A stretch of 64,000 nucleotides of DNA from Rhina ancylostomus (GCA_030265395.1 JARFYF010000001.1:60507996-60571995); one strand, 5' to 3'. Positions 1 to 64,000 are shown, numbered from the stretch's first letter. Program-made: numbers and translations. Notes: generated from the letters alone by a model not told the origin.

Positions 1-270
1 GGTCGAAACCCTTCATCAGGACTGAGAGTGGAGAGGCGAGATGGCCAGTTTAGAGAGGAGAAGGGCAGTGGCAAGAAAGGATTCTGAGGCAATTGGTGAA
101 CTGAGGAGGGGTGGAAGATGACAAGCAAGTTAGTGCCAGATAGGGGAGGTGAACAGGAATGGAGGTGGAAGACTGTGGCAGGTGAATGATAGATGGAGGC
201 AGATAGGGAGAGAGAGAGGGAAAAAAAACAACAGATGGAGCAAAGTGTGGGGAGGGGAGTGTGAAGATAG
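1..270 (-). mobile_element. Penelope-like element 3' tail/pseudo-LTR remnant with hammerhead-like core
   Basis: Minus strand of 1-23 reads AGTCCTGATGAAGGGTTTCGACC (CTGATGA plus a stem closed by a TTCG loop). The purine-rich body resembles 20090-20412, which ends in a GIY-YIG-type ORF tail. Confidence 0.6.
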
Positions 271-274
271 GAGA

Positions 275-650
275 CAGCTGTCAAGCATCCATCAGTGATT
301 CCAGTTTAGTCTGAAATTGCCTCTTTGCATTTGCAATGCCGTCCGGAGGTCGTACCTGAACTTCTTATGTGACTCTGGGTTGCCAGCCTGAAATGCCACA
401 GATCTCACCCTCATCAGATTACGAATCTCCTGGTTCATCCAGAGCTTCTTATTGGGAAAAATTCAGAATGTCTTTGTGGGTCCGCACTCATCCATGCACA
501 TTCTTATGAAGTCAGTGATGACTGTGGCATATTCATTTAGGTCTGCTGATGAATCCTTGAACATGGTTCAGTCCACCAACTCGAAGCACCCCGAATTTGC
601 CCCTCCGCTTCTGCTGTCCAGCTCTTCATAGTCCTCATTGCCGGTGTTGT
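275..650 (-). mobile_element. Rex1/Babar-clade LINE ORF2 fragment (degenerate)
   Basis: Minus translation CFELVD*TMFKDSSADLNEYATVITDFIRMCMDECGPTKTF*IFPNKK/WMNQEIRNLMRVRSVAF..KFRYDLR resembles the Rex1 linker between endonuclease and RT. Contains stops and frameshifts. Confidence 0.7.
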
Positions 651-664
651 GCTGTTCGGTCTCT

Positions 665-950
665 GGTCAATAATCTGTTGAGTCCTTTGACAATCTTCCT
701 CACTCTCCACAACTTTACCAATTTTCATGTCATTTGCAAACTTGCTAATCAACCCACTTACATTTTTGTCCAAATCATTTATATATATCACAAACAACAG
801 AGATCCTAGCACTGATTCAAGCAGAACACCACTGGTCACAGACATCCACTCAGAATAATAATCCTCCACCACTATCCTTGTCTTCTATGGCCAAGCAAAT
901 TTTGAATCCAAACATGGATCCCATGTGCCTTAATCCTCTGAATCAGGCCC
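665..950 (-). mobile_element. CR1 LINE reverse transcriptase fragment
   Basis: VTSGVLLESVLGSLLFVIYINDLDKNVSGLISKFANDMKIG is a decayed CR1 GVPQGSVLGPLLF..YINDLD..SKFADDTKIG. Confidence 0.85.
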
Positions 951-1549
951 CAAATGCTACTTCCAGATGAAACAGCAATTTATTTATATTTCTTTCAGTT
1001 TAATTTGCAGTCACTGCATGTGGTGTGGTTTCCTATACACTGGGCAGGCCAAATACAGATTAGATGGCTCCTTTGTGTAATGTCTCCATTGAGTTCACTG
1101 CCATGATCTTGAGCTTTCAGTATTTTAATTCTCTGCCCTGCTCTTCCTCTGCTTTTGGCTTCCAGACTGTTCTGATGAAACACAAGGGAAAAATGTCTTT
1201 TTTTTATGAGCTACTTGCAACATTCCAAATTTTTAACAATTTCACTTAACCATTCTTTTTTGTAAATGGTGAGTGATAGACTTGTCGTATTGTCTATTGG
1301 CCTCTTCAAATTCGGTTCAGGTCATCGCAGGCAAACGAGCAGCCAGGGCAGCATGATCTGGAGTATTTCCCCCCTCCACAGATGCTGACTGGCCAGAATT
1401 TTCTACCTTTATTTCTCATTTCCACTGGTATATTTGCCTTTCAATTTTGAAATCAAGCTGTGTCCACTGTATTTGATCTGTTAATTACATTTCTGCTTCT
1501 GTTCCATTAATGGCCATGTTTCTAGTGCAAGCATAACATATTTATGAAT

Positions 1550-2303
1550 TGTTACAGATTAGGTTACTATTTGGTGAATGTCCCTTTAAGACATAGTACA
1601 GTTGTGTGTGTGTGTGTGGCGTTATTACGACAACAACAGAAGATAATGACATGCTGACATTTTGGTTCAGTCAGAGTCAGAGAGGAGAAGAGAGAGAGAG
1701 AGAGACATTGACTGCTGGTCTCGGTATCAATGGATGAGAAACAATAACTGTCTGTCACTACAATCCACATTTCCATTTTTGGAATAAAGCCAAAGAAGTG
1801 GAGTCCATTTTGTTGTTAACCTGTAGTGGGAGACAGGTATTAGTGTGGACGGCCACGTCTCGAATGCCTTTCAGGGTGGCAGATACTTTGGAACNNNNNN
1901 NNNNNNNNNNNNNNNNNNNNNNNNNNNNNNNNNNNNNNNNNNNNNNNNNNNNNNNNNNNNNNNNNNNNNNNNNNNNNNNNNNNNNNNNNNNNNNATTTGG
2001 ATTTCGTAACTTCTCTCTATTCTCTCTCTATGTATTCTCTTCAGTCAGTGGTGGCTTTGCAAAAGCCTTTGCTCACATTTCACCTTATGGCTTGCTGAAC
2101 TAAACTTTGAGAACTATCCTTGGACTTGGAATTTGCCACACACACACTTCGGGTTTAGTTTGGGGGTTAATGTTTAATATCTAACATTTTTACTTCTAAC
2201 ATTCTAACATCTTTGCTTTTATTTTTTTTTCTTATCATAGGTAGTTTTTAATAAATAGTTTCTAACACTTATACATGACTTGGTTTGTTGCTGGTCCGTA
2301 ACA
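1550..2303 (+). mobile_element. Solo LTR (Gypsy-like) with 4-bp TSD; contains (GT)n and (AG)n tracts and an N gap
   Basis: Starts TGTTACAGA (1550) and ends TCCGTAACA (2303). GAAT flanks both sides (1546-1549, 2304-2307). AATAAA at about 2250. Confidence 0.8.
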
Positions 2304-2606
2304 GAATTCATAATTAATAAGGAACACTTGTTGATGTAAAATAAATTTTTAAAACCTTCTCAATATAGTGCTTGCTATAAAATTAATTCTAACAATCCTG
2401 AAGGACAGTGGTACACATTTTCCTGGAATGCCATTGGAATAAAAAATGTTGCAGTATTTATATTATATCTACACCATTTCAAGTCTGTGCAAATCTTAGT
2501 ACTGTGGACATAAAGCTTTTTGAAATATAGAACTTGGTGTCTGTTGAACTAAAGGAGATAAGATTTTTAAATACATTTATCAATGGTCTTTTTTATTGTG
2601 TTTAAG

Positions 2607-2738
2607 ATTCCACCTCCAAGCATAAACTTCACATTACCTTCTCCAATTTTGGGCATGCCATCTGTACCAATGTTTGATCCCCCTTGGGTTCCCCAGAGTA
2701 CAGGACGTGTACAGGACCCAATCAGTGAAGATCAATCT
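2607..2738 (+). CDS. UNC80: UNC80 coding exon 1 of 29 in window (IPPPSINFTLPSPILG...ISEDQS)
   Basis: tttaag|ATT...TCT|gtaagt; 132 nt, phase 0-0; peptide matches recalled vertebrate UNC80. Confidence 0.95.
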
Positions 2739-3494
2739 GTAAGTGTTTGTTCTCGTGAACAATGTTTCTTAAGAAGTCTGGTTTATATGTGTTACTAATT
2801 TCCAGTCAGCGTTATGAAGCAGTAAAGTCAATCTGGTTAATGAACTGGAGAAGAATCAATATCATTATATATACAGATCCTATCTGCAAAATCTGGCGCA
2901 CTTGGGGCAAGACTGGGAAGGGTTTTGGACAATGTGAGCATGACGTTCTGAAAGAAAATAGTACCTTGACAATGAGTTATGCTTACTTATAGCAATACTC
3001 CCTGGGCATTGGAGTATGAGCTCTTTGACCTGATTGAAATAGCAAAAAGCATGGCTTGTAACAGAGGATGAGTGGTAATGGGAATACCTGGTCAGATTGA
3101 GGGTCATTCCAGTTGACTTAGGACTTGAGAACTTGATCGGCATGCTTACTGTAAACAAAAGGATGAAACCATTTAGCACTTAGCTATTTAGCCATGGAGT
3201 TGACTTTCTATTGAGTACCTCTTTTTCTGCTTTAAAACCAATGTTCTTGCTTTCCCTCCCACTTCCAGACATGCTGATGACCTCCCACTCACCCCTTTTC
3301 CCTTCATTCCCCCATCCCCACATGATATCCCTACGCCATTTGGGATTAGCATAATGGGCCAAAAAAAAACAGAGTGGATGTGACAGGCAGAAGGGCCTGT
3401 TATGGGCACATAATGTGGTCATAGAGTCATGGAGCACAATGTCTGGTCCACTGTTGTACAATAAGGAAATGTAACCACTTTTCATATCATAACA

Positions 3495-4125
3495 AAGGCA
3501 TGTGGCATACTTGCCTTCAGCAATTGGGGTGTTGAGTATAAAAGTCAGGAAGTCATGTTGCAGCTGTATAAAACTTTAGTTAGGCCTCATTGGGAGTATT
3601 GTGTCAAGTTCTGGTCGTCGCATTACAGGAAGCATGTGGAGGCTTTGGAGACGGTGCAGTAGGGGTTTACCAGGAGGTTGCCTGGATTAGGGAGTATTAG
3701 CTATAAGGAGAGGTTGGACTAACTTGGATTGTTTTCTCTGGAGCGTCAGAGGCTGAGGGGCAACCTGAGAGAAGTATGCAAGATTATAGATAGAGTAGCT
3801 TGTTAGACTCTTTTACCCAGGGTGGAAATGTCAAATATTAGAGAATACAGTTTTCAGCTAAGGCTGGGGGGTGGGGGGGCGGTGGGTGGTATAAAGGAGA
3901 TGTATGAGGCTTGTTTTTTACATGGTGAGCACTGCCAGGTGAAGTGGTGGAAGCAGATATGATAGCAACATTTAAGAGGCATTTAGACAAGCACATGAAC
4001 AGGCAGGGAATGGAGGAATGTAGACCATGTGCAGGCAGATGGGATTCTTTTCAGTTGGCTTCATGGTTGGCATAGACTCTGTGGGTCGAAAGGCCTGTTC
4101 CTGTGCTGTACTGTTCTATTTTTTA
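3495..4125 (+). mobile_element. CR1 LINE 3' end
   Basis: Encodes LYKTLVRPH.EYCV.FWS.HYRK-like ORF2 C-terminus, then the tail GGGTCGAAAGGCCTGTTCCTGTGCTGTACTGTTCTAT. Confidence 0.85.
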
Positions 4126-4210
4126 TAATCAACAAAATACTTAAAACTATTGATATGCTCCAGAATTGTATCATTTGCTTTTAATTATCTTAACCCACAA
4201 TCTTTTACAG

Positions 4211-4397
4211 AAATCCTTTTCAGCTCGTGCAGTTTCCCGATCTCATCAGCGAGCTGAGCATATTTTGAAGAACTTGCAGCAGGAAGAGGAGAAGAAGCGA
4301 CTGGGTAGAGAAGCCAGCCTGATTACAGCCATTCCCATCACACAAGAAGCGTGCTATGAACCCATTAACACTCCACCACCTGAAGTGGAGGAAGAAG
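4211..4397 (+). CDS. UNC80: UNC80 exon 2 (KSFSARAVSRSHQRAEHILK...PPPEVEEE)
   Basis: ttacag|AAA...GAAG|gtaaca; 187 nt, phase 0-1. Confidence 0.96.
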
Positions 4398-5449
4398 GTA
4401 ACATCTGTTCAATCATTAACCAGTTCCTCAGTAATGTTTAAAAATGAAAGTATTGAAAAATGTAATTTTCTTTTTGTGAAAGATCACGGTAGTCCTCAAC
4501 TACACTACTATGCCCAGTTTCAATATGTCTCATAAAAAGGCCGCAAGGTAAAAAAGCATAGGCATGAAAGCTAAATTACATTTACTTAGTACAATATGCT
4601 CGAAAATATTAAAGGTTATGAAGAGATTGAATTGAGGTGTTCAAAATCAAGAAGAGATTAGAGACCATCTTTGTGGAATAGACTTTGTGTTAAGCAAAGT
4701 AGAGGCCCAGAGGACTTTGTATATCTTGCAATGATATGGAGATAGTTTAGATGCCACAAGATTTAACTTTTCAGAAGATCATTAACCTGTTTAAAAACAA
4801 GCTCCTGGCTTGCAGAATGATTGAAGGTTTGCTTCAAATGAATTCAATCAAATAATATCCAGTATGTTTCCTTTCTCTGNNNNNNNNNNNNNNNNNNNNN
4901 NNNNNNNNNNNNAGGTTCCATGAATTTGAGTGCTGAGTGTATGGATTATGATATAACTTGCACCAAGGTAACAGGGGATCGGCTTGACGTGTCTATGATT
5001 CATGCTTCCTCCTCAAATTGTGCTGTTTATAGCCCCCTCTAATAGAATCAAGTGAAGTCACTTAAATTAATAAAGACTTGCAATTTCCAAACAAGTTTCA
5101 CTGTAAAATGCACTGAAAAGCTTATCCTTTGCTAAATTGGGGTGTGAAATCTTTTTATGGTGTGCTGTCAGACTATGCCTTGGCACACTTCCTGCCCCTA
5201 AAAAGATTTTTATTTATACGATATTATGATTTGTTCAAAAATAAATATATTAAGATACAGTAGATTTTAAGATTTTTTAGTGTTTTAATAACTTCATGAT
5301 ATTTGAGTTTGTCCCTTAATTGAGTGAGCTCCAATCTTTATTTAAAGCACCATAAAATACTTAAAAGCTTGAATGCAAATTTTGCCTTTTCCTTCCTGGC
5401 ACACTCATTGTAAAGAATTCTTTAAAGTGGTTTACTTGTCAATCAGCTT

Positions 5450-5910
5450 AATGCCATTGCAACTGCTGGGTTTCAGGAGTTGAGGCTAACTTGTCTCCAC
5501 AACATTTCTGTGACTTCTGAGGTGACAAATAAATCCTATGTGAGATCCACAGACTCAGCCATGGATGAGGCAGAACTTGGTGAGGTGGGTGAGTGGGTTG
5601 TTGGGATTGCTGTGTGCTCCTTCCTGTTTGCATTTGGCCTCCTTATATTCCCATTGAGAGAGATCTGAAGAGCACAATGATTCTCTGCAAGCTTGAGCAG
5701 TCATGAGCCAGGAAATCTCATGAGTTTGTCAGGGTGTTGCAGGTCTTTAAGGAAGTTTGAGGATTTCCTTGGAAGTGTTTTCTCCTCGGAATCTTTTGTC
5801 ATGATAGAGCTTGGAGTGGAGTTCATTGTTGGGCATGTGGTGGTATGGCCTGTCCATTGGAGCTGGTTGAGTGTGATCAGAACCTTGATGTTGGCTTGGG
5901 AAGGGGTGCT
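5450..5910 (-). mobile_element. RTE-clade LINE 3' end (degenerate)
   Basis: Minus strand gives ..LITLNQLQWTGH.. and a terminal VCGSHIGFICHLRSH zinc-finger-like motif typical of RTE ORF ends. Confidence 0.65.
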
Positions 5911-6294
5911 GGTATTAGTACTTGATATCTATCCTATCACAAGTAATTTCTTGCTCCATTTTTTCCCTCCAGGAAGGCCTAACTGCATAGCAGTTGGCTA
6001 AAGATTCAAATTTGTGTCTTTTTATTCCAGACCTATGAGCACTACAATCCTAAAGTGTAGTAGCAAGTTTTACCAGCAATAAGTTTTCATTGCTTTCATA
6101 TAGGCCACAAGACTGCTGCTCCCTGACACCACCTCAGATATCATTGGACTTCCATTATATGCACAGTAAACAGAGTTCTCCATTACTTTATAAGGAGTCA
6201 ATAATGGTTGCCAAAAGCTTAATTTTTCAAAATTATTTTTGAGAAAAATCAGACAAAATTGAATAACTGTCCTTATCTGTAACCACTGTAGTGA

Positions 6295-6314
6295 ATATAT
6301 ATATATATATATAT
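6295..6314. repeat. (AT)n microsatellite
   Basis: About 10 AT units. Confidence 0.9.
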
Positions 6315-6440
6315 GTATTGTTTTTGTAATAACCTGTTAAATACATGAAAAACTGTATAAGCAGTTGTGTTTGTATCTTAAAGATGTTTATTTTAATATA
6401 CTTACTAGCTTACAAGTCAGAATTTGATCTCTTTTTGCAG

Positions 6441-6572
6441 CGGAGGATGCGACAAACCTAGCTTCCCGTCGGCTGTCAGTTAGTCCATCTTGCACATCCA
6501 GTACCTCCCATAGGAATTACTCATTACGCCGTGGCTCTGTGTGGTCAGTGCGATCAGCGGTCAGTGCTGAAG
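6441..6572 (+). CDS. UNC80: UNC80 exon 3 (AEDATNLASRRLSVSPSCTSSTSHRNYSLRRGSVWSVRSAVSAE)
   Basis: ttgcag|CG...GAAG|gtaaat; 132 nt, phase 1-1. Confidence 0.96.
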
Positions 6573-6710
6573 GTAAATGGTAGCCATCAGTTAACTTGTG
6601 AATGACTAGGAAATGGCTGTATTATTGTATGTCCTCATGTGTGAAGATCTTAATTCTTCAATTCTTTAAAATCTTAATGAGTGGGATCAGTATCTTTTTT
6701 GTGTGTGCAG

Positions 6711-6854
6711 ACGAAGAAGATGCTACAGAGAACACTCCAACACATCATGTACTGCAGCCTCCCCAAGCTGTATTTCCTGCATGCATTTGTGCCACTGTGC
6801 TCCCAATTGTTCATCTCATGGAGGATGGAGAAGTACGAGAAGATGGTGTGGCAG
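6711..6854 (+). CDS. UNC80: UNC80 exon 4 (DEEDATENTPTHH...GEVREDGVA)
   Basis: gtgcag|AC...GCAG|gtacct; 144 nt, phase 1-1. Confidence 0.96.
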
Positions 6855-7059
6855 GTACCTTTTATCTTGTCTTGGTTAGCTGCTCATTGAAGCAAACAAG
6901 TTTTTAAACTAAATCAGAACTATAGAAGTTTTTTAGAAATTAATATTTTAAGCTCCACATTGAATATCATAAAATATTTATCATTTGGTTGCATTCTTGA
7001 GTTAGATGGTTATGAATTGCACCCTAGATTTGAGTCCAAAAATTTAAGGTGAGATTGAA

Positions 7060-7950
7060 AAACAAAAATCTGCAGATGCTGGAAATATGTTCAGTGTGCT
7101 GATTCAATTTCTCCTCCAGACAGATTAGTTGAAATTTACAATCACCCTGTCTCAGCTAGTACCACCACCTTTTGTGTCATTCATTGTCCCTTGGTCTTCA
7201 CCCCATCGTTTCTTTTTGTTCTCTCGATCCTTTCCCCTTCTCTGCAACCCAAAACATGTTTGACTTGTAGTTTTTCCTAGTTCAAGTTAAAATTCAGCTT
7301 TATTGCTGTAATAGCTGAACATAAACAAGATATAAATGCCATGAAAATTAGCTTATTGCAACAGCAGCATGGTATAGTGTAAGATGCGGATAAACATAAA
7401 TTCACAAATTTAAATTAGCATAACTTATATATACATAACTTGTAATGAAAGGCCCTCAACTTGAAAGGTTGTGCAGGACAGAGTGCAGGGGAGATTCACC
7501 AGGCTGTTGCCTGGATTGCAGGACTTTATTATGGGGAGAAGTTAGATAGGCTGAGTTTGTTTTCCCTGGAGGGAAGGAGACTGAGAGGTGAGCTGATAGA
7601 AATATATATGATTATGAAAGACACAGGGTAGACAGTCAAAATCCTTTCCCCAAAGTAGGAGTATCAAAAACTCAAGTGCTTCACATACAGTGACAACCAT
7701 ATCCCTCTGAACATCACCATCTTTCAAACTCTCACTATTTATAAAAAAAAACACCTTACTATTTTTTCTATTAAAGTGCATGATGTCAAAATTTTCACAT
7801 ATTATATTCCATTCCATATATTACATCTCCTGTGTCTTTGCCCATTTTAACCTGTGTATGTTCCCCTGTAGCCTCTTTGCACCTTCTGCACAGCCTATGT
7901 TGCCACCAATTTCTCCCCAACCAGTTGAGTATTTCCAGTAATTTCTGTTT
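7060..7950. mobile_element. Nested cluster: Penelope-like tail with Rex1-tail and CR1 fragments (+ 7470-7680, - 7690-7910)
   Basis: 7230-7285 is the reverse complement of the repeat at about 48425-48480. CR1 motifs GAGACTGAGAGGTGAGCTGATAGA (+) and MEWNIICENFDIMHFNRKN (-). Confidence 0.6.
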
Positions 7951-7954
7951 TAAA

Positions 7955-8300
7955 TTGACATATTAACATGGTGCTGAGGGACTGTTGTACTATGACAATG
8001 CTGTTTATCAAATGAGGTGTTAAGCCTTCTCTTTAAGGTAGGAAATAAAGCCTCCCTTAGATTATTTCATAGAAGAACAACGCATTTATTCCTGATGTTC
8101 TGGCCAATATTTATTCTTAAATCGATGTACCACAGAAGTTTGTATGATGCAAAGTTGTTGTTTATGAGAACTTACTGTGCACAGTTTGGCTACTAGGTTT
8201 CTTTCTTTACAACAATAACATTATTTGAAAAGTACTCATTTTAAGCTCAAAGGAGCAGCCAAAGGTGGCGAAGAACACTTCATAAATGTCTTTTAAATCA
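7955..8300 (+). mobile_element. Deu-domain SINE (SacSINE1/AmnSINE1-like) body and tail
   Basis: GGTGCTGAGGGACTGTTG..AATGAGGTGTTAAGCC..GTTCTGGCCAATATTTATTC..CTGTGCACAGTTTGGCT..AAAAGTACTCATT follows the recalled DeuSINE consensus. Confidence 0.65.
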
Positions 8301-8799
8301 CTTGATTTAACAAAATTTCTTTATTGTGCCAGGGAACTTATTTCATTCATAAAGTCTTCAAATCTTAAGGCTACACATTTTTAATGAAACCTTTCATTTT
8401 TATTGCCAAAAAGTTTAAAGTTTCTTTAAGACAGTGCCATTTATCTCTATCAAGCCATCTCATTTTTATCATTGTTACAGCCTCAATTTAAAATAACTTT
8501 ACAAATCTGCAGTGATGGGGAAAGCCTTTCTATTTGGCAATGTGGATTCCAAAATTACAACTGTTATGTGGGACAGGTGAATAATTGTCCATCGATAATA
8601 ATAATGTTTATACCTTCATTTAATGCTACACTGCACAGATACTTAACAGCAGCTTGCATTTCTCTTGTTCTGCACTGATTGCAATGTACCAAAGTGTGCT
8701 CTGTAGAAATGTAATCAGACTTAATTCAACCTTGAATCAAAGAAGGAACAAAATAGGTTTAATAAGTACTTCTGTGAAACTAGACCCCATTTCTTGTCA

Positions 8800-9030
8800 T
8801 GTAGAGTCATAGAGCTATACAGCACAGATACAGGCCCTTCAACCCAATGAGTCCATGCCAACCATGGTGCCTACCCATCTGGTCCCAATTTCATACGTTC
8901 GGCCCATATCCCTCTCAGCCCTGCCCCTCCATGTACCTCTGCATGCACCTATCCAAGTACTTCTTAAATTATACTATTGTAGCAGCCTCAACCACTTCCT
9001 CTGGCAGCTCATTCCATATAGTCACCACAC
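8800..9030 (-). mobile_element. CR1 3' tail
   Basis: ATAGAGCTATACAGCACAGATACAGGCCCTTCAACCCA is the reverse complement of the CR1 tail. Confidence 0.8.
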
Positions 9031-9129
9031 TGCAGACAGGGCCAAGGGCAGGTCTTTAGGGCATTCCAGATGTAATTATGCACAGCAGAAAGAGAAACTA
9101 TTGCTGTAGATTCTTTGCTTGGATAGACT

Positions 9130-9700
9130 AGAGGAAGGCATTTGTTGCTTTATTAGGACGCTCAATACTGTTGTGGGGTAGAAATCTGACCAGAAAAGCT
9201 ATGAAGTTGGCTGGAAAAGTTGGTCATTAATAAATTTGGGAAGTTTCAGCATTTTTAAGGACTTTGAAGAGTAAAGGGAGAGCAGAAAATTGGCAAATAC
9301 ATTGGTCCAGGTCAGGTATTTTTTTTGAGGAAGAGAGCCAGAAATACAAGTTGGATGGCCAAAAGAATGAAAGCTGGAGATGGATACCTTGGACAAGATG
9401 AGCACAGAAGAGCAATTGGATGGAAGGGGGTTGTTAGTTTGGAATGGTCATGATAGTGGAGAGAGAAAAGAAATTAGAAAATGTGACTGGTTTCAGAGTA
9501 AGAATTAGAAAAACCTGAGGGAGGTCTGTGGATGTACAAAGCACAGAGGCCAGTGGTAATTGATCACTGCAAGGAGTTTCAGTACTCCATCCTGTTTAGT
9601 GAGAGGAATGTCTGGAAGCAAGACCTTGGATTTTACTTTAGCCCAGAGAGTCAGTTTCAGTAAGCTGGTTGGATTCTATCATTATGCAGAACTTCAGAGC
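9130..9700 (-). mobile_element. L2-clade LINE RT fragment (old)
   Basis: KKIPDLDQCICQFSALPLLFKVLKNAETSQI resembles KKP.LDP..LANYRPISNLPFLSKVLE.VV.SQ. Confidence 0.5.
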
Positions 9701-10648
9701 ACACAGGCAAAATTGGTTACCATATTTACTTGTTTAGAAAAACATCCTTTATGCTAATGACTGAAATGTAGGGCTCCCTTTTCACAGATCCACAAGGCTT
9801 CTACACAAGTAAGCCCAGTTATTTACATATGTTAGGCAATGATTGCTAGACCCTTGTGGTCCTAAACTCTGGAAGCACCTGTAATGGTCAGGATTAGCTG
9901 AAAAAAGTACAGTCTTTCATGCAGGTGGGGATTGTAAATCATGATTGGTGGCTGTAATTGAACGAGGATTCAGAATGATCAAAAGATTATTCCATTATTT
10001 TGTTGTTGGATGTGTACGTAGCACATAGGCTTAGGAACTGGACTGGAATCCGAATATTTGGATTACAGGTCTGGACGTTTGAATCTCCCCACAGCTGGGG
10101 AGCTTGAACTAATGGATTAAATGATGTACCCTATTGTCCTTTGTGGAAGGAAAACTGCCAATTTTATCTGACCTATGTGTGATCTGGACCTATTAAAGTG
10201 ACCACTCTTTATTGCCCTCTTGAAATGACCAAGCAAGCTATTCAGTTAAAAGGACAAGTAAGGTTAAACAATAATTGCTGGAGTTTTTTAGTATGTTCAC
10301 ATTCTTTATAGAAATTTAAACCAAAATAATTTAGTCCTCCACTTTATACTCAACATCATAAAAACAAGAAAAAGTAGAAGATTGACCTTGCCTGAGTTTG
10401 AAGTTTCTGTGGCCCTCTAAAACATGGAGCCCACATTTTCTGCTTCATGGAGCAATTAGGGCAGAAAATATTGGAAATTCAGATGCAAGTTATTCGGATG
10501 ACTTCCCACTGACCTGTATTAGCAAGGTCAACAGGGAAGGTCACCAGCCTTGTTAATTACACTGTACCAATTTCTTTCCTTTAAGGCTCATTAATGATAA
10601 AATTATAACTTTCATGCTTAATATTAGTCTGTGATACTTTCCTTTTAG

Positions 10649-10749
10649 TGAGTGCAGTAGCACAACAGGTCTTGTGGAACTGTTTGATTGAAGACCCCGC
10701 ACTTGTTTTGCGCCATTTTCTGGAGAAGCTCACCATCAGTAACCGTCAG
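10649..10749 (+). CDS. UNC80: UNC80 exon 5 (VSAVAQQVLWNCLIEDPALVLRHFLEKLTISNRQ)
   Basis: ttttag|TG...CAG|gtatct; 101 nt, phase 1-0. Confidence 0.96.
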
Positions 10750-10869
10750 GTATCTAATTTACTTAAAACTGAGAACTTAATGTATTTTGCATCTATTTTG
10801 GGTTGTTTCTCATAATCCCAGCATGGTAGCTGTGTAAGCTGGTTTAAAAACTTGATTTTCAAAATAAGG

Positions 10870-11045
10870 CTGTTGCCTGGATTGGAGGACTTTCGTTATA
10901 GGGAGAGTCTGGATGGGCTGGATTTGTTTTCCCAGGAGCAAAGGAGGCTGAAGGGTGGCCTGATAGAAGTATATGTAATTATAAAAGGCATAGATGGGGT
11001 TGATAGTCATAATCTATTATAGAAGTATACAAAACAAGAGGACAG
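10870..11045 (+). mobile_element. CR1 3' fragment
   Basis: GGAGCAAAGGAGGCTGAAGGGTGGCCTGATAGAAGTATAT. Confidence 0.8.
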
Positions 11046-11129
11046 TATCTCACCTGTGGTACTTTCCAGAATCAACTGCACCTTATAGCTGAGCTATTGC
11101 AATTTAGCTGCAATACTGGCATCCACAAA

Positions 11130-12415
11130 ACACTATTGGAAATAGCTTACCTACTTCCTGTTGACAAAAAGTAGGATGTCCAATCTAAATAGTTCCCACA
11201 CAATCAGCCTACTTTCAGTCTTTACCAAAGGGACAGAGAGTGATATCTTACCCATAGTAATCTCACTGCTGTCCAGTTTTGTTTTGCCAGTTTCATCTGC
11301 CTCCAGACCTTATCACAGTCTTGGTACAGACATGGACCAAAGAGCTGAATTCTCAATGTGAGTTGAGAGTAACTGCCCTTGACATCAAGTTAGCATTATG
11401 CAGTCCTAATAAAACCAAAGGCAATGGGAAATTGGAGGGAAAANNNNNNNNNNAAATATTCCAGTAGTTGGAATTATACCTTGCACCCAGGAAGCTGGAT
11501 TAAATATCTGGAGGTCAATCATCCCAGCCCAGAACATTAATGTAGGAGTTTCTCACAGCAGTTTCCCAGGCTCAGCATCATAAGATCAGAAAAGGGGATG
11601 TTCACTGAGGATTGCGGCACATTCAGTTCTGTTTACAACAGCTCAGCAAATGAAGCAGTCCACACCTGCATGCAACAAGACCTAGACAACATTTGGACAT
11701 GGGCTGAAATGTGGCAGGTGACATTATGCCCCAAAGTGCCAGTCAATGATGGTTTCCAACATGGAAAGGTCTAACTACCTTCCCCTAATATTCAATGCTA
11801 TCACCATTGTTGAATTCCCACCATCCACATCCTGGGAGTCACCATTGACAAAAAACTCAACTGGACCAGTCAATTAAAGTTGAACAGGTCAAGTGCCAGG
11901 ATCTTACAGACTCACCATCTTACTTCCCAAAGCCCTTCTACAAGGGACCAGTCAGGAGTCTGATGGTTTACCTTCCACTTGCAGTGAGTGCAGATCCAAC
12001 AACACTTAAGCTCAACACCATCCAGAACAAAGCAACCTGCTTGACCAGCACCCCAATCTACCACCCGAAACATTTATGCCTTCCACCACTATTACACTGT
12101 CAGTGCACTGGATGCACTGCAAAATGCATTGCAATTACACATCTCAACCAAGCAACTCTGGCAGCCCTTTCCAATCTATTGACATGAAGGAGCATTGCCG
12201 ATATATGAGAGTGCCATCACCTGCTGCTTCCCTTCCAAGTTACATGTGGTCCTGACTTAAAAGCATCACCAACAGGTCTAAATCCTGGAACTCGTGACTC
12301 AATAGCATTGAGGACCTTTGCCAAAAGCACTAAACCAGCATAATCTCAAGGGCTATTAGAGATGGATAGTGAATTCTAGCCTTGCCAATGACACCCACAC
12401 AGACGTGAAAAAAAA
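11130..12415 (+). mobile_element. L2/CR1-group LINE, RT region plus 3' tail (degenerate)
   Basis: GGQSSQP..GVS..; MQQDLDNIWTWAEMWQV; ILGVTIDKKLNWT; tail CTCAAGGGCTATTAGAGATGG..CCTTGCCAATGACACCCAC then an A-run. A reverse copy of the 3' part lies at 47060-47470. Confidence 0.7.
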
Positions 12416-13374
12416 ATGCCAGTCTGTGTATCCTGATTGACATGTTTAATCTGTGTGATAAACTTCCTGAGTCCATGCCATATGTATTTACCAGAAGTGT
12501 GTTGGTTGTTCATGATTTTCCAGCCATTAATTTCAATGGATGGGAAGACATGGAGAACCTACTCATGATTTTCCATTATGCAGAGACATTTAAGGTTGTT
12601 TGTTGGGCAAAAATACTTTCAAATCTCAAATACTTTCATCCTTAACTGACTAAAGTAATTATTTGCCTGTGCATTAACCTTGCACTGCTAATACTTTAGT
12701 TCCCTTTTCAAATATATGCTCTGATGTAACATCTACCATTCTTTACTTTCCTTTGAGCTAACAGAAGGGGAAAATCAGAATTTCTTCTAATTCTTCATTA
12801 CAAAGATGTTTATAGGATTTAAGTGACAAACTGATCTATTATATAGAGAGTGTTCACTGGATTCATAATAATGTGAAATAACATTTCCTGAAAAATGTCT
12901 TTTTAGTGATAGTGATGTAAATATCTCAAAGGCAATACTGTCATTTTTTGAATGTCCTCCATGAGCTAATAATGACTTCAAAATAGGTTTTGTAACCTTA
13001 ACTACACACTGGGCCTTTTGATTTGATCAGCTTCACTTTAAATGGACCTTCCCATCGGATATCCAAAAAAAATACCTATATGAGACAATAGCCCCCTTTT
13101 AACTTAGACTAATGAAGTAAACAAAACTTAGATTACCGTTTCAGGTAGGAGCAGGTTAGAGCATGTTAAAATACTACTTTAAGGGATGTATCAATTGAAC
13201 CTTGTATGCAGAAAGCTTTTTAATTGTCAGGAGTAGACTAATGTGACATTGTTAATAAATTATCAAGTTAAGTGAAATAATTTAACATTTTTCAAAGTGC
13301 TATTTTGAGAATTTTTTAACATTACAAGTTTTTAAAAGTCCAAATATTTTTGCTGAATTGTACTCTCTTTGAAG

Positions 13375-13461
13375 GATGAACTGATCTACATGCTGCGAAA
13401 ACTTCTGTTGAATATCGGAGATATGCCTGCTCAGACGTCTCACATACTATTCAACTATCTG
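13375..13461 (+). CDS. UNC80: UNC80 exon 6 (DELIYMLRKLLLNIGDMPAQTSHILFNYL)
   Basis: ttgaag|GAT...CTG|gtaagt; 87 nt, phase 0-0. Confidence 0.96.
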
Positions 13462-13856
13462 GTAAGTATTAGTGGTGCCTTTATCATGTAAGATTGACCA
13501 TTCCTAAGCAATAATAAATTAAGCTTTAAGTATAAGCCATCCACTGTTAAATTTGATATTTTCAATTCATTTAAATTAAAGCTCTTTCCTATAATCTAAT
13601 AAATTGACAGCAGTTGACCACTCCTCCTCAATCATCTTCATGATGGAGCTATTTAATCAAAAATAGAACTTAGGAAGAAAGCTGCAAATCACATTGAAAT
13701 GACATTAATTTTTTAAAAAATCAATTACCTGAAGATGAGCTAATGACAGTGTGAGCATGGCCCTGGAAATATGTAGGATAGTCTTACCCTTAGGTTATCC
13801 AATTTACTACCATACTGAAATACATTCTGTTTTCATCATTTCCTGTTGCCTCACAG

Positions 13857-14040
13857 GTTGGCCTGATTATGTATTTTGTGCGCACCCCTTGTGAGTGGGG
13901 CATGGATGCAATCTCAGCCACTGTCACCTTTTTATGGGAGGTTGTGGTTTATGTAGAAGGACTTTTCTTCAAAGACCTGAAACAAACGATGAAAAAAGAA
14001 CAGTGTGAAGTCAAATTGCTCGTCACAGCCTCAATGCCAG
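13857..14040 (+). CDS. UNC80: UNC80 exon 7 (VGLIMYFVRTPCEWGMDAIS...VTASMP)
   Basis: tcacag|GTT...CCAG|gtaggt; 184 nt, phase 0-1. Confidence 0.97.
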
Positions 14041-14961
14041 GTAGGTGCACACCTACCTAACAAAAAGCAAGCAGTAACGAATGATGTGAAACATCTTTTT
14101 CTTGTTTCTAATTATTTTCAACTGCTTATGATGTTTGTGCATTTGCTGAAATAATAGAATGTTACTTAATAGTCACAAACTTTAGATTGTGACTTGGTTA
14201 CTGATAGTGTATCAAGTTTCTTTCTCTGCAATACTGTCACCTCTATATAAAATAAGCAGTCATAGTGTAATGTCAAGCCAAGCAGTCCTTTCCATAGCTT
14301 CAGATGAAGCTCTCTTAATGGTGATGTCTCTACCAGAAATGGATCTCTCAAGGCAGGAGTTCCGTATGTGGGTGATGGTCTAAAGATTCGTGGCTGCTTC
14401 ACTGACAAACACGTGCCTGAAAGGTGGCTGAGTGTCTCTCCAGTTACCCCACATCTCCTGCATGTCTTGTCCATTTTAGGCCTAGCTAAAGCAAGTGTAT
14501 TCTTGACGGTACATGCTTTCCATCTCAATAGCAGTGAAGTCACATAATGAAGTGTCTAAAGGATGAATATCCATTAATCCAGCTACGGGACCGGCAATCA
14601 TTCTTGTAATAAGAGACCTCGATTCCCTGATACCTCATTATACTCCATGCCTTAAATTCTATATCATGCCAGTTAATCCTAATGATCCTAACCTTTCCCC
14701 TGTTGAAGCTATTCCTTACCATATCCTCACAGTTGTCAAGCATTTAAAGTTCCCATATTTATCAATCAACAAATCCAAATGAATTCCAGCAAACTGGAAA
14801 CTCAACCCAACTTATTCCCCTGCTTTCTTAAAATAAGTATATTTCTTAATAATGGAAAGTGGGATCTGATTTCCAGTTTGGAAATTGCCAAACCACCATC
14901 CCTGTTTCTAGAATATAACAATCCATTGTTAATGCACTTCAGTAAGTGTTAAACATCATGA

Positions 14962-15360
14962 GAGGGTAGCATAGTGGTTAAGTTACTGGCTTGGTATCCA
15001 GGGGCACAGCACTGGTGACAAGTTCAAAACCTACCACAGCAACTGAGAAATTTATGAAGGCAAGCACAGTTATGTAGTGGTTAGCGTAAAACTGTTACAG
15101 CTCCAGCGACCCAGATTCGATTCTGTCCACTGTCTGTAAGGATTTTGTACGCTTTCCTCGTGCCTGCATGGGTTTCCTCTGGGTGCTCCAGTTTCCTCCC
15201 ACATTCCAAAGACATTCGGGTTGGGAAGTTGTGGGCATGTTATGTTGGCGCCACAAGCATGGCACCCTTGCAGGTTGTCTCCAGAACACTCTATGCAAAA
15301 GATACATTTCGATGTACGTTTCGATGTGTTTCGATGTACGTGTGACTAATAAAGGTATCT
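14962..15360 (+). mobile_element. tRNA-derived SINE head (14962-15055) followed by a V-SINE (15060-15360) with a Rex1-like tail
   Basis: A/B-box-like TAGCATAGTGG..GTTCAAAAC; V-domain GGGTTTCCTCTGGGTGCTCCAGTTTCCTCCCACATTCCAAAGAC; tail ..GATGTACGTGTGACTAATAAA. Confidence 0.75.
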
Positions 15361-15722
15361 TATTCCTTGATAAATTTCCTAATATCCTCATCTAATTTAA
15401 TTAAAATATTCTGAAATGCCTTATTTAAAACAAATGAATGGTAAAATCCAAAGATGAAGTGGATCTTAAATAATTCAACCTCCTGGGTCAGCTTAAACCT
15501 CACCCACAGAAGATTTTGACCCCATCCCTCGAGTTTACTGATCCATTCACCCGATGAACATCCTATCCAAGGATTGATTCTGGCGCCGAGGTACTTCTCC
15601 CAGTCACTAGGACTGACAAAATTAATAATTTCTTATTAAAAAGCCAGTTATGGGTGGTATTAAAAATAAAACTTTTGTTCTTAAAAAGCCATATAAAAAT
15701 GAAATTTTATTGATATTAACCT

Positions 15723-15990
15723 TTATTGATTTAAGTTTAGGGGTGGCACAGTAGCGTAGCTGTTAGCGTGACGCTATTACAGCGCCAGCGATTGGGGTTC
15801 GATTCCTGTCGCTGACTGTAAGGAGTTTGTACGTACTCCCGTGTCTGCGTGGGTTTCCTCCGGGTGCTCCAGTTTTGTCCCACATTCCAAAGACGTACGG
15901 GTAGGTTAACGTGGGGGTTTAAAATGGGCAGCGCGGACTTGTTGGGCTGAAAGGGCCTGTTACCACACTATAAGTAAAATTTTAAAAAGA
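15723..15990 (+). mobile_element. HE1-like V-SINE with CR1-type tail, inserted in R2; AACCT duplicated on both sides
   Basis: tRNA head GGCACAGTAGCGTAGC..GGTTCGATTCC; V-domain; tail GGGCTGAAAGGGCCTGTT; AACCT at 15718-15722 and 15991-15995. Confidence 0.85.
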
Positions 15991-17559
15991 AACCTCGAGG
16001 CCCGTTTTACAAAAATTCTCGAGGACCTTGAGATTTTTAGACATGCACATGTGAGAGCCACTCACAAGGGCCACATCATCAGCAAAAGCCAAAGCAGTAC
16101 AAAAAATATTACTTATCCTGAGGTAAAATCCTGAACCATCGCTAACCAATGAACAGAATGAGGTATCTATTACAATATTCAATAAAATAAGGGAAAGCAG
16201 GTCATCCTTAACCCCCCCTTCACAATAGTACCTGAATTTGCATGCAGATCCAATATAAGGTTCACAAAGTGGGCATCAACCCCCATCCTGCCCAAAGCCT
16301 TGAAACCTGGCTTGTGGTCGATGGAGTCAAAAGCTTCTACTAGATCTATAAAAACCACCACCATATCACTATGCTTCCTCTTGGCCCCCATCATTCGATT
16401 ATTTAGAATGTTAGTATTTTGATTACNNNNNNNNNNNNNNNNNNNNNNNNNNNNNNNNNNNNNNNNNNNNNNNNNNNNNNNNNNNNNNNNNNNNNNNNNN
16501 NNNNNNNNNNNNNNNNNNNNNNNNNNATTACACCCAGGGGTAGCCGCAACAAATCCTTCCTGATGAGCATGGAGGATTACCACAGTAGCTAATCTTTTTT
16601 GCTGAAAAATTGGTAAAAATACTCAATAAAACAGATCCAATGGCAGTGGGTTGCCAATTATCAATTCATTGTAGTTTATTGACAGTGTCAGATTTAGGAA
16701 TATGGACAGTCTGGCTTCCTTAATATTAGATGGAATTTTTCTACATTTGACCCAAAAGGAAAACATTTTGGCTAAAATATTGATTTCGATGTTCAGATTA
16801 AGGCCGCCCAGGCCAGCCTCAGTGTCCTTTCTAAAATCATCGACAGCATTTAAAATCCTGGTCACATTAGAATCTTGTAAGAGAAATAAAGTATTAGCAT
16901 GGGCTAAGCAGGGGCTAAATTTATTGATGTTTGCCTTGTTATCAAACACCATGAAGCAAGATCTAAAATGAGGCTCCAAATCTTCAATACTAATGGGACA
17001 ACCTACCTCATATGGGCTCCCCATCAGCTGCCTGGCTAAACTTTTCCTATCTTTCCTATACAAATCTTGCATTTCCTTAAATTTAGTCTTCCTAGCAGAG
17101 GAGTTATAGCCATTATTTTTACAGGCCCTACCATCCTCCTTATTCTTAACTTTGATCCTAGCTTCCTTTCTATTAGACAACAAGAGGCCTGCTACTGTCT
17201 CTAAAGTCTTAAAACACATGGCGCCAAGATCATTCCTGCCCAAAAGAATATCCACCTCACCAAGGAGCTGAGAGAGAGAAATTTTGTCCTGACTAAACCT
17301 ACTAACCGGATTATCAGTGTCCACACTATTTGGACCAGTGTCCAGATGAGATCTGTTCTTCCTTTGATCTTATCTCCAATGTGGTGTTATCATTAGGGTC
17401 AAGAATGATGCTAAGGCATATATTACCTGAAATGCCTTCTACATGAAAGAAGGCCTCACCAAATTTGCAGAAGATCTACATCAGATGATAACAAATTCAT
17501 CTTCTACAAGCTGACCATAACATTTTTCTACATGCCACCAAATAAGCTCTGGTTTAACA

Positions 17560-19020
17560 TTGTATTACACCCATTAGCAGATCTAATGACCAACTATCGA
17601 CACTAGTGACTTCATCAACCAACATCACATGGGATACTCAAGTAGCAACACTATAGGAGAACAAGTATCAAATTGGGCCTCCATGCATAACCTTAAAACA
17701 ATGCAAAGCAGCCTGCCACCTTCCATTCCTCTAGATAGGAAAAGGACTAGTCAACTGGTGTTTGTTTCATGACCCACGACAAGAGCAGATTGCTGATGTG
17801 CCCTTTCCAGTGCTGCCCATCTTCCTGTGTTCCAAGTATCATCCAAGTCTTATTTACATTAACCATGAGCAACTATCCATATAGCCGAACCCGCACTGGA
17901 GTCTGCAGTAGATACATAGAATCATTAAGCAAATCCCTCCCCTTCTGGAAAATTAGATTCACTTCACTTATCTTTTCATACTGGTAACTACCAGTAAATT
18001 CCCTGAAATTTTAGAAAACTTGCATCACTTGCTGGACCTCAGAGTGATCACCTTCTAGAAGAATGTAGGAAAAATGAAGGTTCTGACATGGTAAAAGTAC
18101 TCCACAACTCTCTTGATGGAAGAAATCTCATAAAACAGCAGGAAGCAGGGGAATACAATTTCCTCACACACTGAAGTCAAAAGGCCCGGGATTCTTGTTC
18201 TGTTTTGGAACAGCTGACCAACAACTACATCAGTAGCAAAGAATTATTGCTGAAACTATAACTTCACAGCTTTCAATATGCTGACATACACCAGCCAACA
18301 GGGGAAGTTTATGGACAGTACAGACTATCCTGATGCACTTTGTCAAGAATGTCCCATAGATTTTCCAAGTCCTTACACACAAAAGGAGCTGAGCAGTGAC
18401 CTGAAGGCAACCAAGTTGGGGATAGCTGCAAGAGTTGATGGAATGCACAGAATCCCTGAAGAACATTTGACTACAAGGAATGAAGTAACCAGAAAAGGTG
18501 TTTACCAACATCTGCGCACAGTCACCATTCCAAATATCTCATGTTAATCTGGGATCTGGATTGTTTAATGGTCATAACCAAGCCAGGGAGGCCACCAAAC
18601 AATCCACCAGCTACCACACCATCACCATCCTCTCAATAACTTCTAATGTTCTGGAATCTCTTCTGCTGAAAAGATTGAAGTCTATTCCAAAATAGCAATG
18701 ACCTATCATGGGCAGGTTTTGTACAGTTCCAAGCAGGTCCCATTTTCAACCTCTGTCATTGATCTTGAATTCTAGGATTACCTGAAGAAGGAGCTATGGC
18801 TGTTGACCTCTTTAATGACACACTATAGTTGTGCTGCTGAAATTCTTCAAAATCTTCAACTAATTATTTCCATGATCAGCAATTGACAGTTCTGGGAGCA
18901 CCATAAAGATTCAATCTGCCAGCCACATACAATCACTTATGGGCTCCTAAAGGGATTGATCTTGGCCTCAGCCCTCTTCAACCTCCTTCCATGCAAAATC
19001 GCTGCTCTTCATCCATGCAA
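17560..19020 (+). mobile_element. Degenerate APE-type LINE, Vingi/ingi-like (endonuclease plus RT)
   Basis: DF..HMGY..GEQVSNWASMHNL..QPATFHSSR; YTQKELSSDLKATKLG; SYHTITILSITSNVLESLLLKRL; YGLLKGLILASALFNL (decayed GLPQGSVLAP.LFN). Confidence 0.55.
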
Positions 19021-19929
19021 TAAAAACAGCTATCCACATAAATAATCAAATCAAAAAATAATGGGTAATGTATTAACTAGACAAGGCATATGAAAGATTT
19101 AAGATGGAGAATATATAAAATAGTAATTTTTATACTACTTGTAACAATTTCTAGTTAAATATTCTTAGTTATAATTACATTTTAAATTACTGGGATTATT
19201 CAAAACCTTTGTGTCTATGAATCTGGTTTGAATTGCTGCTGTTAATCTTGACACTGTTTTATGCTAATGATAAAAATCACTTCACTATTTGTTTAGTTTT
19301 GAGCTGAATAGGCACAAACCTTGAGGATAAAAGCAAATGATACAAATTGGACTCCATCTAAAATTGCAGAATAGGTCTGTATTCTTTTATGTGCAGTGGT
19401 TTGGAATCAAAGCATTTAGACACTGTTAATATACTTCCTATTCTACTGCTTTTGTTTTCAGCAAAAGATTTGTGGTGTAGGCCTTCCCCCCTTCCTTTTG
19501 TTCCGTTACAGTCCATATGCTTGCTTGGTGATTGTTGCAAAGGTCAAACTGCTAGGGCAATGTACAATTCTTTGCATACCTCTCAGTAGTACAAGAATTG
19601 CACTGATGTAATTTATTATCCATTTTAGTTGGTATGATGTATATTTCAAAGAATCTGATTGTTATAAGAAGTTTGTGGAACATTAGTGGTTTCTCTGTCA
19701 AAACTGATGTTGAGACTGGGATGTAAAAATTACTGGCATGTAAAATTTTATATGTATAATCTTAATTCCAATAATATTTGCTTAAGTTACTCAATGCAGT
19801 TGAATTGCATCAAGTGGATTACATCATCCATATCATTTAGTTGACTTCATGTTATTCCCATCATTTAAAAGTGAGAGCCTTTACTAATATCACCTTGGAG
19901 TGCACCATTCATCTTGTCAAAACAAATCC

Positions 19930-20010
19930 AAAATAAAACTCTGAAAATCTGACATGCTCCAGGACTTTTGTGCTTGACTAGCAGATTTTCCAGATTATTG
20001 GACATTACTC
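19930..20010. mobile_element. Possible left end of a Tc1/mariner (Tigger-like) MITE; putative right end at about 24010-24070
   Basis: AAAACTCTGAAAATCTGACAT resembles the reverse complement of ATGCTGGATTATTGGAGTTT at about 24045-24065. Confidence 0.35.
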
Positions 20011-20089
20011 TTAATAAGAGCCCAGCACACTTTTATTTTGCTTTTTTTTCCCACGTGTTACACAGAAGTACAAGAAGATAAAATAGCAA

Positions 20090-20412
20090 CATAAGAGACT
20101 ACAGGTGCTGGAATCTGAAGCAAAAATAGAAACTGCTGGAGGAACTTGGTGGGTCAAGCAGCATCTGCAGGGGGAAAGAATTGTTGATGTTTTAGGTCAA
20201 GACCCTGCATCAAGATTGAGAGTGAAGAGGGGAGATGGCTGATATAAAGAGGAGAGGTGAAGGGGTGAGACGGGAGCCAGTAGGTGGATCAAATAGTGCA
20301 AAGAATGATGAGCAGAAGGAGCTAGAAGCCAAAAATGGGAGGAGGACCAGAAGGAGGAGTGAGGGGATGGGAGCACATGAGGTAAGAGTAACCTGAAATT
20401 GGAAAACTCAAA
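20090..20412 (-). mobile_element. Penelope-like element 3' end
   Basis: Minus strand ..FEFSNFR (GIY-YIG-type ORF tail, recalled as NIEFSNFR), then a pyrimidine-rich UTR, a decayed hammerhead core TTGATGCAGGGTCTTGACCTAAAAC and the tail GTTCCTCCAGCAG. Confidence 0.65.
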
Positions 20413-20469
20413 CCTCTGCCAGAAATTTTTACATGCCTTTGCTTTCAGTGAACAGCTTCTCATCTTGAA

Positions 20470-23400
20470 ACTGTGTCTCCTTGTTCAAAACTCTCCCATA
20501 ATGAAAACATTTTGACATTGACCCTGTCATGCCCCCTTNNNNNNNNNNNNNNNNNNNNNNNNNNNNNNNNNNNNNNNNNNNNNNNNNNNNNNNNNNNNNN
20601 NNNNNNNNNNNNNNNNNNNNNNNNNNNNNNNNNNNNNNNNNNNNNNNNNNNNNNNNNNNNNNNNNNNNNNNNNNNNNNNNNNNNNNNNNNNNNNNNNNNN
20701 NNNNNNNNNNNNNNNNNNNNNNNNNNNNNNNNNNNNNNNNNNNNNNNNNNNNNNNNNNNNNNNNNNNNACATTGACCCTGTCATGCCCCCTTAGATCTTA
20801 TACAATTCAGTAAGATCATTCTAAAGTTTGGATCTTCTGAAGTCCAAAGAATAAGGACCCAATCTATTTAGCTTCTCTTGAACTGTTCTCTCTTCCCAGG
20901 AATTAACTGGCTGAATCTCATTTGGATTGCCTCCAGATGTACTGTATCTTCTCTTTGATAATGGCACCATATCTCTGCACAGCCTCCAGGTTGTTGCCTC
21001 ACCAGAACCTGGTACAATTGTAACAAAGCTTCCCTATTACTAAAATCCAATCCTTTTGCAATAAAGATAAATATGCCATATGCCTTCTCAACTATTTACT
21101 GCACCTGCCTGCTAATTTTTCGTGATTCATGCACAACAACACCAAGATCCCTATGCACTCCACTCATTTGCAGCCTGGTTCTATTTAGGTAATAATCTGT
21201 CTTTTGATTCCTCATACCAAACTGCATGATCTCGCACTTTCCCCTATAAAATTCCATTTGCCAAATTTTCACCCACACACTCAGTCAATCTATATCCTGT
21301 TGCAGATCTACAATATCCTCAAAACAATTTGCCCTTCCACCTATTTTCATGTCATTAGAAAACTTAGATGTGTTACATTCGGCCCCCTCCTGCAGGTGAT
21401 TGATGTGAATTGTAAATAATTAAGGGCCAAGAACTGAACTCTAGGGTACTCCACAGGTTACATCCATCCAACATGAAAAAGTCCCGTTTATTCCAACTTT
21501 CTATTTTCTATGTGATAACCAATTGTCAGTCCATGCTAACACACCTCATCCTGTACCACACACTTTTAGCTTGTACACCAGCCTTTTATGTGGCACCTTG
21601 TCAAATGCCTTTTGGAATACAAATACAGAACATCCATAGGTTCCCCTCTATATGCTCTGCTTGTTATATCCTCAAAGAACTTGAGCAAATTTGTCAAACA
21701 GGATTTGTCTTTCATGAAACCATATGGGCTTGATTTGATTACATTTTGCTTTCCTAAATGCTTAGCTATTTCTTCTTTGCTTATTGACTCCAGCAATTTG
21801 CCAACAATAAATATTGAATTAACTGGTCTATGGTTTCCTGCCTTTTGTCTTCCTCCCTTGAACAATGAAGTCACATTGGCTGTTTTCAAATCCACTGGTA
21901 TCTTCCTGAAATTCAGTGACTTTTGGAATACATCAACTAGTAGATCCTTTTCTCTGCATCCATTTCACATCTGCCTTTAGTCTGTGAGTTTTTATAATAC
22001 TTTGTTCCTCGTGGTTGGGGTTTTTACAAGTTCTTCCATACTATTTGAAACTAGCCCATCTGTTATTGGGATATTTGCAGTGTCCGCCACAGTAAAAAGT
22101 GATACAAAAAGTTCTTTTAACACATTTTCTTCTGTGATGATATTAATTCCCCAGTCTCATTCTCTAGAGGTCCCACATTAAACTTAGCCACTCTCTTCCT
22201 CTTTGGCATTAGGCAAGTAGGATTAGTGTAGATGGGCACAATGGTGGACACGGTGGGCCAAAGGGTCTGCTTATGTGCTGTACAACTCCATAGGTAGAAT
22301 ATTACAGCACAGAACAGGCCCTTTGGCCCACAATGTTGTGCTGACATTTTATCCTGCTCTAAGATCTATCTAATCCTTCCCTCCCGCATAGCCCTCTTTT
22401 CTATCATTCATGCGGCTATCTAAGAGTCTCTTAAATTTCCCTAATGTATCTGCCTCCTGCACCTCTGCTGGCAGTGCGTTCCACACGCCCACCACTCTCT
22501 GTGTAAAAAAAAAACTTGTCTCTAACATCCCCCCATACCTTCCCCCAATCACCTTAAAATTATGCCCCCTTGTGTTAGCCATTTTCACCCTGGGGAAAAA
22601 NNNNNNNNNNNNNNNNNNNNNNNNNNNNNNNNNNNNNNNNNNNNNNNNNNNNNNNNNNNNNNNNNNNNNNNNNNNNNNNNNNNNNNNNNNNNNNNNNNNN
22701 AAAAGTCTCTGACTGTCCACTCGATCTATGCCTCTTATCATCTTGTACACCTCTATCAAGTCACCTCTCATCCTCCAGCACTCCAAAGAGAAAAACCCTA
22801 GCTTACTCAAACAATCTCGTAAGACATGCACTTCAATCCAGGCAGCATCTTGGTAAATCTCCTCTGCACTCTTCCTAAAGCTTCCACATCCTTCCTATAA
22901 TGAAGCGACCAGAACTGATCATAATACTCCAAGTGCGGTCTAACCAGAGTTTTATAGAGCTGCAACATTACCTGGCAGCTCTTGAATTCAGTACCCCAAC
23001 TAATGAAGGCCAACACACCAAACGCCTTCTTAACAATCCTATCAACCTGTGCAGCAACCTTAAAACTATATATCCATTGAAACTTTAAATATTTGTTTTA
23101 GTATTACATGCAGTTTTGCTCTCAAAATTAATTTTCTCCTTATGGGCTTTTTAAAATCTTTTCTCTGTCTGTCTGTCTGTCCTGAAAAATTCCCAATCCT
23201 CTGATCAGCCAATAATCCTTGCTACTTTCTATGCCTTACTTTCCAATTAACGTTACCCTTAATCTTTTTTTAACCATGAGTAAGGTTCCTCTTTCAATGG
23301 AATCCCTCTTTCTATTTTTGCTGAGCATTATGAACTAGCTGTTTAAATATCTGCCACTGTTCATCAACAGACCCATTTCTTATAACAAACCTCCTGCTGG

Positions 23401-23800
23401 AAGAACTCAGTGGGTCAAAAAGCTTCTGTGGGAGGACAGGAATTGTTGACATTTCGGTTCGAAACCTCGATCCAAAAATATCAACAATTCCTTTCCTCCC
23501 ATAGATGCTGCTTGATCCGCAGAGTTCCTCCAGCAGACTATTGCTCCGGATTCCAGTATCTACAGTCTCTTGTATCTCCATTGTGAGACCCATCTCTTAG
23601 TTTATTTAACCAGTTCACTCTGTATACCTCTACCTTCATACTATTGTAATTGCCTCTATTAAAGTTGAAGACATTGATTTTGGACCTGGGATGTTCATTC
23701 TCATATTGTATCTGAAATTCTACCATGTTGTGATCACCACTTGCTAGGAAATCCTTAACCACAAGTTCCCTTGTTAATCCTTCCTCATGACCTTTTCATT
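20470..23800 (-). mobile_element. Long CR1 ORF2 remnant with a nested younger CR1 3' end (22290-23060) and other inserts
   Basis: DHNMVEF..FNRGNY; KTANVTSLFK..AGNHRPV; GFMKDKSCLTNLLKFFE; WQMEFYRGKCEIMQFG; LLQLYQVLVR; nested LYKTLVRPHLEY..RMRGDLIEVYK..FFTQRVVGVWNALP. Confidence 0.9.
23383..23585. mobile_element. 203-bp palindromic Penelope-derived mini-element with a 14-bp TSD
   Basis: Inverted arms span 23394-23536. AGACCCATTTCTTA (23369-23382) and AGACCCATCTCTTA (23586-23599) flank it. Confidence 0.8.
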
Positions 23801-24877
23801 GAACTAGATGACTTTAAAGGGAATGGGAATTATACAAGCTCTCTGAATACTGGTTCTGTCTGTAAACCTACCCATGTTCCTGACCCTGGTGTTTCAGTCC
23901 CTAACCCAGCTCTGGACACACACCCAGCCTACAGTCCATGCCCCCAGCTCTGACTGCACTCCCTGCTCCCAGTCTGGAGCCCTGACTCACATTCCAAATT
24001 AATGATAGACAGATGCTGAACTATTGGAATTTCCAAACAATTGAATGCTGGATTATTGGAGTTTAATTCTTTGTTTTTGGTCCTTTGTTTGTCATTTTTT
24101 ATAGTAGTTATGGACTGCGGAAGAATGGTTAGGTGGTCATATGACTATGATAAGCAACAATTTCCATAACTTCAAGAGGCAATTAGGCACTAAGTTGTGA
24201 TGATTTTCAGTTTTGATGTTTGGTTGCCTCTGCAGAACCATTTTGAAAATCAGACCAACTCAGTAAGAGACTGGCAACAAATGAATGGCAATCCTGCTTC
24301 AGCAACTTGGAGTTTGTTTAACATAGTAAAACATCCCAAGGGGTTTCGGAAGAGCAATATTGAACCAAGTATGACATCCAGCCACATAAGGAGATATTAG
24401 GATACCTGATTAAGTTTGGTGGAATAAGTATGTTTTTAAGNNNNNNNNNNNNAGTGGCTGAAATTGTGGCCACATTGGTCCTGTACGATTTCAGGCGAGG
24501 CAACACTTTACATTACCACCACAGGATGGCAGATTGCGAGCACAAACCTACTTAATGATTCACAAAGTAATGAAATGGTCACAGCATAATAAGAGGCCAT
24601 TTGGCTATTCAAGTTTGTATGAGCTCAACTTATGAGCAATACCGCTAGTTCCTCTTCCCCACCCACTTCTATATTTCAGTAAGTTATTTCAGATACCCAA
24701 CCAGCTTCTCTCCAAAATGTACAACTGCATGTGCCTCCACTAACCAAACCTTGCCACTTGCTGCTAGTAGATTATTGTATGGCACCAAAGTTTTATCTTT
24801 ATGTAATCAATCAGTTGCTGATTATTTGCTTAATCTTTATAGAAACAGTTTAAATGTAGGGCTTCTTGTTACACCAG

Positions 24878-24972
24878 GTACAAAGACTTTGGTTGTCCAT
24901 GGACAGAATGAATGTGATATTCCAACACAACTTCCTGTGCATGAAGATACACAGTTTGAAGCTGTTCTAAAG
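24878..24972 (+). CDS. UNC80: UNC80 exon 8 (GTKTLVVHGQNECDIPTQLPVHEDTQFEAVLK)
   Basis: caccag|GT...AAG|gtaaag; 95 nt, phase 1-0. Confidence 0.96.
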
Positions 24973-25629
24973 GTAAAGAGACTTTATTTCAAGAAAGAGT
25001 TTACATTCTGTTTGTGATCATTGGAATTAAGATTCGATCATTTTACTATATGTATATAGTATGTACCATATAGTAAATACTCTATTTTCAATGTGTTTTT
25101 GTCGTATTTCAGAGTGTGCCTGTTACTAATATACTGTATTTAAATGCATGTATGTTGCGCGCTTGCTTTATTTAATTTTTTTGTCCTTTATACATTGATC
25201 TTCTTTCAGTTTATACCTCTTAATTATTTACTTTTATTGGTATATGCTCAATTTAAGTCCACATTGTTCAAGCATCCATTCCTATTCTGTCAAATGTTTA
25301 GTTACAGCAGTTTCTCTTTTATTTTTTGTTGTGTTTATGATATATAAACACACAAAATTATGATCCTAGTTTTAAAATTTTAAACCCATTCATATCTTTT
25401 AATGGACAAAAAATTATGGTTAGGGCCCACAGCATTATTTGACCAAGGACCTCACTGATAACATGCTTCAGTTTTGCAGAATTTGCACTTTGGTGAGTAC
25501 AGTTGAATGCAGAATGATTGGGTAAATGTTTTTTTTTGGTAATTTAAAATTGAATCTCATCTTTGCTGAAAATATTAGCAGATAAAGTAAGGAAGATTGT
25601 AGGTATATAATCAGTATTAAAAAGACTAT

Positions 25630-26000
25630 ATGGCATAGAAATGGACCATAGAGCCCAACTGGCCCATACCAGCATTTACACAAAGCTTCCTGTCTCCCTC
25701 ATTTCATTGTATTATCTTTTCATCCCATCTCACTTGTGCTTGTTTAGCCTCCCTTTAAATGCATCTCTGCTGTTTGCTTCAACCATTCTCTGAGAGAGTA
25801 TTTCATATTGTCATCATGCATTCAATAACAAGGTTTTTTCTGAATACCCAATTGGATTCTTTGCTGGCCATCTTATAATGATGCCCACTGGTTAAGCATT
25901 TCTACACAAGTGTAAACATACTCCCTGCATCTACTCTTAGCAAAACCCTTGATAATTTTAAAGTTGGGTCACCCCTCCACCTTCATTTCTCAAGACGTAT
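25630..26000 (-). mobile_element. CR1 3' end (old)
   Basis: Reverse tail GGCATAGAAATGGACCATAGAGCCCAACTGGCCCATACC..CCCTTGATAATTTAAAG..GTCACCCCTC. Confidence 0.65.
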
Positions 26001-26079
26001 TTTCAGACATTCAAAACTATCTTTTGTCAAACTTGCACTCTTTTCAATCATCATCTTAAAAGCATGTTATGTTGTGTTG

Positions 26080-26790
26080 ACTATTGTTGAGATGTTCCTC
26101 TACTTCATCAAATTATTACAGTTCAGCTTATGCTTTTTTAAAATTTAGATCTTAATTGCTGATATCCTTTTAGCAGGGTCTCCTCCTTTTAGCAGGGTCT
26201 CCTCCTTTCTCCTACCTGTTTTACTTGTTTCAGTGTGGATCACAACAACTGTATTTACTCCCTCTCTTTCCAAATTGCTCTCCAGCTGCTGAAAGATATC
26301 TCTTACCAATGTCACAGAAAGGCAAAGCACCTTCCAGCATTGTTGTCCTTGGCCGCAGAGGATGCTAACTGTGCTCTAATGTTAGAGTGTCCTACCACTA
26401 CCATATTACTATCATGCTCTTCCACCCTTTCATCAACTTTCCAAGCTACTGTGCTTTGGTTTTCATTATATTTGTCCACTTTGCATTTTATTTTCTTTAT
26501 TCATAGATAACAAATGCATGATTCTGTAGGTGAGGACTATTTCTACAAACTTCTTTCTCAGCTTCTCATAAGCTCTACTATCTGATTCCATAATAGTCAC
26601 ACTTTCCTCATCTTGGACGTGCTTTCCTTTGCATTGTGACTGAACAGCTTGAACCTTAAGTGTCAGACTGTCCCCAACTCAAACTCCAGTCAGAAACTGG
26701 ACTGGAGAGATTTACTGCAGACACCAATGATCAGGATAATTTCACTCTCTGCAAACTTTCACTTTCTGCAGTCCACCGTCTGCCCTACTA
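26080..26790 (-). mobile_element. CR1 ORF1 remnant (zinc-finger and SGNH esterase-like); contains a 19-bp tandem duplication at 26166-26203
   Basis: MLCLSVTLVRDIFQQLESNLEREGVNTVVVIHTETSKTGRRKEETL resembles CR1 ORF1 VCCLPGARVRD..L.GEG..P.VVVHIGTND.GR. Confidence 0.7.
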
Positions 26791-26994
26791 TGTCTTAGAT
26801 AAGACTTGTTTAATTAATTTAAGTCTTTCTTCAATGATTATTTATAGTTATGCTGAAATTGTCTACTTTAAGTTATTAAGTTTAATACTGCATGTTATAA
26901 TTTCCTGGTCCTAGTTTTAATCAGTGCCATAGTCTAAAGAAAAAAATACCTTTATAGTCGCCACTTAGTCACATACCTGCTTTCCTATCATGTC

Positions 26995-27255
26995 TCTCTT
27001 GGAGCCCCTTCCAATTCATTCTTTCTTTAAACTCAAGGAGCTTCTATCTCAAACTGTTTTTAACATTTCTGATTTCCACCCTCTGTTTTTAAATACTTAG
27101 AGCTTCTGTCTCCTGCACTGTTTTCAGACTTGTGGAGCCTTCCTCTTTTGTGCTGTTTTTAAACTCACGGAGCCTCTCTCTTCTGTCTGTGAAGTCTCGG
27201 AAACTCTTCCTCCAGTACTGATTTTAAACTGTCCAAGCCTTTCTCTCCCAAATTT
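26995..27255. repeat. Degenerate tandem array of about 35-40 bp units (TTTAAACT..GAGCC/TT..CTC)
   Basis: Recurring tttaaactcaaggagcttc, tttaaatacttagagcttc, ttcagacttgtggagcctt, tttaaactcacggagcctc, tttaaactgtccaagcctt. Confidence 0.55.
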
Positions 27256-27765
27256 TTTTTTTCACTTTTGCAGTTCCAGATACAGTGTGGCATTTGCCAT
27301 AACTGGGTTGGACGCATTACTGTGATTGTCCATGGCTAGCTTCAGTAAACATTCCAGCAGAAGCAGGCATGCTTTACAGAATTAAATCTTTAGCTGGCAA
27401 ATATTGTATAGTGATGTTGGCACCATTCCAAGTGACTCAAATATATCAGTAGAATGCAATCATTTAGTAATTTACAGGGTATATTTTTTGATTAATGAAT
27501 ACCAAGTTGATAATTTTTAATGAAAAATTAGATAGTTATTCCAAATTCATGCAGCTGGCAGAAAGCATTTATCACTCATTGTACAGTGGGTTTTATCACT
27601 GACAACTTCCTGTGGGTTTTTGTGGGTTTTTGTGTGTTTCTCCCATACAGGATTCAAATTAACATGGCAATGTGTTCTAAACATATTTTAAAAATCACAC
27701 TATTTCCTATTCCTTTGGCTCATATATGTTGTAATTGTTGGACCTGTCACACTATTTCTTTCCAG

Positions 27766-27855
27766 GAATGTTTGGAATTTTTTAATATTCCTGAAGCTCA
27801 GTCGAACCATTACTTTTTGATGGATAAACGCTGGAACCTAATACATTATGCTAAA
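27766..27855 (+). CDS. UNC80: UNC80 exon 9 (ECLEFFNIPEAQSNHYFLMDKRWNLIHYAK)
   Basis: ttccag|GAA...AAA|gtaagg; 90 nt, phase 0-0. Confidence 0.96.
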
Positions 27856-28065
27856 GTAAGGCTGATCTATTTTACTTAGCAAATATCAAATGGCATACCA
27901 ATTATTATTACAAGGGAAAGATGTAAAAATAGGAAAACAACTTAACCTGACAATTGGTCGAATATTTTGCTGATTGAAGTATGCTTACCTTATGTTAGAA
28001 AGCCATTCAATGCGGAATAGCCAGCCTCTGTTTTGCTTCTACTTAAGTGGCTGGTCTGGTTACAT

Positions 28066-29840
28066 TGAACATAGAACAGTACAGGCCCTTTGGCCCATGA
28101 TGTTGTGCCGACTTGTATAAACCTTATCCACATTCCATCTATCCCCCTCTCTACTTCACCTCCCATAACCCTTCATTTTTCTTTCAACCATGTACCTATC
28201 TAAAATTCTCTTAAATGGCCCTATCGTATCAACCCCTACCACCACCCCTGGCAGTGCATTTCAGGCACCCACCGCCTCTTTTAAAAAGAAAACCTGCCTC
28301 TGATGTCTCTCCTGAACTTTCCTTAAAAGGGTGACCTCTAGTATTGGCAATTACAGCCCTGGGGGAAAAGGTGCTGGCTGTCCACTCTGTCTGTACCTCT
28401 CATAATCTTATATACATCAATCAAATCGCCTCTCATCCTTTGTTGCTCCAAAGATAAAAGCCCTAGATCGCTCAAACTCCTCATAAGACATGTTTTCCAA
28501 TCCAGGCAGCATCCTGGTAAATCTCCTCTGCATCCTCTCCAAAGCTTTCACATCCTTTCTATAATGTGACGACTAGACCCGAACACAAAATTCCAAGTGC
28601 GGTCTAACCAGAGTCTTGAGGACCCTGCAACATTACCTCTTGGCTCTTGAGCTCAATCACCGGCTAATGAAGGCCAGTCCACCATAGGCTGCCTTAAACA
28701 CCCTATCAACTTACATGGCAACTTTGAGGGATCTATATACTTGGACCCCAAGGTCTCTCTGTTCCTCCACACTGCCAAGAATCCTGTCATTAAGCATTTA
28801 CTCAGCCTTCAAGTGTGATTGTCCAAAGTATATCACTTCACACTTCTCTGCATTGAACTCCATCTGCCACTTCTCGGCCCAGCTCTGCATCCCTTCTANN
28901 NNNNNNNNNNNNNNNNNNNNNNNNNNNNNNNNNNNNNNNNNNNNNNNNNNNNNNNNNNNNNNNNNNNNNNNNNNNNNNNNNNNNNNNNNNNNNNNNNNCC
29001 CATCGTATTAGCCCCTAAACCCCCCCCCCTTCCAGCAGTGCATTCTAGGCACCCACCACTCACTGTGTTAAAAAAAAGCCTACCTCTGACATCCCCCCGA
29101 ACTTTCCTCCACGCACCTTAAATGGGTGACCTTTGGTATTGGCCATTACCACCATGGGGAAAAGATGCTGGCTGTCCACTCTGATTCCCTATTAAATCTC
29201 TCTCCTCTCACCTTAAACCAATGCTCTCTAGTTCTTGATTCCCCAACCCTGGGAAACACACTGTGCACATTCACCCTATTTATGCCCCTCATAATTTTAT
29301 ACACTTCCGTAAGATCACCCCTCATTTTCTTATGCTCCAATGAAAGAAGTACCAACCTGCTCAACCTCCCTCCAAAACTCCGCTCTCAAGACACAGCAAC
29401 GTCCTCGTAAATCTCCTCTGCACTCTTTCCAGCTTAATGGCATCTTTCGTTTAACAGGGTGACCAAAACTGAACACAATATTCCAAACGTGACCTCACCA
29501 ATGTCTTGTGCAACTGCAACATAACATCCCAACTTCTATACTCAGTGCCCTGACTGATGAAGGCCAGTGTGCCAAAGGTCTTCTTCACCACCCTGTCTAC
29601 ATGCGACATCACTTTCAGGGAACTGTGAAATTGTACTCCTAGGTCCTCTGTTCCATTATACTTCCTAGTGCTCTACCATTCACTGTAAAGTCCTACCCTG
29701 GTTTGATCTCCCAAAATGCAATACCTCACACTTATCTGGATTGAAATCCATTTGCCACTCCTCAGCCCACTTCCCTGACTGATCAAGATCCCCCTGTAAT
29801 CTACGATGGTTGTCTTCACTATCAACAAAACCACCTATTT
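28066..29840 (-). mobile_element. Tandem/nested CR1 3' portions
   Basis: Reverse tail GAACATAGAACAGTACAGGCCCTTTGGCCCATG; ORFs MRGDLTEVYKIMRGINRV and LQGDLDQSGKWAEEWQMDFNPDKCEVLHFGRSN. Confidence 0.9.
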
Positions 29841-30310
29841 CTTTCAGATACCTCACAATGGCTGTTAAACTGAATTCCTTCCATCTACAGACAAAATGCA
29901 GAATGCAGCTGTTTTGCAAACAATAAGATAATACAAGAGAAAATGCAATTCTTGTTCAATTAATTTGTTTTTTCACTGCTGTAGATTGAATGGATTTTTG
30001 ACCACAACATGGGAAACTCAAATTTGAATAATTCAGCACCTCAACAGACAGAGGATCTAGCTCAAGTATAATGTCTCATCTAATAAATAGCACTTTTGAG
30101 AATTTAGTGATTTCTCAGTACTGAATTGTAGTGCCAACTCAAACTAAATAAAAGAAAGGGTGAAGTGTTGTTCAACAACGATCCAGCNNNNTGAGGGAAG
30201 CACATGCAAAGAGATTAAACCTATGATATTTCTGGAATCAAATTCCTCACCATGCAGTGTATTTGCCTGTTATGTTGACCTGTTTTGAATGTTATGGATG
30301 GTTTTTACAG

Positions 30311-30412
30311 ACATACGTACGAGACATTTACCCATTTCGGCGATCAGTCTCACCACAGTTGAACCTTGTCCACATGCCTCCCGCCAAAGGACAAGAACTA
30401 ATCCAAAAACAG
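30311..30412 (+). CDS. UNC80: UNC80 exon 10 (TYVRDIYPFRRSVSPQLNLVHMPPAKGQELIQKQ), GC donor
   Basis: ttacag|ACA...CAG|gcaagc; 102 nt, phase 0-0; the next exon begins VFTRKLEE. Confidence 0.93.
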
Positions 30413-31184
30413 GCAAGCAGAAGACCTATGTGCCGAAATGAAATTTAGAATCCTTTGCTAATGTTTTTGCACTTTGCTTTATCCTACAATCGTTTGTTCA
30501 TAGATTTTGTCTTATTTGAATGTACCTGTACAAAATATTTAATTATGCAAAATATGCCTATTAACTTTCAAGGCAATTGATAATCCATGTTGTGTTCACA
30601 CAAGTACGTCACTTCATTTTACAGACTCGTAAGAAATATCCTAAAACTTGTTGTTATGAATCAGAAAACAAAAATGATTAAAATAGCAACTTGTACATCA
30701 ACATTTTTCCTATCTGTGCATCTCTGTGCCCCAACAGATAGCATACTTTACCTACAGTTTTAATAATGATGTCCATTATTAGCCTTGGAAGAGTATTTTG
30801 TTTTACAGCTATGCTCAGCCCAGATTGTTGATCTGCTAAAAGATACTGTGAATGAGAGGATATATTTATGCTGAAGGTACATGAAATAATTGAACTAAAC
30901 ACAGGTTATTTTCATTGAACACAAAGTTGAGTGAAATCTGTCAGGGTTGAAAAGGTCTGATATGGTCATTTGCAAGATGTATTTAACTGAGCAGTAAGCC
31001 TCCTGATAAAAGGAATAAAGCAAGGATTAGTAGGAGTGATTAAAGGAATTCCTTTCTAATTAGCAATTGTAATTAGAAATTTTATTATCATCCAGGACCT
31101 AGCAGTATGACAAGCTCATTATCGTGTTTAAATGTTTCCAAACAGTGTTGAAATATCAACAGCAACTATGAAGCTTTCTTAAAA

Positions 31185-31312
31185 TGCAAAAGAATTGCAG
31201 ATGCTGGAAATATGAAATATAAGTAGAAGCTGTGGGAAATACTCAGATGGACAGGCAGCACCTATGGAGCAAAATAATTAAAATTTCAAGTTGAAGACTT
31301 TCATCAATACTT
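31185..31312 (-). mobile_element. Penelope-like tail remnant
   Basis: GCAGATGCTGGAAAT..ACTCAG..CAGGCAGCACCTATGGAG; minus strand TTGATGAAAGTCTTCAACTTGAAA. Similar remnants at 32985-33060, 38915-38970 and 48320-48730. Confidence 0.55.
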
Positions 31313-31798
31313 GAGCTCAGGAAGGTGTTCCTTGATAGAAATAGGTTGTTTCTCCCAACCTGCAGGGTTCTGCTTAGTTCCTGTAGAACTGTGCAAGTCA
31401 CTTGGAAATTCACTGCTTTATAGCTGTAATGGTTTTTTTTTGGACAGCCCCCAGTCAATTTTAAAACAAGTTTTTAAATTGCCACTTGGCTCCATAGTTT
31501 TTGATGTCCTGGAAACTACAACTGTTGTTGTGTCCACTTTTGGGGGAATGGCATCATGAACTGTTCTTAAGCATTGGCTTTTTCTGCTTTAAAACCTATT
31601 GTCTGGATTCAAGGGCCCTTACAGTTGGTGAATCTGAATATTTAACTGAAATCGCTTTGGAAGAATATGAAGACAGTAATGGCACGATGATTTCTTATTT
31701 GCTGAAGTCACTGAGCTTCATGACATTTTAAAAGAAAACCATAAATTTTAAAAACACGTTTTGCCTTCTCAAAATCTAATTTACATAATTTAAAATAG

Positions 31799-31979
31799 GT
31801 GTTTACACGGAAACTGGAGGAGCTTGGGCGAGTGATGTTTCTGATGTCCCTTACTCAACACATGCCAACAGTACACAAACAATCCCATGTCTCCTTGCTT
31901 CAAGAGGATCTCCTCAGATTACCGTCATTCCCTCGCAATGCAGTTGATGCAGAATTTTCCTTGTTTGCTGATCATCAAG
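31799..31979 (+). CDS. UNC80: UNC80 exon 11 (VFTRKLEELGRV...FSLFADHQ)
   Basis: aaatag|GTG...CAAG|gtaaaa; 181 nt, phase 0-1. Confidence 0.96.
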
Positions 31980-32308
31980 GTAAAATTGCTCTTCAGCAAA
32001 TGTCAAATCATTTGAACTAAATTTTCAAACATCCAAATAATTGTCTACTCACTATTGATTTTGTAAAGCAAAGTGGCCATCATTGGAGCTAAGCATAGTG
32101 CTAAGTAACAATGGAATGAATTTCAGAGCTGATGCACATTCATGTTAGTTGTTTAAAAAGGTTGTATTCTACGAATTATTTTTAATTAAGTTAAATGGAG
32201 TAGTTTTCAGTTTTCATACACATTCATATGGATAGGTACAGTAAGTTCTTCACTTATTTGGATAATGCAGATATTTGCATATCATAAAATTTTTCATTGT
32301 TTTGTCAG

Positions 32309-32574
32309 GTAAAGAGCTATTTGGACTTGATACTCTTCATAAGAGTATGTGGATCAAGCTATTAGAAGAAATGTTTTTGGGAATGCCTAGTGAATTTCCA
32401 TGGGGCGATGAGATCATGCTGTTCCTAAATGTATTTAATGGAGCTTTAATTCTTCATCCAGAAGATAGTGCATTGCTTCGACAATATGCTGCTACAGCAA
32501 TCAATACTGCAGTGCACTTCAATCATCTTTTTTCACTGAGTGGTTATCAGTGGATCCTTCCTTCCATGCTTCAA
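32309..32574 (+). CDS. UNC80: UNC80 exon 12 (GKELFGLDTLHKSMW...YQWILPSMLQ)
   Basis: tgtcag|GT...CAA|gtaagt; 266 nt, phase 1-0. Confidence 0.97.
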
Positions 32575-34344
32575 GTAAGTTTATTTCAACAAGTAATTGG
32601 TATTTAAGTACCCTCCACTTTTTAATAATAATTAATCAATTGTAATTTCCATTTAATCTTTAAAAATTGGCCCTGGAAGTAAATGGGAGAGAGTAAAGGT
32701 TTTATTTGCATAAAGGAAGGCAGAATTTGATCAAATCAGAAAACTCAAGTGAGAAAATCGGTCACCAAATTACAAGATATAAGGTAATAAGGATATAAGG
32801 TAATTGGCTAAAGAGCGAGGGGGGGAAAGATAATTTTTTACATAATTATAAACTAATTGCAATGCTTGAAATGTTGTTCAGTACTAACTCTCAAAGAGGA
32901 ATAAGACATATGCCTTACAAAGGAATTTTCAGTTTATGACTGTCAGTGGACTAATCAGAGAACTCATATTAAAGATGATAACAGAAGATGCTGGAAATAC
33001 TTAGCATCTATGGAGAGAGGAGCAACAAAAATATTTAACGTCAATGACCTTTCATCAGAGCCACATGAGGTCCTAATGCGACAAAGTTCCTGAGTCTTGA
33101 TATAACTAACATTCTACCGTGCCAGAGAGACAAGTATACAACTTTATGGCAACACTACTGATCCAGACACAGGCAACTGTTGATTATATTATCAACGTTA
33201 TACAGACCTTGTTGAGTCTGCATCTGGAATACATATGCAGATATAGTCTCCTGCAACTAAAAGAGGCCATAAGGAAGGATATTTTTGTATGAAGATATTA
33301 TAATGGTATTATGCTAATGCTCTTTAATTGCCACTGCCTTTAAATTTCAGACAGTTTTCCACTTCATCAATCTGTATTTGACCTTAAGTTTGTAAATCTT
33401 AGAATAATGAGTCTAAATAGGAAAATTGAGTACTGGTTATATTTGGGATATAAATAGCAGTTAAAAGCAATTTAAGAAAACATTCAGAATTAATCTATAC
33501 CTGTGTCTGAATAAGAGACTTCATATATAGATTTTTCAGTTGCCTTGCTCTGAGATTTTTTAAATCGGTGATGGTTCTTTTTGTTTGTCTGCACACTTCT
33601 TCTTGAACTTGGATATTTTCAATTTGTACATTATGATGTTGACATCTTTTCTGGACGCATCATTGTCCAAAATACACAGAACAGAATAAAAGCAAATAAC
33701 AAGAACAAAAGCACTATTCAAACTTGAGGATAGCTTTATTATTATAATACTGTCAGAAGACTTTGTTGCACAGATAAAACAATATTTACAAAATTATTTC
33801 TTAACCATGCATAATCTCCTCTCATTACCTCATTCTTCATCTTTTTGGGTCCATTTGCTTCATTCCCATTGAAATTGAAATTGCTCTATTTAACTTTTAA
33901 TTCATTTTTCATGATTATTATTCTCTCGACCTTGTATACTCTTATCTTCTACTTGTTCTCACTCAGTTTCATGTATCCTACTGAAAAAATTTCCTGCCTC
34001 TCAGTTTCATCTAGTTGTTTCATTAACTGAGAGCAACTGTATTGAAAGATACCTCATTGGTAAGGCGGATGTACGATGCTTAACTTTTATTTCATCAGAA
34101 ATTAAGCAGACTATCTGGTCTTATTGATGATGCTTGAACTTGTCTGCTCATTGGTTAACCCTTTGAATTTATTGGTAGTGTATCTTCAATGTTTGAAAAA
34201 TAAAAATAAATTAGCCTGTCCTGAAGTCCATATTGTAAGCCAAATGTACTCTTTTGTACATGTTTCTTACATATCTGTAATCATGTGTCATTTAGGACAC
34301 TACTAAATGAAGCACATCTATTTCCTCCCAAGACTACACCAGTT

Positions 34345-34520
34345 TTGGTTCAGTTAGTTGTAATTTCACCTTTGAGTCAGAAGGTTGTGGGTTTAAGTTC
34401 AACTCTTTTGACTTGAACACAAAATAAAGTGCAACACGCCAGTATTAAAAGAGCTCACCACTGTTGAAGGTACAGGCTTTTGGATGAGATGTTAAGCAGA
34501 GAATGCTTCTCTGGGTATGC
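34345..34520 (+). mobile_element. Deu-domain SINE 5' part
   Basis: CACCTTTGAGTCAGAAGGTTGTGGGTTTAAGT..GACTTGAACACAAAAT..TTTTGGATGAGATGTTAAGC. Confidence 0.65.
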
Positions 34521-34778
34521 GGGCAGCAACCACAGCTGGTACGTTCATTTTAATAATAAGGTTATTAATCAGAAATTACCTTTTCCTTCTTACTCTATAG
34601 CTGTGTATAGGAATTGAAATAAATTAATTGGAGAATTTTTAATTATATGACATATTCATACCACTGTTTAACTGATCAAAATCAAAATAATTCATAGACC
34701 ATATGTTATATTTGTTTTATATTTGCATTTACATTTTGTTGAAATTGTCATTTTCCTCCTCCCGCTCTCCTTTTACAG

Positions 34779-34913
34779 GTCTATGCGGATTACGAAAGTA
34801 ATCCATTGCTACGCCAAGCAATTGAGTTTACATGTCGGCAGTTTTATATTTTGCATCGAAAGCCCTTTATCCTCCAGTTATTTGCAAGTGTGGCACCATT
34901 GCTGGAATTCTCA
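34779..34913 (+). CDS. UNC80: UNC80 exon 13 (VYADYESNPLLRQAIEF...APLLEFS)
   Basis: ttacag|GTC...TCA|gtaagt; 135 nt, phase 0-0. Confidence 0.96.
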
Positions 34914-35720
34914 GTAAGTAAACCAAAATCATTTCCATCCCTTTTCCCCTCCTCCCCTGATATTTTTTGTTTCAAATCTGCCTGCAAATACTCTGAAGGC
35001 AAAGTTATACAAAATTATATTTTAGGGAGATTTTTAGATATTCTCAAAATATTGTAGCCTGGCAGAATAATAATTAAACTGCTTTATTTTCACCATTTGA
35101 ATTAGAACCTACCTAGGTCGAAGTGCCAGCTAACACTTAAGTCTGAAGAGTTTTGTCTTTGCTTAAACAGACAGCTAACTATTCTTTGTGTCAATACAAG
35201 AATATCAATAGTCTCCTAAAACTTTATCTTACAAAGCCTATCGCAAATGAATCATTAATTTTGATTTGGTAAATACATAAACAAATGGTTGCAGTTGTCC
35301 TTTTCCTAATCAATTCTTTCCCCTGTCCCAAAGATTTATTTTTGCAGATGACAGACATACTAAGTAGTGATTCCTCTTTTGTGAGTCACATTGTGGATTT
35401 TGGAAAAGTCAACAACTTAAAAGGCTTGATCATGTGTTTGAATGGTATTTGTATTTACATTTTTTCCTTTGTGATTATCAAGAAAGAATTGTGACAAATA
35501 TTTCATCCAAACACAGAATTTAGGGGCCAGTTACAGCAATATCCATATGATTAAATCGATCACAATACTTTTATATGTGGCTTAAATGATCGTCAGTTTA
35601 ACTGAAGAATATTTTAGTAAACCTTCACTCAAGAATTTAAATAATGATTTTAAAAAGATTAAAATCAATATTGAAAATAATTTGCATTTAAGGAAACTTA
35701 TATTTGACTTTTGTATTTAG

Positions 35721-35859
35721 GATGTAACAAATAATGGATCATCCAAAGGTGTGTCTTCTCAATGTCTGTTTGATCTCTTGGTGTCCTTGGAGAGCGATAC
35801 ACAAGATATATTGGATGTACTGGAATTAGTAAAAGCTGAGAAGCCGCTAAAATCGCTAG
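35721..35859 (+). CDS. UNC80: UNC80 exon 14 (DVTNNGSSKGVSSQCLFDLL...AEKPLKSL)
   Basis: atttag|GAT...CTAG|gtaatc; 139 nt, phase 0-1. Confidence 0.96.
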
Positions 35860-35987
35860 GTAATCTTAATTAATCTTGGCAATAAGCAAAGACTTCTAAC
35901 AGGATATGTATGCAATGAGGTTAAATATTATAGGGCACCATGTCATTATATGATTAATTCTGCTGAAAATGATTCAATTTTTCTCAC

Positions 35988-36360
35988 GGCCTCAGTAAAG
36001 CAGCCAACATAATCAAAGTCCAGACATTACCCCACCCCAGGCAGTCTCTCTTCTACCCCCTCCCATTGGGCAGAAGATACAAAAGTCTGAAAGCACGTCC
36101 CATCAGGCTCAAGGACAGCTTCTATCCCGCTATTATAAGAGTATTGAACAGTCCCCTTCTTGACCTCATAATCTACTTCTTATGGCCTTGCACCTTATTG
36201 TCTACCTGCATTGCACTTTCTCTGTAAATGTAACACTATTCTGCATTCTGTTATTTTTACCTTGTAGTATCTCAATGCAGGAGTTGATCTGTATGGACAC
36301 TATGCAAAACAAGTTTTTCACTGTACGTTGGTAGATGTGATAATAAGCTGATTTACCAAT
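35988..36360 (+). mobile_element. Rex1/Babar LINE 3' end
   Basis: KAANIIK..HPRQSLFYPLPLGRRYKSLKARPIRLKDSFYPAIIRVLN plus 3' UTR. Confidence 0.8.
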
Positions 36361-37635
36361 TTAATACATTGTACAACATGAAACACGTGACAATTTTCAT
36401 GTTTTTATAATCTATATTTCTTGAAAGACAAAGATCATTCAGTAGTAAAGAAACAACTGATTAATGTCTTTTTGCCCATATCGCTATTTAACCTTGATAT
36501 GAAAAAATGTAGTAATGCACATATTATTGCCTTAAAAAAACTCTTCTGAGATGCATTTTAAGCTCTCTTTTGGTTAACATCTAAGCATCTGACATGTGGA
36601 AATCCATTATCGTGCTTATAAATTTTAAAATGAAAGCGCTGAGAAATCCATGGAGGTGAAAGATATACTTCATCACTTTAGCTTCATGTGTGGGTTTTGG
36701 ATAGAAGATTTATCAGGCTTTGAGTACAAAAATCCAATGGAAGCTGGTTAATTATCAACAATGATGTGGTATTGAGCTCTATAAATAGCCTTTTCTGACC
36801 ATAAGTATTGTTTTCATTCCAATCATCCCATAGCAGAGATGTAATTTTGAAGACAAGTCTTTCTCAGAAATGGAGTTCAGGTTATTTCCTATGTTTTCAG
36901 AAAGGGTAATATTTGATTTCACACTGGAGTACTGACAAATTTGACATTCAATCCTCATTAGGAGAACATCAACCACAAACTCCTCACAAGAAGTTTTTGA
37001 GTTGGAACATGTAACATGATGAGGGTGCACATTATACAGATTTTGTCTGCATCTGGATCAACTGATTTGTCTCAGTACTTGAGACCTTGATCTTTTGTAA
37101 ATTAAAGAATCAGCAGATCATTGTTCAGCAAATCATATTCTCCATGGGTACTTGGATATTCTATTGTAGCATAGCAAGGGATTCATCTCATTGTCAGTGG
37201 TTGAATCTATTTCCACTAGCCTTCCAACTGCTATCGATACACCATGTACACACTCCAATAATATTGCTATCCGTTGGGGAGACATCAATTGCAATTTGCC
37301 TCTGTGCATTTCAGTAGAGTTAGTTTGTGAATTATGGATATATGATTGCTGCTTTTGGGTATACAGTACAACAGCTTGGCCATTAAGGATATCATGATGT
37401 CACACCATAATTCTGATGCATCGCTGGATCTGGTTAAGACATCTTAAATTATTGAGTAATACAGACTTTTTCCTAACATTATTATTCCCAAATCTTTTAT
37501 GGTTTGAGAATGTGATGAATAATATTAGCAAAATGAGTAGTTTCTCTCTAAACATAGGTATCCGCCCATATAAATTAAGCGTCAGGAAAACCAACTATAT
37601 GGTTAACTATATAATAATTTTTCATGTACTTCTAG

Positions 37636-37732
37636 ATTTCTGCTATGGAAATGAAGATCTTGCCTTCTCCATCAGTGAAGCTATCAAGCTGTGTGTTACT
37701 GTAGTTGCATATGCTCCCGAATCACTAAGAAG
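37636..37732 (+). CDS. UNC80: UNC80 exon 15 (DFCYGNEDLAFSISEAIKLCVTVVAYAPESLR)
   Basis: ttctag|AT...AAG|gtactg; 97 nt, phase 1-2. Confidence 0.96.
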
Positions 37733-39823
37733 GTACTGCAGTAATATTTGGAAATTTAATGTGGAAAATATTTTCTCATTTATTGCACCAGTTGGTAAAG
37801 TACCTAACATAGAACAAGAAAGATATTCACATTGATAATACTACAATACCTCCTGGATATAAATTCTCAAATGAAATGCATAACAGGTTTAGGTACAGAA
37901 CTCACAGGTTGACCAAAGAGGAGACTGTGGTGCCTTCTGTTTTATTTAGCTATACGCTGAGGGAGTATTTACTGATCTTTAATCAATGGCTCAAATGAGG
38001 ACATTCCGCAAAGTCCTCTGCATGGGTCAGTATATGCCTGCACATACGACTTCCCACTCCACTGCTGGATTTGCACTGAGTCTCAGGGTAATCAGTCATG
38101 CTGAGCTGAGGGACCAGATACACTTCTCATACAGTCCCTCAGCCATATGCTAACCAAGGCTGATACATGTAACATGGCACTATTCAATTAATCACATTTT
38201 TAGTGAATTTATATCAGATAACTTGTTAAATTAATTGTTTACTTATTATTAAAATAATTTGTATTTATTTCCGTTGCTTTTAAAAGTTGGTATGTCCTTT
38301 GAGCTGTCAAAAGGGCATCAGGACAAATGCTCAAGATCTGGTATTGTCATTTAAAAGCTGTTTTTTGTCTGTTTTAATGTTTAATATATTTTTAATACTC
38401 TGATAATGGCTGCTAATCTCTAACAATAGGAAGATAATATCAAGAATAAACAGAAATTACATTAGATAGATGTTTTACCAGCGCTCCAGCCCGTGGAGAT
38501 TGGGTAGTTTCTACAAAGCTGGCTGATCTGCAATGCCAAGATGAAAATGTAACTCATTGTATCCTGCCTGGAAGAGAACAAAGAGCACAAAATCAAAATT
38601 CAGAAATGAAAACAGCCACAACAAAAAAATAAGGATAGCAGCTAGCCATGTTGGAGTGATTAGCATTGAGCATAGATCAGTTATTAATGGAATGATACAT
38701 GAAGTAGGGCATTACTATGCCAGGATTGTTTCATTTATAAGTGCTGCTGAAAAACAGGTGCCATTTACTGGAAATAATGGTAGTAAACTGAGTTGTCACT
38801 CAAGTTATCTGGGATCCATGTAATGCAACGTAGACAACACCTGCTCCATTGCTGAAGTAACAACAAACTAGGCACAGAATAGCAAAAAATGTAGTCAGTA
38901 ATACTGAATGCAAAAAAACCCAGAAAATTATGGAAACACTCAGTAGATTGGGCAGCTTCTGTGGAAGGCAAAATGCATAATCTGTATCAATCCCATGTAC
39001 CTGTGAGTCCAGTGTTCACATTCAAATTTTTATTACATTGTAGACCCTTAACAGCTAAAAACAGAAAGCTTTTATATACTTTTATAGCATTGTTCATTAA
39101 CAATTTCTGACAAAGTACTGTAGAATCCTCGTTATTAAAAAAAAGCAAACTGAGCCAGTCAGCTGTTTGCTCATAGGAGGGAATGTAAAAGGTTTATACA
39201 AAAACTAAAGTAGTTTATAGATTCACTATGTCTTGACTTTTATTCTGAAACTCTTGCTGCCAAAGTTGCATTTTTAATGGGCATTAAAGGTGGTTCTACT
39301 GCAGTTTTGTGGACTTGAACAGCCTAATCAATGCGCTCTTTCCCATCACACAACTATGCTTACTGAGTAGCATAAGAGCATATGAAAGAGCAGTAGCCAT
39401 AGACCATGTGTCCTTTTGAGTCCTTTTCACCTTTTAATATTATGCTGATCTGATCTTGGCTTTAACATTTTTTATGTCTGTTCCCCATAACCCTTAACAC
39501 TCTTATTCAGCCACATCATGTTAACCTTCTCTTCCACATCAATCAACTTCAACGTGTCATTAGTAATATTTTTAATGAAAAGATACGAGCTTGTATTTAC
39601 TGAGATTGAACTTAAATTTTATAATAATCATTGCTGTAGGGCAAGGCTTAACCCATTGTTGGCAGGTGAATAAAGTGCCTTTTAAGCAGCAATCCTGGTG
39701 CTGCATGATCAGATGATACCTTCACATTTTCTTGTTTCTTAATTGTTCACTAAAATAGGATCATCTTTGCTTTTGCCAAGCAAGTTATCTTGACTGGTTT
39801 AATGTTCCTATTCTGTTCCACAG

Positions 39824-39994
39824 TCTTCAAATGCTGATGGTTCTCGAAGCTCTGGTACCTTGTTACCTCCAGAAACTAAAGAAACAAACCTTTGAATTGG
39901 AGTTGGCATCTGCAGCACGGGATGAAATCACTGCCATCGCTTCACTTGCCACATCTATACAAGCTCTGTTATACAGCGTTGAATCTCTCACCCG
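39824..39994 (+). CDS. UNC80: UNC80 exon 16 (SLQMLMVLEALVPCYLQKLK...VESLT)
   Basis: ccacag|T...CCG|gtaacg; 171 nt, phase 2-2. Confidence 0.96.
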
Positions 39995-40338
39995 GTAACG
40001 CAGAAGAGATAATCTGGTTCTTGTATAATTTTTTCAGCCTGGTTAATAATTTGTCATGTTCTTCTGAATGAAATTTACAATGTTTCAAGAATTTATACCT
40101 TTACTATATTACTTTGTATTTTAAATATATTAAGCAATCGATTCTATGTGTATCACCTTTGTTAATTAAATACATTAAACCACATTAGACTAGAACAAAG
40201 AAAACTAAAATTAAATATTTATGCAGTTAAAGTTGTTTTAATTTTTGTAGTTGGATCAATCAAGCAACATTGACTTAAAAGGAAACATTCTTTGACTTTG
40301 TGTAATGTGTGTTGATTTCCTTCATGTATTTGGTACAG

Positions 40339-40431
40339 GCCAATGACAGCTCCTCAGATGAGTAGGTCTGACCAAGGTCACAGAGGAGCTCCAACGGCCA
40401 ACCATGCCATGCCCGGAGGGGTCAACACAAG
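40339..40431 (+). CDS. UNC80: UNC80 exon 17 (RPMTAPQMSRSDQGHRGAPTANHAMPGGVNT)
   Basis: gtacag|G...AAG|gtcagg; 93 nt, phase 2-2. Confidence 0.95.
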
Positions 40432-40789
40432 GTCAGGAAAAAGCCGCGATAATTATTACATATTCCTTTTGTCACTTTTCAATTTACACAAACAATGGAC
40501 TGAATGGTCTCTTAAACTGTAATTTTCATCATTCTGATTTGGTTCTCCTCAGATCTTTTCCCATTACCTTGTTTTGAAGGTTAGTCAAAGGAACATATTC
40601 CTTGTGGTCTGAGAGGGATTTGAGACTAAAGCAGCTGCCAATCAGAAAAATTTTACTTTAGAAATAAACCTGCAGTTTTCCTGTTATTGATTGTTGGCAT
40701 GAAAATGATATGACTGGTCTGGAACAGAGACCTGTTCTTTTGGGTTTACAAATCTAGTCTCAGCATTGATGTTGAGAATGCTTGTATTA

Positions 40790-43370
40790 CCTCAACAGGA
40801 GGAGGCTATTCAGCCTTTAACCTATTCCATCATTTGAAGAGACAAGGGCTGATCTGTAGCCTAACCTTGTTCACCCACCTTAGATCCATAACTAATCACG
40901 CATCTGTTTTTTTTTGTGGAAGAGTTCCACATCTGCTATTTGTGTGAAGGAATGTTTACTACCTTACTGCTTGAATATCTGGCTCTGATTTTGAGTTCAC
41001 TTTCCCTGGCTTCCTCCAGAAGTGAAAATACTTTGCCCCTTCTCACCTTATCAGCTATTTTCAAAATCCTAAAAACATCAATTCAAACATTCCTTCACCT
41101 TGTTTATTCTAGGGTTTACAAATGTAGTGTATAATTTCTCCCAAAGCTTTATCTCTTGAAGTCCTGATAATCTGTTGAATCACTGTTGCATGTCCAATGT
41201 TGTCTCATCTGTGGTAGAATGCCCAGCACTGTATTTGGTCCCCTTAGTCTCGTCTAATTAAGGTTTTTTTTTCCTGCAGCAAATCCTCTTCACATTTATG
41301 TTCAAGTCTTTCAGTTACAAAGGCTGACATTTCATTAGATTTTTATATATGTATATCCCTAATAACCCATAATGATCTATGTATGTGGGTCCTCTCTGTT
41401 CCTAACATTTAATTGTTTAGAAATATTTGGATCTATCTATTATTAGTTCAGGTTGGATGACTTCACAATTTCTTGTTTTTAATTGATTTAACATGACCCA
41501 TTCTCAATATCTCTCTGTAATTGTATGGTCTTGTCAATGCTGTGCCACTTCATGTTATTAGCAAGACTATGTCATTAATAAACATATGGATGGTTAAGGC
41601 CTAGACCTGATTCTTGAGAGGTACCACTGTTCATTTCCTTCTAACCTGAATAGAAATCCATTATTCCTACTCATTATTCTGCTGTCTAACCAATTTCACA
41701 AACACATGCCTTATGTGAAACCTTAAGTAATGCCAAATGAACTACATCCATTGACAATCCTAGACTAAAGTACATGAAAACATTTAGTTTGATTTGTCGG
41801 ACAACTTGTGAGCTATCCTTGCGTATCTCTCAAGTTTCTTTAAATGTTTAGTTATTCTCTCATTGAATATAGATCCTAAATGATTTACAAGCAGGTCAAT
41901 AATTTCATGATTCCTCTCTTTCAGACTTCTTAAAAAATCTAATGGATTTGTAATTTTATAATATTTTCTTGCAATTGTTGAACTTAGAGAGCTGTAGAAG
42001 ATTATGGCTGAAGAGTAATATTTACTCCTCCATTTAAAACCTTGATAGTAATTAAATGTGGGTTTTTATCACTGGTCTGAAGATTATGACCTAAAGTATT
42101 GCTATGTCGCATGCTACCCAGTGTATTAGAAGCAGCATATCATCAATTGTGCTTTTGTGACAACTGCATGTAAGAAACCTGCTATATTCTCTCCTGATTT
42201 CTGAATAGCTCTGTGATGACCTCACTGAATCAGAATAAAATGGCATTGTAAACAAAAGAAAATGCAACAAATTGACATGACTAACAAAAGGCATGGAATT
42301 CACTACAGACTGAAGCAAAGGGGAAGATGTGGAGAAGTACATCACTTAAAATATTTGACAATGACAGCTTCTGCTATTCCTTCCAGCCTCAATGCATCAA
42401 TCCCAACTGATAAATAATTCCTAAGATCAGCAAAATTGTAAGAAATGTAAATAGACCTAAAAAAAATTACAACACATTGCTTCAGTATTACCTAAAGAGA
42501 ATATTTAGTGATGTGTGGTTAACACAGGATAAACACAATTTATTCTCCTCCTTACCTTAGAGAACTATGACATTGTTCAGCATGGAAGGAAGGAAGCAAT
42601 CCAGCCCATCTAGTTGCATTAACTCTTTGCCATATCCCTCAAATTTGTTTCTCTAAATATTTATCCAGTTCCATTTAAAAGTTGCTATTGAATTTATTTC
42701 CAGCATCCTATTAGAATATCCAAGGGCTCAGTTCATAAAACTCTTTCCTCGTGTCCTTTTGCTTTGGCCAACTTAAATAGGCAAGGCATAGAAAGATATG
42801 GTCCCTATGCGGGCAAATGGAATTAGTGTTGATGGGCAAAAAAGTTGGCTTGGATATGGTAGGCCAAAAGGTCGGTCTTTTTATAGTTATGACTCTATAA
42901 ACTGCCTTAACTCTGTGGCATCTTGTTGAGCCCCTTCAGCCAGTGGAAACTTTTTATTTACTCTGTCTAAGCCATTTCTATTTTAAAATATTTATATTTG
43001 ATCGCCACATAGTTTTCTCTTAAGAATTCCAGCTTCTCTTGTTTAAACACTTGAGAGTAATCCTGCTTTGCGTTGCAAAGTGCGCTGCTCAGATTTGAAA
43101 GCAATTCTTCATCTGAACCAATGCTTTTGCATAGGTTTAACACAACTTTCTTCACTATTGAACTCCCTGTTCCTGTTTGTAAAAATCCATTTCTTTCATT
43201 GTTTTGTTAATCTATCCTGCCATTTTCAAGGATTTGTACCCCCTTTAAAATAGCTTCACTTAAATATATTATCTCTCCTTCCAAGCCAAAATGCATCAAT
43301 TCGCAATTCTGTGCATGGAATTTCATCACCGACCTTTTCCACTAGCCTGTCTGTGTCCTCTGGAAATTGG
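40790..43370 (-). mobile_element. Old, highly diverged CR1 fragments (40790-42050 and 42560-43370), with a + strand CR1 tail at about 42770-42900
   Basis: Reverse tails ACAGGAGGAGGCTATTCAGCC and AAGGAAGCAATCCAGCCCATC; MKKVVLNLCKSIG..; tail GGGCAAATGGAATTAGTG..GGCCAAAAGG. Confidence 0.6.
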
Positions 43371-43568
43371 TCACCAACCAGTGGGATATTCCTTGGATCA
43401 CTGTGTTTCGTGTACTGTTGGTGGCTGTTTGTTCACATTAGATAAGATCTCTCAGGATATTTTTCTTTAAGGTTGCTGAATTTTTGGTTAATCATTTTCA
43501 TTGATTACCTGCTGATGATGCTGAAATATTTTTACTTTATAGAAAATAACGCTGTTGTTCATCTGCAG

Positions 43569-43787
43569 AGATAATCTACATTTGTTAGAAGAGGGCCAGA
43601 GTCTTCCAACTGAAGAGCTGGATGAACGTATAGCAAGAGAGGAATTTCGCAGACCTCGGGAGTCGCTCTTAAATATTTGCACTGAATTCTTCAAGCACTG
43701 TGGTTCCAGGTTGAAAATTCTGCAGAATATGGCTGGAGAGCCGAGGGTCACTGCTTTTGAACTTCTTGATGTGAAGTCACATATGAG
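43569..43787 (+). CDS. UNC80: UNC80 exon 18 (RDNLHLLEEGQ...LLDVKSHM)
   Basis: ctgcag|A...TGAG|gtaata; 219 nt, phase 2-2. Confidence 0.96.
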
Positions 43788-44204
43788 GTAATACTTGAAA
43801 GGTTCTGTCCCACTCACTCTCAACAGTTTTCTTCATGGGATGTTGGTGTCATTGGCAAGACCAGCATTTCTTGCCAATCCTTCATTAGCACTCAGTTCAA
43901 GGGCAATTAAGCTATTTCTGAAGTAAGTTAAGAGTGAGGAATTTGTGCTTTGCCCTAGGTAACCTTTTCAGACCTAACCAGTTCTGCTCAGTTATTTTAC
44001 TAGAGTATTCTAGAATGCTTAGTTTATCACCCAAGAGAAAGTTGGCAAAACACATGTAATCATCTTCCTCTTTGATTTTTAACAAGTGCTCCTCTCCCAC
44101 CCATACATAAGAGGAAGAGGATGTTTCTTCTCTTGTTCTGCTTGAACTTGTTTTCAACAAACCCTGAAGATCTGATGGTGCAAAAACCATTTCTACAATG
44201 CAAG

Positions 44205-44515
44205 CCAGTGGGACAGCATTTGACCTGCTGCTTCTCAGTGTCAGCGACCCAAATTCAATCCTGACCTCCACTCCTGTCTGTATGGGGTTTACAGTTACCC
44301 TGTGACCATGTGTGGGTTTCCTCCAGGTGCTCCAGTTAATTGGCCTCTGTCAATTGCCCCTTGTATATAGGTGTATGGTAGAGTCCGGGGGAGTCAATAA
44401 CAATGTGGGGAGAATAATAAGAGGGATTATTGTAGGATCAGCATAGTTGATGGTCAGCACAGACCCGATGGGCTGAAGGGCCAGTTTCCATGCTGCATCT
44501 CTTTATGACTCTATA
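44205..44515 (+). mobile_element. HE1-like V-SINE
   Basis: GGGTTTCCTCCAGGTGCTCCAGTT..; CR1-type tail GATGGGCTGAAGGGCCAGTTTCCATGCTG..ATGACTCTAT. Confidence 0.8.
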
Positions 44516-45096
44516 ACTTGCAAGTGTGATGGGGTGAACATTCTCTGTGCAGTATCTGTGAAGCCCTTGTATTAATAGCATCATGGTGAGAGAGTACCCA
44601 CATTTGTATGCAGATTTAGACTCTGAACCTTCTCTGCGTACATATGTTTATTGAGGTAATGGATATTGAAAATGACTCAGGTTATCATTACACTCCATAA
44701 CCTGATAGATTGAATACACTACATGTTAAAAGGTCTGCTTATCTGGTTCATCAAGAGCCAGTAAGTTCCAGGAACAGTGACCAGAATTTTACTGTTGGTG
44801 CCAACCCCAATCTATCAAAAGTCCTGCATTACAAAGAGCATCCTACATTCAAATATTGTTTGTTCTTCACTCTGTGACTATTCAGTGTAATACACAAAAA
44901 AAAGCAAATAAAGGATATCATAATGTGTATATCTCACCATGTGTCTGCAGTGACCTTCTTTGGTCTTAATGCCTTCTGCAGTTTGAAAGCAGAAAATGAA
45001 TTTGTGTACCTGTGATGGAAAAAAATCAATTTCCTTAATCTATAGTTATGTTATTTTGTGCTCTTAGAATAAATGTGATGTTATTTTGTGCCTTAG

Positions 45097-45297
45097 GTTG
45101 GCAGAAATAGCACATTCCCTTCTAAAGCTTGCGCCGTATGACACCCAAACCATGGAGAGTCATGGACTTCGAAGATACATCATGGAAATGCTTCCAATCA
45201 CTGATTGGACTACAGAAGCTGTGCGGCCAGCTCTCATTTTAATCTTAAAACGATTAGATCGAATGTTCAATAAGATTCACAAGATGCCAACCCTACG
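45097..45297 (+). CDS. UNC80: UNC80 exon 19 (RLAEIAHSLLKLAPYDTQTM...IHKMPTL)
   Basis: ccttag|G...ACG|gtaact; 201 nt, phase 2-2. Confidence 0.97.
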
Positions 45298-46377
45298 GTA
45301 ACTTGATTTGTAACTTAATAACTATTGGGGAATGTAATTGGGAATGTAATGGCAAGAGCAGTTGGACTTTACCTTCCATATCTAGGTCTCTCAAAGTTTT
45401 TGTGACTGATAACTGATTTATAATATTTCAGGTTCTCGTTTGATCTGAGTACATCCCAATCATAAAGTATTTAACAGAAAATGAAATTAAAAATTAATTA
45501 ACAATGAATACTTTTCATTCCTTGATTTATTGTTGTGGTGAATTCTTCACTGTGGTGGGCTTTTTGGCCACCTTGATGACATCACTTGCTGGATGTCAGA
45601 GATATCCTGGAATGGATGTCAGGAAAGAAGAGATCCACACCACAGACTTTGCTGAATCTTGACAGCCAATCACAAAGTATAGGCCAATAATTTTGGTTCT
45701 GCTAAAGTATGCTTGAGTACATCAACTCAAACTTTGACACAGTGGCCTTTACTGTAAACTAATTAGACTTTCTCCACGATTGATGTTTGTCTCTAGATTG
45801 AGTTCCTACTTATGAAGAAAGCCAGGATATAGANNNNNNNNNNNNNNNNNNNNNNNNNNNNNGTTTCTTTCTATTTCTTGTACTTTTTTATGATTTTTTT
45901 AATATGAATGGATTATTTTAACCAGTTGGATATAAACATTTGCATAAATTTTGCACATGTAACACTCGAGTTTGATAGTTTGCAAATGACAGACATGTTA
46001 GGTTCAGATTCCATTGTGAAGCTTGTCTTAGCAGAGCCCAAATTATTGGCCTGGAATTTGTGACCGATAGTGAAAAGCTAGCATTTTCCATGGCATGATT
46101 TTCTTCCTTCCTGACATCGTTGTGTGGGGCATTTATTCTTGGCAATTTCTGGCATCCAGAAAGTGGTGTCATCAAGATGACTAAGCAGTCATTCACATTA
46201 AAGAATTCAGAAAGACTTCATATCAAGAGATGAAAAGCATTAAGATTTAGTGAACATTTTAAATATTTAAAAAAGTGAAATTGATGTTAGGACGTGTGTA
46301 GTTTTTCACCTGATAAATTAGCTAAAATATTGTTATATTTCATCAAGTTCTGATTAAACTATATTTTGTTTCTTCAG

Positions 46378-46501
46378 GCGCCAGGTGGAATGGGAAGCTG
46401 CCAGCAGTCTAATAGAAGGGATTTGTTTAACTCTTCAAAGACAGCCAATCATTTCATTCCTACCACATCTTAGGTCATTGATTAATGTATGTGTTAATTT
46501 G
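46378..46501 (+). CDS. UNC80: UNC80 exon 20 (RRQVEWEAASSLIEG...INVCVNL)
   Basis: cttcag|G...TTG|gtgagt; 124 nt, phase 2-0. Confidence 0.96.
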
Positions 46502-47059
46502 GTGAGTAGAATTTAACCATTCTTTGACTAACTTGATGTGAGTAAAGCTCTTGCAGTGATGGATTATAGAAAGGCATCATCAGTCCAAGCACTGAGCTGT
46601 ATAGATCAAAAGACCAAGCTTTAATTTTCAATCCCTACTGATCAATTTTTGGCGAGATACTTGTTGCATTCTCTATTTGGCCTTCTTGTCAACACACAAG
46701 GGAGATGAGAAAATATTTGCCATTGCTCCCTTCTCTATTGGAAAATCTATGCATGTCTGAAGATGAAGATTTTTGCATTGTTTGCATTAGAAGGGTTGAG
46801 GTTTAAGTAAGATAACAAGTTAGCTGGCTTCCACAGATTTGCCTCCTAGCAAGATTTATCATCCTCAGGAAAGAAAGCAATGGAGAAATGTATTTCAATG
46901 ACTGCATAATGGCAGTCACCCACCTCTTGGAAAAATCTTATTATTCTTTCTTCTTTCTCCCTCCATTCTAGCTTTTCAATTCCAGTTACTCAGCTATTGA
47001 CCACTGGTCAGGAATGCTGATGTTTGTGGCCACCTTGAGAATTTTTTTTCTATACTCAG

Positions 47060-47470
47060 TATCAGGATGCTGTGATAAGGGTGTTACATAGCTAGCAAGG
47101 CCAATATTTATTGACTCTCGCTAATTGCCCTTAAAAAGGTTATATTTTGCTGTCACCTTAAACTGCTGCAGTTTATGTATTGAAGATACTTTCATGATGC
47201 ATTTAAATATGTAGTTCTAGGGTTTTGCCAGTTTAGTGTGGAGAGGAACTTGCAAATGGTGCTGTTCCCATCCACTTGCTACCTTTGACTATCTAGATAG
47301 CAGAGCTTTTGTATTCAGAAGGTGCTATCAAAAAAGCCTTTGCCAAGTTGCTGCAACGTACCTTATTAATGGTACACAAGAGTGACTTTTTAATGTGGTT
47401 TTAGTGCCAATCAAGTTGGTAGTGTTGTTCTTGACTGCATCAAACTTCATGAGTGTTGTTGGAGCTACCG
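47060..47470 (-). mobile_element. L2/CR1-group LINE 3' end
   Basis: Reverse complement of the 11980-12400 sequence family. Confidence 0.65.
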
Positions 47471-47810
47471 TCACAGCCCTGCCTCTGACAACTCTGGGGA
47501 TCACTCCTTGGAGCTATCTGATCTGCTTAACAGTTGAGGGATTGAAGTAGCCTAACTGCATCTGAAACTTAATTGTGAGTTTTTTGTATCCCGTTCTTTC
47601 AAGAAGAAACTGTTAAAACAAGTGAGCTTTCTTCAGCACATCAAAGTGGGAATATTAAATAGAATAGTGTACAAAGTGCACTAAGGTCATAACATATAGA
47701 TTAACATAGAATGAAAATACCCTTGCTTTGTTAGTTATCGAAGATTTCAGGAAGAGTTACCTGTCTGATTTATCACAGTGAAATTTAATTCTCTCATTGG
47801 TTATCCATAG

Positions 47811-47936
47811 GTAATGGGTGTCGTTGGACCATCAAGTGTTGCAGATGGTTTACCTCTTTTGCACTTGAGTCCATACCTTTCTCCTCCACTACCCTTCAGC
47901 ACAGCTGTCGTTAGGCTTGTTGCTTTACAAATTCAG
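47811..47936 (+). CDS. UNC80: UNC80 exon 21 (VMGVVGPSSVADGLPLLHLSPYLSPPLPFSTAVVRLVALQIQ)
   Basis: ccatag|GTA...CAG|gtatgt; 126 nt, phase 0-0. Confidence 0.97.
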
Positions 47937-49116
47937 GTATGTTTATTTTGTTGATGAAAGTCATGAAGGTAAAATTACTCAAAGTCCATCAATTTGCAAT
48001 TAGAAATACTACAGAAACAATGGAGAAAAACATATGCAGATTTATGTACTTGTTGCAGAGTTTCTACCGAACTGCATCCACAGATTGGAAAAGCCAGTTG
48101 TAAATTCCATGGTATATTGTACAAGCAGAGAACTACTAATGGATAACTGAAACAAAACATTAAATATAACACACAAAGAAACAAAATGATGGAAGAGTAC
48201 TTTTGGCCATTTTAATTTATTACTTCAAATTTTTTCAGCTGAATCATCAAAGAAAATAATTCATCCAACTAAAACATAGAAATCCAATCAAATATATTGT
48301 AATTGAAAAATAATCAAAGACTAATGCTGGAAATTTGAAATAAAAGCAGATTGCCAGAATTAGTCAGCAGATCACACAGCATCACTGGAGAGAGAAACAT
48401 ATTTTTAGGTTTGATGACCTATTAGAACAGAGAAAAGTTAGAAATCAAACATGCTTCAAGTTGCAGAGAAGGGGAAGTGTTAGTGAGACTAAAGAGAACA
48501 TGTATGATACGGTCCAGATCAGGAAAGACTGAACAACACAAATGGTGGCAGTGACAGAACTGGCTAAGATGAAGGCTTGTTTAATCACAGGAGATCTGTC
48601 TGGAGAAGATGTACATTGAAGAAGGCAAATGCAAAAGAGGAAGAGAGAGAAAAAGGCCGTAAAAGACAATGCTAGAGTCATGAGATTCCAGCTGGAGAAG
48701 CAAGTTACTGCAGATGTTAGGTCAGGCAGCATCTGATATGAATTGAATTATATTAGTAGATAATCGATACACATCTGTTCAGTGAGCAGGGATTATCCTG
48801 TCAGTCCAGTTTCCTGTCACCTTAATTCTGATGCTGATAAAGGCTTGCATAATGAAAATGCAGTCTTTCTCAGATGTTGCTTTCCAGAATTCTAAATATG
48901 TGTTACCAGAATTTTTTCCTAAAATATGTTAAATTGAACTATCAATCATTTTATCTTGATTTGATATAGATATTAAATTAAACATTTCAAGTATCTTATA
49001 ACTTTGAAATAGTTACCCTGGACTTCTTAAGCCAAAGACCTAAACAAATATTTATTGTCATAGAACACATTGAAATGTTGTTTAAAGAATTCTAAGTAAT
49101 CTTTTTTTAATGAAAG

Positions 49117-49240
49117 GCTTTGAAAGAAGATTTCCCTTTAAGCCATGTGATTTCCCCATTCACTAATCAAGAAAGAAGGGAAGGGATGCTTCTGAACCTT
49201 CTAATACCATTTGTGCTAACAGTTGGAACTGGAAGCAAAG
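49117..49240 (+). CDS. UNC80: UNC80 exon 22 (ALKEDFPLSHVISPFTNQERREG...VGTGSK)
   Basis: tgaaag|GCT...AAAG|gtcagt; 124 nt, phase 0-1. Confidence 0.96.
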
Positions 49241-49551
49241 GTCAGTTGCTATGATTCTATTTAAAAGTAAAAGTTATTTTTGTGCATCTTACCACCATGA
49301 ATTAAGATTATGGATCTTAGTTTGGCTGAATTTTACAATCACTGCAATCTTTCAGCGAAAGGAAATTAGTTTGTAGGCAGAAAGGCCAGTAAAGGGATAG
49401 AGGCAATGGGCAGCAACATTCTTTAAATTTATCTATTAATTTTCTATTTATTAACTAAAAGATAGGCTGGCGCTTCCTGATTTTAAATTGAACTTGATGA
49501 TATATGATTCTCTCACTTTTTAAGTGACACGAATACTCCTCTCTGCTATAG

Positions 49552-49758
49552 ATAGCCCCAACTTGGAGCAGCTTGAGGTTTTCCTGCTGTTACAGACTGT
49601 AATCAACATCCTTCTCCCACCACGAATCATCAGTACCTCCCGGAGCAAAAACTTCATGTTAGAGAACTCTCCAGCACATTGTTCAACTCCAGGGGATACT
49701 GGGAAGGACCTGCGACGGGAAGGATTAACAGAATCAACAAGCCAGGCAGCTTACTTGG
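49552..49758 (+). CDS. UNC80: UNC80 exon 23 (DSPNLEQLEVFLLLQTVIN...STSQAAYL)
   Basis: ctatag|AT...TTGG|gtaatg; 207 nt, phase 1-1. Confidence 0.96.
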
Positions 49759-50370
49759 GTAATGTGGGAAAGCATTTTTTTTGTGGTAGATAATAAAAGA
49801 TGAGCTTTAAGTTGACTCTATCTCTATGGAATTATATATCCGATTGTGGTATTTATTGCCAAATTCACATCTCACTGCCACTTAGATATTTTCACAATTG
49901 AAGTTAATTTGATTTTGGGATTGCACTATCCAACTGTGCTTGCTAATTGACATAGAACAGATACTGACTTAAAAATAATTTACGCCAATGTTTGAATTGC
50001 ATGTGTCAGTAAATATAAATACAGAAAAGCAACAAAATGGCAATAATTACGGAGTTTATGTACCTCAAGAAATTGGACTGATGACTGGGTTGGCTGAAAT
50101 AATGTAAATAACTTCAGAGCATACCTTATCTGCATGCTGCTGAGTTGTGTTTTGTTATATACATAACATTAATAGAGAAGTTCATGGAAAGAAAAAACTG
50201 TACTTTTAATGTTATTGCTTTTCAGTGTGATATAGTCATATTTATTTATTCCCTTATTTTAAACCAACTAGCTATATTGTTAATCCTGTATGAAATATAC
50301 TTAGATGAAATTAATTATTATTAGGCCTCAATTACTGATTTTTCTCTTTTAATTACACTGCTTATGTTAG

Positions 50371-50555
50371 CATTAAAGGTGATCCTTGTGTGCTTTGAAC
50401 ATCATTTGGGTAGTCAGTGGTACAAGCTCAGTTTACAAGTTAAAGAAATGGCACTACGGAAGGTTGGAGGTCTTGCCATGTGGGATTTCATAGACTTTAT
50501 AGTGAGAACAAGAATCCCTATCTTTATTCTTCTGCGTCCTTTTATCCAGTGCAAG
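50371..50555 (+). CDS. UNC80: UNC80 exon 24 (ALKVILVCFEHHLGSQW...RPFIQCK)
   Basis: tgttag|CA...AAG|gtaaaa; 185 nt, phase 1-0. Confidence 0.97.
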
Positions 50556-50935
50556 GTAAAAAAATTTTTCTTTTCTCTTTTTTGAATTTGTGACAATTGC
50601 CTTAAATCTTCATATTGTCTGACCTTCAGAAATATAGGCCAAAAGTTGTTTTCATTTTGAAGAGCCCCCTCAATCCTGAGTTTCCACTTTTAACTCAATT
50701 GCATATTGCTGAATGCAAAATCTGATGAGTCGTGCAACTAGTCAGTGATGTAAAATGTAACTTCTGTTTTAATTTTGATTTGAAGTAATGTTCCTTCATA
50801 TAAATAAAAGTGGTAAATTAGTGGTTCAATTAAAATAGCTGAAAATTGATGTTTATAATCAAACTATTAATCTACCACCTGATGTTAAATTAATGACATA
50901 TTTATTTATCTTCTAAAAGTATTTTCTTATTATGT

Positions 50936-51225
50936 TGGAGTCATAGAGTCATGGAGCACAGAATCTATCCCCTCAGCCTACCATGTTCATGCCAACCATC
51001 AAGTACCCATCTATGCTAATCCCATTTTACCAGCTCTTGGTTGTATCCTTCTATGCCTCAGCAATTCAAGTGCTCATCTCAATAATTCTTAAATGTTAAG
51101 AGAGTACCTGCCTCCACCACCTATGCTGAGTAGTGTGTTCCAGATTCCAATCACCTCTTGATGAAAAAGTGCTTCCTCAGAACCGCTCTGACTCCTTGCC
51201 CTCTAATTTTTGACGCCTTCACTAT
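50936..51225 (-). mobile_element. CR1 3' tail
   Basis: GAGTCATAGAGTCATGGAGCACAGAA..CCTGCCTCCACCACC..GTTCCAGATTCCAATCACC. Confidence 0.75.
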
Positions 51226-52206
51226 ATTAGTTAAATTCTCAGTAAATTGAAACCAAAAGTCATACTTAACAGTTATTAGGAGGTATTTTTGATGGCCATG
51301 CACCCAAAAAATTCAATTTGATTTTCACAGCCTCCCTGGTGACCTATAAATGAATTCATTTTGGGGAAATTGCCAGATGAAATTAACTCACAGTTGACAA
51401 GTGGCCAGTTCGGTTGTCAGGCTTCCTTCCAGCACACAAGGCTGCAGAAATCATGTTGCTGTAAACCTAAATGGCTGATAAAATTCAGCAATCTTTTGTG
51501 TTGGTTTTGACCAAAGAAGCCTTTGCAAATCTTACTATTTTTTCTCGGTCATGCATTTGGCCCTTTAATTCCATGATGCATTTCTGTTTCAAGTGCTGCA
51601 ATTCTTCAAAGCAGCATCTGCTCAAGGAGCACACTTACATATTAGCATCTAAGGTCTTTTGCTCTTCTTTGCTATTCCCTAGACTGCTTTTGCTTATGGA
51701 TATCTTAATGTATAATTGAACAAGCTTTGCTCCGGGCTAACATCAAATGTAATTAAAAGCTCTTGGAGCCTGCAAGCCTGCCTATCCTCAACAACATTGG
51801 TTCCAAATTTAAGTGTTACATGTGATTAAAAACTTGTCTGTTTGTTTAATGAGATGAGTCACAAAAAATTGATTGCTGACATTCCTCTAGCCGAATCAGC
51901 AGATACGTAGATGGCAGTAGTCATTTTCTTCTAGGCTAACGCTCAGACGGTTAAATCTAAGTTATGGTGTCCTTTACAAGAAACAAAGAAAAATTAGACT
52001 CAATCAACTCACGCTCCTCAGTTAGTTGCTTGCTGCAGAGCTTTGTGGGTAAATGCGTTACAATGTTACTTGGTGCATCTGGATTGGTTAACGGTCTATC
52101 CTGAGATCCTATGGGGATAAAAGATGAAGAGGAATAGTGTTTAAATAGGGGTGAAGTCAAAATAAGGGCAAATTATAATTGCTCTTTTTCTTTGGGATTT
52201 TTCTAG

Positions 52207-52372
52207 CTGCTAAGTCAACCAGCAGAAAATCATGAGGAAGTAACTGCTCGGCATCACATTATAGACCAGCTGGAGCGCCGATTTATTCCAAGGCCACTCA
52301 GCAAGAGCTCACTTGTCGCTGAGTTTAACAGTGAATTAAAAATCTTGAAGGAAGCAGTACATAGTGGATCAG
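52207..52372 (+). CDS. UNC80: UNC80 exon 25 (LLSQPAENHEEV...KEAVHSGS)
   Basis: ttctag|CTG...TCAG|gtaatg; 166 nt, phase 0-1. Confidence 0.96.
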
Positions 52373-54437
52373 GTAATGGTAACCTAAGCATGCAAATTTT
52401 GTTCCTTGTAAATTACTGCACTTCATGTATAAAATTAATAGTTTATTCACAATACAAGTAGCCTAACTTTCTGACCAGGGGCTAAATCAGGTGACAGAGC
52501 CCTATGTGTGAGGGTATTTGGAAACATGATGATAAAGTAGTAGAGCTGATTGCCTTGAGTTGAATTAACAGAAAAAAATGTTTTTTTTTTGAATAACTTT
52601 TATCCGTGTTTACAATTTGAATCCAATTCTGTGATTGCATGCCGTGAGATTAGTTGCAGCTTTGGCACAGGAGCATCATACATTTGGGAGAGCAGGTTCA
52701 CGATTTGTTTCCTACTGGGCTGGACTCTGTAGGCTGCTACCTTTTATGTCTCCAGGGGCTTTTATTCATTTCATACCTTAATCTTATAAAAGCTTAAGTT
52801 TTGTGATCCAGATTTTAGTTTTATTGCTTAAAATAAGTGTAATTTTAAATGCTTCAAATGCTGTACATAGTTGAGCAGTGCAATAGACTGCATGCCAGGA
52901 AAACTGGCGGACAGCACACGATATCTGCAGATCGTAGCACTGTGCTTGCTATTGACCATTGATAATTGCCTTAACTTGCTCAGCTGCAGCTGTACCAAGA
53001 TCATCTGCANNNNNNNNNNNNNNNNNAGACAGCCAGATCAATGGTGGCCAAGGTCGAACGTGCTCTTAATTGTTATGTCCATGACTCATACTCATCTACC
53101 ATTTCAATATTACTTAATGTGCTGTTTATTTATGTATAAAAGAACTGATTGATGTTCCAGTCACCATGTTCTGCATTTTCACCTACTTTCCCACTTGTTG
53201 CTTTGCTACTTTGATGTCATGACTACTAGTCACTGATAACTTGGAAACCCCACTTGAGTGAGCATGTTTGTGATATAGCTGTTTGACGTGTGAACCCCTT
53301 AAAAGATGTGTGTGTGGCAAAGCTTTCAAATTAACCCAGTTGAAAAGTAGGTATGTGTGAATGCATTGGCAGAGCATTAAGATTGTGTAAGGGAGCTGAA
53401 GTGGGTAGTAAATGTGGCAGATGTTGACAGGTAATATTTCTGACATACCATTTGGGCAGAGTACCTGGTTACTAGTCCTGTTGAATTGTGTTTTGCTTGG
53501 TTGCTGAGTGTTTTGTGGTAGATTATGTTATCTGGCTTTGCAAGTTTAAATCTGCATTAGTCGTGAACATTTTGCACAAGAAACAGTTTTCCTGGTACTG
53601 CAACAAGACTGCAGAATTGTCCATATGTTTTGTTTGTTGCTCTGTGTTAGTGTAAACCATTTTTGTAATGGAAGTCAGAAAAATGAAGGATTAGTGCCCA
53701 TGCCATCCACAGGGGAAAGGAAAATCAACAAAAGGGCTGATAAAATTACATAAAATATTGGAATGTAATATATTTTTCTGTATGACAGTAACTATTATAC
53801 ATTCAGATTTAAACATAAAATTATTAAAAGAATTGAATTATGCTTCAGTTCCACCAAGTCTATTTCTGCAGCTTCCCAGTATTAGTAGCATGTGAATGCA
53901 GATTAGGGACTCAGTAGTATCACTAAGATGCATATTTATTTTCTTCGCCATTTTGTCAAATTTCATTGCCTTACAAATTGCACACCATTGTGCATCCTCT
54001 GCATTGAGAGCTGGATAGTCCAGTCACTGACTTCTGCTCAACTGCTGTCCTTGTACTTTCTGATTAGGTGGTGAGTGAAATGAGCTCTTCTTGGGTGGTT
54101 TCTAACTGCTTAGCACAGAACTGAATAAACTTGCCCAACTGTTATAAGCAGTAACATGGCCTTATGGTTTGGACTCAAATCTCGTTTGAGCTCCTAGGAT
54201 TCCATGGCAACCTAGGCAGGAGCACCTAATCCTGCCCTCAGATACAAACTAGCAAAATTCCACATTTTCCACCACCCGCTACTTAAAAGATTTACATTTT
54301 ATCAATATTTTCTGCTGATTACAATTTTTGTGCAAGACTCCTGTTACTGCTTGCAGTTGATGAAAGTACTAAGACTCTAATCAGAAACTTGCAGTGCCAT
54401 ATTTGTCTCTCATAACTTGTTCATTATATCTTTGCAG

Positions 54438-54617
54438 CATACCAAGGCAAACCTTCCATCAGCACTGTGGGAACTTCCACATCAGCTTACCGCTTGAGTC
54501 TGGCCACCATGTCTCGTTCAAACACGGGGACAGGCACTGTGTGGGAGCAGGACAGCCAACCTTCTCATCAGGCCTCTCAGGACACACTAAGCAGGACTGA
54601 TGAGGAGGATGGTGAAA
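54438..54617 (+). CDS. UNC80: UNC80 exon 26 (AYQGKPSISTVGTSTSAYRLSLATMSRSNTG...TDEEDGE)
   Basis: ttgcag|CA...GAAA|gtgagc; 180 nt, phase 1-1. Confidence 0.95.
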
Positions 54618-56089
54618 GTGAGCATTTGTCATTAACAGAGCTTCAGTTCAACTTGCATGCTAATTGCTTTTAACAGACTACACAGTTTATTCATCCTTTG
54701 CATTTTTTTTCCATTTCAACAATCATAATTTAGGGCTATGAAAATTAGCATGAGCTGCAGTTTTTTATATTTGATACTTTATAAGATCTATGTTGAATTG
54801 TCTTTGAATGGTGCCTGTTGGAATGTTGAATGCACCTTTGTAGTTTAGAAATATTTCCATTCTTTAAAGTATTTGCAATAGAATTGTAAAAGCCTCACAT
54901 TTACACAGGCAATTCTAATTCAAATTAATTCACTGTCATGTGCATAGAGAGCATGATGATTAATGTTACATTTTAACTTTAATAATCTTTAATTTGGGAC
55001 ATATTTGGTTCTTTGTCCAAAATACAGTATGTTTTCTGCTTTTTGGTTTGAACAAAGCTTCCTGCTTTACTTTTCCCTACTTTATTTCTTGTACAATACT
55101 GAGCTACAATGATTAGGTTTGTCCAGGTGGATCCTACTGATGTAACTGATCCAAAACATGGCACCAAAAGTTGTGACACTTAATGCCAATGGAGGGTGTG
55201 GCTGCCTGCTTGTTGTAGGCACTTCTGCACTCCAACCCCAATCCTTCCTGCCCCCCCCCCAACCTTTCATTGTTCCAGCTGCAATGGAGTATTGGTCATG
55301 CTTGTTACAGATGTCCAGTGCAACATTGCTTGCTTTGTATTACTGCATTGAGAAATTTCTATCCTAGCATCTCTAGGCAAGTGAGTGAAAAAGATGGGAA
55401 TTTCTTCTCTTGATTTTTGTTGAGTGAGTTTAGCAGAAGTTCCATCTCAGAAGTTAATCATTAATTGCAGCACGGTTAAAATAGACCAGAAAACTCATTA
55501 AAATTAACTAGCAGCCTAAAAGGATAAACCAACAATTAATTCATAAATGCTGGGTGAACTTTGAAATTGTTCTACTAATAGGTATGTGCTCTCAAGTTCC
55601 ACAATTTGCTGGGTGAATTTATTACATGGAGCAAATGGCTTGACCTGCTCAATTTCACAAAACAATAATTGCATCTTCCTTTCAATGTTTTAATTACCAT
55701 TTTCAGTACTCTGGCACAAGAAATATTGCTGGCCAATATGGATAATTAGATGACTTTTCTGCCAGTAAAGCAATCTCCTCAAATGCCAGGGATTTTATAT
55801 CAAAAATATAAGAATCATAAAGTATAGCCTGGTTTGAAATATGGATGTTCAACATGGTTGGTATCCATTATAGAGTACGAGAGGTTTGTATTTATTTAAT
55901 GCACATATTTCCTTCAGAGTATCCTTAACTTCTTTGCAACCAATTTTAAATAAGCAGTGTCCTATAAACAGCTTATGATGGCCAGATAGTCCGTATCTAA
56001 TATTTGTTGAAGGATCATTTTTTTGCCAGTAGGGTGGATGTTTGGATACACTTCCAAATTTCCACATATTATTCATTTTATATTTACTT

Positions 56090-56445
56090 ACAATATAGGA
56101 GGCCATTCAGCCCATCGAGTCTATGCCAACTCTCAGTACAATTCCATTACTCCACTTATTTTCCTGTAACCTGTGCTCTCACTTGTTCATTCTTCTACCA
56201 TCCACCTACAGTAGAGGTAACCTACCAAACAGCAAGCCTTTGGGATGTGTGTGGGTATGTGTGTGTGTGTGGGGGGGGCAGGGGTGTGTTGGTGGAGGTA
56301 AGAAACCAGAGCACCTGGGGAAAACCCATGTGCTCCCTGGCAGGACAAGCAAACTTTGCACAGACAGCATCTGAGATCAGAATTGAAGTGGAGCACCAGA
56401 GCTGTGAGGCAGCTGCACCACCTACAATGCCACTGAGCCACCCAT
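56090..56445 (-). mobile_element. HE1-like V-SINE (with a GT microsatellite)
   Basis: AAACCAGAGCACCTGGGGAAAACCCATG is the reverse V-domain; CR1-type tail AGGAGGCCATTCAGCCCATCGAG at about 56098. Confidence 0.75.
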
Positions 56446-57565
56446 CACCACTTTCCCTCTTCATTAGATAGCAAAATAAACACATCACAGAAATAAACAC
56501 TGAGGCAGAAGGTGCATCCTGATAGAATACATTGGGTGTAGCAATAAAGAAAAATACAGCATGTGATACTTCTCTTAGCCTAGCATTCTCTCTATCCTCA
56601 ACTGTGGTCTCATTGTCCCAACACATGACTAAAATGATGTGTTCTTGACAGATTTTCTCATTTGTTAAATGCACTGTGTTTAGTGACCTTTGAGCAAGGA
56701 TGAGGTCACTACAATCATCAATCCAGATCACATGCATTAATTTCCAGGAAATGTGCATTCAAACCATGTGCAATTTTCTTAAGCTTTCAAATAAAAATAG
56801 AGATTTTTGCAGACAGTATTAGCAATTTAGTAAATTAGAACCACCATTACAATGTTACTATGCTACCTTTCAATATATTTACTTCTAAGATCACACAGGC
56901 AAAAAAAAGTATTTGGCTAGAATCTACATCCTTATGAGTTGACTAATAAAGTTGATCTCATGTTGATATACTTCACAGTTGAATGCAGAGTTGCAAGAAC
57001 AAAGAAATGTGATTAAATCTTTCCTGTTAAGTAGGAAGTGATGTATGGTAGCTGAAAGCAAATATGGGAAAAGGAGAAATGAGAATATTAATGAATTAGA
57101 GATGGCTAACAGAAGAAGCTTTCTCATTGAACCTAAACAGTTCATGGGGATTCTGAGTTAAAGTCCCCTGTTCCCACCATGGGTGGATTGTCATGCATCT
57201 ACGTTGAAATAATTGAAAAGTTTATACCTGAAATGTGCCTTTGCTACATTTAAAATAAAAGTAAATTGCACAGGAGGGAATTTAGTTCTGACATTTTTCA
57301 GCTTATGGGATTACCTAATTGACAACTGCTCAGGTGCACAAAAAAGGCAATTTAAACTTCACTTTCAGAGTATATAAAAATAAATCTGGTAACTATGTTT
57401 TTGCAACTTCTAAAACCTCATCACAGAAGTACTTAAACTGCTTTTATTGGGAGTTCCAGCATGTTCCATGCCAGCTTTATCATTTTAACCACTGTCATTG
57501 AGGCATCATAACACTGATATTAATATAGAAAAGTGATTAAATAGGTTTTCCTTTTTGCCTTGCAG

Positions 57566-57713
57566 ATGACACCGTAAGCATGCCTAGTGTGGTTAGTGAA
57601 CAAGAAGCATATCTGGCCAGCAGTAGTCGAGGACGCCGTCGATTTTCCAGCCACATCTCCACCATGTCTGCTCCTCAGTCTGATTCAGGAATTAGAATTT
57701 TGCCCAGCCACAG
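57566..57713 (+). CDS. UNC80: UNC80 exon 27 (NDTVSMPSVVSEQEAYL...RRRFSSHIST...ILPSH)
   Basis: ttgcag|AT...CAG|gtaatg; 148 nt, phase 1-2. Confidence 0.95.
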
Positions 57714-59843
57714 GTAATGTAGTTAGTAATTTTCTGCTATATGTAAGGTTATAATATTTAACTGTTCTATAAATTATTAAAACTTATTGTGCTATCTATA
57801 AAATTTGGAATTTTGACAATGGCAATCCAATATGGGAATATCATTGTTTGTTTAAGTATGTTCTGTTAAACTTTCCTTCATCTCTGCAGATGTTGATTTG
57901 CCACTTAGCAGTGTTAACCAATACCAACCAAATAATTCATGCACTTGTATGAACTATACCTTTGAAAGTTGTTGGGTTGATAATGTTGCAGTTACTATTA
58001 CAATATGGATAGTATTAGACATAAACATACATTTTATCTTTACGTACTATGAATATATGATATTTCTCAGATGCTTATTGCTTCCTGCAACTGAGATGCA
58101 GGTACATTTTCCAGGTTACCAACTTCTTTTGACATATGTCAATGTTGGAGAATATAGAATAATTTTGGAGGACAGTTCACAGAACGTTATTCCCACCTTA
58201 TTACTAACTTATGATCAATGTAATGTAATATCAAAAATGATTTTGCAAAGCACAATCTAAAATTGACTGAATAAAAATAAAGTTAGTGTTCATTTTTATT
58301 TGGATTGTGGTTGGAGACAGGACTGTACCAGTTCCATTATCTATTACTTGGTTTGTCAGTTTACTCTGTTGTTCTTTAAGTATATGATTTCTTGCACGTT
58401 CAGATTTACTTGCATATTATCAATACATTTGAAACAAATGGTACAATTTCTGTAATTATACCTACAAATTAGGTGCAAAATTATACCATGTTGAAATGCC
58501 ACCTTTCCAAACTGTTGTTTAAATCTTTTGAAGGCCATAAATAAATTGAGAAAAAAAATTGGTAAAACAAGTCACACTATTTACCAGAATTCGCTATGTC
58601 TGTATAACAGTACTATGAAATACTAACAAATGCTGACCATAAAGAGGCCCTCAGCTCAGGAACCACAACCTGCTTTGCCATACCTTCCTCTAGAAGTCAT
58701 TTATGTTAACCTGCCATGGTTGTGCCTGTTAATCAATACTATGATTGAAATTAACAGTATTTGCATATGTGCAGGCTTGGAGGTCATATCCTGCAGTCAC
58801 CTATTTCCTGGAACTACTCTGACTACCCATTTTCTCCTTCAACTTTATAGACATTGTTATGCTATTTGGATGTGTCAGAAATCTGATTAAAAGGCAGGTG
58901 ATGCCTAGATAATTATCATATTTGTTTTCAAATTGTTCATCAAACAGTACAATTAGCAAAATCACAATTAATAAATTGGTATAGAAATAAAGAAATAGAG
59001 GCAATAAATTATTATAAATTACTTGTTTCTATGATTAATAATAAAATTGAGTACAGACATTTTTGAAATAAGGTGATGTCATTGTCAACACCTACATTTA
59101 GACTGCTTAAATTGCATTGTAGTATTATCAATTATATAATGTGTTCTTTGAAAACAGAGGAAGCATTTTGGTTCTGAGTGCAAAACTGATGACTTTGTAA
59201 ACACTTTTGAAATGTTATTTTTGCTATGGCTATCTGGACAGGTGTGACACATTTAAGTGTGTGTTAATTGCTTGCTTGAACTAGTTACTAAATGGCGATC
59301 AGAACTAATATGAACTGCCTCACCTGCTTATGTTCAATTCCTTTATGTCACCTCCACACAAGGTTGTTCTGGATATAAGCTATATCTTATAATTTCATGA
59401 TATGTTCCTTTGCGTAAAGGATATGCAAAGATTTGAATTTGTAGAATAAGTGAAAGGAATATTGGCTGTCATAAACATATACTATATTCTGAAGATAGCA
59501 ATATAATTGTCACATTTCATTTTCAGATATAATAAACAATTCCTTCATGTTACAAAACAGGTTTTTGCCTTCTTCAGCTACCCATGTTTCCTGTATGAGG
59601 AGTTCAGAAATTGATTTTTTTTCTTGTAGACTATATTACAGTGTGGAATTTGTTGAGTTTTTTATCTGTTTTGAATATTAATCTAATTTGATCTTCTCGT
59701 CCCTAAACTAGTTTAAATTTATATTAATTTTTTGTAGTCTATATTAATTACATGCTGTTGAAGAGCATGTAAATTTGTGAATTGCCCTGTTTGTGGACAT
59801 GGCATGCATAATTTCCCTAAATACTCATCTCCCTGCTCTGCAG

Positions 59844-59900
59844 TGAACCTAATGTCCTCGATGAATCCCAGGGGCTGGCTGCTGAGATTAACCTTTCTAG
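59844..59900 (+). CDS. UNC80: UNC80 exon 28 (SEPNVLDESQGLAAEINLS)
   Basis: ctgcag|T...TAG|gtacag; 57 nt, phase 2-2. Confidence 0.94.
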
Positions 59901-61097
59901 GTACAGTGCAATGTTGTATTTATGTCAATATTTGTGCTGGGAATCCTAATAAACAATTCCTTTTTCATTTAAAAAGTCTTGTTATCTAATTATCATCTGA
60001 CTTTTCCCCTTAAAAAAAACTTCCATTCACCTCTCTTTAATCTCATAAATTTTGTGTTGATTTTTTTTGTCTGTGGAACTGTGATTTAATTAAAAATCAG
60101 ATCTCCTGTGAAGATTTCCCATTACACTGATGTTATAATCTCATGGTCTCATAATGTTCATTTATGCACATGTGTCCCAGCTTTGTAAATGATCAAGTCT
60201 TTGATGGAAAATTGGATGGCAAAGGTGGAAATGTAGCTTAACGCACACAATTATTAAGAAGTAGGGAACCATAAAAGGCCCTTTTTTTCAATGACTTATC
60301 TCTGTCTACTGAAATATATTTACCCTAATTGATTTTAAGTAGCACCAGGAGGCACTTAAGGTGTAAACTGAAATAGCCCTATAAATTGCAGGGAAGCAGG
60401 AAAATAGGGAGACAGGAAATCTGACTAATGGCATTGCTCCCCTAGGAGCTAACATGGGTCACATGAGCCAGGTGGTCTCTTTCTGTGTCATTATAAGACC
60501 TAAAAACAATTGAGTGATGTCTCAGCACATAACTCAAGAAGAAATATTTTCATTCTTTAATTTGATTAAATTTATCTCAGACTGGTTGCATTTCTGTTAT
60601 TATATTAGATTTAGTAATGGAAAACAGGATATATGTCATCATTGCATTATTGATTTAAAAATTCATGCTCCCATTGTGTGCATACTTCCCAGCAAGTGGT
60701 GAAAGTGACACTAAATAATGTGAAGGACGTAAAATGTGAAAGATCTGGATTAATTGCCTTCCAATCTGATTTTTCACGCCAACATACTGTAGTGCCAGTT
60801 CTTTCTAGCACATCTGTTCAAGACATTTTTCTAGTATTATTATTGTTAATAAATTTAAGGATCTGATATTCTTTTCTGTTAACTTTTACATAATTCACTG
60901 AATCATCCAATGTCACCTGGAGGGATACAGTGAAGGACAATTACATGGAAACATTTCTTCTGTTTCTCCTCCCTATTGATTCTCTAGACCTTATAACATG
61001 CTGCATCATAATCTATTACTGATCATCCATTAGCACAGCTTTATCTATTATCCAACAGTTTTTATAGCCTAGTGAATATCATCTTAAGCGCATAAAA

Positions 61098-61490
61098 TCA
61101 CAGAATCATCCAGCACAGAAACAGGCCCTTTCAGCCCACCTTATTTATGCCAACTGTGATGCCTATCTGTGCTAATCCCATTTTCCTGCATTAGCCTGTT
61201 TCCCTCTACAGCTTTTCTATCCAAGTAAATGTTATAGTTGTATTTGCCTCCACCACCTCCTCTGACAGCTTCTTCCAGATATTCACCACCCTCTGTGTGG
61301 AAAAAAAAATTACCCCTCAGATCTCCTTTTAAATTCCTCCCCTCTCATCTTAAATCAGTGCCTACTAGTTCCAGGCTCCTGCCCTAGGGAGAAAAATTCT
61401 GACTATCTGTCTTATCTATGCCAGTCAAAATTTTACAAACCTTTTATAAAGTCACCGCTCAGCCTCCTACCTTCCACTAAGAACATGTGA
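61098..61490 (-). mobile_element. CR1 3' end
   Basis: CAGAATCATCCAGCACAGAAACAGGCCCTTTCAGCCCAC..AAGTCACCGCTCAGCCTCC. Confidence 0.8.
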
Positions 61491-62426
61491 GCTCAGTTTT
61501 GATTTGAATATGATCTTCACTACAAAAGCAACAAAATCTCTGCCTGTGTAATCTGCCCAACAGATGCAGATACAATAACATGGGTGACTTCCTTGGGGCA
61601 GTTGGGTGTAGAATATGTGCCAGTAGGCAGTTTCATATACAGCTTTTTGAACTTAGAAATATTGACTATTTTCAATTTAGCAGGAATATTTCTTGAAAAT
61701 AAAATTATATCCAGTAAAAGATTGAAATTTTGATGCCCCCCTTTTATTCTTTATTGTTGCTTTATATTTGAAATAAAATTGCTCACTCCACCGTTGCCAG
61801 ACATATTTTTGTGATTCAGCAAACTTTTGTGATTTCAGTAGTTTTTGCTTCTGTTTTAGCAGTTTTATCTTCTGAGTGAAATTATGTTCCGTTTAGCCTT
61901 TTGCATGTTGGAACAAATTTATTTGGGCTGAAATACAAAAATATTCTTTTGGCAAAATGAAAACATTGCTTTTGTGGTATTATTTACACTGGATTTCAGA
62001 GTTTTAGTAAAATCTGCATCTTATTGTTAGACTTAGCTCAGACCATTTTTAATCTTGACTAAGTAATTAGAAATGAATTTTATGAAATCACTGGCTGAAA
62101 AAATGGACAAGTGTTTTTAATCTTTAATGCATGAAAATTTTAAACAAAAATTTTCGTACAATCCTCAAAAATTACATATAGTCCTGTAAATGGAGCTTAA
62201 ATTGGGTGGCTTTAATTTATGAACAATGTGCTTGCTTGAATTAAAAGCAATATTTGAGATTCTTCCAGTCAATTGGTCTTCAAGGTCAATCTAGAAACCA
62301 AGCTATAGCACTGCCATCAGTGTTAGATTAGAATTGCTTATCACAAAAACGTGAAGCAAGCACTGCTATTCTTTTTACTGAATAATTAACATTTGTAATC
62401 TCATTTGTGTTTAATATGCTCAACAG

Positions 62427-62508
62427 GGTTTCAAGTGTACAAAGTGAACCTGGTCAGCAGAATCTTCTTGTCCAACAACCTTTGGGAAGGAAGAGAGGTC
62501 TAAGACAG
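62427..62508 (+). CDS. UNC80: UNC80 exon 29 (RVSSVQSEPGQQNLLVQQPLGRKRGLRQ); gene continues beyond the window
   Basis: caacag|G...CAG|gtgaga; 82 nt, phase 2-0. Confidence 0.96.
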
Positions 62509-63649
62509 GTGAGAATGAATTTTGATCTTTCAGAGTAATGCTGAAAATTCAGGAATTGATCTATGAATATTATTTTGGAATGGATAAGGAGAAAATTATC
62601 TCAAAATGTTGATTTAATATTTTAAGGTTCCTTAAAACATAAAGTGCTGGATCACCAGCTTGGGCATCTGTCTGTGGCTTTATTGATAGTTTGTAGCTGC
62701 AGCGTGTGCCACTTGTAGTCCAACAATGGACCAGCCAAAATACAGAGTTCATCAGGCTAGACCTCTGATAACTCCACCTTGCTTGTCAATCATCAGTGCA
62801 GGGTGAGCACATTTATGCTCACGCCTTGTAATATTGGTCTTTCTAGGTGTTTAAAATGAACATCCCTGGGGACTGTTCTTGGCTGTGGCCTTTCTTGGGG
62901 TAGACAGTAGCCACATTTGAACCCACACCACAAATAAGGACAAAGCTGAGAAACACCACCAAGGTTTTCCTTCATCTGTGCCCTGGGACGAAGGGTATGT
63001 TTAAAAATAAATACTTCTGCATTACCCACATATAAACAGTAGGCTGCTCTACCCACATATAAACAGCATCAATATCTTCCCTCCACCACTATGAAACCAA
63101 AACTCAGCACTGTATTTCCTTCCCTGAGCTTAGAAAGCCTACTTGTTGCTGCAGCCTTGCTGGATGCCTCCTTTGCTGTTGAATCCTATACTTGCATCAG
63201 ACTGCACTTCACTTCCAGAATTCTGGAAAGTTGGTTACTTCAGGATTTGTAGCATTAAACGATATGACGTCAGCGCAAACCTGGGAGAAACAAAGTTTAT
63301 GGATGCAAGCAGAATTTCTGGCTGCACTTTCACCAAACTTATAGCAGTAGAACAGGAGTGATGGAAACAAAATTCATGAATGATTACATTGTATAAGGAC
63401 CTTTTGTTCTCTTGTTGAAGTTCAGTGTATACTAAAATTACAGTCTCTTTCCAAAGGTTGTGTAAGGAAATATTTTGCTCAAAAGATTTCCAAAGAAGCA
63501 CCAGAAGTTGCAAAAGATCTTAACATCTTTTTACTCTTTAAAAACAAAAGTAGGGAATTCTTATGACTCTTCAGAATTTTGTTGCACGCTAGGATTCCTT
63601 TCAAATACATTATAGGAGTGCAGAATTGTGATCATGTGTTTCCTGAGTA

Positions 63650-63875
63650 CACTATTACAGCGCCAGCGATCGGGGTTCAATTCCCGTCGCTGTCTGTAAG
63701 GAGTTTGTACATTCTCTGTGTCTGCATGGGTTTCCTCCAGATGCTCCAGTTTCCTCCCACATTCCAAAGGCATACAGGTAGGTTAACATGGGTTTAAAAA
63801 AAATGGGTGGTGCAGACTTGTTGGGCCGGAAGGGCCTGTTACCATGCTATAAATAAAAATCTAAAATTTAAATTT
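63650..63875 (+). mobile_element. HE1-like V-SINE, 5'-truncated, close relative of the copy at 15740-15985
   Basis: CTATTACAGCGCCAGCGATCGGGGTTCAATTCC..GGGTTTCCTCCAGATGCTCCAGTTTCCTCCCACATTCCAAAG..GGGCCGGAAGGGCCTGTTACC. Confidence 0.85.
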
Positions 63876-64000
63876 AGATAGGAACCCACACGATGGATCC
63901 TCAAACCCCACTGCCAGGTTTGTCCAACTGAAAACCTTAAGCCATTTGTGATCTTGACAATATCCTGGTTATTAACTGAAATTCTTCTCACTTTTGGCAA

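Follow-up and report, generated by a model that had tools for sequence, protein, structure and literature searches.

A dead, partial R2 retrotransposon of the shark-and-ray A lineage lies antisense in an intron of UNC80 within the window, a stretch of 64,000 nucleotides from Rhina ancylostomus. R2 normally inserts only into ribosomal RNA genes, and this copy, called here the relic and without predicted function, is best explained (probability of about 0.65) as a stray copy of an element whose normal target is 28S, inserted by a route that we infer. The positions of the relic, of its inserts and of the neighbouring exons are collected in Table 1. As the exons on either side match consecutive parts of human UNC80, the relic is placed in the antisense direction in an intron of 10.8 kb, which agrees with the sequence-only reading of this DNA, where the element had been located inside an UNC80 intron and away from 28S rDNA; no rRNA was found. 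Terminal or target-site repeats near the relic ends were not detected when each end was searched separately, and a second LINE in 17400-18700 had no support from Pfam or tblastx.

Table 1. Features of the window in and around the R2 relic, counted from the first nucleotide of the window.
Feature	Position	Strand	Evidence
UNC80 coding exon before the relic; GT donor at 14041	13857..14040	+	phmmer to human UNC80 residues 1932-1997, E 3e-35
Candidate decayed front half of a restriction-like endonuclease, statistically marginal; without intact PD-(D/E)xK, C-terminal block or 3' UTR	14160..14378	-	profile 0.2 bits; 2 of 5 pairwise queries above 40 null segments
R2 thumb end, linker and CCHC zinc knuckle (CRRCG..ETLSHLSGTC..RIFR)	14379..14955	-	protein alignment; Pfam zf-RVT E 0.003
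Later insert(s) dividing the thumb: SINE copy and short fragment	14956..15360	+	80% identity over 162 bp to other copies (insert 15718-15990 and copy 63651-63782)
R2 RT end and thumb (EKYLGARINPWIG)	15361..15717	-	43% identity to P0147 residues 570-659
SINE between TGLEV and NINK	15718..15990	+	84% identity over 221 bp to copy 63649-63866
R2 RT core (VVFIDLVEAFD, degraded GVKQGD, AFADD)	15991..16426	-	Pfam RVT_1; PDB R2 chains best, E 2e-8
100-N assembly gap	16427..16526	.	GTAAT shared by flanks; protein reads across
R2 spacer remnant, pre-RT RNA-binding region (KFKEMQDLYRKDRKSLARQLMG..CPI) and RT start	16527..17366	-	PDB chain 9nl2 E 9e-6; phmmer
Next UNC80 exon, closing the 10.8-kb intron	~24878..24972	+	phmmer to human UNC80 residues 1994-2025, E 2e-15

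The minus strand from 17366 to 14379 aligns colinearly to the protein P0147 of Scyliorhinus torazame in a frameshift-aware alignment that closes the N gap and passes over the SINE inserts, where 283 of 735 residues (38%) are identical over about 2.2 kb. Eight frameshifts and three stops (at 16666, at 14812 and a third at a SINE junction) are crossed, and the reverse transcriptase (RT), thumb, linker and CCHC knuckle follow each other in R2 order across the 735 residues. Using proteins from an exhaustive search (see below) as queries, tblastn recovered colinear pieces at about 17270-16200, 16215-15988, 15632-15363, 14948-14870, 14695-14537 and 14549-14379; firm homology of the first R2 segment (16527-17366) begins at about 17270, and this 5' end stops before the Myb and zinc-finger regions. 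The earlier proposal of one colinear polyprotein stitched across frameshifts, SINE inserts and an N gap is therefore upheld, and every motif quoted for it was located on the minus strand and in the order given.

Regarding the gap, GTAAT occurs on both of its flanks, an overlap of 5 bp, and closing it restores a continuous GCN-QNT reading. Since the flanks share these bases and the protein reads straight across, its true size is probably zero. Both inserts, which we take to be SINEs, came later than the R2 insertion. The one at 15718-15990 splits the TGLEV-NINK motif and has AGGTT at both ends, likely a target duplication, while the R2 protein alignment picks up again beyond the one that splits the thumb. 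Adjoining the SINE copy in the thumb insert, a short fragment resembles, by eye, the head of another tRNA-type SINE.

The assignment to R2 was approached through profiles, structures, protein searches and trees. In Pfam, the pieces match RVT_1 (E 7.8e-5 and 0.02) and zf-RVT with scores that do not reach the curated cut-offs, and the best PDB matches of the pre-RT and RT-start pieces are solved R2 proteins (Table 1). An exhaustive phmmer search over 1.84 billion proteins returned 138 matches, the top four of which comprise one shark-type R2 protein from JGI and three proteins of Chiloscyllium punctatum, a bamboo shark; a second protein search added R2s of S. torazame, turtle, coelacanth and fishes. 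Compared to these 138, searching a word index of proteins with the pre-RT piece gave nothing among 2262 candidates. The relic is 38-40% identical to shark R2s over about 640 columns, against 21-26% to Utopia-like proteins, and shares with the shark lineage the signatures LARQLMG..CP, NKANxNKF, GFxAATPGCN and GARIxPW. The statement that its motifs align best with vertebrate R2 proteins agrees with the best PDB and phmmer matches.

For the trees, proteins covering fewer than 250 of the 382 RT-thumb positions were excluded, as were seven near-duplicates; a FastTree of 187 rows joins the relic to the shark R2s, and two smaller sets were hand-picked from these rows or from the match lists. With IQ-TREE, the relic is sister to the shark R2s both on 34 rows and 383 columns (97/98) and on 21 rows and 653 columns (99/98), in the latter case within a shark-turtle-coelacanth group (100/99). 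A metagenome scan yielded 16 distant RT loci of 24-40% identity, one of which served as outgroup; none is a shark R2, and the 28S motifs tested are absent from all of them. The trees hold no verified Hero or R4 references and no protein of the stingray R2-1_HSa, and Hero and R4 were judged through the ranking of the exhaustive search. Forcing the relic together with two spider proteins, presumably Utopia-like by an EH motif of NeSL/Utopia type, was rejected on the 653 columns (AU p=0.005) but not on the 383 columns with a long RTE-like outgroup (p=0.067), so that the RT phylogeny suggested earlier as a check places the relic in R2 and separates it from these two Utopia-like proteins on the longer alignment only.

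The order RT-CCHC-RLE had been taken as the mark of the R2 group. As this layout is also common to NeSL/Utopia, R4 and Hero, it is not diagnostic, and the assignment is settled instead by the tree and the nearest relatives: judged on its protein sequence, the relic is an R2, of the shark clade, as the sister position and the identity to P0147 indicate. It branches outside all sampled shark proteins in the 653-column tree, where its composition is atypical, and its branch is long (1.0-1.2). Part of this length is decay. Of 91 residues that do not vary among nine R2 proteins, 28 differ in the relic, compared to 6-14 of 93 in four control proteins, an excess that simulated neutral decay reaches at about 0.10-0.15 substitutions per site; at that decay, the simulation predicts 6-9 stops (minimum 2-4), against two clear stops in the relic. 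Neutral decay would then have altered roughly 10-15% of the relic's bases, and the rest of the branch is probably due to an unsampled subfamily.

The description of the element as near-complete did not hold. The relic corresponds to residues 427-1147 of the 1289-aa protein P0152, about 56% of its length; the N-terminus of P0152 matches, by eye, the R2-1_CPu of Table S2 of Hassan et al. (2026, PMC13188248), a table where most shark A-type R2 rows measure 4.2-4.7 kb. Its closest relatives, P0002 and P0152, have three zinc fingers and a Myb domain, and no remnant of either was found in the 3.2 kb upstream (17300-20530), where none of four queries scored outside the range of 12 null segments. These domains are missing because the copy stops before that region, as in a truncation. 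At the other end, the last firm base, 14379, lies 338 bp from the splice donor, and the relatives carry about 142 residues (an ORF of about 430 bp) past the knuckle, plus the 3' UTR, which cannot fit into that distance; the 3' end of the relic has therefore been lost as well.

Between the knuckle and the donor, the stretch YIEVTV..KV..Y, described earlier as endonuclease-like, is probably an endonuclease remnant, although unproven. In its favor, two of the five pairwise queries exceed all 40 null segments, one of the two in the frame of the earlier description. Meanwhile, the RLE profile, made from 65 proteins, aligns the stretch to the right motif at about the expected distance, but its score of 0.2 bits is below that of at least 15 of 2547 random tiles, all three local alignments past the knuckle end at 14379, and the catalytic PD is absent. 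A motif in another frame (WLDITL) scored with one of the five queries only and in a different register; neither frame is established.

Around the relic, the 28S rDNA expected on both sides at TTAAGG/TAGCCAAA is absent, and both junctions are lost. Rfam gave no match at the gathering score over the 64-kb window, thus no rRNA, and over 12000-23000 it gave two chance-level matches other than rRNA and none to a ribozyme. Motifs of the 28S target matched at no more than chance level, 15 times with two or three mismatches, compared to 10.1 expected, and of two further 28S motif searches near the relic, one returned a single distant match with three mismatches and the other none. The 28S leader motif of the 5' HDV-like ribozyme was not found near the element either, as expected for a 5'-truncated copy. 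Rfam and the motif searches therefore agree with the observation, made from the sequence alone, that no 28S target stands at either end. As both junctions are lost, this absence does not reveal the original target and is weak evidence.

The relatives of the relic are more informative about its origin. Among the matches that were named (30 looked up, plus those named in the second protein search), 14 R2 gene models of C. punctatum are found on 14 contigs: 11 on scaffolds of 11.5, 4.4, 2.2, 2.0, 1.9, 1.7, 1.35, 0.86, 0.53, 0.21 and 0.18 Mb, and three on contigs of 4.8, 4.5 and 1.9 kb. The five models of S. torazame are on contigs of 487 kb, 255 kb, 10 kb, 5.6 kb and 4.2 kb. The bamboo-shark models form three subfamilies, all of them represented on a large scaffold, and nine models on nine large scaffolds make up a single family with pairwise identities of 57-84% over the aligned parts; scaffold size is an indirect sign of a position outside rDNA, and these copies could sit in dispersed 28S fragments. 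One gene model, P0059, is fused to a receptor-like gene. An apparently intact member of the sublineage, of 1291 aa, is annotated within the turtle PDE3B on a chromosome of 156 Mb; two motifs of this protein do not occur in the first 400 characters of the cells of the PMC13188248 supplement.

These copies can be connected to the ribosomal target. P0149, from the largest bamboo-shark family, differs by eye at four of 60 zinc-finger and Myb residues from R2-1_STig of the zebra shark, which is inserted in 28S and is filed under clade A in Table S7 of PMC13188248. Given this near identity, the dispersed copies belong to a 28S-targeting family, and it appears from these protein comparisons that 28S-targeting shark R2 families leave dispersed, decaying copies. 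In addition, 12 of the 13 chondrichthyan R2s of Table S2 have upstream 28S, indicating that the lineage kept its target, and R2-1_CPu has 28S on both sides in the same table (PMC13188248). Either an off-target insertion or a lineage with lost specificity had been proposed for the relic; since its nearest clade holds the 28S-flanked R2-1_CPu and the lineage kept its target, the first fits better, whereas the second is at odds with these relatives.

As a mechanism, an A-lineage R2 protein would have nicked a non-ribosomal site, and the R2 RNA would have been reverse-transcribed at the nick (target-primed reverse transcription), stopping early and leaving out the 5' part that encodes the zinc fingers and Myb. 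The stray copy would then have decayed neutrally, losing its 3' end by deletion and receiving the SINEs. Dead R2 copies would be purged from rDNA arrays by turnover while those outside persist, so strays would accumulate. Several points count against a stray insertion: both junctions are gone, so for the relic itself the off-target event can only be inferred; R2's own reaction normally preserves the 3' end, so its loss would be unusual in a newly made copy and calls for a deletion afterwards; the subfamily of the relic itself is unsampled, lying outside all sampled shark proteins; and the two clear stops are fewer than the 6-9 of the simulation.

The strongest competitor, although improbable, is that the relic descends from an extinct cartilaginous-fish R2 subfamily without 28S specificity, which spread like an ordinary LINE. 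Its position as deep sister to the sampled shark R2s and the lack of 28S nearby are compatible with this origin, and non-specific R2 families are known (PMC5035012, PMC7650587 and PMC13188248). The nine related bamboo-shark models on nine large scaffolds would also suit it, but their family is nearly the same in the DNA-binding region as the 28S-inserted R2 of the zebra shark, and dispersal is seen in all three bamboo-shark subfamilies instead of one; the nearest clade, moreover, has 28S-inserted members, and the relic lacks the DNA-binding domains in which a change of specificity would show. If this doubtful origin were true, a deep R2 subfamily with abandoned or strongly relaxed 28S targeting would be the first vertebrate case. 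The shark-turtle-coelacanth A sublineage may also be intrinsically promiscuous, as the 11 bamboo-shark models on large scaffolds and the turtle copy in PDE3B would suggest.

Slightly less probable still is that the copy once resided in a 28S gene and was moved to the intron as a DNA fragment, through break repair or recombination, or that its RNA was copied by the enzyme of another LINE. Such events could explain why the relic lacks both ends, the 3' end among them, but a later deletion accounts for the lost 3' end equally well. In Table S2, R2-1_SCa has, by eye, about 110 bp of recognisable upstream 28S after sequence that does not look like rDNA, showing that joined pieces of R2 and 28S can occur outside the arrays (PMC13188248); no 28S trace is seen beside the relic.

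An assembly chimera that put R2 sequence into the intron is very improbable. The assembly is gappy (11 N runs) and one gap falls inside the element, but R2 reads through this internal gap, the outer junctions are free of gaps, and the copy is heavily decayed with SINE inserts of its own, unlike a homogenised rDNA copy; 76% of the words sampled from the stretch also occur in one sequencing run, though this may be the source sample. Across ten sequencing runs, the share of sampled words was 0.08-0.14 in eight (perhaps SINE words), 0.34 in one from another organism and 0.76 in one. Finally, a NeSL/Utopia, Hero or R4 element can be set aside as the least probable of all, as the common layout and the grouping left standing on 383 columns are outweighed by the first rank of shark-type R2 among 1.84 billion proteins, the identity values, the rejection on 653 columns and the shark-lineage signatures.

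A single dead copy has little weight alone. As a class, stray R2 copies in the slowly evolving genomes of sharks and rays would record the frequency and the sites of missed ribosomal targeting by vertebrate A-lineage R2, a record that bears on gene insertion with A-lineage R2 proteins. Furthermore, with a conserved UNC80 exon next to it, the insertion is easy to locate in relatives and could date the lineage.

Compared to known systems, the relic is closest to the chondrichthyan lineage-A R2s described by Hassan et al. (R2-1_CPu, R2-1_STig, R2-1_SCa, R2-1_SAc and R2-1_HSa; PMC13188248), which are of the same clade and have the same order from the pre-RT region to the knuckle; as far as their tables show, those elements are flanked by 28S and in many cases complete, Myb and three zinc fingers included, whereas the relic is intronic, frameshifted and without both ends. 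The solved vertebrate R2 proteins (PDB 9nl2, PlaMe, and 9nl3/9dou, R2Tg) are the best PDB matches of its pre-RT and RT pieces, but PlaMe is only 28% identical to it and is placed by the trees in a different A sublineage of vertebrates. A literature search of incomplete coverage returned no paper whose subject is R2 dispersed in the genomes of cartilaginous fishes.

Outside vertebrates, incomplete R2 copies beyond the rDNA have been described in five Drosophila species (PMC2718515). Like the relic, these are incomplete, diverged copies outside 28S in hosts whose R2 is 28S-specific; they are 1-2% diverged, whereas the relic is about 10-15% decayed and sits in a vertebrate, in the intron of a conserved gene. 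Two non-specific R2 families are reported from a planarian and a liver fluke, in a source that also lists R2 in the angel shark (PMC5035012), together with dispersed R2-like elements in cockroach (PMC7650587) and non-site-specific homologues in sponges (PMC13188248). The R2NS families have in common with the relic an R2-related sequence without a 28S flank; in the same accounts, they comprise several young copies of the C or D clade with resolved, unrelated flanks, whereas the relic is one old copy of the A lineage with lost junctions. According to a 2026 review (PMC13580325), the split into site-specific elements and others is an oversimplification, specificity being a continuum, and loss rates may differ inside and outside rDNA. 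Set beside these systems, the relic most plausibly represents one stray among many from a known 28S-targeting lineage of sharks and rays.

Among the proteins returned by the R2 protein search, P0154 (XP_065448199.1) from the turtle Chrysemys picta bellii is annotated as PDE3B isoform X1 and lies on a 156-Mb chromosome, having 1291 aa with three zinc fingers, a Myb domain, a reverse transcriptase (RT), a knuckle and an endonuclease. It is an R2 ORF, apparently intact. In the tree, it groups with the shark and coelacanth R2s, with PlaMe, a solved vertebrate R2 protein, placed outside that group. The newt protein P0031 (KAJ1189461.1, Pleurodeles waltl), which is R2-like and located on a 1-Gb scaffold, is also taken into this shark-turtle-coelacanth group, with weak support (80/73). 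Regarding the bamboo shark Chiloscyllium punctatum, the gene model of P0059 (chiPu_0010732), carried by a 1.9-Mb scaffold, is a fusion of an R2 RT fragment with an extracellular domain of receptor type (PF01094, PF07562), and it is probably an R2 relic adjoining or within a receptor gene.

The UNC80 intron bearing the R2 relic of Rhina ancylostomus also holds other LINE-like sequence, as listed below together with the assembly gaps. The second RT shares only 20-30% identity with R2 proteins and, by eye, is presumably a CR1/L2-type LINE. Beside the 5' end of the relic, the plus strand at 17400-18700 bears a faint by-eye likeness to a decayed LINE, for which Pfam and tblastx gave no support. As each of the three gaps has matching sequence or a T run on its two flanks, their real size is probably near zero.

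LINE-like features and assembly gaps (window positions)
Feature	Position	Strand	Remark
Second decayed reverse transcriptase	20500-22250	minus	same intron as the R2 relic
Further LINE 3' end	~22300-23100		after the second RT
Gap	16427-16526		identical 5 bp on each flank
Gap	20539-20768		identical ~24 bp on each flank
Gap	22601-22700		T run on each flank

Compared with the R2 elements in PMC13188248 Table S2, P0154 is unlike the Chrysemys R2 given there, and it is a candidate for a second turtle R2 lineage, putatively outside rDNA. In that table, R2-1_CCar (great white shark) is entered as lacking 28S on both sides, and the recognisable upstream 28S of R2-1_SCa (catshark) reaches only ~110 bp; these two shark elements may themselves be non-array copies.
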